Of a stretch of 64,000 bases of DNA, positions 1-64,000 are shown one piece after another. A model generated the notes under the pieces. That model was not told the DNA's origin. It saw nothing but the letters and a program-made list of their open reading frames with translations, and made no database searches. Positions within the stretch are counted from its first letter, which is position 1. The number at the start of each line of letters is the position of its first letter. The translations under genes were made by a program, and so were the position numbers. The DNA lies in the NCBI GenBank assembly GCA_944359055.1, contig CALVSO010000002.1, positions 5,935-69,934 of the forward strand, written 5' to 3'. Source of the DNA: an uncultured Bacilli bacterium. GTDB taxonomy: Bacteria > Bacillota_I > Bacilli_A > RF39 > UBA660.

Positions 1-13
1 CCATTACAATAAT

Positions 14-38
14 AAATGTCAAGTATTACTTGACATTT
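14..38. promoter_or_regulatory. Perfect 12-bp inverted repeat (aaatgtcaagta-t-tacttgacattt) containing a TTGACA hexamer. Likely the terminator of an upstream gene, or an operator.
   Basis: Palindrome read directly from the sequence, followed by an AT-rich tract. The window edge prevents context. Confidence 0.35.
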
Positions 39-254
39 ATTTAATATTAATATATAAAATCGTTATTGCTTTAAAAGATATTAATATTTTTAAAATTATT
101 TGGGATGTTTACAATAAATATTTATAATGTAATAATAGATAAAATAAAATCTAATTAAGTTCATATTATGATAATAGTCATTTTAAAAATTCTATAAATA
201 TATACATTTGTACTCAATAATGGTATAATTAAATAAAATTAAGTGGTGATAAAA

Positions 255-1205
255 ATGAAAAAAGTTGTTGTGTTAGGCGGTGGAACAGGATTATCTACTC
301 TACTTCGTGGATTAAAACAATTCCCTGTTGATATAACTGCTATAGTAGCAGTATCTGATGATGGAAGAAGTACTGGTAAATTAAGGCAAGAATTTAATGT
401 TCCTGCTGTTGGTGATATCAGACAGGTTATAATTGCTTTGTCAGAAACTGAACCTTTATTTAAAAAATTATTAAATTATAGATTTAAAACGAATAGTGAT
501 TTAAATGGTCATGCTTTAGGAAATTTGTTACTTACTGGTCTTATAAATGTTTCAGGAAATCTATCTACTAGTATTGAATCGTTAGGTAAAATTTTAAATT
601 TAAAAGGTAAAGTGTTACCTTTAACTGAAGACAATGTAATATTAATGTCAAAAATGGAAGATGATTCTATTATTGAAGGTGAACACAATATTACAGAAAG
701 TAATAAAAATATTAAAGAAATTTTTTATAAGGAAAAACCTAAAGTATTAGATGAAGTTATATATGAAATAGAACATGCTGATTTAATTATATTAAGTATG
801 GGTAGTTTATACACTAGTTTATTGCCTAATTTAATATGTGATGAAGTAAAAGTTGCTATTGATAATAGTAAAGCTGATGTTATGTATGTTTGCAATATCA
901 TGACACAACCTGGAGAAACTGACGATTATAAAGCTAGTGATCATATAAAAACAATAAATAAATATTTAAATAATAAAAAAGTTAATGTTATTGTTGTTAA
1001 TAATGGTAAAGTAACAAAAAAAATAAAAGAAAAATATCTATCAATGGAACAAAAAGATCAAGTTATATATGATAAAGAAGAATTAAAAAAATTAAATTTA
1101 AAGATAATAGCTGATAATTTTATAAAAGTTGAAGATGATATTTTAAGACACAATATAGCTAAATTAGGATTTCACATTTATTCATATTTATTAAAGGGTG
1201 ATTAA
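255..1205 (+). CDS. yvcK: Gluconeogenesis factor / UPF0052 (CofD-like) protein YvcK
   Basis: N-terminal VVVLGGGTGLSTLLRGLK and VSDDGRSTG motifs. ATG at 255 sits behind RBS aagtggtga; the ORF track used an upstream GTG. The gene is followed by whiA, as in Bacillus. Confidence 0.85.
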   Translation: MKKVVVLGGGTGLSTLLRGLKQFPVDITAIVAVSDDGRSTGKLRQEFNVPAVGDIRQVIIALSETEPLFKKLLNYRFKTNSDLNGHALGNLLLTGLINVSGNLSTSIESLGKILNLKGKVLPLTEDNVILMSKMEDDSIIEGEHNITESNKNIKEIFYKEKPKVLDEVIYEIEHADLIILSMGSLYTSLLPNLICDEVKVAIDNSKADVMYVCNIMTQPGETDDYKASDHIKTINKYLNNKKVNVIVVNNGKVTKKIKEKYLSMEQKDQVIYDKEELKKLNLKIIADNFIKVEDDILRHNIAKLGFHIYSYLLKGD

Positions 1206-1207
1206 TT

Positions 1208-2101
1208 ATGTCGTTTACAAGTACAGTAAAAAATGAAGTAAGTAAATTAGAAATAAATAATATAGAAAAAATTGCAGAATTAAATGCTATTTTAGCTAAT
1301 AATGCCATTTTAGAAGATAATATAATAAAAATAACTACTGAAAATGCTAGTGTATCTAGAAGTATATTTAATTTAATTAAAGATTTATATCATGTAATAC
1401 CAAATATTATTGTTAGAAGAAGCTTAAATTTTAATAAAAAATATTTGTATATTTTACACATAAAAAACAAAAATATTGATATTTCTAATAAAATACCTGA
1501 AGATTATATTATTGACGATGATGAATCAGTAAGAGCATATTTAAGAGGCGTATTTTTGATGAGTGGTTCGATTAATGATCCCAAAACATCAAGATATCAT
1601 TTGGAATTTTTGGTAAATGATGAAAAGTATGCTTATTTTATAAATGATTTATTAAATAAATATAATTTAAATAGTAAGGTTTTAAAAAGAGAAACTAAAT
1701 ATATGATATATATTAAAGAAGCTGAAAAAATAAGTGATTTTTTAAGAATAATAAATGCTTATAATGCAGTTATGTATTATGAAGATATAAGAATATATAG
1801 AGATCACAAAAATATGACTAATAGATTAAACAATTGTGAACAGGCAAATGTTGATAAAGTAATTGAAACAGCAAGTAAACAATTAAAAGATATTGAGTTA
1901 ATAAATCAAGTTGGTTTAGACTTGTTAGATGAAAAAGAACAAATAGTAGCTTTATACAGATTGAAATATAAAGATGTTTCTTTGTTAGAATTAAGTGAAA
2001 TAATTTCAATGGAAACAGGTAAGAAAATCACTAAATCGGGTATTTATCATAGGTTTAAAAAAATAAGTGAATTAGCCGACAAATTAAAAGAGAAAATGTA
2101 A
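1208..2101 (+). CDS. whiA: DNA-binding protein WhiA (sporulation/cell-division regulator)
   Basis: 297 aa with LAGLIDADG-like middle region (RAYLRGVFLMSGSINDP) and a C-terminal HTH. Conserved yvcK-whiA synteny. Confidence 0.85.
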   Translation: MSFTSTVKNEVSKLEINNIEKIAELNAILANNAILEDNIIKITTENASVSRSIFNLIKDLYHVIPNIIVRRSLNFNKKYLYILHIKNKNIDISNKIPEDYIIDDDESVRAYLRGVFLMSGSINDPKTSRYHLEFLVNDEKYAYFINDLLNKYNLNSKVLKRETKYMIYIKEAEKISDFLRIINAYNAVMYYEDIRIYRDHKNMTNRLNNCEQANVDKVIETASKQLKDIELINQVGLDLLDEKEQIVALYRLKYKDVSLLELSEIISMETGKKITKSGIYHRFKKISELADKLKEKM

Positions 2102-2140
2102 TTTCTCTTTTTATTATTTTAATTTTATAGTATAATTAAT

Positions 2141-3130
2141 ATGGGTGATTTTATGGAAGAAATCTTTAATTCATTAACGCAACTTATAAAAGAACACAAT
2201 TCTATATTAATAATGACTCATAGAAACCCTGATTTTGATGGTATGGGCTCTGCTTTGGGGTTACAACAAATTATTAATAGTTTTAAAAAAGAAAGTTATA
2301 TTTGTATAAATAATAGTGAAAAAAATAGTTCACTAAAAAAAAGCTATGATTTAATTAAAGAAAATAATTTATATTTTAATACAGTAAAAAAAACTAATGT
2401 TGAAAAGTTAATTAATGACGATACTTTATTAATTATTTTAGATACTCATAAAAAAGAAATGACAGAAATTCCTGAATTGGTTGATAAAGTTAAAAATATT
2501 ATTGTGATTGATCATCATATTAAAAGTAAAGATCATATAAACGATATAAATTTAAGTTATATTAATTCTGGATTATCAAGTACTGTAGAATTTATGGCAA
2601 ACTACATTAAGTATTTAAATAAGCAAATAGATCCCCTATTCGCGACTATAATGTTAGTTGGATTAGAAATAGATACGAATAATTTTAGATTGAAAACTAC
2701 AGATAAAACTTATGAAGCAGCTGCCTTCCTATCTAAGTTAGGTGCGGATAATATTTTAAAGCAAGAATTATTGCAAGAAAACAAAGAAATATATATTAAA
2801 AGGCAAAAATTAGTAGAAAAAAGTTTTATGATAAATCAGAATATGACATTGTGTATTTTGGACAATAAAATATATGAAAATAAGGACTTAGCTGCTATAG
2901 CTGAAGAATTGTTACAATTTGAAAATGTTGAAGCTTCATTTGTAATAGGCAACATATCTAAAAATATAGTTGGTATAAGTGCAAGATCAATTGGAAAAAT
3001 AAATGTTGAAGAAATAATGGCTAAATTAGGTGGCGGTGGACATTATACAGAAGCTGCTACTCAAATAAAAGAAAAAACTATAAAAGAAGTACAAGAACTT
3101 TTATTAAATGTTCTAAAGGAGGAAAAATGA
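2141..3130 (+). CDS. DHH/DHHA1 family phosphoesterase (NrnA-like oligoribonuclease / pAp phosphatase)
   Basis: Motifs DHH (IDHHI) and GGGH (DHHA1). Located upstream of rplI-dnaB, like the yybT locus, but lacks the GdpP N-terminal domains. Confidence 0.7.
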
Positions 3131-3564
3131 AAGTAATATTCCTAAAAGATTTAAAAGGACAAGGTAAAAAAGGTGAAATAAAAGAAGTAAAAGATGGGTA
3201 TGGTAATTTTTTAATAAAAAATAATGTTGCTTCACTTGCTAATGAATCTAATTTAAAACATTATAATACAGTTAAATCTAAGCAAGAATTAGAAAAAAAT
3301 TTATTTATTAAAGAATGTGAAAAATTAAAAGAACAATTAGAAAAATTAAAAATAAATATTAAAGTAAAAGTTGGTACACAAGATAGAGTATTCGGTAGTG
3401 TTAGTACTAAACAAATCGTAACAGAATTAAAAAAATTAAATTATGATATTGATAAAAACAAAATAAAATTAGATCATCCATTATCTAGTTTAGGTACTCA
3501 TGTTGTAAATGTTGAGTTACATAAAAAAGTAATAGCTAATATAAAAATTAATTTAGTAAAGTAG
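3127..3564 (+). CDS. rplI: 50S ribosomal protein L9
   Basis: [25 protein letters not shown] is the canonical L9 N-terminus. RBS aaggagg. Confidence 0.92.
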
Positions 3565-3571
3565 GTGAATT

Positions 3572-4924
3572 ATGCAAGAAAAAACTATACCTCATAGTAT
3601 TGAAGCTGAACAAGCGGTCTTAGGATCGATGTTTTTAACTAAATATGCTTTACAAAAAGGTATTGAAAGTTTAAATGAAAATTTATTTTATTTAGATAGT
3701 CATAGTAAAATATTTTCAGTTATAAGAGATTTAGCTGAAGCAAATAAACCAATAGATATAATGACCGTTAGTGAAGAATTAAAAAGAAGGAATTGGTTAA
3801 ATACTATTGGTGGTATTGAATATTTAACTACTGTTGCTAGAAGTGTTCCTACTGCTGCTAATATAGAAGAATATATTAAAATAGTTGAAGAAAAAGCTAT
3901 TTTAAGAAGATTAATAGATGAAGCTACTAATATAGTAACAGATGCTTATAATTCAAATAATAGTATTAATGATATTTTAGATAATGCTGAAACAAAAATA
4001 TTAAATGTTGTTAAAACAAGAAAAGGTACAGAATTTAGAAGTATTCAAGATGTTTTATTTAAAACACAAGCAGATTTAGAAAAAATATCTAAAAATAAAG
4101 GTGAAATGACTGGTATTTCCACAGGTTTTTATAAATTAGATAAAATTACTTCTGGATTACATCCTCATGAACTAATTATTATAGCAGCTCGTCCTGGTAT
4201 GGGTAAAACTGCTTTCGCACTTAACCTTGCTACTAACATAGCTATGAATGGTAAAACTGTTGCCTTATTTAATATGGAAATGAGTGCAGAACAATTAGTA
4301 ATGAGAATGTTAGCTTCAGTTGGACAAATATTTGGTGACAAATTAAAAAGTGGTAATTTAAAAAATGAAGATTGGAAACGAATAAATGAAGCTATTAGTA
4401 GATTAGCTGAAACTAAAATGTATATCGATGATACATCAGGTATGACAATTAGTGAAATAAGAGCCAAATGTCGTAGATTAGCCTCTATGAAAGATGGATT
4501 AGATATTATTATCATCGATTATTTACAGTTAATTCAAGGTTCGGATAGATATAAAGGAAACAGAGTTCAAGAAGTAACTGAAATATCTAGAAGTTTAAAA
4601 ACTTTAGCAATGGAATTAAAAGTTCCAGTTATTGCGTTATCTCAATTATCAAGAAGTGTTGAAGGAAAAGGAAGAAAAGATAATAGACCAATATTAAGTG
4701 ATTTAAGGGAATCTGGTTCTATTGAACAAGATGCTGATATTGTTGCTATGCTCCATCGCGAAGACTATTATGATAGAGAAGCTAGAATCGATGAAAATAC
4801 AAGTAGAACAACATTAATTATTGCTAAGCATCGTAATGGACCTGTAACAGATATCCCACTTATTTTTAAAACTAATACTAGTACATTTAATTCAGTTGAT
4901 GAAAGTATGGAAGGTGACGTATGA
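3572..4924 (+). CDS. dnaB: Replicative DNA helicase (DnaB family; DnaC in Bacillus nomenclature)
   Basis: N-terminal IPHSIEAEQAVLGSM, Walker A ARPGMGKT, 450 aa. Confidence 0.92.
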   Translation: MQEKTIPHSIEAEQAVLGSMFLTKYALQKGIESLNENLFYLDSHSKIFSVIRDLAEANKPIDIMTVSEELKRRNWLNTIGGIEYLTTVARSVPTAANIEEYIKIVEEKAILRRLIDEATNIVTDAYNSNNSINDILDNAETKILNVVKTRKGTEFRSIQDVLFKTQADLEKISKNKGEMTGISTGFYKLDKITSGLHPHELIIIAARPGMGKTAFALNLATNIAMNGKTVALFNMEMSAEQLVMRMLASVGQIFGDKLKSGNLKNEDWKRINEAISRLAETKMYIDDTSGMTISEIRAKCRRLASMKDGLDIIIIDYLQLIQGSDRYKGNRVQEVTEISRSLKTLAMELKVPVIALSQLSRSVEGKGRKDNRPILSDLRESGSIEQDADIVAMLHREDYYDREARIDENTSRTTLIIAKHRNGPVTDIPLIFKTNTSTFNSVDESMEGDV

Positions 4925-6525
4925 AAAAAATAGGATCGATAGTAATAAGTTTAATATTAGGAATAATTTTATTTTTCTTTTGTTTTGGATATAGTAAGAA
5001 TAATTACCCTAATGTATTATATAATGTTTATTTAGATGGTGAATATTTAGGTACAATTGATTCAAAAGAAAAATTACAAAATTACATTGATGAAAATACC
5101 GAACATTTAATTAATATAAAAGATATTACTAAAACATATTGTGAAGATGAAAAAAAATTAGAAGAAATTATTAAAGATGAAGAAATAAAAGAATTAATGG
5201 ATAATAGTAAAGATATTAAGTACTATGAAAAAGATAATAAAAAATGTATGGACATTATAATTGAAGATGGTGAAACAATTGAAAAAATATATTCACCTAA
5301 CGGATTAAACATTGAAAAAGTTTTAACTTATAATGGTGAATTAATTAACATAGAAGATATTTATTCAAAGATTATTGATTTAAAATCTTTCACAGTTAAA
5401 GGATATCAATTTACTGTTAATAATGAAGATAAAAATGAATATTTATATGTTACAAATAAAAGCATTTTTGAAGAAGCTGTAAATTCTTTAATTTCAACTT
5501 ATGTTGGTAAAGATGATTATAAAGCTTATTTAGAAGATAATCAATTGAAAATAGAAACAGTTGGATCTTTAATTGAGAATGTTTATATTGAAGAAAATAT
5601 TACTGTTAAGGAAACTCAAATATCAATAGATAATAAAATTTTTACTAATAGTGATGAATTAACACAATTCTTATTGTATGGTAATAATCCAATTACTACA
5701 ACATATAAAGTAAAAGAAAATGAAATGATTGAAGATATAGCGCGTAATAATAAAATCAGTAATCAAGAGTTTTTAATATCAAATCCTAAATATCGTGATG
5801 AAAATAGTTTGATTTCTGAAGGGACAGAAGTTTTAATTAAAGAAACTAATCCTCAATTGAGTGTTGTAGTTGAGAAATATATTGTTGAAGACAAAGTTAG
5901 TGAATTTAAAACTATTTATCAATATGATGAAAATGAGTTGTTAGGATATGAAAAAACAATTCAAGAAGGAGAAAATGGATTAGAAAGAATTAGTCAAAAA
6001 CAAAAGATTGTTAATGGTGATATTGCTTTCGTTGAACCTGTTGGCAAAGAAATATTAAAAAATAAAGTTGATGAAATTGTTATAAAAGGTGAAAAAAGAA
6101 TTCCTAATGTCGGAGATTTAAGTAATTGGGAATGGCCTAGTGAAAGTGGTTGGGTAATTTCAACAAATTATGCTTGGCGTATTCAACCAATTACTGGTGA
6201 ACGTGAATTCCATGCTGCTTTAGATATCGCTGGTACCGGATATAATTCTCCAGTTTATTCTGCTAATAATGGAACAGTAATTACAAAAGAATATCGTTAT
6301 GATTTTGGTAATTATATTGTAGTAAATCATAATAATGGTTACTATACTTTATATGCTCATATGAATAAATTTATGGATGGCGTTAATGTTGGAGATACTG
6401 TTGCCCGTGGTCAACAAATTGGTTATGTAGGTACTACTGGATATTCAACAGGACCTCACATTCACTTTGAAGTATGGAAAGATTGCAAATATTGTAGAAT
6501 CAATCCATGGAGTATATACGAATGA
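4921..6525 (+). CDS. Membrane-anchored M23 family metallopeptidase with a LysM-like domain
   Basis: N-terminal TM helix. C-terminal HAALDIAG...HIHFEV M23 motifs. LysM-like segment IEDIARNNKISNQEFLISNP. Confidence 0.75.
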   Translation: MKKIGSIVISLILGIILFFFCFGYSKNNYPNVLYNVYLDGEYLGTIDSKEKLQNYIDENTEHLINIKDITKTYCEDEKKLEEIIKDEEIKELMDNSKDIKYYEKDNKKCMDIIIEDGETIEKIYSPNGLNIEKVLTYNGELINIEDIYSKIIDLKSFTVKGYQFTVNNEDKNEYLYVTNKSIFEEAVNSLISTYVGKDDYKAYLEDNQLKIETVGSLIENVYIEENITVKETQISIDNKIFTNSDELTQFLLYGNNPITTTYKVKENEMIEDIARNNKISNQEFLISNPKYRDENSLISEGTEVLIKETNPQLSVVVEKYIVEDKVSEFKTIYQYDENELLGYEKTIQEGENGLERISQKQKIVNGDIAFVEPVGKEILKNKVDEIVIKGEKRIPNVGDLSNWEWPSESGWVISTNYAWRIQPITGEREFHAALDIAGTGYNSPVYSANNGTVITKEYRYDFGNYIVVNHNNGYYTLYAHMNKFMDGVNVGDTVARGQQIGYVGTTGYSTGPHIHFEVWKDCKYCRINPWSIYE

Positions 6526-7262
6526 AAGTATCAGTTTTAGCTTCGGGTTCTAAAGGAAATTCAACGTATATAGAAACTAATAATACAAAAGTATTGATAG
6601 ATGCTGGAATGAGTAATTTATATATTGAAAAAAAATTAATATTATTGGGAGTAAATCCTGATGATATTAATTTTGTCTTCATAACTCATACTCATACGGA
6701 TCATGTTGCAGGATTAAAAGTTTTTATAAAAAAACATCATCCTAAAGTCTTTTTAACATTAGATATGTACAATGAATTAAAAGATATATTAAATGACTAT
6801 GAAATATTAGAATCTGAAATAATATTAAATGATTTAATTGTTGATTATTTCAAAACATCACATGATACTGATTCAGTTGGTTATATATTTAAAAATAATG
6901 ATAAAGAAATTGTTTATGTAACTGATACCGGATATATAAATATTAAGAATTTAAAAAAATTAAATAATAAAGATTTATATATTTTTGAAAGTAATCATGA
7001 TATTGAAATGCTTATGAATAATCCTAATTATCCTTATCAAATTAAGCAAAGAATATTAGGAGATAAAGGTCATTTATCTAATAATCAATGTAAAGAATAT
7101 TTAAATAAAATAATTGGTGATAAAACTAAATATATTGTTTTAGCCCATTTATCTGAACAAAATAATGATCCATCTTTAGCTCTAAATAATTTAAATGATA
7201 TAAAAAATATTAAAATAATGATTGCTACTCAAAATGAAAGTACTGAGTTGATAGAAGTATGA
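6522..7262 (+). CDS. MBL-fold metallo-hydrolase (YycJ/WalJ-like)
   Basis: HTHTDH motif. MKVSVLASGSKGN start overlaps the upstream stop as ATGA; the track used ATG 6507. Followed by rlmH, as in Bacillus. Confidence 0.75.
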   Translation: MKVSVLASGSKGNSTYIETNNTKVLIDAGMSNLYIEKKLILLGVNPDDINFVFITHTHTDHVAGLKVFIKKHHPKVFLTLDMYNELKDILNDYEILESEIILNDLIVDYFKTSHDTDSVGYIFKNNDKEIVYVTDTGYINIKNLKKLNNKDLYIFESNHDIEMLMNNPNYPYQIKQRILGDKGHLSNNQCKEYLNKIIGDKTKYIVLAHLSEQNNDPSLALNNLNDIKNIKIMIATQNESTELIEV

Positions 7263-7690
7263 TAAAAATAATATGTGTCGGAAAATTAAAAGAAAAATAT
7301 TTAGTTGATGCTTGTTTAGAATATACTAAAAGAATAAGTAAATATACTAAAATAGAAATAATTGAATTAAAAGATAGTAATATTAAAGAAGAAAGAGATA
7401 ATATTTTAAAGTATATTAATAAAGAATTTATAATAACTCTTGAAATAGAAGGAAATATGTTAGACTCCCCTACTTTAGCCCGTAAAATAGATAACATATT
7501 TTTAACTAATCCCAATATTACTTTTATAATTGGTGGTTCAGATGGATTGCATGAAGATATAAAAAAAATAAGTAATTATAAATTATCTTTTTCTAATTTA
7601 ACTTTTCCTCATCAATTATTTAGAGTTATGTTATTAGAACAAATATATCGAAGTTTTAAAATTTTAAATAATGAAACTTATCATAAATAA
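7259..7690 (+). CDS. rlmH: 23S rRNA (pseudouridine1915-N3)-methyltransferase RlmH (SPOUT)
   Basis: MIKIICVGKLKEKYL...FIIGGSDG SPOUT signature, 143 aa. Confidence 0.85.
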   Translation: MIKIICVGKLKEKYLVDACLEYTKRISKYTKIEIIELKDSNIKEERDNILKYINKEFIITLEIEGNMLDSPTLARKIDNIFLTNPNITFIIGGSDGLHEDIKKISNYKLSFSNLTFPHQLFRVMLLEQIYRSFKILNNETYHK

Positions 7691-7970
7691 ATTTTAAAAC
7701 TTTTTTTATTTAAAATATGCTATTGCTTTAAAAAAACATAAATAAAAAACAAGTTTTTGATAAAAAGGCAAAATGCCCCTTTCCCCATATGAAGATACAT
7801 GAGAATAAACTTGTTTATTATGTTCAACTGTATAATATTGAATCTTATAATTCTAACGTGAAAAACTTAATTTTTATTAAGAAAAGGACTTATATAGGTC
7901 GGCCTTTTTTCTGACAGTTGAAATTTGTAAATGTTATTATATATTAGTTTTAGAAAGTTTGCAAGTTAGG

Positions 7971-8000
7971 TTGCGGACGCAGTCTGCCGTATGATATAAT
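7971..8000 (+). promoter_or_regulatory. Sigma-A type promoter for the kinase operon (TTGCGG-18-TGaTATAAT, extended -10)
   Basis: Hexamers read from the sequence. RBS gaggag lies 8 nt before ATG 8030. Confidence 0.5.
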
Positions 8001-8029
8001 ATTATTATAAAAGGTAGTGAGGAGTAAGT

Positions 8030-10192
8030 ATGAAAAAGAAATTGTGGGGAGTATGGGAACTGGAAGAAAAGATAGGAACCGGTTCTTTTGGGACAGTTTA
8101 TAAAGCTAGGAAAACTGAATTAGGAAAAGATTTTTATGCTGCTATAAAACATATTTCTTTTCCTAAAGATGAGGAAGAATTAGAAGAAATAAAAAGAGAA
8201 GGAAATGTAATTTCTATTGATAGTATAAGAGATTATTATAAAGATACAATTGATGATTTGATAAAAGAAATAGAAATAATGTATGAATTACGTGCTAATA
8301 AGAATATAGTTGATTATCAAGATCATTTAATAATTGAAAAAGAAAATAAATTAGGCTATGATGTTTACATTAGAATGGAATTATTAACTCCTTTAGATAA
8401 ATACATAGAAGGTAATAAAATCGATGAGGAATTAGTAACAAAAATAGGTGTTGATATATGTCAAGCATTAGAAGTATGTAAAACTCATCATTTACTTCAT
8501 CGAGATATCAAACCGGCAAATATCTTTGTTGATGATAATGGTACATTTAAATTAGGTGATTTTGGTGTTGCTAAAAAATTAGAAAAAACAACTCTTAACA
8601 TGAGTAAAAAAGGCACGTTTAATTATATGGCACCTGAGATTTATAAAGGAAAAATTGCTGATATTAGAAGTGATATTTACTCATTAGGAATTGTTATGTA
8701 TCGCTTATTAAATAATAATAAAGCACCTTTTATTGATAAAAATATGACATTAGTTAAAGCATCTGATAATGAAACAGCTTTAATGAAAAGAATGTCTGGA
8801 GAATTAATTCCTCCTATAGAAGGTATAAGTCAAAAACTTCAAACTATAATATATACCGCTTGCAGTTATGACAAAAATAATCGGTATGATGATCCTGATA
8901 TAATGCGAAAAGATTTATTAAAATCAGATGATAAATATGAAAGAAAATTTTCTGATGAGTATGACAAAACAGTATCAATTTATGAAGATTATGATAAAAC
9001 AGTATCGATTTATGATAAAGAAACACCAAATGAAAAAAATATTAAAGCAGATTTATTTATACCTAATAATTCTGATGATGAACTAAGAGATAGAATAAGA
9101 AGAATAATTGAAGAAGAAAGAAATAATGAAAGACCAAAATATGATGTTGAGGTTTATTATGAACAATTAAATAAAAAAATGCCATTATTAAGTTTTTTAT
9201 TATCCTTTGCTTTAGCAATTTTACTATTTGTACCTATATCATATGTGGTAAATTTAACAAATTTAAATTATGATATAATGGATATTATGTATAATAGTGA
9301 ATTGTTTAAAAGTGAAATAGGTATATTAATAGTGTTTTGCTTTATAACTTTAGTAGCATTTTTAATATCTATAACAGGTAAAAAACAATATAAAAATTCT
9401 AAAAAATTATATATTATAAATATGATATTATTAATTATTCAAGCAATTTTATTTTATAATAAAAGATTTAATGTTAATGTATTATATATTTGTTATTTTA
9501 TAATTACATTTATTTTGTATATTCTTCCATATAAATGGAATTTAAAATTAGAACAATTAAAAGTTGAAAAAGATAGTATTGATTATTATAAAGAAAAAAA
9601 TAAAAAATTAAATCAAATTTACAATAAAGAAGAAAAAGTAAATAAAAAAATCTACATATTTATAGGATTACTTTTTGTTGTTTCTATAACATTTGCATTT
9701 TTACCTTTTGAAAGTCAAAGTAATAAAAATTTAAAAGATAATTATGTGAAAATTATAACTGATTATATAAATTTAAGAGATGAACCATCATATTCAGGTG
9801 ACATAATTGGAATAGTTTATCAAGATGAAGTTTATAATATTTTAAGTAGTATAGATTCTAATAAAATTGTTTGGTATGAAATTGAAATGGAAAATGGCAA
9901 AAGAGGATATTTAACTAGTGGCTATAATCATGAATATATAGATGCTATAATAAAAAACAAACAAGTTGATAGGTTAGAGGTTATAAATGATTATATTAAT
10001 GTTAGAGAAGACGCTAATACAACATCTAATAGTTTAGGACAAGTTTATAAAGGAGAACAATATGATATTTTAGAAATAATCAAAGGGGATTATTATTATT
10101 GGTATAAAATATTATACGATGGTAAAGAAGCTTATATAGCTAGCCCAAAAGGTAACGAATATGTAAAATTAATGGGTGATTATAATGATTAG
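8030..10192 (+). CDS. Eukaryotic-like Ser/Thr protein kinase: N-terminal kinase domain, 5 TM helices, two C-terminal SH3b (SH3_3) domains
   Basis: Hanks motifs: GTGSFGTVYKA...AIK (ATP site), HRDIKPANIFV (catalytic loop), DFG and APE. Hydrophobic helices in aa ~385-545. Two copies of the NVR-x-PS-G...WYEI SH3b pattern. Confidence 0.85.
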   Translation: MKKKLWGVWELEEKIGTGSFGTVYKARKTELGKDFYAAIKHISFPKDEEELEEIKREGNVISIDSIRDYYKDTIDDLIKEIEIMYELRANKNIVDYQDHLIIEKENKLGYDVYIRMELLTPLDKYIEGNKIDEELVTKIGVDICQALEVCKTHHLLHRDIKPANIFVDDNGTFKLGDFGVAKKLEKTTLNMSKKGTFNYMAPEIYKGKIADIRSDIYSLGIVMYRLLNNNKAPFIDKNMTLVKASDNETALMKRMSGELIPPIEGISQKLQTIIYTACSYDKNNRYDDPDIMRKDLLKSDDKYERKFSDEYDKTVSIYEDYDKTVSIYDKETPNEKNIKADLFIPNNSDDELRDRIRRIIEEERNNERPKYDVEVYYEQLNKKMPLLSFLLSFALAILLFVPISYVVNLTNLNYDIMDIMYNSELFKSEIGILIVFCFITLVAFLISITGKKQYKNSKKLYIINMILLIIQAILFYNKRFNVNVLYICYFIITFILYILPYKWNLKLEQLKVEKDSIDYYKEKNKKLNQIYNKEEKVNKKIYIFIGLLFVVSITFAFLPFESQSNKNLKDNYVKIITDYINLRDEPSYSGDIIGIVYQDEVYNILSSIDSNKIVWYEIEMENGKRGYLTSGYNHEYIDAIIKNKQVDRLEVINDYINVREDANTTSNSLGQVYKGEQYDILEIIKGDYYYWYKILYDGKEAYIASPKGNEYVKLMGDYND
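8960..9019 (+). repeat. Tandem 30-nt repeat (2 copies) encoding YDKTVSIYED / YDKTVSIYDK in the kinase juxtamembrane linker
   Basis: Direct repeat read from the sequence. Confidence 0.6.
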
Positions 10193-10874
10193 AAAATGTT
10201 ATTTCGTAAGTAATAAAGGTAATAGAATAAATAATGAAGATAAATTTCAAATCAATAATTTTTCATCTGTTGGCAAAGATGAAATGGGTAAAAAAATAAT
10301 CTTAAATAATGCTTTAATTACTGTAAGTGATGGCATGGGTGGCGAAGAATATGGAGAACTTGCTTCGTTAATTGTTACTAAAGAATTAGCTAGATTATAT
10401 AATAAAAAATTAAATACTAAAAAAATGTTAGAAAATATAATTAATACTAATAATTTAGTCGTTTCAAAAATGAATGAAAAAAAATGTAGGATTGGGGCAA
10501 CATTAGTAAGTGCAATTATTAAAAAAAATACTATTGATATCTACAACGTTGGTGATAGTAGAGCTTATTTATATTCTAATAAATTGATTCAACTAACAAA
10601 AGATCATGCTACTAATAATGGACTAACGCAACATATGGGAATGAATGTAGAAGATGGAGTAATAGAACCTTTTGTTATTGAAAATATAAGTATTAAAAAG
10701 AATGATTATTTATTGTTATGTAGTGATGGTCTTTATAATATGGTAAATAATGAAGAAATTGAAAAAATATTAAATTCAAAACAAAAAGAAATGAATAAAT
10801 GCCAAAATTTTTTAGATTGTGCTTTAAAAAATGGTGGAAAGGATAATATTACATTTTTATTAATAAAGTTTTAG
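10185..10874 (+). CDS. PP2C-family Ser/Thr protein phosphatase
   Basis: VSDGMGG and CSDGL motifs, about 230 aa. Overlaps the kinase 3' end. ATG 10185 preferred over the GTG 10176 used by the track. Confidence 0.8.
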   Translation: MIRKCYFVSNKGNRINNEDKFQINNFSSVGKDEMGKKIILNNALITVSDGMGGEEYGELASLIVTKELARLYNKKLNTKKMLENIINTNNLVVSKMNEKKCRIGATLVSAIIKKNTIDIYNVGDSRAYLYSNKLIQLTKDHATNNGLTQHMGMNVEDGVIEPFVIENISIKKNDYLLLCSDGLYNMVNNEEIEKILNSKQKEMNKCQNFLDCALKNGGKDNITFLLIKF

Positions 10875-10883
10875 GTGGTATAT

Positions 10884-13217
10884 ATGGATGAATACGAAAA
10901 AACAGTCAGTTGTTATGAAGATAAAAAAATTAAGATAGAAAGTAATGAATCATTTTATTTAACAATTATAAATGATGATAAAATTGAAACTTATAATCTA
11001 AATGATTTTAATTCTTCTCAAATAACTTTTGGAAGAAAAGATGATAATGATATTGTTATCGATTCAATGTTGATATCTGGTCATCATGGTTATTTTAATA
11101 TAGTTGATGATGAAATATATATTATTGATGATAACAGTACTAATGGAATATTTTATAATGGTAAAACAATAAAAGAGCAAAAACTTTCTGATCGTGATAT
11201 TTTTAAAATTGATAATCCTAAAGAGCCCTTAAATAAAGGGGTTATGTTTATTTTGTCTTTAAATGAAAAAAAAGTAAATTGGGATTCTTATGATTTAAGT
11301 AAAAAAGAAACTATAACAATAGGAAGAGATAATTCATGTGATATTGTTTTAAGACATGTTGGTGTTTCTAAAAAACATGCGATTATAACGAAAAAAGATA
11401 ATAAATATTTTATTAAAGATAATGATAGTACTAATAATACTTCAGTTAATGGTGAAATAATAAGTAATCAAATTAAATTAAAAGAAAAAGATGTAATATT
11501 AATTACTAATTCATTATTTATCTATTCATTTGGAAGACTTATTTATCAAACTTTTAATGAAGGTGTAAAAGTTGAAGCATATGATATTGTAAAAACAGTT
11601 GCTACTAAAGGTGGAACTAAAGATATTTTAAAACATATTAGTTTAGAGATTAAACCTTCTAATTTTGTTGCCTTAGTAGGAGGGTCTGGTGCTGGTAAGA
11701 GTACTTTCATGAATAGTATTAGTGGTTTTTCTAAACCAACAAGTGGTAATGTGTTAGTTAATGGTGTTGATTTATATGATAATTATTCAGTATTAAAAAA
11801 TATAATTGGATATGTTCCTCAACAGGATATAGTTTATACAAATCTAAGACTTTATGATATGTTAAAATATGCTGCTGATTTAAGGATGCCTGAAGACTCA
11901 ACTGATGAGGAAAAGGAAATCCAAATAGCTAAAGTTTTAGATATAGTAGATTTAACAGAACATAAAGATACTTATATAAGAAAATTATCAGGTGGTCAAA
12001 GAAAACGAGCAAGTATAGCGGTAGAATTGATAGCAGATCCAACTTTATTTTTCTTAGATGAACCAACAAGTGGTTTGGATCCTGGTACTGAAAGAAGTAT
12101 TATGAAAACACTAAAAAACATGTCTGAATCAGGAAAAACTGTAATATTAGTTACTCATACAACATTGAATTTGCACTTATGTGATATGGTTGTTTTTATA
12201 GGTCGTGGTGGTAAATTATGTTTTGCTGGAAAACCAAATGATGCGTTAAAATTTTTTGGAGTATCTGATTTTGTTGATATTTATACATATATAAACAATG
12301 ATTCAGATAGTTGGAATAGTAAGTTTTTAAATTCAGAGTATTATAATCCTGTTTTTGAAAAACAAACTGAAAGAGTAGATGATACTACTAATGTTAATAA
12401 AAAATCTTTTATAAAACAATTTATTACTTTAACAACAAGATATTTAAAATTAATAATAAATGATAAACAACGATTAGCGCTTCTTTTATTACAAGCTCCA
12501 ATTATTTCATTTTTATTAAGTTTAGTTACTAATAGTGGTGTTTTTAAAAATTATGATGATACAAAAGCAATATTATTTTCTTTATCATGTTCTTGTATTT
12601 GGTTAGGAATTTTAAATTCAATTCAAGAAATATGCAAGGAAAAAGTTATTTTAAAAAAAGAATATATGGCTGATTTGAAGTTATCGTCATATATATGTTC
12701 CAAATTAATTGTCCAGTCTTTATTAGCATTTATTCAATCATTTATATTAATAACTGTTTATGCTATGTTAGTTGAATTTCCATCGGAAAGTTTAATAATA
12801 AATCCTTATTTTGATTTTTTAATTATTTCAACAATAACAATTATTTCTGCAGCAAGTTTAGGAATATTAATATCTAGTATTGTCAAAGATGCAAATATAG
12901 CAATGTCAGTTGCTCCATTAATTTTAGTTCCACAATTATTATTTTCTGGAATGTTATTTGAACTTAAAGATTTTTCTTCTTTTATTTCTAATTTTGTATT
13001 ATGTAGATTTAGTGTTTCAGCTTTGGGTACCACTTTAGATTTAAATAACATGCCTAATAAGATTTTTGTATTAGGATTTGTAAGAGAAGCCGAAGATTAT
13101 TTTAATTATACTTCTAGTCATTATTTTATTATGCTATTAGTATTACTTGGTATGAGTTTATTAATGATAATTGGTTCATATATAGTTTTAAGAAAAGAGT
13201 TAGATAATAGAAAATAA
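10884..13217 (+). CDS. ABC exporter with two N-terminal FHA domains, an ABC ATPase domain and a 6-TM ABC-2 permease (Rv1747-like architecture)
   Basis: FHA signatures: ITFGRK...GHHGYF...STNGIFYNG and ITIGRD...VSKKHA...STNNTSVNG. Walker A GGSGAGKST, signature LSGGQRKRASIA, Walker B LFFLDEPTSGLD, six C-terminal TM helices. ATG 10884 behind RBS aggtgg; the track used GTG 10875. Confidence 0.85.
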   Translation: MDEYEKTVSCYEDKKIKIESNESFYLTIINDDKIETYNLNDFNSSQITFGRKDDNDIVIDSMLISGHHGYFNIVDDEIYIIDDNSTNGIFYNGKTIKEQKLSDRDIFKIDNPKEPLNKGVMFILSLNEKKVNWDSYDLSKKETITIGRDNSCDIVLRHVGVSKKHAIITKKDNKYFIKDNDSTNNTSVNGEIISNQIKLKEKDVILITNSLFIYSFGRLIYQTFNEGVKVEAYDIVKTVATKGGTKDILKHISLEIKPSNFVALVGGSGAGKSTFMNSISGFSKPTSGNVLVNGVDLYDNYSVLKNIIGYVPQQDIVYTNLRLYDMLKYAADLRMPEDSTDEEKEIQIAKVLDIVDLTEHKDTYIRKLSGGQRKRASIAVELIADPTLFFLDEPTSGLDPGTERSIMKTLKNMSESGKTVILVTHTTLNLHLCDMVVFIGRGGKLCFAGKPNDALKFFGVSDFVDIYTYINNDSDSWNSKFLNSEYYNPVFEKQTERVDDTTNVNKKSFIKQFITLTTRYLKLIINDKQRLALLLLQAPIISFLLSLVTNSGVFKNYDDTKAILFSLSCSCIWLGILNSIQEICKEKVILKKEYMADLKLSSYICSKLIVQSLLAFIQSFILITVYAMLVEFPSESLIINPYFDFLIISTITIISAASLGILISSIVKDANIAMSVAPLILVPQLLFSGMLFELKDFSSFISNFVLCRFSVSALGTTLDLNNMPNKIFVLGFVREAEDYFNYTSSHYFIMLLVLLGMSLLMIIGSYIVLRKELDNRK

Positions 13218-13241
13218 ATTGTAAGAAATTACAATTTTTTT
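13217..13241 (+). terminator. Intrinsic terminator after the FHA-ABC gene
   Basis: aattgtaa-gaaa-ttacaatt hairpin followed by a T7 run. Confidence 0.6.
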
Positions 13242-13299
13242 GTATTTTAAGCAGGAATTTGATTTGTTTTTGTCGTATATAACTAGTAGGAGGTAAAAC

Positions 13300-14124
13300 A
13301 TGTCAAAGTTTTATACAGCAAAATATGAATCAGTTTTTATGTATTCAGCAGTAAAACATCCAAAAATATTAAAAAAATTAATTGAACAAATATTAAATAA
13401 AAAATATAATGAATTTATTGTATTAAATCCTAATTTAATAAAAGATAATATACATAATATAGGTCAGAAATTAGATTTATTAATTAAAGCAAATGATGAA
13501 TATATAAATGTAGAATTAAATTCTAAATATAACAAATACATAAAAGAAAGAAATTTATTATATGTATTTAAGTTATGTTTGGATAAAAGTGAAAAAGATA
13601 AACAAACATTAAAGGGTAATGTTAGGCAAATAAATATAAATTTTGGAAGAAAAAGTAAAGGAATAGAAGATATAGCGGTAGTAAATTTAACTGATAATAA
13701 AAAATTGACAACAAAAATAGAAATAAAGAATTTAAATGTAGACTTTTATACAAAAAAATATTATAATAATTATAAGTTAACAAAAGAAGAAGAGTTATAT
13801 ACTATGTTAGGATTAGCATTAGAAGAACTAGAAAAATTAAGTGAAAGGAATGATATAGTGAAAGAATTTAAAGAAAGTGTAGAAGAAGCTAATAAAGATG
13901 AATTAGTAGTAAAATGGTTTACTCCAGAACAAGAACGAGAAATGCGAGAAAATTATATAAAAAGTGAAGCTGAAGAAAAAGGTATGAAAAAAGGAATAAA
14001 AAAAGGTAAATTAGAAGGAATATTGCAAACTGCTAAAAATATGCTAGAAGCAAACATGAATATTGAAACAGTATCAAAATTAACTGGTTTATCTGTAAAG
14101 AAAATAAAAGATATGTTACTATAA
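13300..14124 (+). CDS. Rpn family recombination-promoting nuclease / putative transposase (PD-(D/E)XK, YhgA-like)
   Basis: N-terminal FMYSAVKHPKILKKLIEQIL...LDLLIKANDEYINVELNS core. C-terminal KGMKKGIKKGKLEGILQ...ETVSKLTGLSVKKIKDML tail typical of the family. Strong RBS aggagg. Confidence 0.6.
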   Translation: MSKFYTAKYESVFMYSAVKHPKILKKLIEQILNKKYNEFIVLNPNLIKDNIHNIGQKLDLLIKANDEYINVELNSKYNKYIKERNLLYVFKLCLDKSEKDKQTLKGNVRQININFGRKSKGIEDIAVVNLTDNKKLTTKIEIKNLNVDFYTKKYYNNYKLTKEEELYTMLGLALEELEKLSERNDIVKEFKESVEEANKDELVVKWFTPEQEREMRENYIKSEAEEKGMKKGIKKGKLEGILQTAKNMLEANMNIETVSKLTGLSVKKIKDMLL

Positions 14125-14162
14125 TATTGGTTTTGTGTTATACTAATTATAGGAGTGATAAA

Positions 14163-14873
14163 ATGATTGAAACACCACATATTAAATGTAATAAAGAAGA
14201 TATTTCAAATATTGTTTTAATGCCAGGAGATCCTTTAAGAGCTAAATTTATAGCAGAAACATATTTAGAAGATTATAAATTAGTTAATAGTGTAAGAAAT
14301 ATGTTAGCTTATACTGGTTATTATAAAGGTAAAAAAATAACAGTTTTTTCATCAGGTATGGGTATGGCTAGTATGGGAATATATTGTTATGAATTGTATA
14401 AATTTTTTGATGTAAAATATATAATTAGAATTGGTTCTTGTGGAAGTAATAATAAAGATATAAAATTGTTAGATACTATTTTATCTACTTCAAGTTATAC
14501 TGAAACTAATTTTAGTTATACATATAGTTCTATAGATGTTCATGAAGTTGAATCTAGCAATTATTTAAACAATATTATTTTAAATAAAGATAATACGATT
14601 AAAAAAGGTAAAACTGTTTGTAGTATGGTATTTGATGCTTATATGGAAAATAGGGATGAATATAATAAAAGATTGCCTAAAGATATTATTGCTAGCGAAA
14701 TGGAAGCTTTTGCCTTATTTTATATAGCTAAAATGTTAAAAAAAGAAGCTACATGTTTACTTACTGTATCTGATTCATTATATGATGATACTAAAATTAG
14801 TTCTAGTGATAGACAAAATAATTTAAAACATATGATAGAAGTTGCACTAGAAGCAAGTTTGGAGGTTTTATAA
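14163..14873 (+). CDS. deoD: Purine nucleoside phosphorylase, DeoD type
   Basis: MIETPHI...VLMPGDPLRAKFIAE...SSGMGMAS motifs. ATG 14163 behind RBS aggagtga; the track start 14127 is less likely. Confidence 0.85.
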   Translation: MIETPHIKCNKEDISNIVLMPGDPLRAKFIAETYLEDYKLVNSVRNMLAYTGYYKGKKITVFSSGMGMASMGIYCYELYKFFDVKYIIRIGSCGSNNKDIKLLDTILSTSSYTETNFSYTYSSIDVHEVESSNYLNNIILNKDNTIKKGKTVCSMVFDAYMENRDEYNKRLPKDIIASEMEAFALFYIAKMLKKEATCLLTVSDSLYDDTKISSSDRQNNLKHMIEVALEASLEVL

Positions 14874-15235
14874 TGGAATTAATGGATAAAGCTATTGAAG
14901 CTAAAAAAAATTCATATAGCCCCTACTCTCATTTTAAAGTTGGAGCTGCCTTACTTACTAAAGATGGTAAAATATTTACGGGATGTAATATAGAAAGTGT
15001 ATCTCATACACCTACTTGTTGTGCTGAAAGAACTGCTTTTTTCAAAGCTATAAGTGAAGGATATAAAGAATTTGAAGCTATTGCAGTAAGTGGTGATACA
15101 GAATATTGTTATCCTTGTGGCGTATGTCGCCAAGTTATGAATGAATTTTGTGATAAAAATTTTAAGATTTATGTTGGAGATAAGGAATATACTTTAGATG
15201 AATTATTACCCTATTCTTTTGATTTGGAGAAATAA
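14873..15235 (+). CDS. cdd: Cytidine deaminase
   Basis: CAERTA and PCGVCRQ zinc-binding motifs, 120 aa. Confidence 0.9.
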   Translation: MELMDKAIEAKKNSYSPYSHFKVGAALLTKDGKIFTGCNIESVSHTPTCCAERTAFFKAISEGYKEFEAIAVSGDTEYCYPCGVCRQVMNEFCDKNFKIYVGDKEYTLDELLPYSFDLEK

Positions 15236-15237
15236 CT

Positions 15238-16503
15238 ATGAGAATGTATGACATAATAGAAAAGAAAAAAAACAAATTATCTTTAACTAAAGAAGAAATT
15301 GAATTTTTTGTTAATGGTTATGTTGATAATTTAATACCAGATTATCAAGTATCAAGTTTATTAATGGCTATTGTTTTAAATGGTATGAATGATTTAGAAG
15401 TAACTAATTTAACTTTAGCTATGGCTAATTCTGGGGATAAATTAAATTTAAATTTTAATGCTGTGGATAAACATTCAACTGGTGGTGTTGGAGATAAAAC
15501 AACTTTAATTATTACACCAATAGTTGCATGTTTAGATTGTAAAGTAGCTAAAATGAGTGGTAAAGGATTAGGTTATACTGGAGGAACTATTGATAAATTA
15601 GAATCTATACCGGGATTTAAAGTACAATTAAGTGACGAAGATTTTATTAATCAAATAAATAACATTAATTTAAGTGTTATAAGTCAAACTAAAAATATAG
15701 CTCCAGCTGATAAAAAAATTTATGCTTTAAGAGATGTAACTGCGACAGTAGAAAGTATTCCTTTAATAGCTTCTAGTATTATGAGTAAAAAAATAGCAAG
15801 TGGTGCTAAAAATTTAGTATTAGATATTAAGGTTGGTAGTGGTGCTTTTATGAAAAATATAAATGATGCTACTAAATTAGGTGAAACTATGGTCAACATT
15901 GGTAAGAATGCTTCTATTAATACAGTTGCAATTTTATCTAATATGAACGAACCATTAGGTAATAATATTGGAAATAATTTAGAAGTATTAGAAGCTATTG
16001 AAGTATTAAAAAATAATGGTCCTAAAGATTTAACTGATATATGTATTGAACTAGCTACATACATGGTTAGTATTACTAAAAGTATTGATTATAATGATGC
16101 TAAAGATAAAGTAATAGAAGTATTAAAAAGTGGTAAGGCATTAGATAAATTTTATCAATTAATTAAATATCAAGGTGGAGATATTTCTAAATTAAATCAT
16201 AATTCAAAATATGAATATAAAGTATATTCTAAAAAATGCGGTTATATTACTAAAATGGATACTGCTAAAATAGGTAAAATAAGTTGCATGTTAGGTGCAG
16301 GACGAGTTAAAAAAGAAGATATAATTGATTATAATGCAGGTATTGTTTTAAATAAAAAAATAAATGATTATGTTAATGATAAAGATTTGTTATGTACTTT
16401 ATATACTGATAAAGAAATTGATTTAAGTAATGAATATTTGGATAGTATTGAAATATCTGATAATAAAGTTGATAACAATTTAATATTAGGAGTAATTAAA
16501 TGA
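15238..16503 (+). CDS. pdp: Pyrimidine-nucleoside (thymidine) phosphorylase
   Basis: DKHSTGGVGDKTT motif, 421 aa. Confidence 0.9.
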   Translation: MRMYDIIEKKKNKLSLTKEEIEFFVNGYVDNLIPDYQVSSLLMAIVLNGMNDLEVTNLTLAMANSGDKLNLNFNAVDKHSTGGVGDKTTLIITPIVACLDCKVAKMSGKGLGYTGGTIDKLESIPGFKVQLSDEDFINQINNINLSVISQTKNIAPADKKIYALRDVTATVESIPLIASSIMSKKIASGAKNLVLDIKVGSGAFMKNINDATKLGETMVNIGKNASINTVAILSNMNEPLGNNIGNNLEVLEAIEVLKNNGPKDLTDICIELATYMVSITKSIDYNDAKDKVIEVLKSGKALDKFYQLIKYQGGDISKLNHNSKYEYKVYSKKCGYITKMDTAKIGKISCMLGAGRVKKEDIIDYNAGIVLNKKINDYVNDKDLLCTLYTDKEIDLSNEYLDSIEISDNKVDNNLILGVIK

Positions 16504-16964
16504 AAGATGTAGTTAATAAATTAATAAATTTAAATAAAACAATATCTACAATGGAATCTTGTACTGGTGGTTTTCTAGCTAGTTCAATAACTAATATAGA
16601 TGATTCTAGTAAAGTATTTAAATTTGGATCTGTTACTTATTCTAATGAATATAAAATAAAAATGGGTGTAGATAGTAATATAATTGATAAATATACTGTT
16701 TATAGTATGGAAACAGCTAATGCAATGAGTAAAGCTATATGCTCTTTTACTAATTCTTCATATGGTGTAGGAATAACTGGAAAATTAAATAAACAGGATG
16801 ATAGTAATCCATATGGGTCAAATAATATTGTTTATGTAAGTATTTATGATAAAGAAAAAAATCATAACTATACTATGACTATTGAAGATTTAATTGGTGA
16901 TAGAGAATCGATGAAACAACAAATAATTGATAGAATTGTTATTTTATTAAAAAATATTGTATAA
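16500..16964 (+). CDS. CinA C-terminal domain protein / nicotinamide-nucleotide amidohydrolase PncC-like
   Basis: MESCTGGFLAS motif, 154 aa. Confidence 0.75.
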   Translation: MKDVVNKLINLNKTISTMESCTGGFLASSITNIDDSSKVFKFGSVTYSNEYKIKMGVDSNIIDKYTVYSMETANAMSKAICSFTNSSYGVGITGKLNKQDDSNPYGSNNIVYVSIYDKEKNHNYTMTIEDLIGDRESMKQQIIDRIVILLKNIV

Positions 16965-17004
16965 ATTTATAAATAAATAATCAATATTAATTTAGGTGAT
17001 AAAA

Positions 17005-17523
17005 ATGAAAAAATTAATATTGATTATTTTTTTAATTATTTTGTTTTATGAATGTATAGGGCATGTGTCTAGTTTAGCTATTCCTGATGATGCTTTAAGA
17101 ATTAGAGTTATTGCTAATAGTAATTCAGAGTATGATCAAGAAATCAAAAAAATAGTAAAAGAAAATATTCAATATAAAATGTATGAACTATTAAAAAATA
17201 CTAAAGGTGTAGATGAAGCAAGAAGAATTATTAATAATAATTTAGATAATATTGAAGATGATGTTAAAACTACTTTACAATTATTAGATTATGAATTAGG
17301 ATATGATATTAATTTTGGATTAAATTACTTTCCTAGTAAAGAATATAAAGGAATTACTTATGATGAAGGTTATTATGAGTCATTAGTTATTACATTAGGA
17401 GAAGGTAAAGGTGATAATTGGTGGTGTGTTTTATTCCCTCCTTTATGTTTATTAGAAGCAGAAGAAAGTACTGAGGTAGAATATACTTCATTTGTAAAAG
17501 AACTACTAGATAAATATTTATAA
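17005..17523 (+). CDS. spoIIR: Stage II sporulation protein R (SpoIIR)-like signalling protein
   Basis: Signal/TM N-terminus. LRIRVIANSNSEYDQEIKKIVKE and GDNWWCVLFPPLC match conserved SpoIIR blocks. ATG 17005 behind RBS aggtga. Confidence 0.65.
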   Translation: MKKLILIIFLIILFYECIGHVSSLAIPDDALRIRVIANSNSEYDQEIKKIVKENIQYKMYELLKNTKGVDEARRIINNNLDNIEDDVKTTLQLLDYELGYDINFGLNYFPSKEYKGITYDEGYYESLVITLGEGKGDNWWCVLFPPLCLLEAEESTEVEYTSFVKELLDKYL

Positions 17524-17553
17524 ATTATGCTATAATGTATTTAGGGTGGTAAT

Positions 17554-20055
17554 ATGATTCGAGAAGTAGAAAATGGAATAACAAAAATTGATGATAGAGT
17601 AATTGAGAACAATCAAATAAAAAGTGTAAAAATACCAGAAAGTGTAGTAGAGATAGGTAAATGTGAATTTAGTACTAAGAGAATAACGAAAGTGGAAATA
17701 GCAGAAGGTGTAACAAAAATTGGACCCTGGGCATTTGCGAACAATTTAATAACAAGCATAAGAATACCAGGAAGCGTAGTCGAAATAGGCGAAAGTGCAT
17801 TTAGACGTAATAAAATAACGAAAGTAGAGATAGCAGAAGGTGTAACAAAAATTAGATCCCTAGCATTTGAGGACAATCAAATAACAAGTGTAATAATACC
17901 AGAAAGTGTAGTTGAAATAGGCAGGAGTGCATTTGAGAATAATCAAATAACAAGCGTAATAATACCAAGAAGCGTAGTTGAAATAGGCGAAAGTGCATTT
18001 AAGCACAATCAAATAACAAGCGTAATAATACCAGAAAGCGTAGCCAAAATAGGTTATAGTGCATTTGATCACAATCAAATAACAAGTGTAATAATACCAG
18101 AAAGCGTAGTCGAAATAGGTGAATTTGCATTTAGAAACAATCAAATAACAAATGTAAAAATACCAGGAAGTGTAGCCAAAATAGGGTATGGTGCATTTAT
18201 GGGTAATCAAATAACAAGTGTAATAATACCAGAAAGCGTAGTCGAAATAGGTGAATTTGCATTTGAGAATAATCAAATAAAAAGTGTAAAAATACCAGAA
18301 AGCGTAGTCAAAATAGGCAAAAATGCCTTTTGTAATAATCAAATATCGGAAATAGAAATAGCAGAAGGTGTAATCGAAATAGGCTTTCTTGCATTTTTTG
18401 ATAATCAAATAACAAGCGTAAGAATACCAGAAAGCGTAGCTAAAATAGGCAAAAGTGCATTTGCTCACAATCCGTTAACAAATATTTATCTTCCTAAAAA
18501 GATATCAACAGTTTCTATGAGTTCATTTGATGATTGTAATTTAAAAGAAATGACTTTTTACAGTACATTAAAAAACATATCAAGTGATTACAATTATTCC
18601 GATAATAGTTTTCGTGAAATAGAAGAAATTACAATAATAGAAGCGGATTATAAATATTTAACTTATTTTGAAGAAAAAATGTTAGGATTTTTTCCTAATG
18701 TAAAAAAAATAAATTTAAAAAATTTCTTGGTAGATTTATTTGATGTAAAAGAGGTGAATTTTTCAAATCCAAATGTAAAAATAAATATTCAAAACGTTAT
18801 TATAGATAATAGCGGTGTAAAAAATATAACAAATAAATTTAACTTATCTCAAGAAACTTTAGAATTAATTATGCAAATTTATGAAGCAATCAATTTATTT
18901 CCTGTCAAAAAACAAATAGAAGCGGCTTTCATTTTAAAAGAGATAATTAATAACTATGAAAAAAATATTTCTAAGAATGAACCTCAATTTGATTTAAAGC
19001 AAACCTCAAACTTTTCATTAGAAGTTGATAATAAAGATTTAAAAAGTATAGAAATTCAAATGATTGTTTCTCTTCAATCTTTGCTTTATAATTTGAATAG
19101 CCAAAGTCAATCCATAAAAGATTTAGAAAAACTAAAAAAATATATTAATATATTGAAAGAACTAGAAGAACCTGATAATGATATTGAAAATAAGATAAAA
19201 AAAATTTTAGAAATTTCTAAAAAACTAAATTTTGAAAAAAGTAGTGACTACTTAAAAGATTTGATTTCTAAAACTGAACAAGAAATTGTATCTTCGATTA
19301 ATTTTGATTTGTCGATAAAATTAGTATATACAGATTGTATTTTAGAATTGGAAAATAAAATTAATAATATGTATGAAAAATATAGTCAAATATGGAAAAA
19401 AATCAAACCATATTTCGAATTGAAAGAACAGTTAACTAAAGGTGATTTTGCCAACATTAAGGAAATTAAAAATGTCTTAAATAGGTTAGACAGTTTCACG
19501 AAAAACAAATATGACAAAATTTTAAATAAATTAGAAGAAGACTTTATTACAAAAATTAATGATTGTATAGAAATAACAAAAAATAATAAGGAAGCTGATT
19601 CGATTAATGAATTGAAAACGGAATTTAAAAATCAATTAAATCCAATTTTGGTTGAACTAAAAGAAGATGCTTTGAAATATGAAAGAAATGGTAAATTATT
19701 GAATGAGCTTAAGCAATCTTTAAATATATTAAAAAACGAAAATGTAGATGAAGTCGATGGCTCTATATATGAAACAGTTGTTGATATTAAAGGATTAACT
19801 CAAAATTTAAATAAAAATGAAAGAGAACAAACAAATTTAGAAGTAGAAAATATTATTATTAAATGGTTAAAAATTGTACAAGAAAATAATTACGGGGAAT
19901 TAGTAAAAAAATATAAAGAAGAAAGACCTGATTTAGAAATATCTAATTCTATATTAATAGTTCACTTAATAATATTAGATGATTTATTAAAAGTAAAAGA
20001 TTATATTAATTCATATTTAGAAAATAAAAAAGAATATGATAGTTTTAAAAAATAG
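17554..20055 (+). CDS. BspA-type leucine-rich repeat (LRR_5) protein with a long K/E/N-rich coiled-coil C-terminal half. No signal peptide.
   Basis: About 14 tandem 22-aa repeats I[TK]SVxIPESVVEIGxxAFxxNQ, then about 520 aa of low-complexity helical sequence. Confidence 0.75.
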   Translation: MIREVENGITKIDDRVIENNQIKSVKIPESVVEIGKCEFSTKRITKVEIAEGVTKIGPWAFANNLITSIRIPGSVVEIGESAFRRNKITKVEIAEGVTKIRSLAFEDNQITSVIIPESVVEIGRSAFENNQITSVIIPRSVVEIGESAFKHNQITSVIIPESVAKIGYSAFDHNQITSVIIPESVVEIGEFAFRNNQITNVKIPGSVAKIGYGAFMGNQITSVIIPESVVEIGEFAFENNQIKSVKIPESVVKIGKNAFCNNQISEIEIAEGVIEIGFLAFFDNQITSVRIPESVAKIGKSAFAHNPLTNIYLPKKISTVSMSSFDDCNLKEMTFYSTLKNISSDYNYSDNSFREIEEITIIEADYKYLTYFEEKMLGFFPNVKKINLKNFLVDLFDVKEVNFSNPNVKINIQNVIIDNSGVKNITNKFNLSQETLELIMQIYEAINLFPVKKQIEAAFILKEIINNYEKNISKNEPQFDLKQTSNFSLEVDNKDLKSIEIQMIVSLQSLLYNLNSQSQSIKDLEKLKKYINILKELEEPDNDIENKIKKILEISKKLNFEKSSDYLKDLISKTEQEIVSSINFDLSIKLVYTDCILELENKINNMYEKYSQIWKKIKPYFELKEQLTKGDFANIKEIKNVLNRLDSFTKNKYDKILNKLEEDFITKINDCIEITKNNKEADSINELKTEFKNQLNPILVELKEDALKYERNGKLLNELKQSLNILKNENVDEVDGSIYETVVDIKGLTQNLNKNEREQTNLEVENIIIKWLKIVQENNYGELVKKYKEERPDLEISNSILIVHLIILDDLLKVKDYINSYLENKKEYDSFKK
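17605..18481 (+). repeat. Array of about 14 near-identical 66-nt tandem repeats encoding the LRR units
   Basis: Visible nucleotide-level periodicity (ataacaagygtaataataccagaaagcgtagtygaaatagg...). It generates spurious antisense ORFs. Confidence 0.8.
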
Positions 20056-20102
20056 TATTGCTTACTATTTTTTTTTATTATATAATTGATATGGTGAGAA
20101 TT

Positions 20103-21431
20103 ATGGATAAAGTATATGATGAATTACTCAATAGATTAAATATAAAATATGGTGATGCAGTAGTAGTAGGTGTATCTGGTGGACCTGATTCTATGGCATT
20201 ATTACATTTATTAATTAGATTAAAAAAAGCTTTGGATTTACAAATAATATGCGCTCATGTTAATCACAATACAGGAAGAAAAGGTCAATTTGAAGAACAA
20301 AAATTTGTTGAAGATTATTGTAAAAAAAATAGTGTTATATTTGAAACTATGACAATTGAAAAGTATGGAGATGATAATTTCCACAATGAAGCAAGAACAA
20401 TTAGATATAGTTTTTTTAATAGTTTAATAAAAAAATATAATGCGAAATATTTGTTTACAGCTCATCATGCCGATGATTTAATGGAAACTATTTTAATGAG
20501 AATTGTAAGAGGCTCAACTTTAAAAGGATATAGTGGTTTTTCAAAAACTGTTAAAATGGATAATTACTATATAATAAGGCCTTTAATTGAAGTTACTAAA
20601 GATCAAATAATTGCTTATTTAAATAAAAATAAAATTAAATATATGCAGGATTCATCTAATACTAAAGATGTTTATACGAGAAATAGATTTAGAAAATATA
20701 TTGTTCCAGAATTTAAAAAAGAAGATAAATTAGTTCATGAAAAGTTTTATAAATTTAGTAAGGTTTTATTAGAGTATAATGATTATATCGATAAACAAGT
20801 TAAGAAAAAATATAATAAAATATGTCCTGATAATGTTTTAAATATTGAAGAATTCAAAAAAGAAGAGGAATTAATTCAAACTAAAATTATTTATATGATG
20901 TTAGAAAAAATGTATCAAGATGATTTAATGTTAATAACTGATAAACATTGTGAAATAATTCATAATTTAGTATTATCTAATAAAGCTAATGCAACTATTC
21001 ATTTGCCTAATAATATTGGTGCTATTAAATCATATAATACATTGGAGCTAACCAAACTAGAAATTAAAAATAATATATATGAAATTCAAATAGAAGAATA
21101 TTTAAATTTACCAAATGGTAAAAATATTGAAAAAATTAAATCTTCTAAATCTGATGATAACAATATTTGTAGATTGGATTCAAACTCAGTTAAGTTACCT
21201 TTATATGTTCGTAATCGTCACGATGGTGATAAGATGACTGTTAAAGGAATGTTAGGTAGAAAAAAAATATCTGATATATTTATTGATTGTAAGATTTCAA
21301 TGAAAGATAGAGAACTATGGCCTGTGGTATGTGATAGTGATGATAATATAATTTGGTTGCCAGGGTTAAAAAAATCTAAATTTTGTTTAGAAAAAGAAGA
21401 AAAGTATGATATAATACTTAAGTACTATTAA
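20103..21431 (+). CDS. tilS: tRNA(Ile)-lysidine synthetase
   Basis: PP-loop VGVSGGPDSMALL. Start MDKVYDELL at 20103 preferred over the track's 20058. Confidence 0.8.
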   Translation: MDKVYDELLNRLNIKYGDAVVVGVSGGPDSMALLHLLIRLKKALDLQIICAHVNHNTGRKGQFEEQKFVEDYCKKNSVIFETMTIEKYGDDNFHNEARTIRYSFFNSLIKKYNAKYLFTAHHADDLMETILMRIVRGSTLKGYSGFSKTVKMDNYYIIRPLIEVTKDQIIAYLNKNKIKYMQDSSNTKDVYTRNRFRKYIVPEFKKEDKLVHEKFYKFSKVLLEYNDYIDKQVKKKYNKICPDNVLNIEEFKKEEELIQTKIIYMMLEKMYQDDLMLITDKHCEIIHNLVLSNKANATIHLPNNIGAIKSYNTLELTKLEIKNNIYEIQIEEYLNLPNGKNIEKIKSSKSDDNNICRLDSNSVKLPLYVRNRHDGDKMTVKGMLGRKKISDIFIDCKISMKDRELWPVVCDSDDNIIWLPGLKKSKFCLEKEEKYDIILKYY

Positions 21432-21443
21432 AAGGAGGAAATT

Positions 21444-23396
21444 ATGAATAAAAAAGATGTAAAAAAAGGATTATTACCATATTTGGTTTTATTTATAGTA
21501 ATGCTTGGAATTCTTTATTTCTTTAATTTATCTAATACTAAAGTAAATCAATTTACTTATGATCAATTTATAACTCATATGGATAATAAAGAAATAACAG
21601 AAATATCTATTACACCACGTAGTAGTGCGGGTGTATATGAAATAAGAGGTAAATTAAATAATTATGGTGAAAATGAAACATTTTATTTAAAAGTGCCTTT
21701 ATCTAATGAAGTTATAGCTAAAATATTAAATGCTGAAGAAAATTATGATTTCAAAATAGCTACTTCATCAGATCCTGATTCAAGTGCATTATTATTATTT
21801 ATTTTAAATGTACTACCTATGATTATTATTTTAGGTGTTGGATTTTATTTTGTAACTAGACAAATGGGCGCTGCTAACAAATCAATGGATTTTGGTAGAA
21901 GTAAAGCTAGACTTAGTGAACAAAATAATAAAGTAACATTTAAAGATGTTGCTGGATTGGATGAAGAAAAAGAAGAAGTTGCTGAATTAATTGATTTCTT
22001 AAAAAGTCCTAAAAAATTCCAAAGATTAGGTGCTAGAATACCTAAAGGTGTTTTATTAGTAGGTCCTCCAGGAACCGGTAAAACATTATTAGCTAAAGCT
22101 GTTGCTGGTGAAGCTAATGTACCATTTTATTATATAAGTGGTTCTGAATTTGTTGAATTGTTTGTCGGTGTTGGAGCATCTCGTGTAAGGGATATGTTTA
22201 AACAAGCAAAACATAATGCGCCATGTTTAATCTTTATTGATGAAATAGATGCAGTAGGACGTCAAAGAGGTGCTGGCTTAGGTGGCGGTCATGATGAAAG
22301 AGAACAAACATTAAATCAATTATTAACTGAAATGGATGGTTTTGGAGCTAATGAAGGAATTATAATTATTGCTGCTACAAATAGACCAGATGTTTTAGAC
22401 CCAGCTCTTTTAAGACCAGGTAGATTTGATAGACAAGTTCAAGTTAATTTACCAGATGCTAAGGGAAGAGAAGAAATATTAAATGTTCATGCCAAAGGTA
22501 AAACTTTCTCTAAAAATGTTTCTTTAAAAAATATATCTGAAAGAACAGTGGGATTTAGTGGTGCTGATTTGGAAAATTTACTTAATGAAGCTGCTTTGCT
22601 TGCTGTTAGAAGAAATAAAGAAAGTATATCTATGTTAGAGATAGATGAAGCTCATGATAGAGTATTGATGGGACCAGCTAAAAAATCTAAAAAATATACT
22701 GAAAATGACAAGAAATTAGTAGCTTATCATGAAGCAGGTCATGCGGTATTAGGTATTAAATTAGATGGTGCTAATGATGTTCAAAAAATAACTATTATTC
22801 CACGTGGTTATGCTGGTGGATATACAATGATGTTACCTAAAGAAGAAAGATTTACTGCTACTAAACAAGAATTATTAGAACGTATTATTGGTTTGTTAGG
22901 TGGTAGAGTTGCTGAAGAATTAGTATTTAATGAAATAACTACTGGGGCTCATAATGATTTTGAACAAGCTACTAAGATAGTTAGATCAATGGTAACTGAA
23001 TACGGTATGAGTTCATTAGGTCCACTTCAATTAGAACAACAAGAAGGTAGTGTTTTTCTAGGTAGAGATTATAATAAATCACGTAATTTCTCTGGTCAAG
23101 TTGCTTATGAAATCGATCAAGAAATGCGTAAAATCATGGATGATTGTTATAAAAAAGCAACAAAAATAATTAAAGAAAATAGAGATTTATTAGATTTAAT
23201 AGCAAATACTTTAATTTCTAAAGAAACTTTAACAAAAGAGGAAATAGATTATTTAGTAGAACATAAATGTTTACCTCCAGAGGAAGAAGAACCAACTTTA
23301 GAAGAATTAAAAAATATTGCTAAAGAATTAAAAATTAAAGGTTATACTAAAATGACCAAAGAAGAACTAAAAGATGCAATAGAAACTAAAGAATAA
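21444..23396 (+). CDS. ftsH: ATP-dependent zinc metalloprotease FtsH with a C-terminal Rho_N/SAP-like tail
   Basis: Walker [18 protein letters not shown] zinc site. C-terminal [28 protein letters not shown]. Confidence 0.93.
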
Positions 23397-23493
23397 TTAT
23401 CTTTAGTTTTTTAAATTTAATTTTTTTGCATGAACTACTACCTAATTAGATTAAAATGTGATAAAATAGTATTTGTAGAAAAATGGTGATGTT

Positions 23494-24279
23494 ATGGGTA
23501 GAGTTATAGCTTTAGTAAATCAAAAAGGTGGAGTTGGAAAAACTACTACTAGTATAAATTTATCTGCATCTTTAGGTGTATTAGGAAAAAAAGTATTATT
23601 AGTTGATTTGGATAGTCAAGGAAATAGTACAACAGGTGTGGGTATAAGTAAAAGCTCTCATGAAAAAACTATTTATGATTTAATAGTTGATAGAGCTAAT
23701 TTAGATGAAGTTATAATTAAAACAAAGTTTAAAAATTTATATATTATACCTGCTTCAATAAATTTAGCAGGAGCAGATATTGAATTGATGGAAAGAAGTA
23801 GAATTGATCATAGTTTTAATAAATCAAGCCAACTAAAAAAATACTTAGATGTTGCGAAAGAAAAGTTTGATTATATTATTATTGATTGTCCACCTTCTTT
23901 AGGTATTTTAACAACGAATGCACTAGCTGCTGCAAATAGTGTTATTATACCAGTACAATGTGAATTTTTCGCACTAGAAGGAATTACACAATTACTTCAA
24001 TCTATTTTGTTTATTCAAAGAGATTTAAATCCTGCTTTGGATATTGAAGGAGTATTATTAACTATGTTAGATAGTAGAACTATTTTAGGATTAGAAGTTG
24101 TTGAAGAAATAAAAGCATACTTTAAAGAGAAAGTATATGATACAATTATACCTAGATTAATTAAAATATCTGAGGCACCAAGTCATGGTAAACCAATACT
24201 TGCATACGATCCTAAAAACAGAGGAACTATGGCTTATTTAAATTTAGCTAAAGAGGTGATTGATCACGATGGAAAATAG
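23494..24279 (+). CDS. parA: Chromosome partitioning ATPase ParA/Soj
   Basis: NQKGGVGKTTT deviant Walker A. Confidence 0.88.
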   Translation: MGRVIALVNQKGGVGKTTTSINLSASLGVLGKKVLLVDLDSQGNSTTGVGISKSSHEKTIYDLIVDRANLDEVIIKTKFKNLYIIPASINLAGADIELMERSRIDHSFNKSSQLKKYLDVAKEKFDYIIIDCPPSLGILTTNALAAANSVIIPVQCEFFALEGITQLLQSILFIQRDLNPALDIEGVLLTMLDSRTILGLEVVEEIKAYFKEKVYDTIIPRLIKISEAPSHGKPILAYDPKNRGTMAYLNLAKEVIDHDGK

Positions 24280-25141
24280 AAAAAGAGCTTTAGGTAGAGG
24301 CTTAGAACAATTGTTTAATAGTGAAAATTTGGATTTTGAAAATTTTGAAAAGCAAATATATGAAACAACTCCTAAAGATGAAATAGTTGAAATTAATTTG
24401 GATGAGATTAGACCTAATCCTCATCAACCTAGAAAAGTTTTTAAGGAAGATGCTTTAAATGAATTAGCCAGTTCAATAAAGAAGAATGGTGTTTTTCAAC
24501 CTATTATTGTTAAGAAAAGTATTAAGGGTTATGATTTAGTTGCTGGTGAAAGAAGATTTAGGGCTTCTAAATTAGCTGGTTTAACTACTATTCCTGCAAT
24601 TATAAGGGATTTTAGTGAAGAACAAATGATTGAAATAGCACTACTTGAAAACTTACAAAGAGAAAATTTAAATGTTATTGAAGAAGCCTTAGCTTATAAA
24701 TCAATGATTGAAAAATTAAATTTAACTCAAGAGGAATTAAGTGTTAAAGTTAGTAAAAGTAGAAGTCATATTACTAATATTTTAGGGTTATTAAGATTAC
24801 CTGAAGAAATTCAAAATATGATTATAAATAATGAATTAACTATGGGTCATGCTAGGGTATTAAGTAAACTAGAAGACCAAAATAAAATGTTAGAATATGC
24901 TAAAATGATAAAAGAAAATAAGTTACCAGTAAGAGAGACTGAACAAATTACTAACAATGAAGAAAGAAAAGTAAAAATAAAGAAGCATACTAATGATAAT
25001 AATGAATATAGGTATGTTGAAGATTTATTAAGAGATAAATTAGATACTAAAATTAAAGTAAAAGATAAAAAAGTAATTATATCTTTTACTAATGTTGCAG
25101 ATTTAAATAGAATATTAGAAATTTTAAATGTAAAAGAGTGA
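24269..25141 (+). CDS. parB: Chromosome partitioning protein ParB/Spo0J
   Basis: ALGRGLEQL N-terminus and GERRFRA ParB box. ATG 24269 overlaps the parA stop. Confidence 0.85.
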   Translation: MENRKRALGRGLEQLFNSENLDFENFEKQIYETTPKDEIVEINLDEIRPNPHQPRKVFKEDALNELASSIKKNGVFQPIIVKKSIKGYDLVAGERRFRASKLAGLTTIPAIIRDFSEEQMIEIALLENLQRENLNVIEEALAYKSMIEKLNLTQEELSVKVSKSRSHITNILGLLRLPEEIQNMIINNELTMGHARVLSKLEDQNKMLEYAKMIKENKLPVRETEQITNNEERKVKIKKHTNDNNEYRYVEDLLRDKLDTKIKVKDKKVIISFTNVADLNRILEILNVKE

Positions 25142-25145
25142 TAAA

Positions 25146-25946
25146 ATGGAAAAGGTATTAGAAGTATTATTATCTAAAGAGGTTATTGGTCCTATTATAA
25201 CTATTATTATAATGTTTGTATTATATAAAGTTATAAGAAGAATTATAGTAAGAGTTTTTAATGTTAGAACAAAAAAGATAAAGCAAAAGAAACAAGTTAC
25301 TTTAATGAATTTTTTTATTAATGTTTTAAGGGTAATAACTTTAATAATTACGGCTTTAATTATATTAGAAATATATGGTTTTAAAACTAGTACTATTGTT
25401 GCTTCATTAGGTGCTGTTACTGTTGTTATTGGGTTAGCTTTCCAAGATATTTTAAAAGATTTTATTGCTGGTATATCTTTTATATTTGAAGATAGTTATA
25501 ATGTTGGTGATTGGGTAACTATTAATGATTTTAAAGGTGAAGTAATAAGTATTGGTATGAAAACTACTAGAATAAGAGCTTATGAAGGTGAAATATTAAT
25601 TATTAATAATGGATCTATTACACAGGTTATTAATCATACAGCAGCTAATTCATTAGCTATTGTTGATGTTAATGTTTCTTATGATTCTAATATCGATAAG
25701 GTAGAAAAAGTTTTAAATGAATTATGCCAAAATATTAAATTAGATAACTTAAAAGGTAATATTGAAGTATTAGGTATTGAATCTTTAGGTGATAGTGCTA
25801 TTACTTTTAGAATTACGGCAGAAGTAGAAGCTGGTACACAGTATAGTACACAAAGAAAAATAAGAAAAGAAGTTAAATTAATATTAGATAAAAATAATAT
25901 TGAAATACCTTATAATCAATTGGTGGTACATAATGAAAGAGTATAA
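25146..25946 (+). CDS. Small-conductance mechanosensitive channel (MscS family)
   Basis: Three TM helices followed by the MscS beta-domain (GDWVTINDFKGEV...). Confidence 0.75.
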   Translation: MEKVLEVLLSKEVIGPIITIIIMFVLYKVIRRIIVRVFNVRTKKIKQKKQVTLMNFFINVLRVITLIITALIILEIYGFKTSTIVASLGAVTVVIGLAFQDILKDFIAGISFIFEDSYNVGDWVTINDFKGEVISIGMKTTRIRAYEGEILIINNGSITQVINHTAANSLAIVDVNVSYDSNIDKVEKVLNELCQNIKLDNLKGNIEVLGIESLGDSAITFRITAEVEAGTQYSTQRKIRKEVKLILDKNNIEIPYNQLVVHNERV

Positions 25947-26115
25947 ATTAGGAAGTATTGTTACAATGAAAAAAGATCATCCTTGTGGTACTAATGAATT
26001 TGAAGTTGTAAGAGTCGGTGCCGATATAAAGATTAAATGTTGCAAGTGTGGAAGAACAATTATGTTACCAAGAATAGAGTTTAACAAAAAATTAAAGAAA
26101 ATAATTAGTATATAG
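25933..26115 (+). CDS. DUF951 family small protein
   Basis: MKEYKLGSIVTMKKDHPCGTNEFEVVRVGADIKIKCCKCGR matches the DUF951 pattern that follows mscS in Bacillus-type loci. Confidence 0.55.
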   Translation: MKEYKLGSIVTMKKDHPCGTNEFEVVRVGADIKIKCCKCGRTIMLPRIEFNKKLKKIISI

Positions 26116-26125
26116 GGAGGATTTT

Positions 26126-27625
26126 ATGTCGAAAAAAAAGCAACCGAAATTATTGTCACCTGTAATAACTATGTGTATATTAATTTTAATAGCTCTAATT
26201 ACTAGTAGTTTTTTAGCTATTATTAATTTTGATGGAACTCAAACTACCATTGAAAATGGCATGTTAGAGACATCAATAATAGTTGTTAAAAATATTTTTT
26301 CTAAGGAAGGTTTAATATATTTATTTAGTAATATTATAACAAATTTTACATTGTTAGAACCTTTTGTATTAATAATTCTTTCTTTAATGGCGATAGGTAT
26401 TTTAAAAGAAAGTGGATTATTAAAGCATTTATTTGAACCTTTAAAAAAATTAAAACCAAATGTTTTAACTTTTATAGTTGTTTTTATAAGCGTTATATCA
26501 TCAATAGTTGGTGATTATAGTTATATAATTTTATTACCTTTAGTAGCTGTATTATATCAGTATGTTAATAAAAGTCCCGTTTTAGGAATTATAACAGTTT
26601 TTTTAGGTATAACTTTAGGATATGGAACTGGCATTTTTTATAACTATAATGATTATGCTTTAGGAGTATTAACCGAAGCAGCTGCAGTTATTGATGTTGA
26701 TCCATCATATAAATTTAATTTATATTCAAATTTGTATATCATGACTGTTAGTAGTGTAATTGTAACATTTTTAATTACTACTTTAATAGAAAAGTTTTTG
26801 AGTAAGAAAATTGCTACTACAGTTAAATATGATGATGATATTAAAACATCTAACAAAGCGTTATTATTTTCTATTATAAGTTTAATTATTTGCATTATTC
26901 CAATATTTATAATGATAATGCCTAATGGTATTTTATTGGATAATACACAAACAAAATATGTAGCTAAATTATTTAGTGCTAATGCTCCATTTAATTTATC
27001 ATTTATGTATTTATTTTTAATGATAATGGCTATTGTTGGATTGGTATATGGGTTTGTAAGTAAAAACTTTAAGAATAATCATGAATTTGGTTGGTCATTT
27101 ACTAAACAATTTGATAATATTGGGTATTTATTTGTTTTAATGTTTTTATCTTCAATTTTAATAGGAATTATTAATTGGACAAATTTAGGAACAGTAATTG
27201 CTAATAATTTAATTTCTATAATTAGTTTATTTGATTTTACTGGTATTCCTTTAATTGTTGTTTCATTTATATTTATAATACTTATGAGTATTTTAATACC
27301 TGGAAGTTTAGAAAAATGGGCATTAATTTCACCTATTTTAGTACCTTTATTTATGAGAGGAAATTTAACTCCAGATTTTGCTCAATTTGTATTTAAAGCA
27401 GCTGATAGTGTTGGTAAAATATTAACCCCTTTATTTGTTTATTTTATTGTTATGTTAGGATTCGTTCAAAAATATAATAAAAATGAAAATAAAGTTACAT
27501 TATTTAATACTGTTAAATTAATATGGCCAATTATTATTACAATGATTATATTCTGGTTATTGATATTAATTATTTGGTATATAGCAGGATTACCATTAGG
27601 GATTGATACTTTAGCTACTATGTAA
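26126..27625 (+). CDS. AbgT-family transporter (about 13 TM)
   Basis: N-terminal blocks (KEGLIYLFSNIITNFTLLEPFVLIILSLMAIGILKESGLLK; VVFISVISSIVGDYSYIILLPLVAV) resemble the AbgT/MtrF family. 499 aa, polytopic. Confidence 0.55.
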   Translation: MSKKKQPKLLSPVITMCILILIALITSSFLAIINFDGTQTTIENGMLETSIIVVKNIFSKEGLIYLFSNIITNFTLLEPFVLIILSLMAIGILKESGLLKHLFEPLKKLKPNVLTFIVVFISVISSIVGDYSYIILLPLVAVLYQYVNKSPVLGIITVFLGITLGYGTGIFYNYNDYALGVLTEAAAVIDVDPSYKFNLYSNLYIMTVSSVIVTFLITTLIEKFLSKKIATTVKYDDDIKTSNKALLFSIISLIICIIPIFIMIMPNGILLDNTQTKYVAKLFSANAPFNLSFMYLFLMIMAIVGLVYGFVSKNFKNNHEFGWSFTKQFDNIGYLFVLMFLSSILIGIINWTNLGTVIANNLISIISLFDFTGIPLIVVSFIFIILMSILIPGSLEKWALISPILVPLFMRGNLTPDFAQFVFKAADSVGKILTPLFVYFIVMLGFVQKYNKNENKVTLFNTVKLIWPIIITMIIFWLLILIIWYIAGLPLGIDTLATM

Positions 27626-27653
27626 ATTCAAGTTTAAAATACTTGAATTTTTA
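27625..27653 (+). terminator. Intrinsic terminator after the transporter gene
   Basis: aattcaagt-ttaaaat-acttgaatt 9-bp stem plus a T5 run. Confidence 0.6.
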
Positions 27654-27703
27654 TTAGTAAATATGCAATATTGTAAAATATATAACAAAAAACTATGTTT
27701 GAA

Positions 27704-27732
27704 TTGACAAATATCTGTTCGTATGGTATATT
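27704..27732 (+). promoter_or_regulatory. Near-consensus sigma-A promoter (TTGACA-17-TGgTATATT) driving the Panacea/toxin pair
   Basis: Hexamers and spacing read directly. RBS gggagg before ATG 27753. Confidence 0.6.
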
Positions 27733-27752
27733 GAAATCGGGAGGCAGGTAAT

Positions 27753-28211
27753 ATGGAAAAAATTGATAACATTGCGAAATGGTTTATAAATGAAATTTCT
27801 CCAGACCCATTAAAATTGCAAAAATTATTATATTTTGCGCAAGGTATTTCATTTTGTTTTAATGATGAAGAATTATTTGACGAAGAATTAGAAGCTTGGG
27901 TTCATGGACCTGTTAATAGTAATATATATTTTAAATATCGTGAATATATTTACAATCCAATAAATTTAAAATATCAAATTCCAAATTTTTCTCAAAAAAC
28001 ACTTCAAGTGTTAGAGTATGTGCGAGATAATTATGGCAAATATGATGCAAAATATTTAGAAGAAATAACTCATAATCAATATCCATGGCAGTTTGCAAGA
28101 GAAGGATTAGATCCAGATGAACGAGATAATAAAATAATTCCTAAAGAGGTTATTGCTGAATACTTTGTTAGCCTCATGTTACAACCAAATAGTGAGGAAT
28201 GGGATAAATGA
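27753..28211 (+). CDS. Panacea-domain (DUF4065, SocA-like) antitoxin
   Basis: MEKIDNIAKWFI...PLKLQKLLYFAQGISFCFNDEELFDEELEAWVHGPV is the characteristic DUF4065/Panacea N-terminal block. Confidence 0.7.
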   Translation: MEKIDNIAKWFINEISPDPLKLQKLLYFAQGISFCFNDEELFDEELEAWVHGPVNSNIYFKYREYIYNPINLKYQIPNFSQKTLQVLEYVRDNYGKYDAKYLEEITHNQYPWQFAREGLDPDERDNKIIPKEVIAEYFVSLMLQPNSEEWDK

Positions 28212-28582
28212 TTGGTGAAGTATGGTATTATAAGGCAAAATTACCTAATAGTGATGGATATAAAGCACGACCAGTATTAGTAATTGGAACAGATGCTAAT
28301 AATAATTTATTATATACTGATATTCACTATGTGATTATTTCTTCATCAGCTGCAATTGGAATATATGATGTCATTATTGATGAAGAAACTGCTAAGCAAA
28401 TTAATTTACTTCGTAAATCTGTTATTAAAACAACAAAGATATATACTGGCCCTAAAAATTTGTTTGAACGAAAACTTGGTACATTACCAGATGAGTTAAA
28501 ACAAGAATTTGTAAAGAAGTATCAAGAATATCAAAATCAATTAATTAACGATTTTATTACTAATGAGTTCGTAAACAATTGA
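28208..28582 (+). CDS. MazF/PemK-fold putative toxin, translationally coupled (ATGA) to the Panacea gene
   Basis: GEVWYYKAKLP...KARPVLVIGTD...YVIISSS aligns with MazF blocks GDLIWVDF...HRPAVVLSP...CVPCTTQ, including the Arg. Confidence 0.5.
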   Translation: MIGEVWYYKAKLPNSDGYKARPVLVIGTDANNNLLYTDIHYVIISSSAAIGIYDVIIDEETAKQINLLRKSVIKTTKIYTGPKNLFERKLGTLPDELKQEFVKKYQEYQNQLINDFITNEFVNN

Positions 28583-28649
28583 TTTTTTTATGTCTTGTTT
28601 TAAAATTAATAAAATGGTATACTATATAAGTATTTGAAGAGGTGATTAT

Positions 28650-29750
28650 ATGGCTTTAACAGCTGGAATAGTAGGTTTACCAAATGTTGGGAAAAGTACA
28701 TTGTTTAACGCAATAACAAAACAAAATATTTTGGCGGCTAATTATCCATTCGCTACTATTGAACCAAATGTTGGTGTAGTAATAGTACCAGATAAAAGAT
28801 TAGATTTTTTAAATAATCTATATCAACCTAAAAGTTTAGTGCCTACAGCTTTTGAATTTACTGATATAGCAGGTTTAGTAAGTGGTGCTTCACAAGGAGA
28901 AGGATTAGGTAATAAATTTTTATCTCATATAAGAGAAGTAGATGCAATAGTAGAAGTAGTAAGATGTTTTGAAAATAAAAATATTATTCATGTAGAAAAT
29001 ACTGTTGATCCAATTAGAGATATTGAAATAATTAATGTAGAACTTGTATTAGCTGATTTAGAAGTTGTAGAAAATAGATTAAATAGAATTGGTAAGAAAG
29101 CAGCTATGTCTAAAGATAAGGAAACAATTAAAGAGGTTGAATTATTAAATAAAGTAAAAGATAATTTAATTAAAAATTTTCCTTTAAGAAGAATGGAATT
29201 TGATAAAGAAGAATTAAAAATTTTAAAACCATTTAATTTTTTAACTTTAAAACCAATTATATATATGACTAATGTTAGTGAGGAAGATTTATTAAATAAA
29301 AATAATCCATACGTTATAAAAGTTGAAGGATACGCTGAAGCTGAAAATGCTAAGGTAATTAAAGTGTGTGCTAAAATAGAAGCAGAATTAAGTGATTTAA
29401 ATGAAGAAGAAAAAACAATATTTTTAAATGATTTAGGAATTGAAGAAAGTGGTTTAAATAAATTAATTAAAGCTACATATTCTTTATTAGGACTTCAAAC
29501 ATTCTTTACTGCTGGAACTGACGAAGTAAGAGCTTGGACATTTAAAAAAGGTATGAAAGCTCCAGAATGTGCTGGTATTATTCATACTGATTTTGAAAAA
29601 GGATTTATTAAAGCTGAAATATTTAGTTACTATGATTTAGAAAAATATGGTGACGAAAAATCTGTTAAAGAAGCAGGTAAGGTAAGATTAGAAGGTAAAG
29701 AATATTTAATGCAAGATGGCGATATTTGTTATTTTAGATTTAATAAATAA
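28650..29750 (+). CDS. ychF: Ribosome-binding ATPase YchF
   Basis: GIVGLPNVGKSTLFNA, TGS domain, 366 aa. Confidence 0.92.
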   Translation: MALTAGIVGLPNVGKSTLFNAITKQNILAANYPFATIEPNVGVVIVPDKRLDFLNNLYQPKSLVPTAFEFTDIAGLVSGASQGEGLGNKFLSHIREVDAIVEVVRCFENKNIIHVENTVDPIRDIEIINVELVLADLEVVENRLNRIGKKAAMSKDKETIKEVELLNKVKDNLIKNFPLRRMEFDKEELKILKPFNFLTLKPIIYMTNVSEEDLLNKNNPYVIKVEGYAEAENAKVIKVCAKIEAELSDLNEEEKTIFLNDLGIEESGLNKLIKATYSLLGLQTFFTAGTDEVRAWTFKKGMKAPECAGIIHTDFEKGFIKAEIFSYYDLEKYGDEKSVKEAGKVRLEGKEYLMQDGDICYFRFNK

Positions 29751-30224
29751 AGTAGCTATAATATCGATTATAAATAATATAATTAAGGCATAAGTAAAAT
29801 ATTTAGGTATTTTACTTATTATTTTATCTAATAAAGGTTTGATATAATATATTAAAATAATACTACTTAATCCCCAAATAATAGACATTTCTAAAGCAAT
29901 ATATTTACCAATATTAAATTTATAATTAGTATAATCCCAAAATGTTATATCAAAAATATATTCAATTAAATAACCACCAATTGCTTCAATTATTGTCAAG
30001 ATAAAACTACAACTAATAAACAATAATATTACTTTTAATATTTTATTTAAATTGAATTTAGTAATATATTTGTTTATTAAAAAAATTATAATAGTTCCGA
30101 TTCCGTAAACTGGTGTCCACCATCCGAATAAAATACCGCTATTACTTTTTATTATAAATGTTTCTATTAAGTGACCAATAAAAGATAAAATAAAAAAATA
30201 ATTTAAATAGTACATTATAATCAC
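29706..30224 (-). CDS. Hypothetical small polytopic membrane protein (4-5 TM)
   Basis: Hydrophobic ORF on the minus strand. Its 3' end overlaps ychF by 45 nt. Confidence 0.4.
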   Translation of the reverse strand: MIIMYYLNYFFILSFIGHLIETFIIKSNSGILFGWWTPVYGIGTIIIFLINKYITKFNLNKILKVILLFISCSFILTIIEAIGGYLIEYIFDITFWDYTNYKFNIGKYIALEMSIIWGLSSIILIYYIKPLLDKIISKIPKYFTYALIILFIIDIIATLFIKSKITNIAILH

Positions 30225-30304
30225 CTTTTATTAGTTTAATCAATTATGAAAAAAAACATTGACATTAACTTATAATTAATATATAATTAATTTGAGGTGA
30301 ATTT

Positions 30305-30751
30305 ATGAATATAATAGAAATAGCCAAAAAATATAATTTAATAAAAGAATTAAAAGATATAGATATAGTAGAAGATAACTCAATATATTTAAATGAAGAA
30401 AAAAGTAATTATAATTTTAAATATAATACTGGTGATATTGTATTTGTTAAAAAATATAATTATAATGATGGAACAAATGGTTCTAATCATTTATTTTTAA
30501 TAATTGAAGATAATTATATAGTTAGTATGGATTATTTTTGTCTACTAATATCTTCACAATTAGATAAATTAAAATATGATACAAATTTATTTTTAGCTAA
30601 AGATAACAAAAATAAATTAAAAAAGGATAGTATAATAAAATTAGATAGTATATATAGAATTGAAAATGAAGATATATTATTTAAGGTTGGTGAAGTTACA
30701 CAAGAAAAATTAAATATGTATCGTGATACATTTATAAAAATATATAGTTAA
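30305..30751 (+). CDS. Hypothetical protein with a divergent MazF/PemK-like fold and about 40-aa N-terminal extension
   Basis: GDIVFVKKYNY...HLFLIIED...CLLISSQ...KVGEVTQEKLNMY aligns to MazF blocks but lacks the conserved Arg. Good RBS gaggtga. Confidence 0.4.
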   Translation: MNIIEIAKKYNLIKELKDIDIVEDNSIYLNEEKSNYNFKYNTGDIVFVKKYNYNDGTNGSNHLFLIIEDNYIVSMDYFCLLISSQLDKLKYDTNLFLAKDNKNKLKKDSIIKLDSIYRIENEDILFKVGEVTQEKLNMYRDTFIKIYS

Positions 30752-30854
30752 ACTATTTACAAATTAAAATAAGTTTGTTATAATCTTAAGCGAGTAAGAA
30801 ATTTACTCCTTGCTTTTATTTATAAAAGCCAATAGTCCATAAGGAGGTGTTAGA

Positions 30855-31145
30855 ATGCGTAAATATGAAATTATGTTTATAGCAAGACCAACTTTATCTG
30901 AAGAAGAAAAGAAAAATGTTATTGCTAAATTTTCTAAAATTTTAACAGATAATAAGGCTACTATAACTGGTGAAAAAGATATGGGACAAAGAGAATTAGC
31001 TTACGAAATTAAAGATTTCAAATCAGGTTTCTATTATGTTATTACTCTTGAAGCTAATGATGATGTAGCTATTAGTGAATTTGATAGACAAGCTAGAAAT
31101 TCACAAGACATCATTCGTCATTTGATTACAAAAATCGAAGACTAA
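30855..31145 (+). CDS. rpsF: 30S ribosomal protein S6
   Basis: MRKYEIMFIARP N-terminus. Confidence 0.92.
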   Translation: MRKYEIMFIARPTLSEEEKKNVIAKFSKILTDNKATITGEKDMGQRELAYEIKDFKSGFYYVITLEANDDVAISEFDRQARNSQDIIRHLITKIED

Positions 31146-31154
31146 GGAGGAAAT

Positions 31155-31607
31155 ATGAATAGAGTTTTATTAGTAGGAAGATTAACTGCTAAGCCAGAAT
31201 TAAGATATACTAATTCTAATTTACCATATACTCGTTTTTCTGTAGCAGTAGATGGTATTCCAAGTGCCAATGGAGAAAGAAGAACTGACTTCATTAATAC
31301 AGTTGCATGGAGAAAACAAGCAGAAAATATTTGCCAATATTTGGATAAAGGTAGTTTAGTTTCTGTTGAAGGAAGACTTCAAACAAGTAATTATACAGAT
31401 AAAGATGGTAATAAAAGATATTCAATGGATGTGCAAGCAGATAATGTAAGATTTTTAGAATCTCGTGCTCAAGCACAAGGTAGGGCAAATAATGTATCTA
31501 CTACTCCATATGATTTCCAACAACCATCTAATGATGTTAATATCGATAATGATCCTTTTGCTGATTTCGGTGATAGCGTATCAATCGATGATAACTTTTT
31601 AGATTAA
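31155..31607 (+). CDS. ssb: Single-stranded DNA-binding protein
   Basis: MNRVLLVGRLT...acidic tail DDNFLD... with a terminal DF motif region. Confidence 0.9.
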   Translation: MNRVLLVGRLTAKPELRYTNSNLPYTRFSVAVDGIPSANGERRTDFINTVAWRKQAENICQYLDKGSLVSVEGRLQTSNYTDKDGNKRYSMDVQADNVRFLESRAQAQGRANNVSTTPYDFQQPSNDVNIDNDPFADFGDSVSIDDNFLD

Positions 31608-31619
31608 GGAGGAATATAA

Positions 31620-31838
31620 ATGGCTGAATTTTATCGTAAAAAGAAAAAAGTTTGCCAAATGTGTGCTGGTAAAGATGTTGATTATAAAGACGTTGAAACT
31701 ATCAAAAGATACATAAGTAATGAAAAAGGTAAAATTTTACCTCGTAGAATTACTGGTGCATGTGCAAAACATCAAAGACATATAGCTAATGAAATTAAAA
31801 AAGCTCGTTTTATGGCTTTAATTCCATTTACAAAATAG
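31620..31838 (+). CDS. rpsR: 30S ribosomal protein S18
   Basis: Conserved RRITG...KHQR motif. Confidence 0.92.
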
Positions 31839-31880
31839 TAAATGGTTTTTTTGTAACATATATGAAGAGGGTGAATAAAT

Positions 31881-33995
31881 ATGGAATTATTGTCTCCTGC
31901 TGGTGATTTTGAGAGTTTAAAAGCTGCCATATTAGGTGGTTGTGATGCAGTATATTTGGGTGGAAAATTATTTGGAGCTAGAGCTTTTTCAAATAATTTT
32001 AATAATGAAGAATTAATTGAAGCAATTAAATATGCTCATTTATATGGAGTTAAAGTATATGTAACTGTAAATACTTTAATATATGAAAATGAAGTAGATA
32101 AATTTATGAACTATGTAGAATTTTTATATAAAAACAATGTTGATGCTTTAATTATTCAAGATATTGGAATGATGGATTTAATTAGAAAAACTTTTCCTTT
32201 ATTAGAGCTACATGCATCAACTCAAATGCATATTCATAATTTAGAAGGCGTTAAGTTAGTAGAAAGTTTAGGTTTAAAACGAGCTGTTTTAGCAAGAGAA
32301 ACACCAATTGAATTAATTGAAGAAATTAAAAAAAATACTGATATAGAATTAGAAATATTTGTTCATGGGGCTTTATGTGTAAGTTATTCTGGACAATGCT
32401 TATTTAGCAGTCTAATTGGTAATCGAAGTGGTAATCGAGGAAGTTGTGCAGGTAGTTGTAGACAAAAATATAATTTATTAGTTGATGGCAAAAAAGTTAA
32501 TAAAGATAATTATCTGTTAAGCTGTAAAGATTTATGTACTATTGAAGATATTGGTAAATTGATTGATATTGGTGTTGACAGCTTTAAAATAGAAGGTAGA
32601 ATGAAATCTCCAGAGTATGTTTATTTAGTTACTAAATTATATAGACAAGCAATAGATTCTTATGTTGCTGGTAAAGAAGTTAAAATAGATTTAACAGAAT
32701 TAAAAAAAATATTTAATCGTGAGTATACTAAGGGATTTTTATTTAATGAAATAAATATTGTAAATGAATATCGACCAAATCATTTAGGAGTAGAAATAGG
32801 AAAGGTAATAAAATCACAAAATAATTATGTTGATATATTATTAACAGATGAATTAAATATAAATGATGGTATAAGATTTATTAATAATGATGTTGGTTTT
32901 ATAGTAACACAAATATTTAAAAATAAAAAAAGAATAAATAAAGGAAATATTGGCGATGTAATATCTATTTATTGTAAGGATAAGGTATCTGGTAATGTAG
33001 TTAAAACTTACGATTATTTATTGAATAAAAAAATAGATGATATTTTAAAAATAAATAAAAAAATAAACATTAAAGGCAATTTAGAAGTTTATATTAATAA
33101 TAAAATTAAATTAGAAATTACTGATGGTAAAAATGATGTTGTATTATATGGTAATGTAGTTAATGAAGCTATTAATAGTCCGATATCTTTTGATAGAATA
33201 AAAGAACAATTAAATAAACTAGGTAATACTATATATGAATTTGAAGAATTAAATATTGTTGGTGATTCTAATATATTTATTCCAATTAAAGAATTAAATG
33301 ATATAAAAAATAAATTTGTTAATTTGTTAAATGAAAAAAGATTATATAAATATGAATATGTAAAAAAAGAATATAGTATTAATTTGCCTGACTTCCCTAA
33401 AGAAAAAAATTACAATATTTTAATTAATGATATAAAAGATTATGATAAAAATAGTAATTACAAATATATTTATATGAATGAAAATTTATATAATAAAATA
33501 GATGATACTAGAAAAGTATTAAGACTAGATCGTGTAATTGAAAGACATAAAGAATATAATAAAAAATTATTAGTAGGTGAATTAGGTAGTTTAATATATA
33601 AAGATATATTAAGTGATTTTTCATTTAATGTTACTAATTCCTATTCCGTAGCATTTTTACATAGTAATAACGTTAAACAAATATGTTTATCTTATGAATT
33701 AACTGATACTCAAATTAAAAATATAATTGATGCATATCATAATAGATATCATAAACATCCTAATTTAGAGTTAGTTGTATATGGTAATTTAGAAGCAATG
33801 GTATCTAAATATAACATTAATAAAAAATATAATGTTAGTAATTCAATATTAGAAGATAGATTTAAAAATAAATATCCGATCGTTATTAAAAATGATTTAA
33901 TGCATATATATGATTATAAAAAAAGAAATTATCAAGATCATAATAAATATTTTGAAATGGGTATTAATAATTTAAGGTATAATAAAGACGTATAA
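31881..33995 (+). CDS. Peptidase U32 family protein (collagenase-like, long form with a C-terminal extension)
   Basis: MELLSPAGDFESLKAAILGGCDAVYLGG and E..H..GALC motifs. Confidence 0.8.
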   Translation: MELLSPAGDFESLKAAILGGCDAVYLGGKLFGARAFSNNFNNEELIEAIKYAHLYGVKVYVTVNTLIYENEVDKFMNYVEFLYKNNVDALIIQDIGMMDLIRKTFPLLELHASTQMHIHNLEGVKLVESLGLKRAVLARETPIELIEEIKKNTDIELEIFVHGALCVSYSGQCLFSSLIGNRSGNRGSCAGSCRQKYNLLVDGKKVNKDNYLLSCKDLCTIEDIGKLIDIGVDSFKIEGRMKSPEYVYLVTKLYRQAIDSYVAGKEVKIDLTELKKIFNREYTKGFLFNEINIVNEYRPNHLGVEIGKVIKSQNNYVDILLTDELNINDGIRFINNDVGFIVTQIFKNKKRINKGNIGDVISIYCKDKVSGNVVKTYDYLLNKKIDDILKINKKINIKGNLEVYINNKIKLEITDGKNDVVLYGNVVNEAINSPISFDRIKEQLNKLGNTIYEFEELNIVGDSNIFIPIKELNDIKNKFVNLLNEKRLYKYEYVKKEYSINLPDFPKEKNYNILINDIKDYDKNSNYKYIYMNENLYNKIDDTRKVLRLDRVIERHKEYNKKLLVGELGSLIYKDILSDFSFNVTNSYSVAFLHSNNVKQICLSYELTDTQIKNIIDAYHNRYHKHPNLELVVYGNLEAMVSKYNINKKYNVSNSILEDRFKNKYPIVIKNDLMHIYDYKKRNYQDHNKYFEMGINNLRYNKDV

Positions 33996-34103
33996 AATAT
34001 GTCTTTTTTTGTAAAATTAGGCCACATATTAGATGAAATAAGGCTGTTATTTATAATAACATTTTTCTTTTTGAAAAAAATTAATAAAAATGCAAAAAAA
34101 CGC

Positions 34104-34132
34104 TTGATTTTCATATATTTTTATTGTATAAT
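34104..34132 (+). promoter_or_regulatory. S10 operon promoter (TTGATT-17-TATAAT)
   Basis: Read from the sequence. Confidence 0.5.
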
Positions 34133-34262
34133 TTTGAATGTGTGACTGCGGTGATGTGCAAGGTTGCCGATACACCAGGTTAAGTTGAAAATAATTTAAA
34201 AGGTAAATCGGGTTATTTGCTCGGAGCGAGTCTATACGTGATATAGGCGAAGGGAGGATATT
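34133..34262 (+). promoter_or_regulatory. GC-enriched structured 5' leader of the S10 operon (candidate r-protein autoregulatory element)
   Basis: Local GC far above background (gtgtgactgcggtgatgtgcaaggttgccgatacaccagg...gctcggagcgagtc), with several short complementary segments. Confidence 0.3.
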
Positions 34263-34571
34263 ATGTCTAAAGAAAAAATTCGTATTAGGTTGAAAGCATT
34301 TGAACACAAATCATTAGATAAGGCTTGTGCGAAAATAGTTGAAACAGTTAAAAGAACTGGTGGAGAAGTTTCAGGACCAATTCCACTACCAACTGAAATC
34401 GAAAAAATTACTATCTTAAGAGCTGTTCACAAAGACAAAGATAGTCGTGAACAATTCGAAAAAAGAACACACAAAAGACTAATTGATATCAAAAACCCAA
34501 GTAAGGAAACTATTGAGGCATTAACTCATTTAGATATTCCAAGTGGTGTTGATATTCAAATTAAAATGTAG
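34263..34571 (+). CDS. rpsJ: 30S ribosomal protein S10
   Basis: [14 protein letters not shown]... Confidence 0.95.
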
Positions 34572-34583
34572 GAGGAGAAAAAT

Positions 34584-35318
34584 ATGAAAGGAATCTTAGG
34601 TCGTAAAATTGGAATGACGCAAGTATTTACAAAATCTAATAAAGTAGTTCCAGTAACAGTTATTTCTGTAGAACCAAATGTGGTAACACAAATTAAGACT
34701 AAAGAAAATGATGGTTACGAAGCAATCCAATTAGGTTTTGATACAAAACGTGAAAAGTTAGCGACAAAAGCTTCAGTTGGACATACCAACAAAGCAAACA
34801 CTACACCTAAGCGCTTCTTTAAAGAAATTAGAGGTGTAGATATTAACAATTATTCTTTAGGTCAAGAAATCAAAGCTGATATTTTTGAAGCAGGAGAAGT
34901 TGTTGATGTAACAGGAACTACTAAAGGTAAAGGGTTCCAAGGTGTTATTAAAAGACACAATCAATCAAGAGGACCAATGGGACATGGTTCACATTATCAC
35001 AGAAAACCAGGTTCAATGGGTACAATGAGACCAATGCGTGTTTTCAAAGGTAAAAAATTACCAGGACACATGGGTACATTAACTGTAACAATTCAAAACT
35101 TAGAAATCGTTGCTGTTGATTTAGAAAATAACTGTATTTTAGTAAAAGGAAACGTTCCAGGAGCTAAAGATAGTTTAGTAATTATTAAATCTGCTGTTAA
35201 AGCAAACGGTAAAGTTAATCCAAGTGATGAATTAGTATCTTATGAAGAAGTTGTAATGGCTGAAGATACAACAGAAAAAGCAGAATTAGAACCTGCCGCT
35301 GAAAGCGAGGAGGCATAA
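34584..35318 (+). CDS. rplC: 50S ribosomal protein L3 (with an acidic C-terminal extension)
   Basis: [15 protein letters not shown]. Confidence 0.95.
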
Positions 35319-35319
35319 T

Positions 35320-35937
35320 ATGGAAAAATTACAAGTATTAAATACTAAAGGTGAAAAAGTTAGCGATATCAAATTAAACAAAGAAATTTGGGGAATTGAA
35401 CCAAATGACGCTGTTTTATATGATGCATTAAGATTAGCTAGAAATAACTTTAGACAAGGTACTGCTGATACTAAAACAAGAAGTGAAGTATCAGGTGGAG
35501 GTAGAAAACCTTGGAGACAAAAAGGTACAGGTAGAGCTAGACAAGGATCAACTAGAGCTCCACATTGGCCAGGAGGTGGCGTAGTATTTGGACCACATCC
35601 AAGAAGTTATGCTATCAAAATGAATAGAAAAGAACGTCGTTTAGCTTTAAAATCAGCTTTAGCTTATAAAGCAATTGAAAGCAAATTAATCGTTTTAGAT
35701 AAATTAGAAGTATCTAATAAAACAAAAGATTTCAAAGAAATTTTAAAATCATTAAACTTAACTAAAAAAGTTTTAGTAGTTGTAGATGAATTAACAGATG
35801 AATTAGTATTAAGTTCAAGAAACTTAAATAATGTATTATTATTAAGTGTTGATGAAGTAAATACTTACGATGTTGTTTATGCAGATACAATGGTAATTAC
35901 TGAAAAAGCAGTTAAGAAATTAGAGGAGGTGCTTTAA
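35320..35937 (+). CDS. rplD: 50S ribosomal protein L4
   Basis: GGGRKPWRQKGTGRARQGS. Confidence 0.95.
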   Translation: MEKLQVLNTKGEKVSDIKLNKEIWGIEPNDAVLYDALRLARNNFRQGTADTKTRSEVSGGGRKPWRQKGTGRARQGSTRAPHWPGGGVVFGPHPRSYAIKMNRKERRLALKSALAYKAIESKLIVLDKLEVSNKTKDFKEILKSLNLTKKVLVVVDELTDELVLSSRNLNNVLLLSVDEVNTYDVVYADTMVITEKAVKKLEEVL

Positions 35938-36215
35938 TGCAAAACTATAGAGATATTATTAAAGGCCCAATCATGACTGAAAAATCAAATGATTTAGCTC
36001 AAAAAAATATAGTAACATTAAGCGTTGATCCAAAAGCTAACAAAATACAAATTAAACAAGCTGTTGAAAAAGTTTTCAATGTTAAAGTTGAAAGTGTAAA
36101 TACTGTAACAGTAAGACCAAGAAAAAAAAGAGTTGGTAAATATACTGGTTACACAAACAAAGTTAAAAAAGCTATTGTTAAATTAAAAGATGGAAGTTCA
36201 ATTGAACTAAACTAA
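35937..36215 (+). CDS. rplW: 50S ribosomal protein L23
   Basis: [10 protein letters not shown]. Confidence 0.93.
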
Positions 36216-36228
36216 TAAGGAGGAAACT

Positions 36229-37059
36229 ATGGCAGTTAAAACATATAAAGCAATGACTAATGGAACTCGTGGTATGTCAAAATTAGTTAATGACGAAATC
36301 ACAAAAACAACTCCAGAAAAATCATTGACTATTACCTTAACTAAAAAAGGCGGACGTAATAATCAAGGTAGAATAACTGTTAGACATCGTGGTGGTGGAG
36401 CAAAAAGAAAATATAGAATTATCGATTTCAAAAGAAATAAAGATAATGTTATTGGAACAGTTGCTTCAATCGAATATGATCCAAACAGAACAGCAAATAT
36501 CGCTTTGATTAACTATGCTGATGGTGAAAAAAGATACATAATTGCTCCTAAAGGATTAAAAGTTGGTATGCAAATTGAATCAGGAGAAAATGCTGATATC
36601 AAAGTTGGAAACAACTTACCACTTAGCAAAATTCCAGAAGGAACAATGGTACACAATGTTGAATTAAAAGCTGGTAAAGGTGGACAATTAGCAAGATCAG
36701 CTGGTAGTTCAGTACAAATCTTAGGATTTGAAGGAAAATATGCTTTATTAAGATTAACAAGTGGCGAAGTTAGAAAAGTAATAGCTACTAATAGAGCTAC
36801 AGTTGGTGAAGTAGGAAACGAAGATCACGAATTAGTTAGTATCGGTAAAGCAGGAAGAAAAAGACATATGGGTATTAAACCAACCGTTCGTGGATCAGTT
36901 ATGAACCCTAACGATCACCCACATGGTGGTGGTGAAGGTAGAGCTCCAATCGGTAGAAAAGGTCCAGTTACACCTTGGGGTAAACCAGCACTTGGTTATA
37001 AGACTCGTAAAAATAAAAAAGCTAGCGACAAGTTAATAGTACGTCGTCGTAAAAAATAA
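36229..37059 (+). CDS. rplB: 50S ribosomal protein L2
   Basis: [14 protein letters not shown]. Confidence 0.95.
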
Positions 37060-37076
37060 TTGAAAGGATTGATTAG

Positions 37077-37349
37077 ATGGCAAGAAGTCTAAAAAAAGGT
37101 CCATTCGTTGATGAAAGCTTAATGAAAAAAGTTAAAGCAGTTAACGAAAGTGGGAAAAAAGAAGTTATTAAAACATGGTCTCGCCGTTCAACAATTTTTC
37201 CTGAATTTATTGGACACACATTTGCTGTTCATAATGGTAAAGAATTCATTCCTGTTTATGTAACAGAAGATATGGTTGGACATAAATTAGGTGAATTCGC
37301 ACCAACACGTAAATTTGGTGGACATGGCGATAATAAAGATACTAAATAG
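37077..37349 (+). CDS. rpsS: 30S ribosomal protein S19
   Basis: [12 protein letters not shown]. Confidence 0.95.
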
Positions 37350-37372
37350 TATTAAAGAAGGGAGAGTATCAA

Positions 37373-37708
37373 ATGGAAGCAAGAGCTATCGCTAAAAACG
37401 TAAGAATAGCCCCTCGTAAAGCTCGTTTAGTTATAGATTTAGTTCGTGGCAAAAGTGTAGCAGAAGCAGAAGTAATCTTATCTAATTTAAATAAAGAAGC
37501 TGCAAGACTAATTAAAAAAGTATTAGTATCTGCTACAGCTAATGCTACTAATAATCTAGGATTAAAAGTAGAAGATTTAAAAGTTAAAGAAGCCTACATT
37601 GATGAAGGCTTAGTAATGAAAAGAATGAAATTTGGTTCTCGTGGACATGTAGATCCAATTAAAAAGAGAACAAGCCACATTACAATCGTTGTAAGTGATA
37701 ATAAATAA
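37373..37708 (+). CDS. rplV: 50S ribosomal protein L22
   Basis: [20 protein letters not shown]. Confidence 0.94.
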
Positions 37709-37725
37709 AGAAAGGTGGGAAAAAC

Positions 37726-38406
37726 ATGGGTCAAAAAGTTAGTCCAATAGGACTTCGTATCGGCATCAATAAAAAATGGGAATCTACTTGGTATGCAGGT
37801 AATAAAGATTTCGCAAAATACATTAAAAATGATGATACAATTCGTAAATTTTTATTCAAAAAATTAAAAGATGCATCAGTAGCTAGTATCCTAATTGAAA
37901 GAACAGCCAAAAAGACCGATGTAATTATCAATACTGCTAAACCTGGCGTAGTTATAGGCCATGGTGGAGAAGAAATTGAAAAATTAAAGAAAGAATTAAG
38001 TAAATTAGTTGGTGAAGATATTCAAATCTCAATTATGGAAGTTAAAAAACCAGATTTAGTTGCTGCATTAGTTGCAGAAAATATCGCTCATCAAATTGAA
38101 AACCGTGTTTCATTCAGAATTGCTCAAAAAAGAGCTATTAGAAATGTAATGAAAGCCGGAGCAAAAGGAATCAAAACTGCTGTTTCAGGAAGACTTGGTG
38201 GTGCTGATATGGCAAGAACTGAAGGTTATACTGAAGGTATGATTCCATTACATACTTTAAGAGCAGATGTAGATTATGCACATAAAGAAGCTAATACAAC
38301 TTATGGAAAAATCGGAGTTAAAGTATGGATTTATAAAGGTGAAATTTTAAAAGCATCTGATGATAAGGGAGGTATGAAAGATGGCCGTAATACCAAAAAG
38401 AACTAA
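37726..38406 (+). CDS. rpsC: 30S ribosomal protein S3
   Basis: [18 protein letters not shown]. Confidence 0.95.
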
Positions 38407-38809
38407 GTATAGACGTCCTCATAGATTACCTTATGATGGATTAGCTAAAGGTAATACAGAATTACACTTTGGTGAATATGGATTACAAGCTATGGAAGGA
38501 GCTTGGATCACACAACAACAAATCGAAGCAGCTCGTGTTGCTATGACTCGTTATATGAAACGTGGAGGAAAAGTATATATCAATATTTTCCCACACTTAT
38601 CATTAACTAGAATACCTCTAGAAACTCGTATGGGTAAAGGTAAAGGTCAACCAGAAATGTGGGTTGCAGTTGTTAAGAAAAACAAAATTTTATTCGAAAT
38701 AACTGGTGTTTCAGAAGAAGTTGCTAGAGAAGCATTAAGACTTGCAATGCACAAATTACCAATTAAATGTAAATTTGTAAAAAAGGATGGTGAAAAACGT
38801 GAAAACTAA
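38381..38809 (+). CDS. rplP: 50S ribosomal protein L16
   Basis: IPKRTKYRR...RMGKGKG. RBS aagggagg. Confidence 0.93.
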
Positions 38810-38993
38810 AGATATTAGAGAAATGTCAACAGAAGAATTAAACAAAAAAATCGAAGAATATAAAGAAGAATTATTCAATTTACGTTTTAGCCAAGCAACT
38901 GGAAATCTTGAAAAACCTTCAAGAATCAAAGAATTAAGAAAGTTAGTCGCTAAAATGAAAACTATTATTCGTGAACGCGAACTTAATGATTAG
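38799..38993 (+). CDS. rpmC: 50S ribosomal protein L29 (GTG start inferred; the track used ATG 38787)
   Basis: (M)[19 protein letters not shown] is the typical L29 N-terminus. RBS spacing favours GTG 38799. Confidence 0.85.
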
Positions 38994-39002
38994 GAGGTAA
39001 CT

Positions 39003-39257
39003 ATGGAAAATAGACGTGAATTAATTGGTAAAGTTGTTAGTAACTCATGTGATAAAACAATCACAGTATTAGTAGAAACATATAAAAAAGATAGCAAATA
39101 TGGAAAACGTGTTAAATATTCTAAAAAATATGCTGCACATGATCCAAAAAACGAAGCAGTCGTTGGTGACACTGTTCGAATAGAGGAAACAAGACCATTA
39201 TCAAAAACTAAACGTTATAGATTAGTTGAAGTGGTAGAAAAAGCAATTATCTTATAA
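39003..39257 (+). CDS. rpsQ: 30S ribosomal protein S17
   Basis: [14 protein letters not shown]...[18 protein letters not shown]. Confidence 0.94.
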
Positions 39258-39276
39258 TTGATAAGGAGGATTAATT

Positions 39277-39645
39277 ATGATTCAACAAGAAAGTCGTCTT
39301 AAAGTTGCCGATAACTCAGGTGCAAGAGAAATCTCTGTAATTAGAGTTTTAGGTGGCAGCAAAGTTAAGACAGGAAATATTGGTGATATAGTTGTTGGAA
39401 CTGTAAAAAATGCTACTCCTAACGGAACAGTTGGTAAAGGAAAAGTTGTCAAGGCTGTTGTTGTTAGAAGTAAATTCGGATTAAGACGCGAAGATGGTTC
39501 TTATATTAAATTCGATGATAATGCTTGCGTTATTATTAAAGATGATAAGAGTCCAGTTGGAACTCGTGTTTTCGGTCCAGTAGCACGTGAATTACGTGAT
39601 AAAGATTTCATGAAAATTGTATCACTAGCAAAAGAAGTGTTATAG
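39277..39645 (+). CDS. rplN: 50S ribosomal protein L14
   Basis: [18 protein letters not shown]. Confidence 0.95.
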
Positions 39646-39654
39646 GAGGAAACT

Positions 39655-39963
39655 ATGAAATTAAAAACAGGAGATAAAGTAGTTGTTATCGCCGGAAAGA
39701 GTAAAGGTAAAGAAGGAACTATTATTAAAACTTTAAAAAACGAAAACAAAGTAGTTGTTGAAGGCGTTAATATGGTTAAAAAACATCTTAAACCAAACGG
39801 TCAAGAATCTGGATCTATCGTTGAAAGAGAAGCTCCAATCGATGCTTCAAATGTTATGATATTAGATCCAAAAACAAAAAAACCTACTCGCATAGGCCAT
39901 ACTACCAATAAAGCAGGAAAAAAAGTTAGAGTTGCTAAAAAATCTAACGAAAATCTTGATTAA
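39655..39963 (+). CDS. rplX: 50S ribosomal protein L24
   Basis: [19 protein letters not shown]. Confidence 0.94.
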
Positions 39964-39977
39964 GGAAGGAGGGTATT

Positions 39978-40517
39978 ATGAACCGCCTAAGAGAAAAGTA
40001 TAATAACGAAATTGTAAAAGAATTACAATCAAAATATAATTATAAAAGTGTTATGGAAGTTCCAAAATTAGATAAAATAGTTGTTAATATGGGTGTTGGA
40101 GATGCTTCACATAATAGTAAAATGTTAGAAGCAGCTATGAAAGATTTAGAAATTATTACAGGTCAAAAACCAGTTGCAACTAAAGCTAAAAAAGCTATAG
40201 CAGGATTTAAAATTAGAGAAGGTCAAGCTATCGGATGTAAAGTAACATTACGTGGAGAAAATATGTATAACTTCTTAGATAAATTAATTAGTATTACATT
40301 ACCACGTGTAAGAGATTTTAGAGGATTATCTAATAAATCATTCGATGGACGTGGAAACTATACATTAGGTTTAACTGAACAATTAATATTCTCTGAAATT
40401 AACTATGATGATGTAGTAAAAGTAAGAGGTATGGATATTGTATTCGTAACAACTGCTAAAACTAATGAAGAAGCTCATGATCTATTAAAAGGTTTTGGAA
40501 TGCCATTTAAAAAATAG
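39978..40517 (+). CDS. rplE: 50S ribosomal protein L5
   Basis: [13 protein letters not shown]...[12 protein letters not shown]. Confidence 0.95.
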
Positions 40518-40526
40518 GAGGAGATT

Positions 40527-40712
40527 ATGGCTAAAAAAAGCATGATTATTAAAGCTAGTCGTAAGCCAAAATTCAAAGTTCGTAAATATACAAGATGTAG
40601 TATTTGTGGAAGACCACATGCTGTACTTAAAAAATATGGAATTTGTAGAATTTGCTTTAGAGAATTAGCTTACAAAGGACAAATACCAGGTGTTAAAAAA
40701 TCAAGTTGGTAA
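40527..40712 (+). CDS. rpsZ: 30S ribosomal protein S14 type Z (zinc-binding)
   Basis: 61 aa, CSICGRPH...CRICFRE. Confidence 0.93.
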
Positions 40713-40727
40713 GAAAAGGAGGATTAT

Positions 40728-41120
40728 ATGGTAACAGATCCAATCGCAGATATGTTAACTCGTATTCGTAATGCGAATACTATGCGATATAAAGAAGTTG
40801 AAATACCTTCATCAAAAGTAAAAGTTGAAATAGCTAAAATCTTAAAAAATGAAGGATTTATCAACGATTATAAAATTAAGAAAAATAATGTTCAAGATAT
40901 TATTGTCTTAAGTTTAAAATATAATAACAAAGAAAGAGTTATTACAGGATTAAAGAGAATATCTAAACCAGGATTAAGAGTATATGCTAAATCTGAAGAA
41001 ATACCAAGAGTATTAAATGGATTAGGTATTGCTATTATATCTACATCAAAAGGAATTATGACAGGTAAAGATGCTAAAGCTGCTAACTTAGGTGGCGAAG
41101 TATTAGCTTACATTTGGTAG
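40728..41120 (+). CDS. rpsH: 30S ribosomal protein S8
   Basis: [17 protein letters not shown]. Confidence 0.95.
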
Positions 41121-41135
41121 AAAGGAATTGATACA

Positions 41136-41666
41136 ATGAGTCGTATAGGAAATAAAATATTAACCCTTCCTAGTAACGTAACTTTAACAGTTGATGGTAA
41201 CAAAGTAACAGTTAAAGGACCAAAAGGTGAACTTTCTACTGAAATTAATAAACATATAACTGTTGAAGTAAATGAAAATCAAGTAGTTGTTAAAAGAGAT
41301 AATGATAACTACAAAAATTTTCACGGTACTGCTAATGCTAATATTAAAAATATGATTATTGGTGTTAGTGAAGGATTTGAAAAAAAATTAGAAGCAGTTG
41401 GAGTTGGATATCGTTTTAATTTAAAAGGTAACAACTTAGTAGTAACTGCTGGTTATTCTCATCCAGTTGAAGTAAGTATTCCAGATGGAATCAAATTAGA
41501 AGTTCCAAGTAATACAGAATTATTTGTAAGAGGAGCTGATAAACAACTAGTTGGAGAATTCGCAGCTAACGTTCGTAAAATTAGACAACCAGAACCATAC
41601 AAAGGAAAAGGTATTCGTTATACTGATGAACACATTATCCGTAAAGTTGGTAAGAAAGCTGCTTAA
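41136..41666 (+). CDS. rplF: 50S ribosomal protein L6
   Basis: MSRIGNKILTLPSNVTLTVDGNKVTVKGPKGEL. Confidence 0.95.
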   Translation: MSRIGNKILTLPSNVTLTVDGNKVTVKGPKGELSTEINKHITVEVNENQVVVKRDNDNYKNFHGTANANIKNMIIGVSEGFEKKLEAVGVGYRFNLKGNNLVVTAGYSHPVEVSIPDGIKLEVPSNTELFVRGADKQLVGEFAANVRKIRQPEPYKGKGIRYTDEHIIRKVGKKAA

Positions 41667-41690
41667 TATTAGATAAAAGGAGACGTTAAA

Positions 41691-42053
41691 ATGATTAAAA
41701 AAGAATCAAGAAATGTTGCCCGTGTTGCTAGACATACTCGTGTTAGAAACAAAGTAAAAGGTACTAGTGAATGCCCAAGATTAAATGTATTTAGAAGTAA
41801 TAGCAACATTTTTGCTCAAATCATTGATGATACTAAAGGTGTAACTTTAGTTAGTGCTTCTTCAATCGATAAAGAACTTAAATTAGAAAATGGTTCAAAT
41901 ATCGAAGCAGCTACTAAAGTAGGAGAACTTTTAGCTAAAAGAGCAAATAAATTAAAAATTACAAAAGTACAATTTGATAGAGGGGGATACCTTTATCATG
42001 GACGTGTAAAAGCATTAGCTGATGCAGCACGTGCAAATGGATTAGAATTTTAA
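41691..42053 (+). CDS. rplR: 50S ribosomal protein L18
   Basis: [18 protein letters not shown]. Confidence 0.94.
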
Positions 42054-42063
42054 GGAGGGAATT

Positions 42064-42567
42064 ATGGAAAAAACTAAAAGAGAACCACGCCCAAAACAAT
42101 TTGATGAAGAAATTATCAATATTGGTCGAGTTACAAAAGTAACTAAAGGTGGTCGTCATTTCCGTTTTTCAGCTACTGTAGCAGTAGGAGATCGTAAAGG
42201 TCGCGTTGGAATTGGAACAGGTAAAGCTAATGAAGTACCTGATGCAATTAAAAAAGCTGTTGCAGCTGCTACTAAAAACGTAGTTAGTGTATCAGTTGTT
42301 AATGGAACAATCCCACATGAAGCAACTGGTGTAGAAGGAGCTAGTAAGATTTTACTTAAACCTGCTTGTGAAGGTACTGGAGTTAAAGCTGGTGGTGCTG
42401 TAAGAGCAGTAGTAGAATTAGCTGGTGTTAAAAATATCTTATCTAAATCACTTGGATCAAATACAAAAGTTAATATGGCTTATGCTACATTAAAAGCATT
42501 AAGATCACAAAGAACAGTTGAAGAAGTTGCTAAATTAAGAGGAAAAAAAGTTGAGGAGATAATGTAA
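42064..42567 (+). CDS. rpsE: 30S ribosomal protein S5
   Basis: [20 protein letters not shown]. Confidence 0.95.
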
Positions 42568-43010
42568 TGAAACTACATACAATGCAACCAAACGAAGGTG
42601 CTACAACTACAAGAAAACGTGTAGGACGTGGACCAGGTAGTGGATTAGGAAAAACTAGTGGTAAAGGTCATAAAGGACAAAACGCTCGTTCAGGCGGTGG
42701 AGTAAGACCAGGTTTTGAAGGTGGACAATTACCTTTATTCCGTAGATTACCAAAAAGAGGATTTAGTAACGCTAGATTTAAAACTAGATATGCAACTATT
42801 AACTTAAGTGATTTAAATAGATTTGAAGATGGAGCAGTTGTTACTCCAGAATTATTAAAAGAAATGGGATTAATTAAAAATCAATTAGATGGTATTAAAG
42901 TATTAGGTAATGGTAAATTAACTAAAAAATTAACTGTAAAAGCACATAAATTTTCTAGTAGTGCACAAAGAGAAATTGAAAGTAATGGTGGAAAAACAGA
43001 GGTGATTTAA
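42567..43010 (+). CDS. rplO: 50S ribosomal protein L15 (directly overlapping the rpsE stop; no L30 gene in between)
   Basis: [32 protein letters not shown]. Confidence 0.94.
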
Positions 43011-43011
43011 A

Positions 43012-44280
43012 ATGTTTGCAACTATTAAGCAAATATTTAATGCAAAAAATAAGGATATTCAAAAAAGAATATTATTCACCTTAGCTTGTTTATTTGTCTT
43101 TGTACTAGGAAAAGCAATAATTGTTCCGGGTATTGATAAATATCAATTAGGTGTAACGAATTTAGAATTTTTTCAATTAATTAATATCATAGGTGGTGGC
43201 GCTTTAGGGCAATTTTCTATATTTGCTTTAGGTGTAATGCCTTATATTACTGCATCAATTATTATTCAAATCTTAGCAATGGATATCGTCCCTTATTTGT
43301 CAGAATTAAAAAAACAAGGTGGTACAGGAAGAAACGAATTAAATAAAATAACTCGTATTTCTGGTATTGCTTTAGCTTTTGTTCAAGGATATGTTTATTC
43401 ATTTGCTTTCTTAGGAAGTGCTGGTAGTGGGATATTAAATATTGAATATTTACAATTTGCTTTAGTTTTAACAGCAGGAACTTGTTTATTATTATGGATA
43501 GGTGATCAAATTACTGCTAAAGGAATTGGCAATGGTATTTCTTTAATTATCATGGCTGGTATTATATCAAGCATGCCAACAATGTTTGCTACTGCATTTA
43601 ATGATTTAACTCAAAATTCATCTATAATAGGAATTTTATTGTTTATATTATATATTATAGTTTATGTTGCTATTACAATAGGTGTTGTATATGTTGAAGG
43701 CGCAGAAAGAAGAATTAATGTCCAATACGCTAATAAATCAAATAGTTCATTTGGTGGTAGACAAAACTATATTCCATTTAAACTAAATTCTGCAGGTGTT
43801 ATGCCGGTAATTTTCTCTTCAGCATTAATATCAATACCATCATTTATAGCATCATTTGTTAAAAATGATTCGTTTACAAATTTTGTTAAACAATATTTGT
43901 TAATGAATACTCCTATTGGATTTTCATTATATATAATTTTAATATTTGTATTTGCTTATTTTTATACGTTTATGCAAATTAAACCAAGTGAAATGAGTGA
44001 AAATTTAAATAAAAATGGTGGATTTATTCCAGGGGTAAGACCGGGTAAGGAAACTACTGAATATATAAGTTATGTAATTAGTAGAATTACAATTGTAGGA
44101 GCATTATTTTTAGCTATCTTAGCTGGTATTCCTGTTCTATTTGGTTTAATTCCAGGATTATCTCAAAATGTATCAATTGGTGGAACAGGATTATTGATTG
44201 TTGTAGGTGTTGCTTTAGAAACTTACAAACAATTAGAAAGTCAATTACAAAGTAGAAGTTATAGAAAAGGAAGAAGATAA
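43012..44280 (+). CDS. secY: Preprotein translocase subunit SecY
   Basis: 10-TM protein in the canonical position after rplO. GIMPYITASII motif. Confidence 0.95.
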   Translation: MFATIKQIFNAKNKDIQKRILFTLACLFVFVLGKAIIVPGIDKYQLGVTNLEFFQLINIIGGGALGQFSIFALGVMPYITASIIIQILAMDIVPYLSELKKQGGTGRNELNKITRISGIALAFVQGYVYSFAFLGSAGSGILNIEYLQFALVLTAGTCLLLWIGDQITAKGIGNGISLIIMAGIISSMPTMFATAFNDLTQNSSIIGILLFILYIIVYVAITIGVVYVEGAERRINVQYANKSNSSFGGRQNYIPFKLNSAGVMPVIFSSALISIPSFIASFVKNDSFTNFVKQYLLMNTPIGFSLYIILIFVFAYFYTFMQIKPSEMSENLNKNGGFIPGVRPGKETTEYISYVISRITIVGALFLAILAGIPVLFGLIPGLSQNVSIGGTGLLIVVGVALETYKQLESQLQSRSYRKGRR

Positions 44281-44927
44281 TGAGAGATATAATTTTAATA
44301 GCTCCTCCAGCTGCTGGTAAAGGAACTCAAGCAAAATTATTGTCTTCAAAATATCAAATACCTCATATTTCTACAGGAGATTTATTAAGAGCAGCTACTG
44401 GTGAGTTGGGCGATATAGTTAAAAAGACAATGGAAAGTGGATCTTTAGTATCTGATGATTTAGTATTAAAACTTTTAGAAGAAAGAATTACTAAGGAAGA
44501 TTGTCAAAATGGATATATTTTAGATGGTTTTCCACGAAATGTTTCTCAAGCTGAAAGCTATATGAAATTATTAGAAAAATTAAATAAACCACTTGGAGAT
44601 GTAATTTATTTAGATGCTTCTAAAGAAGTTACTCAAAAAAGAATTGTTGGAAGACTTACTTGTCCAACTTGTGGTGCTGTATATAATGATCAAATTGATG
44701 AAAGTAAACCAAAGAAATTTGGGACTTGTGATAAATGTAATGGACCTTTAAGTAAAAGAAGTGATGATAATTTAGAAACTTTTGAAAAAAGGTATCAAAC
44801 ATTTATGAATGAAACTTATCCATTATTAAATTATTTTAAAAATAAAGGTAAATTATTTACTGTAGGTAGTGGTATAAGTAAAGAAAGAACTTTAAATGAA
44901 ATTGAAAAGATAATTAATCGAGGTTAA
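44280..44927 (+). CDS. adk: Adenylate kinase (zinc-lid type)
   Basis: IAPPAAGKGTQA P-loop. CPTCG...CDKCNG lid. Confidence 0.95.
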   Translation: MRDIILIAPPAAGKGTQAKLLSSKYQIPHISTGDLLRAATGELGDIVKKTMESGSLVSDDLVLKLLEERITKEDCQNGYILDGFPRNVSQAESYMKLLEKLNKPLGDVIYLDASKEVTQKRIVGRLTCPTCGAVYNDQIDESKPKKFGTCDKCNGPLSKRSDDNLETFEKRYQTFMNETYPLLNYFKNKGKLFTVGSGISKERTLNEIEKIINRG

Positions 44928-44929
44928 AT

Positions 44930-45670
44930 ATGATTAAATCAAGTGAAGAAATAGAATTATTAAAAATTGCAGGGCAAATAGTTGGTGATACCCATAATTA
45001 TTTAAAACAATTTATTAAACCAGGTATTACTACTAAAGAATTAGATAAACTTGCTTATGATTATATTATAAGTAGAGATGCTACTCCTTCATTTTTAAAC
45101 TACGAAGGTTATCCTGCTTCTATTTGTACTTCGGTTAATGAAGAAGTAGTTCATGGTATTCCATCTGATAGAGTATTACAAGAAGGAGATATTATTTCAA
45201 TAGATATCGGTGCTTGTTATAAAGGCTATCATGGTGACTCTGCTTGGAGTTATCCAGTTGGAAATATTAGTGAAGAAAAAAAATATTTGTTAGAACATAC
45301 TGAAAAATCTTTATATGAAGGTTTAAGTGTTATTAAACCAGGTATGAAGATTGGTGATATCGGTTATGCTATTGAACAGTATGCATTAAAACATAAATTA
45401 GGTGTGGTTAAAGAATTAGTTGGACATGGTGTTGGTAAACATTTACACGAATCACCAGATGTTCCAAACTATGGAAGAAAAAACACAGGAATGACTTTAA
45501 GAAAAGGTATGGTTATTGCTGTGGAACCAATGCTTAATTTAGGAACTGCAGATATTTATATTTTAGATGATGATTGGACTATCATCACTGCTGATGATAA
45601 ACCATCTGCCCATTTTGAACATACAATTGTGGTTACTAAAGATGGGTATGAAATCTTAACAAAGAGGTGA
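44930..45670 (+). CDS. map: Type I methionine aminopeptidase
   Basis: Metal ligands in GHGVG and EHT contexts, 246 aa. Confidence 0.93.
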
Positions 45671-45674
45671 TATA

Positions 45675-45890
45675 ATGGCTAATAATGATGTTATAGAAGT
45701 TGAAGGTAAAGTAATCGATGTTTTACCTAGAAATGAATATAGGATTGAATTAGAAAACAAACTTACTGTAATTGCTCGCGTTTCTGGTAAAATCCGAATG
45801 AACAAGATTCGCATTTTAACAGGTGATACAGTAGTTGTTGAACTTTCACCATACGATTTAACACGCGGGCGAATTACTTACCGAAAATAG
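45675..45890 (+). CDS. infA: Translation initiation factor IF-1
   Basis: S1-like 71-aa protein, [14 protein letters not shown]. Confidence 0.95.
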
Positions 45891-45904
45891 TAGGAGGGAA
45901 TATT

Positions 45905-46018
45905 ATGAAAGTAAAACCATCAGTTAAAAAAATGTGTGATAAATGTAAGATAATCAGACGTAAGGGAAAAGTATATGTTATATGCTCTAACCCTAAACAC
46001 AAACAAAGACAAGGTTAA
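45905..46018 (+). CDS. rpmJ: 50S ribosomal protein L36 (below the ORF-track size cut-off; found by reading the infA-rpsM gap)
   Basis: Translates to [37 protein letters not shown], 37 aa. RBS aggagg. Confidence 0.9.
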
Positions 46019-46032
46019 TAGGAGGTGTTTAT

Positions 46033-46398
46033 ATGGCACGTATTAAAGGTGTAGATATACCAGATAATAAAAGAATTGAAATCGCATTAACTTATATTTA
46101 TGGAATTGGTAGAAATTTATCAAACCAAATTTTAAAGGATGCTAATGTTGATATTAATAAAAGAGCAAAAGATTTAGATACTGATGAATTAGCTAGAATT
46201 CGTGACGAAGTTAACAAATATACTACTGAAGGTGATTTAAGACGTGAAGTTAGTATGAATATTAAAACTAAAATGGAAATCAATAGTTATCAAGGAACTC
46301 GTCATAAAAAAGGTTTACCTGTAAGAGGACAAAGAACTAATAGAAATGCTCGTACTCGTAAAGGTAAAGGTAAAGTAGTAGCTAATAAGAAAAAATAA
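46033..46398 (+). CDS. rpsM: 30S ribosomal protein S13
   Basis: [26 protein letters not shown]. Confidence 0.95.
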
Positions 46399-46420
46399 TG
46401 CTTTAAAAGGAGGTTAAATT

Positions 46421-46804
46421 ATGGCTTATAAAGCAAGAAAAAGAAAAGTTAAAAAGAATGTCCCAGAAGGGAAAGCATATATTCATTCAACTTTTAATAA
46501 TACAATTGTTTCAATAAGTGATATGGATGGAAACGTAATTAGTTGGGCTTCTGCTGGAACTTTAGGTTTCAAAGGAAGTAAAAAATCTACTCCATTTGCT
46601 GCAGGTATGTCTGCTGAAGCTGCAGGTAAAGCTGCTGCTGATATGGGAATGAAAAAAGTAGAAGTATATGTTAAAGGATTGGGTTCAGGTAGAGAAACAG
46701 CAATTCGTTCATTACAAACTGCTGGATTAGAAATTACATCTATTTCTGATGTAACACCAATTCCACACAACGGATGCCGTCCACCAAAACGTCCAAGAGG
46801 ATAA
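46421..46804 (+). CDS. rpsK: 30S ribosomal protein S11
   Basis: [16 protein letters not shown]. Confidence 0.95.
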
Positions 46805-46823
46805 TTAAAAGGAGGATTAATAG

Positions 46824-47774
46824 ATGCTAAAATTTGAAAAACCAACATATAAAATAACTGAATATGTTGAAAATAATAATTATGGAAAATTTGAACTTGA
46901 ACCACTTGAAAGAGGTTTCGGAACTACTTTAGGTAATGCTTTAAGAAGAGTTATGTTATCAAGTATGCCAGGAAGTGCTATTGTAGCTGTTAAAATAGAT
47001 GGCGTTATGCATGAATTTCAAGCTGTTGATGGTATAGTAGAAGATGTAACTTCAATTATATTAAATTTAAAAAGTATTGTAATTAAAAATAATACAGAAG
47101 AAGATAAAGTATTACATTTACATGCTGATACTGAAGGAGTTGTAACAGCTGGAGATATTGAAACTGATTCCGATGTTGAAATTATTAACAAAGACCAAGT
47201 TATTGCTACTTTAGCTAAAGGTGGTAAACTTGATATGGAATTAATAGTAAGCAATGGTAGAGGTTATGTTCCAGGTAATGAAAATAAGAAATTCATTGAA
47301 AATAACAAAATCGGTTATATTCCAATTGATGCTTTATATTCTCCAATTGAAAGAATTAGTTATGAAGTAGATAACGCTCGTGTTGGTCAAGATGCTAATT
47401 ATGATAAATTAATATTAAGTGTTTATACAAATGGTTCTTTAAGACCAGAGGAAGCTATAGCTTTAGGCTCTAAAATTTTAATTGAACATTTAAATGTTTT
47501 GTTAGATTTGAGTGATATAGCTGATATGACTGGTATTATGTCTGCTAAAGAAGAAGATAGTAGATTAAAGAAATTAGAAACTCCAATCGAAGATTTAGAG
47601 TTCTCTGTAAGAGCATTTAATTGTTTAAAAAGAGCTAATATTAATACTTTAGGTGATTTAACAGCAAAATCAGAACTTGAAATGATGAAAATACGTAATT
47701 TAGGTAAGAAATCATTAAAAGAAGTTATTGATAAGATTAAAGGTATGGGACTTAGATTCCGTGAAGAAGACTAG
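46824..47774 (+). CDS. rpoA: DNA-directed RNA polymerase subunit alpha
   Basis: N-terminal dimerisation domain plus alphaCTD (LEFSVRAFNCLKRANI). Confidence 0.95.
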   Translation: MLKFEKPTYKITEYVENNNYGKFELEPLERGFGTTLGNALRRVMLSSMPGSAIVAVKIDGVMHEFQAVDGIVEDVTSIILNLKSIVIKNNTEEDKVLHLHADTEGVVTAGDIETDSDVEIINKDQVIATLAKGGKLDMELIVSNGRGYVPGNENKKFIENNKIGYIPIDALYSPIERISYEVDNARVGQDANYDKLILSVYTNGSLRPEEAIALGSKILIEHLNVLLDLSDIADMTGIMSAKEEDSRLKKLETPIEDLEFSVRAFNCLKRANINTLGDLTAKSELEMMKIRNLGKKSLKEVIDKIKGMGLRFREED

Positions 47775-47784
47775 GAGGTAATTT

Positions 47785-48141
47785 ATGGCTTATAGAAAAT
47801 TAGGACGTACTAATAAACATAGAAAAAGTATGCTAGCTAATTTAACTAAAGACTTAATCATAAATGAAAAAATTACTACAACAGAAACAAGAGCTAAAGA
47901 AGTTCGCAAATTTGTTGATAAAATGATTTCATATGGTAAAAAAGGTACTTTAGTATCACGTAGACAAGCTTTAGCATTCTTACATAACGATAACGAAGCA
48001 GTTAAAAAAGTATTTGATGTTTTGGCTCCTCGTTACGCTAAACGTAATGGTGGATACACTAGAATATTAAAACTTGATGAACGTCGTGGTGATGATGCGT
48101 TAATGGTTATTTTAGAATTAGTTGAGGAAGATGCAAAATAA
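47785..48141 (+). CDS. rplQ: 50S ribosomal protein L17
   Basis: [20 protein letters not shown]. Confidence 0.95.
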
Positions 48142-48155
48142 TGCATCTTTTTTGA
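48128..48155 (+). terminator. Intrinsic terminator of the alpha operon
   Basis: aagatgca-aaataa-tgcatctt 8-bp stem plus a T6 run. The rplQ stop codon lies in the loop. Confidence 0.7.
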
Positions 48156-48256
48156 TTAAGTAAAAAAACTTCAATTTGGAAGTTTATAAATAATGTTATT
48201 GATTAATTTAATTATCAATTACATGTATATATTTTAATATATAATTTTAAATAAAA

Positions 48257-48289
48257 AACCAACAATTAAATTTGATTTAACTGTTGGTT
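48257..48289. terminator. Bidirectional hairpin (13-bp stem with 1 mismatch) flanked by an A-run and a T-run. Terminates the minus-strand small membrane gene.
   Basis: aaccaacaattaa-atttga-ttaactgttggtt. The minus-gene stop codon lies inside the hairpin. Confidence 0.5.
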
Positions 48290-48646
48290 TTCAATTTTTT
48301 GTTCTTTAATCATTAAAACAGAAGAAACTATAATTAAGATTAATCCTAGCATACTTAAATAAAATCCTACTTCTATTTGAACAAGATTACTATGTTCAAA
48401 TTTGCTAAATACATTGAATAAGTCATATAATGTTATTCCAATACATAATAAACTAGATATCAAAGTAATTATTGGCTTTTTTTTGAAAATAAAAATAGCA
48501 CAAATAATTAAACCAAATAAAACTATTTTTCCATCACCTTCAAAAAAATTTATTTTAACAAATAATAAATTTAAAAATGGTAAAAATAATCCTAATCCAG
48601 CCATGGCACATCCTATGTACCCAAGAACATCTTTTTTCACTCCCAT
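48266..48646 (-). CDS. Hypothetical small membrane protein (4 TM)
   Basis: 126-aa hydrophobic ORF, the only clear minus-strand gene near the r-protein cluster. Flanked by terminators. Confidence 0.45.
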   Translation of the reverse strand: MGVKKDVLGYIGCAMAGLGLFLPFLNLLFVKINFFEGDGKIVLFGLIICAIFIFKKKPIITLISSLLCIGITLYDLFNVFSKFEHSNLVQIEVGFYLSMLGLILIIVSSVLMIKEQKIENQQLNQI

Positions 48647-48767
48647 ACAATCCTTTTTATAAGAATATAAAAAAAGAATAAAAATGTAAACAAATTTAAA
48701 TAAAAATATTAAAAAAGTTGTTACATGTAAAAAAATTTAGTATAATTATACATAGTGGGGTGGTAGG

Positions 48768-49523
48768 ATGAAAGCATTAATAACTGGTGCATCTAGTGGA
48801 TTAGGTGCGGAATTTGCTAAAATTTTAAGTGACAAAGGTTATGATTTAATATTAGTAGCTAGAAGAAAGAAAAAAATGGAAACACTAGCTAAGCAGTTAA
48901 AAACTAATGTCAAAATAATTGAATTAGATATATCTAGTACATATAATTGTATGAAATTATACGATGAAGTAAAAAAAGAAAAAATTGATATATTAATTAA
49001 TAATGCAGGATTTGGTTTGTTTGGTAAATTTAATGATACAAAATTAGATAGTGAATTAGATATGATTGATTTAAATATAAAAACTGTACATACTTTAACC
49101 AAATTATTTTTAAAAGATTTTAAAAAAAGAGATTCTGGTTATATATTAAATGTTGCTTCAGCAGCTGCTTTTTTACCAGGCCCTTTAATGAGCACTTATT
49201 ATGCTACTAAAGCTTATGTTTTACATTTAACATTAGCGATTAATGAAGAATTAAAAAAAGATAGTTCTAATGTCTATATAGGGGCATTATGTCCAGGTCC
49301 TGTAGATACTGAATTTAATAAAGTAGCTAAAGTTAAATTTAATTTACCAAGTTTAACTAGTAATTATGTTTGTGAATATGCTATTAAAGAAATGTTTAAA
49401 AATAAATCAATAATTATTCCTGGTGTAAAGACAAAAATAGGTATTTATTTATCAAAAATACTACCTACAAAATTAAAATTAGGAGTAAGTTATAAAATAC
49501 AGGAGTCAAAAGATAAGTGTTAA
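48768..49523 (+). CDS. SDR-family short-chain dehydrogenase/reductase
   Basis: ITGASSGLG Rossmann motif. YATKAYV catalytic Tyr-x3-Lys. Confidence 0.8.
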   Translation: MKALITGASSGLGAEFAKILSDKGYDLILVARRKKKMETLAKQLKTNVKIIELDISSTYNCMKLYDEVKKEKIDILINNAGFGLFGKFNDTKLDSELDMIDLNIKTVHTLTKLFLKDFKKRDSGYILNVASAAAFLPGPLMSTYYATKAYVLHLTLAINEELKKDSSNVYIGALCPGPVDTEFNKVAKVKFNLPSLTSNYVCEYAIKEMFKNKSIIIPGVKTKIGIYLSKILPTKLKLGVSYKIQESKDKC

Positions 49524-49593
49524 TATTTAACATTTTCTTTTTTTATTTGAAAAATAAGGCATTTTATAATATAATATTAGGTGGTGATGTATT

Positions 49594-50391
49594 ATGATTA
49601 CTATTCGAAATTTAACTTTTAAATATCGTACCAAAGATATATTTGATAATGTAGATTTGGATATAGAAAAAGGTAAAATAACATCTATTATTGGGCCTAA
49701 CGGAAGTGGGAAATCTACTTTAGTAAAAATATTAGTTGGATTATATAGATATAATGGGAAAATAGAAATAAACAATATTCCTTTATTAAAGGATAATAGA
49801 AAAGAAATAAGAAAAAGTATAGGTGTCGTATTTACAAATCCAGATAATCAATTTGTTGCAGAAACGGTTATGGATGATATTGCATTTACTTTAGAAAATA
49901 TGAATTATAAAAAAATTGATATTAGAAAAAAAATAGAAGAAGTATCTAAATACTTAGGTATTTATGACATATTAGAATGTAATCCACATGATTTAAATAG
50001 TAATCAAAAACAATTGGTTAGTTTAGCTTCTGCTTTAGTTCACGATCCTAAAATATTAATATTAGATGAAGCATTAACCATGTTAGATCCTTATGATAAA
50101 GAAAAAATATTAAAGATATTAAAAGAATTAAATAGTAAAGGATTAACTATTTTAAATATTAGTCATGATATTGAAGATACATTAATAAGTGATAAAATAT
50201 ATGTTTTAGATAAAGGTAAAATAGTTTTAAGTGGAACAAAAGAAGAAGTTTATAAAGAAGAAGATAAATTACATAAATTAGGATTTGAGTTACCTTTTAT
50301 GGTAGAATTATCTAATCGCTTAATGTTTTATGATTTGATTGATCATGTTATTTATGATATGGAAGAGATGGTGGATATTTTATGGAAGTAA
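49594..50391 (+). CDS. ecfA1: Energy-coupling factor transporter ATPase EcfA1
   Basis: Walker A GPNGSGKST, 265 aa. Position after rplQ as in Bacillus (ybxA). Confidence 0.85.
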   Translation: MITIRNLTFKYRTKDIFDNVDLDIEKGKITSIIGPNGSGKSTLVKILVGLYRYNGKIEINNIPLLKDNRKEIRKSIGVVFTNPDNQFVAETVMDDIAFTLENMNYKKIDIRKKIEEVSKYLGIYDILECNPHDLNSNQKQLVSLASALVHDPKILILDEALTMLDPYDKEKILKILKELNSKGLTILNISHDIEDTLISDKIYVLDKGKIVLSGTKEEVYKEEDKLHKLGFELPFMVELSNRLMFYDLIDHVIYDMEEMVDILWK

Positions 50392-51227
50392 AATTTAATC
50401 ATGTATTTTATGTTTATAATGAAAAAACACCTCTTTCTAAAATGGTTTTAGGTGATATAAATGCTACTTTTAAAGAAGGTAAAATAACTAGTATTATGGG
50501 TAAAAGTGGTAGTGGTAAGACTACTTTAATTGAACTTATAAATGCTTTAATAATTCCTACTAAAGGTAATATTCAAGTCGGAAGTAGAGTTATTAGTAAA
50601 ACAAGAAAAATTAAAAACATTAATAATTTAAGATATAAAATAGGATTGGTATTTCAAGTCCCTGAAGAACAATTTTTTTGTAAAACAGTTAAAGAAGAAA
50701 TTGAATTTGGAATGAAATATTTTAATAAATCAGTTAAAAGTATTCAAAAACATATAAGTGATGCTTTGATTATGATGGGATTAGACGATAGTTATTTAAA
50801 TAGGAATCCTTTTACTTTAAGTAGTGGAGAAATGAGAAAAGTTGCTATTGCTTCTGTTTTAGCTTTTAATCCTAAAGTAATCATATTAGATGAACCTACT
50901 ATTGGTTTAGATAATAAAAGTAAAGAAAATTTAATTAAAATCATTAAATTACTTAAAAATAGATATAAAAAAACTATTATTGTTGTAAGTAATGATACTG
51001 ATTTATTATTAAAAATAAGTGACCATGTTATTTTACTAGACAAAGGTAAAATTGTATTAGAAGGAAATAAGTATGATGTTTTTAAACAAGATATTGAAAA
51101 ATATAGTTTAAAAAGACCTAAAATAATTGAATTTGAACAATTAGTTTTAGAAAAAAAAGGAATAAAAATTGGGTATCGTGATGACATTAATGATTTAATG
51201 AAGGATGTGTATCGTTATGTTAAATAA
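50382..51227 (+). CDS. ecfA2: Energy-coupling factor transporter ATPase EcfA2
   Basis: Walker A GKSGSGKTT, signature LSSGEMRKVAIA. Confidence 0.85.
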   Translation: MEVKFNHVFYVYNEKTPLSKMVLGDINATFKEGKITSIMGKSGSGKTTLIELINALIIPTKGNIQVGSRVISKTRKIKNINNLRYKIGLVFQVPEEQFFCKTVKEEIEFGMKYFNKSVKSIQKHISDALIMMGLDDSYLNRNPFTLSSGEMRKVAIASVLAFNPKVIILDEPTIGLDNKSKENLIKIIKLLKNRYKKTIIVVSNDTDLLLKISDHVILLDKGKIVLEGNKYDVFKQDIEKYSLKRPKIIEFEQLVLEKKGIKIGYRDDINDLMKDVYRYVK

Positions 51228-51969
51228 AGTAATGATAGGTAGATATTATCCGATTGATTCTTTAGTTCACAAAATGAATCCTTTAGCTAAAATAATATGT
51301 GTGTTATTATTTATTATAATGAGTTTTTTAACTTTTGATATAAGATTTAATGTTTTATTATTAGTTTTATTAGTGCTTATGTTATGTAATACTAAAGTAC
51401 CATTTAAAATTTATTTTAAAACTATATTTAGTATTAAATGGTTATTATTATTTATATTAATTATTAATTTAATTGTTGGTAGCAATTTGGAAGTAACAAT
51501 TATAACTATGTTTAGATTGATATTTGTTGTTTTATATACATCAATTTTAACTTTAACAACACCACCAACTGAAATTACTTATGGTTTAGAAAAATTGTTT
51601 TTACCTTTAAAATTAATTGGAATCCCTGTTAATAAAATGGCTTTATCTATCAGTTTAGCTTTAAGATTTATTCCAACTATAATTGATCAAGGAAATAAAA
51701 TTATTAAATCTCAAGCGAGTCGTGGTATCGATTATTATAATTCTAATTTAAAGGGTAAAATATTAGCTATAAAATCTTTAATAATTCCTATGTTTGTTTT
51801 AAGTATTAAAAAGGCTGATGATTTAGCTGATTCAATGGAAGTAAGATTATATAATGTTAATAGTAAAAGAATTAATTTTAGACAAAATAGATGGCATTTT
51901 TATGATACATTTTTAGTATTAATGCATTTAGGTTTATTTATTTTAATTATGAAGGAAGTTGTATTATGA
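51217..51969 (+). CDS. ecfT: Energy-coupling factor transporter transmembrane component EcfT
   Basis: Polytopic. YYPIDSLVHKMNPLAKI N-terminus is typical of EcfT/CbiQ. ATG 51217 preferred. Confidence 0.8.
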   Translation: MLNKVMIGRYYPIDSLVHKMNPLAKIICVLLFIIMSFLTFDIRFNVLLLVLLVLMLCNTKVPFKIYFKTIFSIKWLLLFILIINLIVGSNLEVTIITMFRLIFVVLYTSILTLTTPPTEITYGLEKLFLPLKLIGIPVNKMALSISLALRFIPTIIDQGNKIIKSQASRGIDYYNSNLKGKILAIKSLIIPMFVLSIKKADDLADSMEVRLYNVNSKRINFRQNRWHFYDTFLVLMHLGLFILIMKEVVL

Positions 51970-52706
51970 GGTATTTAATTACATTTAGTTATGATGGTTC
52001 AAAATTTAAAGGTTATCAAAAGCAACCTAGATTGAAAACTGTACAAGGAGAAATAGAAAAAGCTTTAAAAGAATTGAGTGGTAAGGATATTTCAATATCA
52101 GGTTCAGGTAGAACAGATGCAGGTGTTCATGCTTTAAATCAAAAGGCTCATTTTGATTTAGATATGAATATTACATGTGATAAGTTACAAAAAGCGTTAA
52201 ATAGTTTTTTAAAAGATTATATTTATATTAAAAGAGTGGAAGAAGTAAGTGAAGATTTTCATGCTAGATTTAATGTTTCTGCTAAAGAATATATTTATAA
52301 AATAAATATGGGTGAATATAGTCCAATAGAAAAAGATTATATTTATCAATATAATAAAAAATTAGATTTAGTTGAAATGGAAAGAGCTTTAAAATATTTA
52401 GAAGGAACTCATGATTTTAAATCATTTTCAAAAGCAGATGAAGAAAAAGAAGATTTTACTAGAACTATTATTCAGACTAATTTAATTAGAAATGTTAAGG
52501 ATGTTAATAGATTCATTATTTCTTTTTTGGGTACTGGTTTTTTGAGATATCAAGTAAGAAATATGGTTGGTCTATTAATTGAAATAGGTGAAGGCAAAAG
52601 AAAAAGTGAAGAAGTATTAGATATATTAGAAGCTAAAGATAGAAGAAAAGCTGGTATTACTGCGCCACCTGAAGGATTATATCTTAAAGATGTTTTTTAT
52701 AAATAA
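51966..52706 (+). CDS. truA: tRNA pseudouridine(38-40) synthase TruA
   Basis: ISGSGRTDAGVHALNQ catalytic Asp motif. Confidence 0.88.
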   Translation: MRYLITFSYDGSKFKGYQKQPRLKTVQGEIEKALKELSGKDISISGSGRTDAGVHALNQKAHFDLDMNITCDKLQKALNSFLKDYIYIKRVEEVSEDFHARFNVSAKEYIYKINMGEYSPIEKDYIYQYNKKLDLVEMERALKYLEGTHDFKSFSKADEEKEDFTRTIIQTNLIRNVKDVNRFIISFLGTGFLRYQVRNMVGLLIEIGEGKRKSEEVLDILEAKDRRKAGITAPPEGLYLKDVFYK

Positions 52707-52733
52707 AAAGTTAACAAAAAACATATAATTTCA

Positions 52734-52762
52734 TTGACAAATATATGTTTTTTTTATATAAT
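52734..52762 (+). promoter_or_regulatory. Consensus sigma-A promoter (TTGACA-17-TATAAT) for rplM-rpsI
   Basis: Read directly. Confidence 0.6.
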
Positions 52763-52839
52763 TAATAGCGGTACATTAATTTATTCCCACATTTAATGAA
52801 TCTTGGGACAATTCATTATTTGGAAGAAAGGAAAATAAT
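52763..52839 (+). promoter_or_regulatory. rplM 5' leader with a hairpin (aatgaat-cttgggaca-attcatt); candidate L13 autoregulatory leader
   Basis: Inverted repeat read at 52795-52817. Firmicute rplM leaders are known cis-regulators. Confidence 0.3.
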
Positions 52840-53268
52840 ATGAAAAATTCTTATATGCAAAGAAAAGAAGATGTAGTAAGAGATTGGTGGGTAATCGATG
52901 CTGAAGGTGAAAATTTAGGTCGTTTAGCTACTAAAGTTGCTACAGTATTACGTGGTAAACACAAACCAACTTATACTCCACATATTGATGGTGGTGATAA
53001 CGTTATCATAATTAATGCTAGTAAAATTAATTTAACTGGTAATAAATTAGATGATAAAATCTATTACAATCATAGTGGATATACTGGTGGATTAAGAGAA
53101 AGAACTGCAAGAACTATGCGTGAAGATTATCCTGTAGAAATGATTGAAAGAGCTGTAAAAGGTATGTTACCAAAAGGAAGATTAGGTAGACAAATGTATA
53201 AAAAATTATTTGTTTATGCTGGAAGCGAACATCCACATATGGCTCAAAAACCAAAGGAAATGAAATAG
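52840..53268 (+). CDS. rplM: 50S ribosomal protein L13
   Basis: [19 protein letters not shown]. Confidence 0.94.
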
Positions 53269-53277
53269 GAGGAATTT

Positions 53278-53691
53278 ATGGAAAAGAAAATATATCTTGG
53301 TACTGGTAGAAGAAAATCTTCTGTAGCTCAAGTTAAAATGACTTCAGGTAGCGGTAAAATTACTGTTAATGGTCGTGATGTTAGAGAATTCTTCCCATAT
53401 GAAACTAATGTTATGGATTTAATGCAACCATTAGTAGCTACAAATAACGAAAAAACATTCGATATTGATGTAAAAGTTAATGGTGGCGGTTTTACAGGTC
53501 AAACAGGAGCAATCAGATTAGGAATTACAAGAGCTTTATTAGAATATGATAAAGTAAATGAAGAATCAGAAAATAGTTATCGTAAAGTTTTAAAAAGAGC
53601 TGGTTTTGTAACTAGAGACGCAAGACAAAAAGAACGTAAGAAACCAGGATTAAAAGCAGCTCGTCGTGCACCACAATTTAGTAAAAGATAA
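53278..53691 (+). CDS. rpsI: 30S ribosomal protein S9
   Basis: C-terminal ...[16 protein letters not shown]. Confidence 0.94.
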
Positions 53692-53717
53692 TCAAGTATT
53701 TACTTGGTTATTTTTTT
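53691..53717 (+). terminator. Probable intrinsic terminator after rpsI
   Basis: atcaagta-tt-tacttggt stem plus a T7 run. Confidence 0.45.
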
Positions 53718-53745
53718 GTGTTAAAATTGATTTGGTGGTGATTTT

Positions 53746-55125
53746 ATGGAAAATATTTCACAAATAACTGATATGTTAGAGCTTGAAATAGAAAAATTTA
53801 AATCTGACAAAGATGAATTAGAACAAGCAAAAACTTTAAATGATTTATATGAAGATATTATTAGTTCAGCTGGTGATATAAATAAAATAATAAACAACAA
53901 AGAAGCTATTTTAATAATATTAGATACATTTGATAAAGATATCGCTCTACAATTATCAAAAAAACTGGTTTTAATTCAATGGTATCAACAAAAGAATTTG
54001 ATAGATTTAGATGAATATAAGAATGCTATTAAAATTGTAAATAATTTATTTGGTAAAATAATTAGAAAAAATGAAGAAATAAAAGACAAAATTGCCGATT
54101 TAAATAAAAGGATAAATGCCAACAAAGGCAAAATAAAATTATTTGAAATTACTTTAAAAAAAATAAAATATAAACAATATATACCATATAAAATTGTTAA
54201 ATTTTTAGATAATTTTTTTCAAGAAAAAGAAATTTCACAAATTGAACAAATTAAATTTTTAGAAATTATAAATATATATAATAGAAATATATACGAAAAG
54301 ATTCATCATTATTCTCCAAGTTATAAAAATGAAGTTTTAGATATGTTATCATTTGGATTTGAAATAATTGAAGATAATAGTCTTGATTATAATCAAGACA
54401 TTGCTAAGAAAGCAGATCTCCATTATTCTCTTTTAAAATATCAAGATGATTTTAAACAATATTTTGAAGAAATTAGGCAAGAAATATTAAACGAAAATGA
54501 TTTAAAATTGTTTTTTATAATAATGATTCAAAAGTTACAAGAGCAGATACTTGAAAATATTACATTAATTAAAGATAAAGATTTCTATGTCGATCTGGAT
54601 ACAAAAAAAGAAATTGTTAATGAATTTAAAAGATTAACGAGTCTATCTCTAAAATTTAGAAAAGAATATTTTAATATTATTAGTAAAGATGATGAAGTTG
54701 TTGAAACATCTGATATAAAAGTAATTTTTGCTCAAGATTCAAATGGTAAAACATATTTTTTAAAGGATTTAAAAAATATCAATAATGAATATTTACCAAA
54801 AGTTTTAGATTTAATTACATCATTAATTAATGGTACACTAACAAATAAAAATATTGAGGGTTTTACATCTCTTTACAAAGATTTTAGAAAATTAAAAGAT
54901 GATCAAATAAGAATTGTCTTACATCCAATTAATCCTAAACTTTATTGTATAATGGGGGTTGGAGTAAAAAAGAATAATACAGGTAATATTATATATAAAA
55001 CTTTATGTGGAAGAAAATATCCAACAAATGAAACAGAAATATCTAGATTACTTGAAAGTAGTGATAATGATTTAGAATATATTGAACAATATATTATGGA
55101 AAACAAAAGGAAGGGAAATAGATGA
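53746..55125 (+). CDS. Hypothetical K/E/N-rich helical protein with a RelE/ParE-like C-terminal region
   Basis: C-terminus ...FRKLKDDQIRIVLHPINPKLYCIMGVGVKKNNTGNIIYK resembles the RelE/ParE beta-strand core (yRivY.vd...v.il.vGhRk..Y). No other recognisable motif. Confidence 0.45.
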   Translation: MENISQITDMLELEIEKFKSDKDELEQAKTLNDLYEDIISSAGDINKIINNKEAILIILDTFDKDIALQLSKKLVLIQWYQQKNLIDLDEYKNAIKIVNNLFGKIIRKNEEIKDKIADLNKRINANKGKIKLFEITLKKIKYKQYIPYKIVKFLDNFFQEKEISQIEQIKFLEIINIYNRNIYEKIHHYSPSYKNEVLDMLSFGFEIIEDNSLDYNQDIAKKADLHYSLLKYQDDFKQYFEEIRQEILNENDLKLFFIIMIQKLQEQILENITLIKDKDFYVDLDTKKEIVNEFKRLTSLSLKFRKEYFNIISKDDEVVETSDIKVIFAQDSNGKTYFLKDLKNINNEYLPKVLDLITSLINGTLTNKNIEGFTSLYKDFRKLKDDQIRIVLHPINPKLYCIMGVGVKKNNTGNIIYKTLCGRKYPTNETEISRLLESSDNDLEYIEQYIMENKRKGNR

Positions 55126-55316
55126 TAGAATATTTATTAAAAGAATTACTTGATATGAATGTATCTAATGAAGATTTTGATGAAAAATACTATATATTAT
55201 TAAAAAATGTAAGTCAAATGAGTAGTGAACAATTACAAAAACTTAAACAAATTGTTTTGAAAAAATTAGAGTATGATTCAGGAATTTATGAACGAGAAGC
55301 AGAAAGGACAAAATAA
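55122..55316 (+). CDS. Hypothetical 64-aa protein, translationally coupled on both sides
   Basis: ATGA overlaps with the upstream gene and with ldh. Confidence 0.35.
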   Translation: MIEYLLKELLDMNVSNEDFDEKYYILLKNVSQMSSEQLQKLKQIVLKKLEYDSGIYEREAERTK

Positions 55317-56218
55317 TGAATAAGATAGTTTTAATTGGATGCGGTAATGTTGGTATGAGTTATGCTTATGCTTTATTAAATCAAAATACTAATGTAAATG
55401 AATTGGTTTTAATTGATTTAGATAAAGAAAGAGTGGTAGGCGAAGTAATGGATTTAAATCATTGTTTAGCTTTTGCACCAAATAAAATTGATATTAAAGC
55501 AGGTAGTTATGAAGATTGTAAAAATGCTACTATAGTAGTTATTGCAGCTGGTGCAAATCAAGAAAAAGGTGAAACAAGAATGGATTTAATCTATAAAAAT
55601 AGTAAAATCTTTAAAGATATTGTTACTAAAGTTATGGATAGTGGTTTTAATGGTATTTTTTTAGTAGCTACTAATCCATTAGATGTAATGACATATTTAA
55701 CATGGAAATATTCTAATTTACCTACTAATAAAATAATTGGATCAGGCACTAGTTTAGATACATCAAGACTAAGATATATGATAGCAGATAAATTAGAAAT
55801 TAGTCCTAAAAATGTTCATGCTTATGTTATTGGGGAACATGGTGATTCAGAGTTTGTTCCTTGGAGTAATGCCAATATAGGACTACAAAATATTAAAGAT
55901 TATTTAAATGATAATGAATTAAATGAAATTTACTTAAATGTTAAAAATGCTGCTTATGAAATAATCAACAGAAAAGGTGCTACATACTATGGAATTGGTA
56001 TGTGTTTAGTTAGAATTACAAATGCTATTTTAAATAACGAGAATAGTATTATAACAGTGTCAACTTATGATGAAGAAAATAATATTTTTATTGGATTGCC
56101 AGCTATTATTAATAAAAATGGAATTAAAGGTAAGATATTTGTTAATTTAACAGATGAAGAAACTAAAAAATTACAAGATTCAATCAATGTAATTAAAGAG
56201 GCTATATCTAGACTATAA
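55316..56218 (+). CDS. ldh: L-lactate dehydrogenase
   Basis: IVLIGCGNVGMSYA NAD motif, GEHGDS catalytic His. Confidence 0.88.
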   Translation: MNKIVLIGCGNVGMSYAYALLNQNTNVNELVLIDLDKERVVGEVMDLNHCLAFAPNKIDIKAGSYEDCKNATIVVIAAGANQEKGETRMDLIYKNSKIFKDIVTKVMDSGFNGIFLVATNPLDVMTYLTWKYSNLPTNKIIGSGTSLDTSRLRYMIADKLEISPKNVHAYVIGEHGDSEFVPWSNANIGLQNIKDYLNDNELNEIYLNVKNAAYEIINRKGATYYGIGMCLVRITNAILNNENSIITVSTYDEENNIFIGLPAIINKNGIKGKIFVNLTDEETKKLQDSINVIKEAISRL

Positions 56219-56291
56219 GTTGACAGGGAAAAAATATTTTTCTTGACTAAGAAGTTTCATGATAATATAATTTTTATTAGAGGCGATTAAA

Positions 56292-57443
56292 ATGATCAAT
56301 AGAATTATATTAAATGAAACTTCTTATTTTGGTTATGGGTCAAGAAGTGTATTAAAAGATGAGATAAAAAAAAGAAGATATAAAAAAGCTTTAATAGTAA
56401 CGCAAGAAAATATTTTAAAAAATGTTACTGATAAAGTATTACAAGTATTAGAAGGATTTGAATACGAATTATTTATGGAAATAAAACCAAATCCAACTAT
56501 AAAAAATGTTAAAGATGGTGTTAGTAAATGTAAGGAAATTAATGCTGATTATATTATTGCTATTGGTGGTGGATCAGTTATTGATACTGCTAAAGCAATT
56601 GGTATTATTATGACTAATCCTGAATTTAGTAATGTTGTTTCTTTAGATGGTACTGCAGAAACAAAAAATAAGTCATTACCTATTATAGCTATTCCAACTA
56701 CTGCTGGAACTGCAGCAGAAGTAACTATTAACTATGTTATAACTGATGAAGAAAGAGTTAAAAAAATGGTATGCGTTGATCCTCATGATATTCCTGTTTT
56801 ATCAATTATTGATCAAGAATTAATGATGGAAATGCCTAAAATGGTAGCTGCTTCTACTGGTATGGATGCTTTAACTCATGCTATTGAAGGATTTATTACT
56901 AAAGCTGCTTGGGAAATGACCGATATGTTTCATTTAGAAGCAATTAAATTAATATTTAATAGTATTGAACAAGCGGTAAATGAAAAAGATAAAAAAGCTA
57001 TTGAAAATGTAGGATTAGGTCAATATATAGCCGGTATGGGATTTTCTAATGTAGGTTTAGGCTTAGTTCATGCTATGGCTCATCCATTAGGAGCTTTATA
57101 TGATACACCACATGGTATAGCTAATGCAGTTATTTTACCTTATGTAATAGAATATAACTCTAATGTTTGTTATGATAAATTAAAAGAAATAGCTAAAGCT
57201 ATGAATTTAGAAGTTGATAATTTATCTAATGAAGAAGTAGCTAGTAATATAGTAAATTCTATTAAAGAAATGAATAAAAAATTAGGTATTCCTTCTAATT
57301 TAAAAGAATTAAATGCTTCTTTAAAAGATATGGATTGGCTAGCTAATGCTGCTTATAATGATATTTGTTTAGGTGGTAATCCAAAAGAAGCTAGTGTTGA
57401 AAATATTAAAAAAATATACGAAAGAATATATGAGGGGATTTAA
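56292..57443 (+). CDS. Iron-containing (group III) alcohol dehydrogenase (lactaldehyde/propanediol oxidoreductase-like)
   Basis: GGGSVIDTAKA motif and His-rich metal site (HAMAHPLGA). Confidence 0.82.
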   Translation: MINRIILNETSYFGYGSRSVLKDEIKKRRYKKALIVTQENILKNVTDKVLQVLEGFEYELFMEIKPNPTIKNVKDGVSKCKEINADYIIAIGGGSVIDTAKAIGIIMTNPEFSNVVSLDGTAETKNKSLPIIAIPTTAGTAAEVTINYVITDEERVKKMVCVDPHDIPVLSIIDQELMMEMPKMVAASTGMDALTHAIEGFITKAAWEMTDMFHLEAIKLIFNSIEQAVNEKDKKAIENVGLGQYIAGMGFSNVGLGLVHAMAHPLGALYDTPHGIANAVILPYVIEYNSNVCYDKLKEIAKAMNLEVDNLSNEEVASNIVNSIKEMNKKLGIPSNLKELNASLKDMDWLANAAYNDICLGGNPKEASVENIKKIYERIYEGI

Positions 57444-57480
57444 AATCTCCTTTTATTTATGGTATAATTAATAAAGGTGA
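57437..57480 (+). repeat. Copy 1 of a 44-bp terminator-hairpin/extended -10/RBS module (gatttaaaatctccttttatttatggtataattaataaaggtga)
   Basis: Identical copy at 57933-57976. Each copy lies 4-8 nt upstream of an ATG. Confidence 0.7.
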
Positions 57481-57484
57481 TAAG

Positions 57485-57898
57485 ATGCAAATATTAAAAA
57501 ATATAAAATTAAATAATATAAATTATTATGCAGTAATCGAATTAGAATATAAGCAATCAGAAAACAAATTGCCAGTATTACGTCTTAAAAATTACAAAGA
57601 TGGTTATTGGGATAGCGGAGATTGTTCAATTTTAATTGAAAAAATTGAAGAAAATTATTCATCAAAAAAAGCACATCAATATGATAATAATATTGCTTAC
57701 ATGGCTGATATTTTATATATATATGATAGAATGCCTTTTATAAGTGGTGTAAAAGACATTAACATTTCTAATAATATGATATCTGAAGAATCATATATTT
57801 CAAAAGAAGAAATAGAAAAATATATTAAAGAATTTGATGTAAAAATGAATTATATTGATAATTTTAAATTAAGTGATTCTAGGACTTGGAAATTTTAA
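57485..57898 (+). CDS. Hypothetical 137-aa protein flanked by the duplicated module
   Basis: No recognisable motif. Preceded by TGgTATAAT and RBS aaaggtga. Confidence 0.45.
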   Translation: MQILKNIKLNNINYYAVIELEYKQSENKLPVLRLKNYKDGYWDSGDCSILIEKIEENYSSKKAHQYDNNIAYMADILYIYDRMPFISGVKDINISNNMISEESYISKEEIEKYIKEFDVKMNYIDNFKLSDSRTWKF

Positions 57899-57932
57899 TA
57901 TATTCATTTTAAAAACTAAAATTGTAAAAGGA

Positions 57933-57976
57933 GATTTAAAATCTCCTTTTATTTATGGTATAATTAATAAAGGTGA
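57933..57976 (+). repeat. Copy 2 of the 44-bp module
   Basis: See copy 1. Confidence 0.7.
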
Positions 57977-57980
57977 TTTT

Positions 57981-58853
57981 ATGTTGTTAAGTAATGAATG
58001 GATTGATTATGAATGTTTAAGTGCTGGTAATGGTGAAAAATTAGAAAGATGGGGTAATGTAATTTTAAGAAGACCCGATCCTCAAGCAATGTGGCCTATT
58101 AAAAATAGTAATTTATGGAATAATATAGATGCTTTTTATCATCGTTCTAATAAAGGTGGAGGTTATTGGGAATATAAAAAACAATTACCTGATCATTGGA
58201 TAATAAAGTATAAAGATTTGAAGTTTAAAGTAAGTCCTACTAATTTTAAACACACAGGATTATTTCCTGAACAAGCAGCCAATTGGGATTTTTCAATTAA
58301 TAAAATAAAAAATAGTAAAAGAAAAATTAAAGTTTTGAATTTATTTGCTTATACAGGTGGAGCAACTATGGCAGCAAGTTATGCAGGAGCTGATGTTGTT
58401 CATGTTGATGCATCTAAAGGTATGGTTGAATGGGCAAAAGAAAATATGAAATTATGTGGATTAGAAAATAATAAAATAAGATTTATTGTGGATGATTGCT
58501 TAAAATTTGTACAAAGAGAATTTAGAAGAGGAAATAAATATGATGTAATTATTATGGATCCTCCTAGTTATGGAAGGGGTCCTAATGGTGAAATGTGGAA
58601 GTTTGAAGACAATTTATATAATTTAATTAATGAATGTTTAAAAATATTAAGTGATGAACCATTATTTTTCTTAATTAATGCCTATACAACTGGTATATCA
58701 AGTACAGTTTTATATAATATTTTAAAAACTACTTTAGAAAGTAAATATAAAGGAAAAGTTATTGCTGGAGAAATTGGGTTACCTATTAAAGATAATAATT
58801 TAGTTTTACCTTGTGGTATATATGGAAGATGGGAAAATGAAGATACTATATGA
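57981..58853 (+). CDS. Class I SAM-dependent RNA methyltransferase (RlmI/YwbD-like)
   Basis: FAYTGGATMAAS...DAS (SAM site) and DPPSYG motif. ATG 57981 follows the RBS in the repeated module. Confidence 0.7.
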   Translation: MLLSNEWIDYECLSAGNGEKLERWGNVILRRPDPQAMWPIKNSNLWNNIDAFYHRSNKGGGYWEYKKQLPDHWIIKYKDLKFKVSPTNFKHTGLFPEQAANWDFSINKIKNSKRKIKVLNLFAYTGGATMAASYAGADVVHVDASKGMVEWAKENMKLCGLENNKIRFIVDDCLKFVQREFRRGNKYDVIIMDPPSYGRGPNGEMWKFEDNLYNLINECLKILSDEPLFFLINAYTTGISSTVLYNILKTTLESKYKGKVIAGEIGLPIKDNNLVLPCGIYGRWENEDTI

Positions 58854-59478
58854 AGATAATCATTTATTAGTAGTTGTAAAACCAGTTAATGTTCCAGTTT
58901 GTGAAGATGAATCTAAAGATGAAGATTTATTAAATATGTTAAAAAAGTATTTAAAAGAAAAATATAATAAACCAGGAAATGTTTATTTAGGGTTAGTCCA
59001 CAGATTAGATAGACCTGTAAGTGGTGTTATGGTATTTGCTAAAACTAGTAAAGCAGCTTCAAGATTAAGTGAACAAATAAGATTAAATAAGTTAAAAAAA
59101 GAATATCACGCTATAGTTATTGGTAAAGTTGATAAAGGTATCTATAAGGATAATTTATTAAAAGATAAAAAAACAAATATAACTAAAGTAGATAAAAATG
59201 GAAAAGAATCAATTTTAGAATATGAATTAGTAAAATATGTTAATAATTATTCATTAGTAAAAATTAATTTAAAAACAGGAAGATCACATCAAATAAGAGT
59301 TCAATTTTCATATCATAATCATCCATTGGTAGGAGATAATAAATATAATAAAATAGAAGTAAAAAAAATCCCTGTTTGTTTATTTGCTAATAAATTAACA
59401 TTTTATCATCCAATAACAAAGGAAGAATTAGTTTTTGAAGAACCATTACCTAATTATTATCCTTGGAACTTATTTTAG
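58837..59478 (+). CDS. RluA-family pseudouridine synthase (short form lacking the S4 domain)
   Basis: HRLDRPVSGVMVFAKT catalytic Asp motif. Confidence 0.8.
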   Translation: MKILYEDNHLLVVVKPVNVPVCEDESKDEDLLNMLKKYLKEKYNKPGNVYLGLVHRLDRPVSGVMVFAKTSKAASRLSEQIRLNKLKKEYHAIVIGKVDKGIYKDNLLKDKKTNITKVDKNGKESILEYELVKYVNNYSLVKINLKTGRSHQIRVQFSYHNHPLVGDNKYNKIEVKKIPVCLFANKLTFYHPITKEELVFEEPLPNYYPWNLF

Positions 59479-59564
59479 ACACAAAAGTGTCTAATTTTTT
59501 AATATTTGACAAAACAACTTTAAATAAAATTTATTTATGGTAAAATAATTATTTGAGGTATATT

Positions 59565-60932
59565 ATGAAGAAGATAGTTATCATAGTTGTTATAAGTTTT
59601 ATTATTTTATTATATTTATTTACTTTAAAAATAAATATAACTGTGAATAGTGATAATGTTAAAGTATTTGATAATTATAATGAAGATATATCAAGCTGTT
59701 TAGAAGATATATTTGGTTTTTGCTTGTTCAAATTACCAGTTAATATAGAAGGTAATGTTGATACTAATGTAATTGGTAATTATAAAATTACATATGAATC
59801 AAAAATATTATTTAAAAATAAAAAAATAGAAAAAGAAATAAAAGTTTATGATGATGAACCTCCAGTTATTACTGTGGATAAAGATGTAATTGAGTCTTGT
59901 CCAAATAAAAATGGTGATATTACATATAAAGCTGTGGATAATTATGATAATGATATAACTGACAAAGTAACTAAAGAAGTAATTGATAATAAATATGTTT
60001 TGAAAGTTAGTGATAGTTCAAATAATGAAACTATTTTAGAAATACCAATAGAATATAAAGATAATGAAAAACCAACAATAAAATTAAAAGGATCTAGTAT
60101 AGTTTATTTGAAAATTGGTGAAAAATATAATGAATATGGTTATACTGCTATTGATAATTGTTTAGGCGATATAACTAATAGAGTAAAGATAAGTGGTAAT
60201 GTTGATAGCAATAAAGCAGGAAAATATACTATAACATATTCAGTATCTGATGATTTGAATAATAAAATTGAAGTCACTAGAACAGTTTATGTATATAATA
60301 AAAATCCTGATATTCCAGTAGGAGATAAAGTAATTTATTTAACATTTGATGATGGTCCAAGTAGTTATACTAATACTTTATTAGATACATTAAAAAAATA
60401 TAATGTAAAAGCTACATTTTTCGTAACTAGTAATGGAAGTGATTCAACAATTAAAAGAGCTTATCAAGAAGGACATAGTATAGGAATTCATAGTTATAGT
60501 CATAAATATAACGAAATATATAAAAGTGAAGAAGCGTTTTTTAAAGATGTAGACAAAGTTAATAATAGAATAAAAAGAATAACAGGAGAATATAGTCGTA
60601 TTTTAAGATTTGCTGGTGGTAGTTCTAATACTGTAAGTAGATTTAATAAAGGAATAATGAGTAGATTATCTAAAGAAGTTGAATTAAGAGGTTATAAATA
60701 TTTTGATTGGAATGTTTCTTCATCTGATACAATTACAAATGATTCAAATAAAATAGCTAATAATGTTATAAAAAGTTTAAGAAAAGGAAATAATGTAGTA
60801 TTACAACATGATACAAAATATGGAAGTGTCAAAGCAGTAGAACAAATAATTCAATATGGATTATCACATGGATATGTATTTGCTTCATTAAATGTAACCA
60901 GTCCAACAGTGCATCATGCTATTAATAATTAA
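59565..60932 (+). CDS. Membrane-anchored polysaccharide deacetylase (NodB domain, PdaB-like) with N-terminal Ig-like domains
   Basis: TFDDGP and HSYSH motifs. N-terminal TM helix. Confidence 0.75.
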   Translation: MKKIVIIVVISFIILLYLFTLKINITVNSDNVKVFDNYNEDISSCLEDIFGFCLFKLPVNIEGNVDTNVIGNYKITYESKILFKNKKIEKEIKVYDDEPPVITVDKDVIESCPNKNGDITYKAVDNYDNDITDKVTKEVIDNKYVLKVSDSSNNETILEIPIEYKDNEKPTIKLKGSSIVYLKIGEKYNEYGYTAIDNCLGDITNRVKISGNVDSNKAGKYTITYSVSDDLNNKIEVTRTVYVYNKNPDIPVGDKVIYLTFDDGPSSYTNTLLDTLKKYNVKATFFVTSNGSDSTIKRAYQEGHSIGIHSYSHKYNEIYKSEEAFFKDVDKVNNRIKRITGEYSRILRFAGGSSNTVSRFNKGIMSRLSKEVELRGYKYFDWNVSSSDTITNDSNKIANNVIKSLRKGNNVVLQHDTKYGSVKAVEQIIQYGLSHGYVFASLNVTSPTVHHAINN

Positions 60933-61036
60933 TAGTTTAAATAATAAAAAAATTTTATACATGCATGTAATTTAGATGAAAAAAATTCTAACCAGATTAA
61001 TTTTTTAGATACTATATAAGTGAAAGGTGATTAATT

Positions 61037-61510
61037 GTGGATAAAATCTATGATAAATATTATTATAAAATATATTATTGGGCTATAAAGAAAACAAAGA
61101 ATAAAGAAGATGCAGAAGATTTAACTAATAATGTTTTTTTAGCTATCTTTGAATATTTAAATAAAAACATTAATATAGAAAAAATAGATAATTTAATATG
61201 GAAAATTGCTTATAATTTATGGTGCACCAAAGCAAAAAAATATATTAAAGAAAAGAACAATGTTGCTCTTGAAGAAGATTATCAAATCGGGTATAAAACT
61301 GATATGATAGATAAAATAATATATAAGGAAATTATAAATAATTTAGATGTAATAGGTTTAACTTCAAAAGAAAAAGTTTCATTTGAAATGTATTATATTA
61401 ATGACCTTTCAATAAAAGAAATAAGTAAAGAATTAAATACTAAAGAGGCAAATATAAAATTTTATTTATATAGTGCTAGAAATAAGATAAAGGAGAGATA
61501 TTATGAATAA
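61037..61510 (+). CDS. Sigma-70 family (ECF-like) RNA polymerase sigma factor
   Basis: Region 2 (EDAEDLTNNVFLAIFEY) and region 4 HTH (LSIKEISKELNTKEANIKFYLYSARNKIK). Confidence 0.7.
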   Translation: MDKIYDKYYYKIYYWAIKKTKNKEDAEDLTNNVFLAIFEYLNKNINIEKIDNLIWKIAYNLWCTKAKKYIKEKNNVALEEDYQIGYKTDMIDKIIYKEIINNLDVIGLTSKEKVSFEMYYINDLSIKEISKELNTKEANIKFYLYSARNKIKERYYE

Positions 61511-62201
61511 TTTGAATTTAGACAAATATTTAAATATTACTAACGCTGAAAAAATAAAAAAAGGATTAGAAAATTATATACCATTATATCCGATGTTAAG
61601 AGTAGAAAATAATAAATTATATGTTGGCGTAATGATAACAGCAGAAGAGGATAATGTTTGGAGTAGTACCGCACAAGTAAAACCAGAATATTGGGTATTA
61701 ATAGATATTAATAATGATAATATATTAGAATTTAATAAAACTAGTGATAAAGATTTTATTATTGGATCTTTAATTCCAAAAAATATAGATAATAAACAGC
61801 AAGAATTATCAAAATATACAATTGAAAAAACATTACAATATAAAAATTATTTAATTAATGACATTAAAAATGAGGAATTACCACTACAAAAAAAATTATC
61901 ATCTATACTTGGTAAAGAAATAGAAATTGATAATGAAAAAGTAAACATAAATGATTACTTATTATCAAATTTAGAAGAAGATATAACAACTAAAGTAAAT
62001 GAATTAATAAATATACTTATCCAATCTAAATATGGCTCAATTACTTTCTATTATGATAATCTTTATTCACAAATCATAAATGAGTATAAAAATATTGGTA
62101 CTATTAATAATGATAAAATTAAATTATGTATGGAAATTATGAATAATTATTATGATGGAGTGATTGGAATAGATAATTTCTTTAATATTAGTGAGTATTA
62201 G
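61503..62201 (+). CDS. Hypothetical protein co-transcribed with (and overlapping) the sigma-factor gene
   Basis: ATGA overlap. No TM and no recognisable motif. Confidence 0.4.
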   Translation: MNNLNLDKYLNITNAEKIKKGLENYIPLYPMLRVENNKLYVGVMITAEEDNVWSSTAQVKPEYWVLIDINNDNILEFNKTSDKDFIIGSLIPKNIDNKQQELSKYTIEKTLQYKNYLINDIKNEELPLQKKLSSILGKEIEIDNEKVNINDYLLSNLEEDITTKVNELINILIQSKYGSITFYYDNLYSQIINEYKNIGTINNDKIKLCMEIMNNYYDGVIGIDNFFNISEY

Positions 62202-62293
62202 ATATGAATTAGAAATTTAAGTTAAATTATTTAACAGAATCGTAATTAGTAGATTTATCTACTTTTTTTCATATATTTAAATAGGTGAAATAT

Positions 62294-62950
62294 ATGAAAA
62301 ATAAGATATTTTATTTATTATTGTTTTTAATAAGTCTATATACTATTGGAATAATTAATGCTTTAAATTTACCTTTATTAGGAAAAGTTATATATATAGA
62401 TCCAGGTCATGGAGGAACGGATCCAGGGGCTATATACAATGATTTATTTGAATCAAATTTGAATTTACAAATAAGTTTAAAAATTCAAACTGAACTAGAA
62501 AAAAATGGAGCAATAGTTTACTTAACTAGATATGGTGATTATGATTTATCTGTTAAAAACGCAATAAATAGAAAAAGAAGTGATTTATCTAGAAGAGCGA
62601 ATATAATAAATGATTCAAAAGCTGATATATATTTATCAATTCATTTAAATTCAGATGTATCTAGTACGTGGCAAGGAGCTCAAGCATTTTATGATATAGT
62701 AAACGATAAAAATGAAGTAATAGCTAAAATAATGCAAGAACAATTTAAAATAGATTTAAAAACTAATCGTGAATATAAACAAATAAATGATCATTATTTA
62801 TATCAAAGAGTAAAAATACCAGGCGTTTTATTAGAAGTTGGATTTATATCAAATCCTAATGAAAGATATTTATTAAAACAAGATAATTATCAAAAAAAAA
62901 TTGCTAATAGCATAAAAAACGGATTAATCAATTATTTTACACAAATTTAA
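62294..62950 (+). CDS. cwlD: N-acetylmuramoyl-L-alanine amidase (Amidase_3), CwlD-like germination-specific amidase
   Basis: IYIDPGHGGTDPGA and ADIYLSIHLNS motifs with an N-terminal TM helix. ATG 62294 behind RBS aggtga. Confidence 0.72.
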   Translation: MKNKIFYLLLFLISLYTIGIINALNLPLLGKVIYIDPGHGGTDPGAIYNDLFESNLNLQISLKIQTELEKNGAIVYLTRYGDYDLSVKNAINRKRSDLSRRANIINDSKADIYLSIHLNSDVSSTWQGAQAFYDIVNDKNEVIAKIMQEQFKIDLKTNREYKQINDHYLYQRVKIPGVLLEVGFISNPNERYLLKQDNYQKKIANSIKNGLINYFTQI

Positions 62951-63007
62951 AATTTAATCTTGTAAAAAAATGTTAAAAATGGTATCATTATTCTAGAGGT
63001 GGAAATT

Positions 63008-64000
63008 ATGGACGAGAATTATAGCTATACAGAGTACAATGAAGAAAAAAATAGAATTCCATGGCTTAGAATTCTAATATCATTTTTAATTTTAGTAGTA
63101 GGAGTAATTATAGTATTATTACTATTAAGAGCATGCGGTAAACCAGTTTTAAGAGATGATCTAATTGAAGCAGCAAAGGATTATTATGAAAAATATCCAG
63201 AATTATTGCCAAGTGAAGTTGGTGAATGTTTTATTGTGACATTAGATCAGTTAGAAAAAGAAGGATTAATCAAAGTTAGTAATTATGAAACATGTGATAA
63301 AACTAATACTTATGTAACAGTTTGTTACCTAGAAAGTAAAACATATCACTACTCAGCAAATTTAGATTGTGAAAATGAAGATAATAATTATGGTATGTGG
63401 CAAGATGGTGATGAATCTGATATTACAGAAGATTCAGATATTAGATTCAAATTTTTAGGTGAAGAAAAACAAACAGGAACTAAATATTATTATCCAAATG
63501 ATTTAACTGATGCTTCAAAAGTAATTGAGTATTATGCTAGTATACCTAAAACTGGATATAGTGGCAAAGAAGATGAACAAATAGGATATAAATGGTATAC
63601 TGAAAAAACAGTAAATAATTATTGGAATAATGGTGGATATTCATCAACTCAACCAGAAGGATATCCAACCAAAGGAAGTAGTACCACTGTAACTAAATAT
63701 TCAGATACAAAGCCAAGCGAAGCAAGTTATAGAAAAATTGAAACGTCAACTTTATATAGATATCAAGTTTTAGGAACTGAGGCACATTGGTGTCATGCAA
63801 AAGGTGATGAAAATAAAGTAACTCTTACATATGGTGAATGTGGTGGTGAATATCCAATTGAATTTTTAACTGTTTATATGTGTATGAATGATCCTAACGA
63901 TAAAGGTAGTGTTGAACAAAAAGTATGTGAGGATTTTACTGATTGGAGCAATAAAAAATGTACTGATTCATCTACTATAAATTGTGAAACAAAAACTGGA
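63008..64000 (+). CDS. Partial (3'-truncated by the window) membrane-anchored, Cys-rich extracellular protein of unknown function
   Basis: RBS agaggtgg. N-terminal TM helix (RILISFLILVVGVIIVLLLL). Open frame to the window end. Confidence 0.5.
   Translation, partial: MDENYSYTEYNEEKNRIPWLRILISFLILVVGVIIVLLLLRACGKPVLRDDLIEAAKDYYEKYPELLPSEVGECFIVTLDQLEKEGLIKVSNYETCDKTNTYVTVCYLESKTYHYSANLDCENEDNNYGMWQDGDESDITEDSDIRFKFLGEEKQTGTKYYYPNDLTDASKVIEYYASIPKTGYSGKEDEQIGYKWYTEKTVNNYWNNGGYSSTQPEGYPTKGSSTTVTKYSDTKPSEASYRKIETSTLYRYQVLGTEAHWCHAKGDENKVTLTYGECGGEYPIEFLTVYMCMNDPNDKGSVEQKVCEDFTDWSNKKCTDSSTINCETKTG

Follow-up and report, generated by a model that had tools for sequence, protein, structure and literature searches.

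The known systems that come closest to the locus analysed here are HigB of Streptococcus pneumoniae (PDB 6AF3/6AF4) and HigB1 of Mycobacterium tuberculosis, the toxin of a TAC system (PDB 7NBU/7AWK). Both toxins belong to the RelE/ParE superfamily, are of the Pfam Gp49 type (PF05973) and cleave mRNA in a ribosome-dependent way. They are single-domain proteins of ~115-125 aa that pair with an HTH (XRE) antitoxin, joined in M. tuberculosis by a SecB-like chaperone, and the toxin-first gene order is typical of the gp49 family (PMC11980606). The catalytic residues of HigB1 are E66, R68, R77, F93 and K95; its R68, R77 and K95 correspond to K54, R61 and R81 of RelE and to R68, R73 and K92 of S. pneumoniae HigB, and the pocket also includes E66 and F93/F90 (Mansour et al., PMC9098466). 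In S. pneumoniae HigB the substitutions R68A, R73A and F90A cut activity and toxicity strongly and K92A weakly, K92 and E66 being of little importance (Kang et al., PMC7984235). M. tuberculosis also has two non-toxic paralogues without key residues, HigB2 and HigB3 (PMC9098466).

The gene pair that we describe, X and Y, resembles higBA in its order, toxin first and partner second. It differs in that X carries an extra, unrelated 316-aa helical domain in front, that its partner has no HTH or is missing altogether, and that X, unlike HigB and HigB1, escapes the Gp49 HMM. Moreover, a mapping based on spacing puts K and G in our X at the equivalents of E66 and F90 of S. pneumoniae HigB. The architecture of X, a 316-aa helical domain followed by a predicted HigB-type domain, is new to the RelE/ParE superfamily, and it occurs both with and without the novel partner of 64 aa. 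In the catalogue of fused or multidomain BECR toxins by Gerdes 2025 (PMC11980606), a survey that began with Pfam-detectable members, the helical domain does not appear, and X is not Pfam-detectable.

Both genes lie between rpsI and ldh in the window, by which we mean the whole stretch of 64,000 nucleotides that was analysed. X is our name for the larger open reading frame and Y for the smaller one. The features of the locus are as follows.

52734-52762: perfect promoter, TTGACA-17-TATAAT, preceding rplM (promoter scan)
52840-53268: rplM, upstream of rpsI
53278-53691: rpsI, the direct upstream neighbour of X
53687..53717, + strand: hairpin (53687-53712) with U-tract, just 3' of the rpsI stop
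53699..53727, + strand: promoter-like site, TTTACT (-35), 17 nt, TAAAAT, with TG upstream (extended -10) (promoter scan)
53734..53741, + strand: Shine-Dalgarno-like GGTGGTGA, 4 nt 5' of the X start codon, read from the sequence
53746-55125, + strand: X, 459 aa
53746..54693, + strand: N-terminal domain of X, residues 1-316, acidic (pI 5.3), proposed cis-regulatory or sensor domain
54694..55122, + strand: C-terminal domain of X, residues 317-459, basic (pI 9.0), predicted RelE/ParE-superfamily fold of the HigB/Gp49 type
54889..54972, + strand: putative active-site segment of X, K382 to K409, KLKDDQIRIV...GVGVKK
55122-55316, + strand: Y, 64 aa, acidic (pI 4.9), a new family, its ATG overlapping the X stop
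55316-56218, + strand: ldh (L-lactate dehydrogenase), the conserved gene 3' of Y
56243-56271: next strong promoter, before the Fe-ADH gene (promoter scan)

The first-pass annotation had placed two unannotatable genes between rpsI and ldh, inserted there and chained by ATGA overlaps into ldh, and had described the larger product as K/E/N-rich and helical. Both frames hold up in position and length, and both are indeed without a match in Pfam, NCBIfam, PADLOC and PHROGs (in PADLOC-DB v2 the one hit was at chance level: PDC-S05, E 0.034, 12 bits). Read from the sequence, the X/Y junction is an ATGA overlap as described; the Y/ldh junction is not, since there the Y stop and the ldh ATG share a single base in TAATG. 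The composition of X (I 13.7, K 13.1, L 10.9, N 8.7, E 8.5 and D 8.1 %) and a structural model that is all-helical up to residue 316 agree with the description, and the insertion is borne out by comparison of related loci, given below. X and Y are, judged from their relatives, real genes rather than chance reading frames, since both have homologous clusters (33 for X in a first search and at least 648 in an exhaustive one, 17 for Y) and the dN/dS of X is below 1. Read-through of the X TGA stop under code 4 is ruled out, because every homologue ends at a conserved ...RKGNR and code 11 leaves the genes on either side unbroken. The ldh product matches Ldh_1_N (E 4e-44) and Ldh_1_C (E 4e-37) in Pfam. 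The window is very AT-rich (GC 0.17-0.31 in the part described here), and almost all of its frames of at least 100 aa are on the + strand. No paralogue of X was found in the window; a second frame of 459 aa (59553-60932) is not one.

The hairpin after rpsI is AU-rich and folds at -9.7 kcal/mol (z -4.6, 0/200 shuffles as good; RNA fold), and its sequence is constant across 7 related loci apart from one substitution (L011). It was not flagged by a consensus terminator scan because its stem has fewer than three G-C pairs, and it is probably a weak intrinsic terminator of the rplM-rpsI unit. The extended -10 box of the promoter-like site, TGTTAAAAT, is kept among relatives as TGTTAAAAT / TGTTAGAAT, and conservation collapses right 3' of it, at the start of X; the box is also retained in two loci without X, L042 and L038. 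This site would drive X, Y and ldh, which most likely form a single transcription unit, given that the next strong promoter appears only in front of the Fe-ADH gene. A scan of 52500-57600 against Rfam gave no RNA family.

The nature of the C-terminal domain emerges from an AlphaFold2 model of X built from 13 homologues (mean pLDDT 85). When the model was compared with the PDB by Foldseek, ranks 1-11 were RelE/HigB toxin chains (probability 0.99-1.00, E 4e-3 to 0.1), followed by RelE1, YafQ, RelE3, YoeB, HigB2, ParE and others, all of the first 21 being RelE/ParE-superfamily toxins. Rank 22 was Cami1 (PDB 8PHB), the CARF-RelE fusion of type III CRISPR signalling, from which X differs in that its N-terminal domain is not a CARF domain. 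The modelled domain has the BECR fold of the superfamily, and a long C-terminal helix, alpha3, runs past the RelE core.

By sequence alone, our X could be assigned to none of the RelE families with the methods used. The Gp49 HMM leaves it unmatched at E <= 1 for the full protein and at E <= 10 for the C-terminal domain alone. The C-terminal domains of 4 of 16 relatives do match Gp49, all below threshold, with a best E of 4.2e-4; the X of L025, for example, reaches 18.4 bits against a gathering cut-off of 23.9 (E 0.0023, profile positions 2-79 of 90). Family profiles searched against PDB sequences gave chance matches only, and when the C-terminal profile was aligned to E. coli RelE with hhalign, significance was not reached (probability 0.2). 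Against M. tuberculosis HigB1, hhalign of the family profile aligned beta1-alpha1-alpha2 at E 0.009, a weak match limited to the first half of the domain; the HigB1 query, checked against PDB 7AWK/7NBU, is identical to these except for the engineered K95A. X ends, on this evidence, in a genuine RelE/HigB-type ribosome-nuclease fold. The first-pass annotation had seen a RelE/ParE-like pattern in the last 90 aa, quoting peptides that we locate at residues 349 and 377. This main point of that annotation is supported: similarity to RelE is present in the structure comparison and in the Gp49 matches of the family. The extent has to be enlarged to ~140 aa, residues ~317-459.

Does the family keep the residues that a HigB-type nuclease would need? 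X positions 382/384/389/406/408 are spaced exactly like positions 66/68/73/90/92 of S. pneumoniae HigB, with every number shifted by +316, and in the model these residues sit in the same elements as in HigB, namely beta2, beta3 and the last part of beta4. We infer, from the fold together with this spacing and the secondary structure, that the HigB catalytic positions map onto these five. Their conservation, and that of two further positions, was counted among 128 full-length family representatives.

Position 382: E in 111/128
Position 384: K or R in 122/128
Position 389: R in 126/128
Position 406: F in 79/128, G in 21/128
Position 408: K in 127/128
Position 409: K in 120/128
Position 423: R in 126/128

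An RKGxR tail is conserved as well in the ~100 members whose C-terminus can be aligned. Given this conservation, the family overall appears to retain a HigB-like catalytic pocket. The X of the window, with K382, K384, R389, G406 and K408, differs from the family at E382 and F406; since G stands in place of F at 406 and F90A has its strong effect in S. pneumoniae HigB, this copy may be attenuated or altered in activity.

The N-terminal domain, all alpha-helical in the model, has no informative structural or sequence relatives that we could find, and no CARF, HTH, transmembrane or PtuA-linked domain was recognised in it. Its placement relative to the C-terminal domain is uncertain (pTM 0.52). 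The fastest-evolving parts of X are its first 145 residues and its C-terminal helix.

The 33 clusters of the first search were all unnamed and all metagenomic. An exhaustive profile search over 1.84 billion representatives (clusters at 50% identity) raised the number to at least 648 representatives at E <= 1e-3, of which 273 remain at <= 1e-10 and 169 at <= 1e-30. Among the best 150 of these 648, almost every protein is 410-515 aa long, matches the profile end to end and retains the N-terminal domain. None of the homologues checked bears a name from any source. The MAGs they come from are labelled uncultured Bacilli, Tenericutes, Erysipelotrichaceae, Mycoplasma sp. and Candidatus Faecisoma merdavium (Mycoplasmatota incertae sedis). 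X is thus, as far as sequence relationship can tell, the founder of a large unnamed family of uncultured low-GC gut Bacilli/Mycoplasmatota. Its clusters spread across low-GC gut MAGs, and Y is confined to the clade of the window and to L014 and L015. A scan of metagenomes gave few additional loci. With the single pattern used, no relative of X was found on a viral contig, and a phage origin is therefore unsupported. The gene occurs in these contexts.

Window clade (L001-L006, L008-L013, L026, L037-L046): rplM-rpsI-X-Y-ldh
L014, L015: pheS-pheT-X-Y, followed in L014 by hrcA-grpE-dnaK
L016: X, a 117-128-aa reading frame, rplU, rpmA
L017-L019, L021-L024 (seven MAGs): MBL-fold gene, rlmH, X, ung, without Y
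L020, L028, L032/L033: X alone beside a divergent suf operon, with a terminator directly after X in L020 and L032

X thus lies in or beside translation-related operons in four contexts (rpsI, pheT, rplU-rpmA and rlmH), with spacers of 8-20 nt, and its position is fixed within lineages; other contexts, such as suf/sodA, exist too. No integrase, phage, mobile-element or recognised defence gene was found beside X in ~3 kb per side of most loci, nor was a CRISPR or other known defence neighbourhood. Stand-alone RelE-like paralogues were considered and rejected: a 133-aa frame in L023 and the 95-aa P0190 are C-terminal pieces of frameshifted X.

Y follows X in the window clade, L014 and L015, with an ATGA junction wherever it was read, and is absent from the other clades, in most of which X has neither Y nor any other small gene downstream. 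The arrangement of a toxin gene with a small gene after it is therefore found in close relatives and in these two loci, and not in most clades. The Y family shares an N-terminal MIE..LL and a segment EQL...K..lKK. Y and its homologues have no Pfam, NCBIfam or PHROG match, and no Pfam or HTH family recurs among 11 members; a recognisable DNA-binding or antitoxin domain (HTH, RHH, Phd) was not found, in contrast to the HTH-XRE antitoxins of gp49/HigB systems. The acidity of Y contrasts with the basic C-terminal domain of X.

Comparison of the window with six relatives shows how differently these genes evolve from their neighbours. Protein identity is 95-100% for RplM and RpsI and 88-97% for Ldh, and falls to 50-76% for X and 36-72% for Y. 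With a dN of 0.13-0.39, X exceeds ldh (0.014-0.057) by a factor of 9-27, and dN/dS is 0.22-0.42 for X, 0.31-1.31 for Y and 0.03-0.22 for the flanking genes. The core of X (residues 366-425) is under strong purifying selection (dN/dS 0.06-0.17), and sub-regions of X stay below 1 throughout except in two saturated comparisons between distant alleles. Pairwise divergence of X and Y is correlated (rho 0.59, p 0.005), while that of X and ldh is not significantly so (rho 0.29), and neither X nor Y tracks ldh. In L010 the ldh is the most divergent, yet the X allele belongs to the window's group; in L011 the ldh is close and X deeply divergent. This discordance suggests allele replacement or very uneven rates in the history of X.

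The cassette is accessory and varies between strains, where a conserved lineage-specific housekeeping pair would have been the alternative. Most contigs with an identical RpsI protein hold X and Y, and two of them show the slot in another state: in L038 it is occupied by a gene for a 142-aa GNAT acetyltransferase, and in L042 X is deleted and all that is left is a piece of Y, interrupted by an in-frame stop, directly 3' of the conserved promoter. In L035 and L036, two independent samples, a 5-nt deletion shifts the frame of X at about residue 279 and Y is intact. L023 and L028 have a split X too, and in both of them sequencing error is possible. Judging from such frameshifts, deletion and replacement in close relatives, X is a dispensable gene that is frequently lost. 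Its decay precedes that of Y in the few cases seen, as one would expect of a Y whose purpose is to counteract X.

How could a toxin-like protein persist in housekeeping operons with no antitoxin gene beside it? We propose that X is an mRNA nuclease of the HigB type restrained by its own N-terminal domain and here also by Y, a reading to which we would give about an even chance. The C-terminal ~140 residues would bind the ribosomal A site and cleave mRNA there, as in S. pneumoniae HigB and M. tuberculosis HigB1, and the acidic helical domain of ~316 residues would hold the nuclease in check in cis until a signal, such as phage infection or stress, releases it. In the clade of the window Y, translationally coupled to X, would act as an additional neutraliser or regulator in trans. 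The cassette as a whole is accessory, evolves fast and varies between strains; it occupies a fixed hot spot, the slot from rpsI to ldh, and is probably co-transcribed with ldh. The main argument for autoinhibition comes from the partner-less members: since they keep the full signature E...[KR]...R...F.K inside housekeeping operons, X is presumably not constitutively toxic.

Two suggestions of the first-pass annotation can be set beside this proposal. That the N-terminal domain is a regulatory or sensor module fits with an X that is partner-less in most clades and changes fastest in its first 145 residues. That Y plays an antitoxin-like role fits with its ATGA coupling, acidity and co-divergence with X, and with its being intact beside a frameshifted X and decayed where X is deleted; the lack of a recognisable DNA-binding domain, and of Y itself from most of the family, counts against a standard antitoxin. 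Fused toxin-antitoxin defence proteins of the CapRel(SJ46) type are known in which a translation-targeting toxin is kept inactive by a fast-evolving domain that senses the trigger. The concept proposed for X is alike, with a RelE instead of a toxSAS fold and the opposite domain order, and any sensing of a phage protein by X is hypothetical. Hot-spot behaviour and rapid change of the N-terminus would fit a role in conflict (defence or addiction); fast evolution of X could also stem from relaxed constraint instead of an arms race, and the lack of mobile-element, phage or known defence genes in the flanks examined counts against our proposal. Since most members have no antitoxin gene and still carry the HigB active-site signature, the family offers a natural test case for the control of a ribosome-dependent nuclease in cis.

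X and Y could instead be a classical two-gene, higBA-like type II system in which X is neutralised by nothing but Y and its N-terminal domain does something unrelated, for instance in oligomerisation or localisation. The gene order with its ATGA coupling points this way, as do the opposite charges of Y and the basic domain, the co-divergence of the two proteins and the order of decay, in which X goes first. What weighs more with us is that most members lack Y or any other small downstream gene and yet have a more complete active-site signature than the clade linked to Y, that neither an HTH nor an RHH nor a Phd domain is recognised in Y, and that the N-terminal domain is kept at full length in nearly all of the best 150 of the 648 representatives. 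We consider a simple pair of this kind unlikely, though worth keeping in mind.

The translation-related contexts raise another thought, that X is no toxin or defence gene at all and has been domesticated in genome-reduced Bacilli as a ribosome-associated factor for mRNA surveillance, stalled-ribosome rescue or growth-rate control. Its presence in or beside translation operons in four contexts, its fixed position within lineages without partner or mobile surroundings, and the size of a family of full-length members would all be expected of such a factor. A domesticated gene sits poorly with a dN 9-27 times that of ldh and divergent alleles that do not track the flanks, with repeated frameshifts, a deletion and a replacement in close relatives, and with contexts like suf/sodA that have nothing to do with translation; moreover, the association with translation operons may be due to chance, since translation genes are common in small genomes. 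We regard this explanation as rather doubtful. Much the same low standing, in our estimate, belongs to a version closer to our own proposal, in which a partner-less, self-restrained HigB-type mRNase has been domesticated in housekeeping operons (rpsI, pheT, rplU, rlmH) as a regulator of translation or surveillance factor rather than a toxin, with Y a clade-specific modulator tied to K382/G406. These two residues do accompany Y in the loci of known context, in a small sample confounded by phylogeny.

The same substitutions, K for E382 and G for F406, might mean that the fold is catalytically dead, at least in the window clade, and is kept as a module that binds RNA, the ribosome or a protein. 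F90A does cripple S. pneumoniae HigB (PMC7984235), and M. tuberculosis HigB2 and HigB3, without their key residues, are non-toxic (PMC9098466). The remaining positions speak for activity, K384, R389, K408, K409 and R423 being nearly invariant (120-127/128) and the core being under strong purifying selection, and loss of E382 need not inactivate the protein, since K92 and E66 are of little importance in S. pneumoniae HigB (PMC7984235). We see only a slim chance for a dead enzyme. Were the nuclease inactive or purely regulatory, hundreds of hypothetical proteins would still gain an annotation, from a sizeable family, at least 648 clusters at 50% identity, that present annotation resources miss and that is now defined.

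It is scarcely credible that X is a secreted polymorphic toxin of an LXG/T7SS-like kind and Y the immunity protein against it. The likeness is superficial: a helical N-terminus precedes a domain of BECR fold, a small gene lies downstream, and divergence is rapid. Pfam gave no LXG, WXG or other domain for secretion in X, and no secretion genes lie next to X in the 5-6 kb flanks of any locus examined. Y is missing from most of the family, and conservation of X is highest in the C-terminal domain and lowest at the N-terminus, opposite to what polymorphic toxins show.

The slot between rpsI and ldh shows that even the tiny, gene-dense genomes of uncultured gut Bacilli/Mycoplasmatota hold hot spots for variable cassettes inside core operons, which bears on how these organisms handle phages or stress. 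At L016, where the 117-128-aa frame stands downstream in place of Y, X combines the E382 of the wider family with the G406 of the window copy.

In X, the 459-aa protein with a RelE/HigB-type C-terminal domain, we compared two putative active-site positions with their counterparts in related loci, and a third feature lies at the end of the chain.

Window 54889-54963: residues 382 and 406 of X, set against those in L014-L025 (loci carrying X relatives)
Window 55108-55122: R-K-G-x-R at the extreme C-terminus of X (residues 455-459), conserved family-wide

Judging from sequence spacing, positions 382 and 406 would be the equivalents of E66 and F90 of the S. pneumoniae toxin HigB. Clades linked to Y, the 64-aa acidic protein encoded after X, carry K382 and G406, and family members with no partner gene carry E and F at these positions. 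One locus, L016, combines E382 with G406 and has a different downstream ORF, of 117-128 aa. The state of the active site and the presence of a partner may be coupled, in a sample that is small and confounded by phylogeny. The C-terminal tail follows a long helix, and R455 and R459 are found in 105 and 107 of the 128 family members respectively, the rest being mostly gaps. Since the corresponding helix of M. tuberculosis HigB1 contacts P-site tRNA, the tail may, by analogy, be an RNA contact.

Two loci have the slot between rpsI and ldh without X.

L038:4515-4943: GNAT acetyltransferase gene, 142 aa, between rpsI and ldh in place of X-Y
L042:4491-4670: Y homologue, GTG start, 68% identity, directly 3' of the conserved promoter

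The RpsI protein of L038 is identical to that of the window, yet a GNAT gene, its 3' end overlapping ldh, occupies the position of X-Y. Against NCBIfam this gene shows only generic GNAT similarity (ArsN2, AAC(6'), RimI; E 1e-5 to 1e-4), and its product could be a GNAT toxin or an enzyme of the RimI type. In L042 X is cleanly absent, and the Y homologue, interrupted in frame by a TAA near codon 37, is an orphan partner in decay.

At four further loci X is broken into two ORFs.

L035:376-1750: split X
L036:116-1490: split X
L023:5061-6351: split X
L028:1227-2749: split X

An identical 5-nt deletion occurs in L035 and in L036, which come from two samples; the split in L028 falls near residue 140. 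The L023 break is located at a G-run and may be an assembly error.

Upstream, the spacer between truA and rplM also differs among loci.

L046:1354-2541 (-): transposase-like 395-aa HTH_38 protein in the spacer, on the opposite strand
L038/L042:2607-3419 (+): 270-aa protein in the spacer, with no family match
Window 52734-52762: promoter upstream of rplM that matches the sigma-70 consensus perfectly (TTGACA, 17 nt, TATAAT)

Downstream of ldh lie two more genes.

Window 56292-57443: Fe-ADH (iron alcohol dehydrogenase)
Window 57485-57898: unannotated 137-aa ORF

Both are missing in L001 and L009, and Fe-ADH persists only as fragments in L039, L043 and L044; this variability therefore marks a second unstable stretch immediately adjoining the X-Y cassette. 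In one strain (L045:3684-4593) ldh itself is called in two pieces, of 135 and 146 aa, which suggests a disrupted gene or an assembly error.

Follow-up and report, generated by a model that had tools for sequence, protein, structure and literature searches.

We conclude that the control module lying between an alcohol dehydrogenase gene (ADH) and an RNA methyltransferase gene (MT) was probably duplicated by recombination around a unit carrying a small accessory gene, p137, and that a later event in one lineage fused p137 to the upstream copy of the module. The junction itself is older and variable, and the perfect 45-bp duplication is the form it takes in that lineage. From comparison of related sequences, the interval between ADH and MT appears as a strain-variable replacement hotspot.

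The locus and its neighbouring genes

The window, by which we mean the whole 64,000-nucleotide stretch of DNA that was analysed, comes from a 24% GC relative of Candidatus Faecisoma merdavium, with approximately 94% nucleotide identity. The host is an uncultured chicken-gut bacterium. The locus has the following features, and related loci are referred to by L numbers throughout.

56292..57443, + strand: ADH, Fe-dependent alcohol dehydrogenase (lactaldehyde reductase/FucO-like, 383 aa); Pfam Fe-ADH and ADH_Fe_C, NCBIfam
57433..57481, + strand: module copy 1; repeat, terminator-like and TG -10 matches, fold
57485..57898, + strand: p137, 137-aa accessory protein; weak T-fold-like predicted structure
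57899..57928, + strand: 30-nt spacer 3' of p137, TATATTCATTTTAAAAACTAAAATTGTAAA
57929..57977, + strand: module copy 2; repeat, terminator-like and TG -10 matches, fold
57981..58853, + strand: MT, SAM-dependent RNA methyltransferase (RlmI/RlmK-L-like, 290 aa); Pfam Methyltrans_SAM, NCBIfam
58837..59478, + strand: RluA-family pseudouridine synthase (213 aa), overlapping the MT stop; Pfam PseudoU_synth_2

The ADH product scores 568 bits against the NCBIfam lactaldehyde reductase model (cutoff 537). Synteny of MT with the RluA gene, the conserved downstream flank, is kept in most of 80 related loci. The 30-nt spacer is part of the inserted unit; its portion AATTGTAAA is also present in L018, an allele that lacks p137.

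Extent and anatomy of the repeated module

An earlier, sequence-only reading of this DNA had reported an exact 44-mer at 57437-57480 and 57933-57976. This pair was recovered on the + strand with no third copy in 64 kb, and a search of the window at up to three mismatches returned no further copies (0 matches in 100 shuffles). Copies 1 and 2 are the sole sizeable dispersed direct repeat in the window, and a dispersed repeat family there is ruled out, just two copies being found at up to three mismatches. The exact identity runs one base beyond the 44-mer, to 45 bp (57437-57481 and 57933-57977, ending in GGTGAT), while a leftward extension through AGG[G/A]GATTT brings the match to 48 of 49 positions from 57433 and 57929. 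Over a 60-nt stretch the copies, spaced 496 bp apart, are 90% identical. We also considered whether the homology reaches into the ADH coding region and rejected this, as the 9 of 17 positions matching beyond AGG (by eye) are at the level of the AT-rich background.

Each copy was said to contain a hairpin with a T-run, a TG-extended -10 and a ribosome-binding site, contents that terminator and -10 scans and predicted folds reproduce. Copy 1 comprises a stem-loop (57432-57452), a T-run (57453-57459), the putative extended -10 TGGTATAAT (57460-57468) and the SD sequence AGGTGAT (57475-57481). In copy 2 the hairpin (57925-57951), a perfect palindrome of 12-13 bp, is followed by a T-run, TGGTATAAT (57956-57964) and the SD (57971-57977). 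The SD stands 3 nt 5' of the ATG in each copy; the 44-mers, which had been placed 4-8 nt before an ATG, both end exactly 4 nt before it (57485 and 57981). Two further details needed amendment. The hairpin given for both copies, ggagat-ttaaa-atctcc, holds for copy 2, whose 5' arm is GGAGAT, but in copy 1 this arm is GGGGAT and one pair is G-U. Copy 1 does adjoin ADH, but rather than simply following the gene it overlaps the final codons (GGG ATT TAA), with the stop at 57441-57443 inside the hairpin; the last three codons and the stop all sit within this structure.

Both copies have the sequence features of an intrinsic terminator, including the U-rich tail TTTTATTTAT, and both are among the four terminator-like sites found in 5 kb, against 0.7 expected. 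Their predicted folding energies are -9.6 kcal/mol (z -1.9) for copy 1 and -13.8 kcal/mol (z -5.2) for copy 2. The putative terminators lie across the ADH stop (copy 1) and 27 nt 3' of the p137 stop (copy 2). The scan likewise reads TGGTATAAT as a TG-extended -10 in both copies, but it finds fewer promoter-like sites than in shuffled sequence (37 versus 45) and the -10 motif by itself is therefore weak evidence. All close relatives, L022 included, share a conserved TG[G/A/C]TATAAT ahead of MT, and the promoter/SD half is kept upstream of MT across all related loci. A leader of no more than some 10 nt is predicted. Searches that included Rfam found no known RNA family, riboswitch or tRNA at the locus.

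It might be argued that nothing was duplicated, and that the two copies either converged on an optimal terminator/promoter/SD consensus or were created by assembly. The string is indeed partly consensus-like: 25-28 nt of its promoter/SD portion recur ahead of PFOR in this lineage and ahead of unrelated genes on other low-GC contigs (L122-L124 and L128). We nevertheless give this explanation practically no credence. The 48/49 identity spans non-consensus positions in the loop, the stem, the interruptions of the T-run and the discriminator, and only three extended -10 plus SD arrangements occur in 64 kb, two of them being copies 1 and 2. The two-copy arrangement, moreover, recurs on 12 contigs from independent samples (L101, L102 and L104-L113), and so is not an assembly artefact; ERZ24773346 and ERZ16268055 are among the samples with window-type contigs.

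The gene between the copies

The 137-aa reading frame had been described as having no recognisable family. It is true that profile searches against Pfam, NCBIfam, PADLOC and PDB sequence profiles gave nothing significant, but p137 belongs to a conserved family of 66 proteins. Its 66 homologues, a dN/dS of approximately 0.3 and an AlphaFold model with a pLDDT of 95 establish p137 as a real gene, and the exact protein is encoded on 18 contigs. A match to PHROGs was marginal (E 0.005). The strands and helices of the AF2 model follow an order compatible with a T-fold, a weak resemblance, and Foldseek searches of PDB and BFVD gave no match at E ≤0.001.

Synonymous divergence dates the gene relative to its surroundings. 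The dS of p137 is 0.24-0.28, compared with 0.17-0.35 for the flanking genes, and against L020 the values are 0.40 for p137 and 0.38 for MT. With a dS equal to that of the flanking genes, p137 is on this sequence measure an old resident of the locus, and a recent horizontal insertion is ruled out. Sliding identity reveals no sharp island of divergence except in the first 100 nt of p137. In several sister species p137 adjoins MT and has its own promoter-like sequence, TTGACT-N17-TAGAAT, which is common to L020, L021, L114, L120 and L121 (before p137) and to L001 and L012 (before a second gene, p344, that precedes p137) and is missing from the window. The earlier suggestion of a cassette-like insertion thus does not hold for any recent event, given the flank-like dS and the separately promoted p137 next to MT in sister species. 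Traces of recombination are present in the form of mosaic p137 alleles and a tract common to L012 and the window.

Alternative alleles between ADH and MT

In the window and its relatives, the ADH-MT interval takes five states:

Empty, with a single module joining ADH and MT: L127, L125, L022
p137: window, L004
p344 and p137: L001, L012
Unrelated reverse-strand gene: L018, and L129 at 37% identity
IS110-family insertions inside the module

The check proposed with the earlier reading, a search of relatives for an empty site with one module, therefore succeeded, and the situation said to count against it, two copies everywhere with no empty allele, does not obtain. L127 is a 7.5-kb contig, 97-98% identical to the Ca. 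F. merdavium loci; its empty junction cannot be a repeat collapse, because T1' and T2 of the L127 background share only 7-nt exact strings. L125, like L127 an allele of the sister species, is empty in a sample that also holds the occupied L126 and the L018-type L129. In L022, from a more distant species whose MT is 91% identical, a single module joins ADH and MT. L100, a 1.5-kb scaffold, equals the window minus one repeat unit, exact over 1073 nt, and is the sole empty allele in the haplotype background of the window. It is doubtful, since the opening 200 nt come from another ADH and a short-k assembler could collapse a 45-nt repeat; we had considered it as the decisive empty site and downgraded it, taking L127 and L125 instead. 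L098 was rejected as a true arrangement, since the contig is probably chimeric across IS copies; on the left it is flanked by the PFOR/lipoprotein intergenic module.

The upstream copy differs in what it retains. It consists of the hairpin only in L004, L119 and L001, of the T-run, promoter, SD and TTTTAT in L114, and of the hairpin, promoter and SD in the window. The flanking repeat is 36 nt at 97% identity in L114 and 37 nt at 78-84% in L004 and L119. Upstream and downstream copies in otherwise identical L114-type haplotypes show 0-1 differences (L114), approximately one (L116) or approximately five (L120), and copies 1 and 2 of L108 differ at four positions. L011 diverges exactly at the end of the hairpin, and its tail has no match anywhere. 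Neither p344 nor the reverse-strand gene of L018 has a Pfam family, and their PADLOC matches were dismissed as apparent coiled-coil noise.

Origin of the two-copy state

The earlier alternative of a duplicated native regulatory module is borne out, in that the repeat is a copy of the ADH-to-MT intergenic module with its terminator, extended -10 and SD. We propose an ancestral state with one module, in the order ADH-T-P-MT, in which a p137 unit with its own TTGACT-N17-TAGAAT promoter would have lodged so that the module was repeated on either side. Different lineages would then have kept different portions of the upstream copy. In the lineage of the window, the whole sequence separating the copy 1 SD from the p137 SD would have been lost, perhaps through a microhomology deletion between the two GGTGAT SDs; a template switch or gene conversion from copy 2 would be an alternative route with the same outcome. 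The right edge of the repeat in the window is GGTGAT, and the next bases, AAG ATG, match the native leader of p137, GGTGATAAAATG, not that of MT, GGTGATTTTATG.

Under this scheme p137 would now be terminated, transcribed and translated by the signals of MT: copy 1 would end ADH transcripts and start those of p137, and copy 2 would end p137 and start MT. It had been suggested that the small gene receives the same transcriptional signal as its downstream neighbour, and in the window lineage p137 does appear to carry the promoter and SD of MT. If the direct repeats of 45-49 bp recombined, p137 would be excised exactly and one functional module left behind, an event that would account for the empty alleles; these could also be ancestral rather than deletions.

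One observation weighs against our reading, namely that the copies are identical at 45 of 45 positions although the adjacency of p137 and MT is old. Strong selection, gene conversion or a recent re-duplication would have to account for such identity. In addition, permutation tests for a remnant of the promoter half upstream of p344 or p137 were not significant in L001 (p ~0.6) or L020 (p ~0.14), and a single ancestral 54-nt duplication is for this reason parsimonious rather than demonstrated. The same two observations favour a secondary copying event confined to the window lineage. Its ancestor would have resembled L004, L119 or L001 in having a repeated hairpin and nothing more; a template switch or conversion tract beginning in the hairpin homology would have brought in the T-run, promoter and SD of copy 2 and switched back at the GGTGAT within the p137 SD, overwriting the native promoter (and p344) in one step. 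Hairpins are stalling and switch points, which suits such a start. The copies are perfectly identical against a neutral divergence of 20-40% between lineages, L001 and L020 show no detectable promoter-half remnant, and the copy differences in L114, L116 and L120 do look like sporadic conversion. This route, however, requires the switch back to occur on just 6 nt of microhomology. L114 has, independently, a promoter/SD half that occupies this position upstream of p137 and is oriented alike, for which one older duplication is simpler, and L108 indicates that the copies do not obligatorily co-vary. We regard secondary copying as unlikely and retain duplication of the module around the p137 unit, followed by fusion, as the preferred account.

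Comparison with known mobile systems

A further possibility is that p137 is a site-specific cassette, the module or its hairpin being an attachment site and the repeats attL and attR, moved by an integron-like recombinase, a tyrosine or serine integrase, or the IS110-family bridge-RNA recombinase of relatives. Several different cassettes do occupy the same point, and L011 departs exactly where the hairpin ends. In relatives an IS110-family (DEDD) element interrupts the module at a single site, TTTATGA^TATAAT, in copy 1 as well as copy 2, and in L116 IS copies sit in the two modules around p137. Elements of this family target short repeated sequences such as REP, IS621 being an example (PMC11208160). 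A tblastn search of the 64-kb window found no transposase, IS110 transposase or p344 homologue, the flanking genes scanned against Pfam included no integrase or recombinase, and neither a recombinase nor an att-like structure was found at the locus. The junctions vary by allele, falling after the T-run, GGTGAT or TTTTAT, with no fixed crossover point; the age of p137 speaks against active shuttling; and the IS lies inside the module, not at the cassette boundaries. We consider this explanation very improbable.

Likenesses to individual systems are nonetheless instructive. As in integrons, a small ORF is flanked by a repeated element and different genes occupy the site in different strains, but IntI, attI and an attC-type imperfect palindrome are all missing here; the hairpin is a perfect terminator-like stem of 6-13 bp closed by a loop of 3-5 nt. 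A promoter is usually lacking in integron cassettes, whereas in this locus the repeat itself is the putative promoter. In the Campbell model the insert lies between attL and attR direct repeats, typically of tens of bp; the locus shares the flanking direct repeats of the target and a one-copy hybrid empty site, and differs in having no integrase found, a single small gene as insert and lineage-dependent junctions. A transposon or IS with target-site duplication does not fit either: the insert holds p137 only, the repeat is 45-49 bp rather than 2-15 bp, and no terminal inverted repeats were seen beyond the terminator palindrome. The IS110-family element of relatives sits at a precise position in several module copies, but it is missing from the window, and as far as the data show it exploits a repeated promoter string and does not create the duplication; no bridge RNA was found for it in Rfam searches.

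Closer parallels come from two other concepts. The minimal mobile element (MME) of Neisseria (Saunders and Snyder 2002), in the definition quoted in PMC3082526, is resembled in the alternative alleles, five states being found between ADH and MT, in the lack of mobility genes of its own, and in that exchange or loss by homologous recombination is plausible. Judged against that quoted definition, the locus differs in that a 45-49 bp duplicated regulatory module brackets the cassette and supplies the promoter of the gene, and exchange through the flanking genes would here be putative. Putative mobile promoters (PMPs; Matus-Garcia, Nijveen and van Passel 2012, PMC3488235) are sequences of more than 50 nt with at least 80% identity, located 50-150 nt upstream of a start codon, whose upstream and downstream CDSs must also be non-homologous. 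As with PMPs, two non-homologous genes of one genome are headed by the same promoter-containing sequence, and the expression of one of them appears rewired. Here, though, the repeat is 45-49 nt long, lies at -52 to -4 (-63 to -4 for the 60-nt stretch), includes an SD and a terminator, and has adjacent (496 bp) rather than dispersed copies. The concept fits, but the 60 nt at 90% identity, upstream of non-homologous genes, falls mostly outside -150 to -50.

We also entertain, as improbable, the idea that the module is a genus-wide portable landing pad, an active rather than a passive substrate, on the basis that the same string heads unrelated genes, is an IS110-family target and marks every cassette junction at the hotspot. 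If this were true, an IS110 recombinase or IS-IS recombination would move genes between modules, and arrivals would get a ready-made promoter and terminator.

Significance

The locus is a well-documented and ordinary case of repeat-flanked gene gain and loss, that is, of ordinary genome microevolution, and no new kind of mobile element or regulatory mechanism is revealed. It provides a natural example in which an accessory gene seems to have been wired in by re-using the terminator, promoter and SD of its neighbour, and the direct repeats that result would allow p137 to be removed cleanly. Metagenomes of a single uncultured genus supply empty, occupied, doubly occupied, replaced and IS-disrupted alleles, a series that can illustrate how a hotspot behaves in reduced low-GC gut bacteria. 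The analysis also delimits a small, uncharacterised family of proteins whose fold is predicted with confidence.

Finally, many public gene calls annotate MT as a 326-aa form, with a GTG start at 57873 that crosses copy 2. In relatives without p137 the MT alignment begins at residue 1 of the 290-aa form. The 326-aa calls, which read across the module, probably have the wrong start, and we flag them here as a likely systematic mis-annotation.

Structure of the duplicated module

The locus is a repeat-flanked accessory gene with a duplicated regulatory module and hotspot turnover. This is an ordinary process, well resolved here, and not a new kind of element. A search of the 64 kb window bore out the exact 44-mer reported by the sequence-only reading, which occurs twice on the + strand (57437-57480 and 57933-57976); allowing up to three mismatches turned up no additional copy there, and 100 dinucleotide-preserving shuffles gave 0 matches. 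Sequence reading and a repeat finder extend the exact identity to 45 bp, reaching ...GGTGAT at 57481/57977. Leftward extension through AGG[G/A]GATTT gives 48/49 identical positions from 57433/57929, and a 60-nt stretch is 90% identical between the copies, which are spaced 496 bp apart. No other sizeable non-tandem direct repeat is present in the 64 kb window. Three details of that reading needed adjustment: copy 1 does lie at the end of the alcohol dehydrogenase gene (ADH), where it overlaps the last codons and stop (GGG ATT TAA, stop 57441-57443) instead of merely following them; the hairpin 5' arm GGAGAT belongs to copy 2, copy 1 having GGGGAT; and both 44-mers stop 4 nt short of their ATG, not 4-8 nt.

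Elements of the module copies

57432-57452, +: stem-loop of copy 1
57925-57951, +: stem-loop of copy 2 (12-13 bp, perfectly palindromic)
Each copy: tract TTTTATTTA
57460-57468 and 57956-57964, +: extended -10, TGGTATAAT
57475-57481 and 57971-57977, +: SD, AGGTGAT, 3 nt before the ATG

In a consensus scan of 5 kb, where 0.7 terminator-like sites would be expected, 4 were listed, both copies among them; both copies were also listed as TG-extended -10 sites. The predicted RNA fold is -9.6 kcal/mol (z -1.9) for copy 1 and -13.8 kcal/mol (z -5.2) for copy 2. If the -10 is used, the predicted leader would be only about 10 nt.

Between the copies lies p137, the 137-aa ORF, which is a real gene. Upstream is a lactaldehyde-reductase-like Fe-ADH; downstream are a 290-aa SAM-dependent RNA methyltransferase (MT) and then an RluA-type pseudouridine synthase. 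Public gene calls on most window-type contigs take a GTG within the 3' end of p137 as the MT start and read through copy 2 (326 aa, 57873-58853). Relatives lacking p137 align with the 290-aa form, which supports 57981 as the probable start over the 326-aa call. Candidatus Faecisoma merdavium, a MAG from chicken gut listed under Mycoplasmatota, has an MT 99% identical to that of the window, and the locus as a whole shows about 94% nucleotide identity to that species.

Alleles of the ADH-MT interval

We fetched 129 related loci, most of them homologous to the window locus, and typed them by tblastn. In distant relatives (L023-L027, L031, L033, L034, L077) LDH directly adjoins MT-RluA, while L022, whose MT is 91% identical, has LDH-ADH-MT with a single module in the order stop, hairpin GGGAAT..ATTCC, T-run, TGCTATAAT, SD, ATG. 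Within the Faecisoma group the interval exists in five states.

States of the ADH-MT interval in the Faecisoma group

Module, p137, module (window): 12 fetched contigs from many samples (L101, L102, L104-L113), plus L011
Hairpin, unique spacer, p137, module: L004, L119
Hairpin, TTGACT-N17-TAGAAT promoter, p344, p137, module: L001-L003, L012-L017, L126
Different terminator, unrelated reverse-strand gene, promoter half of the module: L018, L129
Empty, one module

That the two copies match by convergence or through an artefact is vanishingly improbable: the exact repeat is unique in the window, and the two-copy state recurs on contigs from so many samples that it is not an assembly artefact.

The presence/absence polymorphism for which the sequence-only reading had suggested looking was found, since L127 and L125 are empty with one module. 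L127, a 7.5 kb contig 97-98% identical to Ca. F. merdavium loci, reads LDH - ADH...TATGAGGGGATTTAAAATCTCTTTTTATTTATGATATAATTAATAAAGGTGATTTTATG - MT - RluA - deacetylase. In occupied alleles of its background the two hairpins share only 7-nt exact strings, so its junction cannot be an assembler collapse. L125 has the same ADH-module junction and comes from a sample that also holds the occupied L126 and the L018-type L129; the L125 and L126 contigs stop at one and the same base, a pattern that two co-occurring strains should give. L100 equals the window minus exactly one repeat unit, with 1073 nt exact across the junction; its first 200 nt are a different ADH and the 45-nt repeat is open to collapse, and its standing as an empty allele is doubtful.

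In sister species (L020, L021, L114, L121) p137 precedes MT and a DUF2207 gene stands upstream in place of ADH; more distant p137 homologues occupy unrelated contexts without flanking repeats. In many Ca. F. merdavium contigs the protein p344 (L001:2955-3989, 344-345 aa) is encoded downstream of the TTGACT promoter and ahead of p137, and it is 100% conserved among these contigs. It has no Pfam or PADLOC match, and a functional pairing with p137 is possible. L004 keeps only the last codons of p344; this 3' end is recognizable in its spacer (p < 0.001, permutation tests), which makes L004 a deletion derivative.

The reverse-strand genes that replace p137 (L018:5532-5951 (-) and L129:2596-2910) encode products of about 130-139 aa with a coiled-coil N-terminus and a Cys-containing C-terminus, 37% identical to each other and neither assigned to a family. 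In L011 (2768-2867), which has a window-type copy 1 and a 94% identical p137, the similarity stops precisely where the copy-2 hairpin ends on its 3' side and gives way to a different hairpin, T-run and TATAAT with no match among the fetched loci; this tail could be either a chimera or an additional insertion.

Age and history of the arrangement

Synonymous divergence from Ca. F. merdavium alleles is 0.24-0.28 for p137; the values for ADH, MT and RluA are 0.17-0.35, and LDH reaches 0.53. In the comparison with L020, p137 has 0.40 and MT 0.38. Because these values are comparable to those of the flanking genes, p137 is, by this measure, not a recent arrival. The interpretation offered by the sequence-only reading is partly borne out: the duplication and the presence/absence pattern stand, and a recent cassette insertion is not supported. 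The p137 alleles are mosaic, and therefore recombination has occurred among them.

A separate promoter, TTGACTTTTAAA..TAGAAT, precedes p137 in L020, L021, L114, L120 and L121 and p344-p137 in L001 and L012, and is absent from the window; most simply, it would be the original p137 promoter. L114, too, has a direct repeat of MT-module sequence on both sides of its p137 unit, made of another portion of the module (36 nt at 97%): the T-run, TGATATAAT, SD and TTTTAT, whose final AT is the start of the MT ATG in the downstream copy. L004 and L119 repeat no more than the hairpin and T-run (37 nt at 78-84%). Relative to the unit AGGGGATTTAAAATCTCCTTTTATTTATGGTATAATTAATAAAGGTGATTTTAT, the three lineages (the window, L114, and L004 with L119) keep the overlapping positions 1-49, 19-54 and 1-31, in the same place and orientation. 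Permutation tests gave no significant promoter-half remnant in L001 or L020, and the two copies in L108 differ at four positions.

These partial copies point to a single, older event in which the ADH-MT control module was duplicated on either side of an inserted [promoter-(p344)-p137] unit; lineage-specific decay would have followed. The window lineage would have lost the stretch between the copy 1 SD (GGTGAT) and the p137 SD (GGTGATAAAATG in L001, L004 and L020), yielding ...AATAAAGGTGAT|AAGATG and leaving p137 with the same predicted terminator, promoter and SD as MT. Recombination between the repeats would then delete p137 and leave a working hybrid module, as L127 and L125 appear to have. 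Deletion is the more parsimonious reading of these empty alleles, because the ancestor of their species probably carried p137 and their flanks lack a foreign tract. Weak points of this reading are the lack of a significant promoter-half remnant in L001 and L020 and the 45/45 identity of the copies in an old arrangement; the identity could be due to re-duplication, to gene conversion or to selection acting on a promoter in use. A template switch in one step, or a conversion tract copied from copy 2, accounts for that identity directly. Such an event would have to switch back on just 6 nt of microhomology, and it leaves the upstream copy in L114 a coincidence; we regard it as a minority possibility, to be taken seriously beside the older duplication.

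Relation to known systems

The closest concept is the Neisseria minimal mobile element, defined in PMC3082526 by flanking genes that are conserved and whole-gene cassettes that differ in the space they enclose, an organization also found here. Putative mobile promoters (PMC3488235) resemble the locus in promoter reuse; the repeat does not fit the upstream region and length on which that study's definition rests (-150 to -50, more than 50 nt). The locus does not match a transposon.

Several cassettes at one site, together with an IS110-family element at one precise module point in relatives, could suggest a site-specific cassette system. We consider this very improbable, given that no recombinase was found (tblastn of the window for the IS110 transposase, Pfam scan of the flanking genes), junctions vary among alleles, the hairpin is not attC-like and p137 is old; an integron cassette is no match on the hairpin and recombinase counts.

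The IS110-family element is about 1.6 kb, encodes a 394-aa protein (DEDD_Tnp_IS110 plus Transposase_20) and is inserted at TTTATGA^TATAAT with TGA on both sides.

Occurrences of the IS110-family element

L098:600-2232
L116:1-122 and 677-2240
L118:697-2040
L120:1-65

It occupies the MT-proximal copy (L098, L116, L118) or the copy upstream of p137 (L116, L120), and in L116 two elements bracket the p137 unit; it also lies in the PFOR-gene copy of the promoter string (left flank in L098). These insertions recall IS621 targeting of REP sequences (PMC11208160). The element was not found in the window, and no bridge RNA was identified for it.

The 25-28 nt promoter/SD string ATTTATGATATAATTAATAAAGGTGAT also stands, always 3-4 nt from the start codon, before the same lineage's gene for pyruvate:ferredoxin oxidoreductase (PFOR) and, in other contigs of low GC (0.28-0.31), before genes unrelated to it (L123:144-168 (-), L128:13401-13425 (-), L122:628-652, L124:2104-2128). 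Its recurrence may reflect convergence on a consensus or dispersal.

Other features of the window

GC content is 22-33%, climbing to 0.29-0.33 at about 34-48 kb. Across the whole 64 kb, ARAGORN found no tRNA or tmRNA and no Rfam family reached its gathering threshold. Between rpsI and LDH (53746-55316) are 459-aa and 64-aa ORFs with no recorded Pfam family, their synteny kept in all Faecisoma-type contigs. A tandem array (17453-18544, within ORF 17554-20055) comprises about 16 units of 66-nt period at 62-73% identity; the 833-aa product carries the corresponding 22-residue repeats of leucine-rich type (..ITSVIIPESVVEIGESAF.NNQ..). Just upstream of that ORF, at 17528, is TGCTATAATGTATTTAGGGTG; apart from it and the two module copies, the window has no extended -10 plus SD arrangement.
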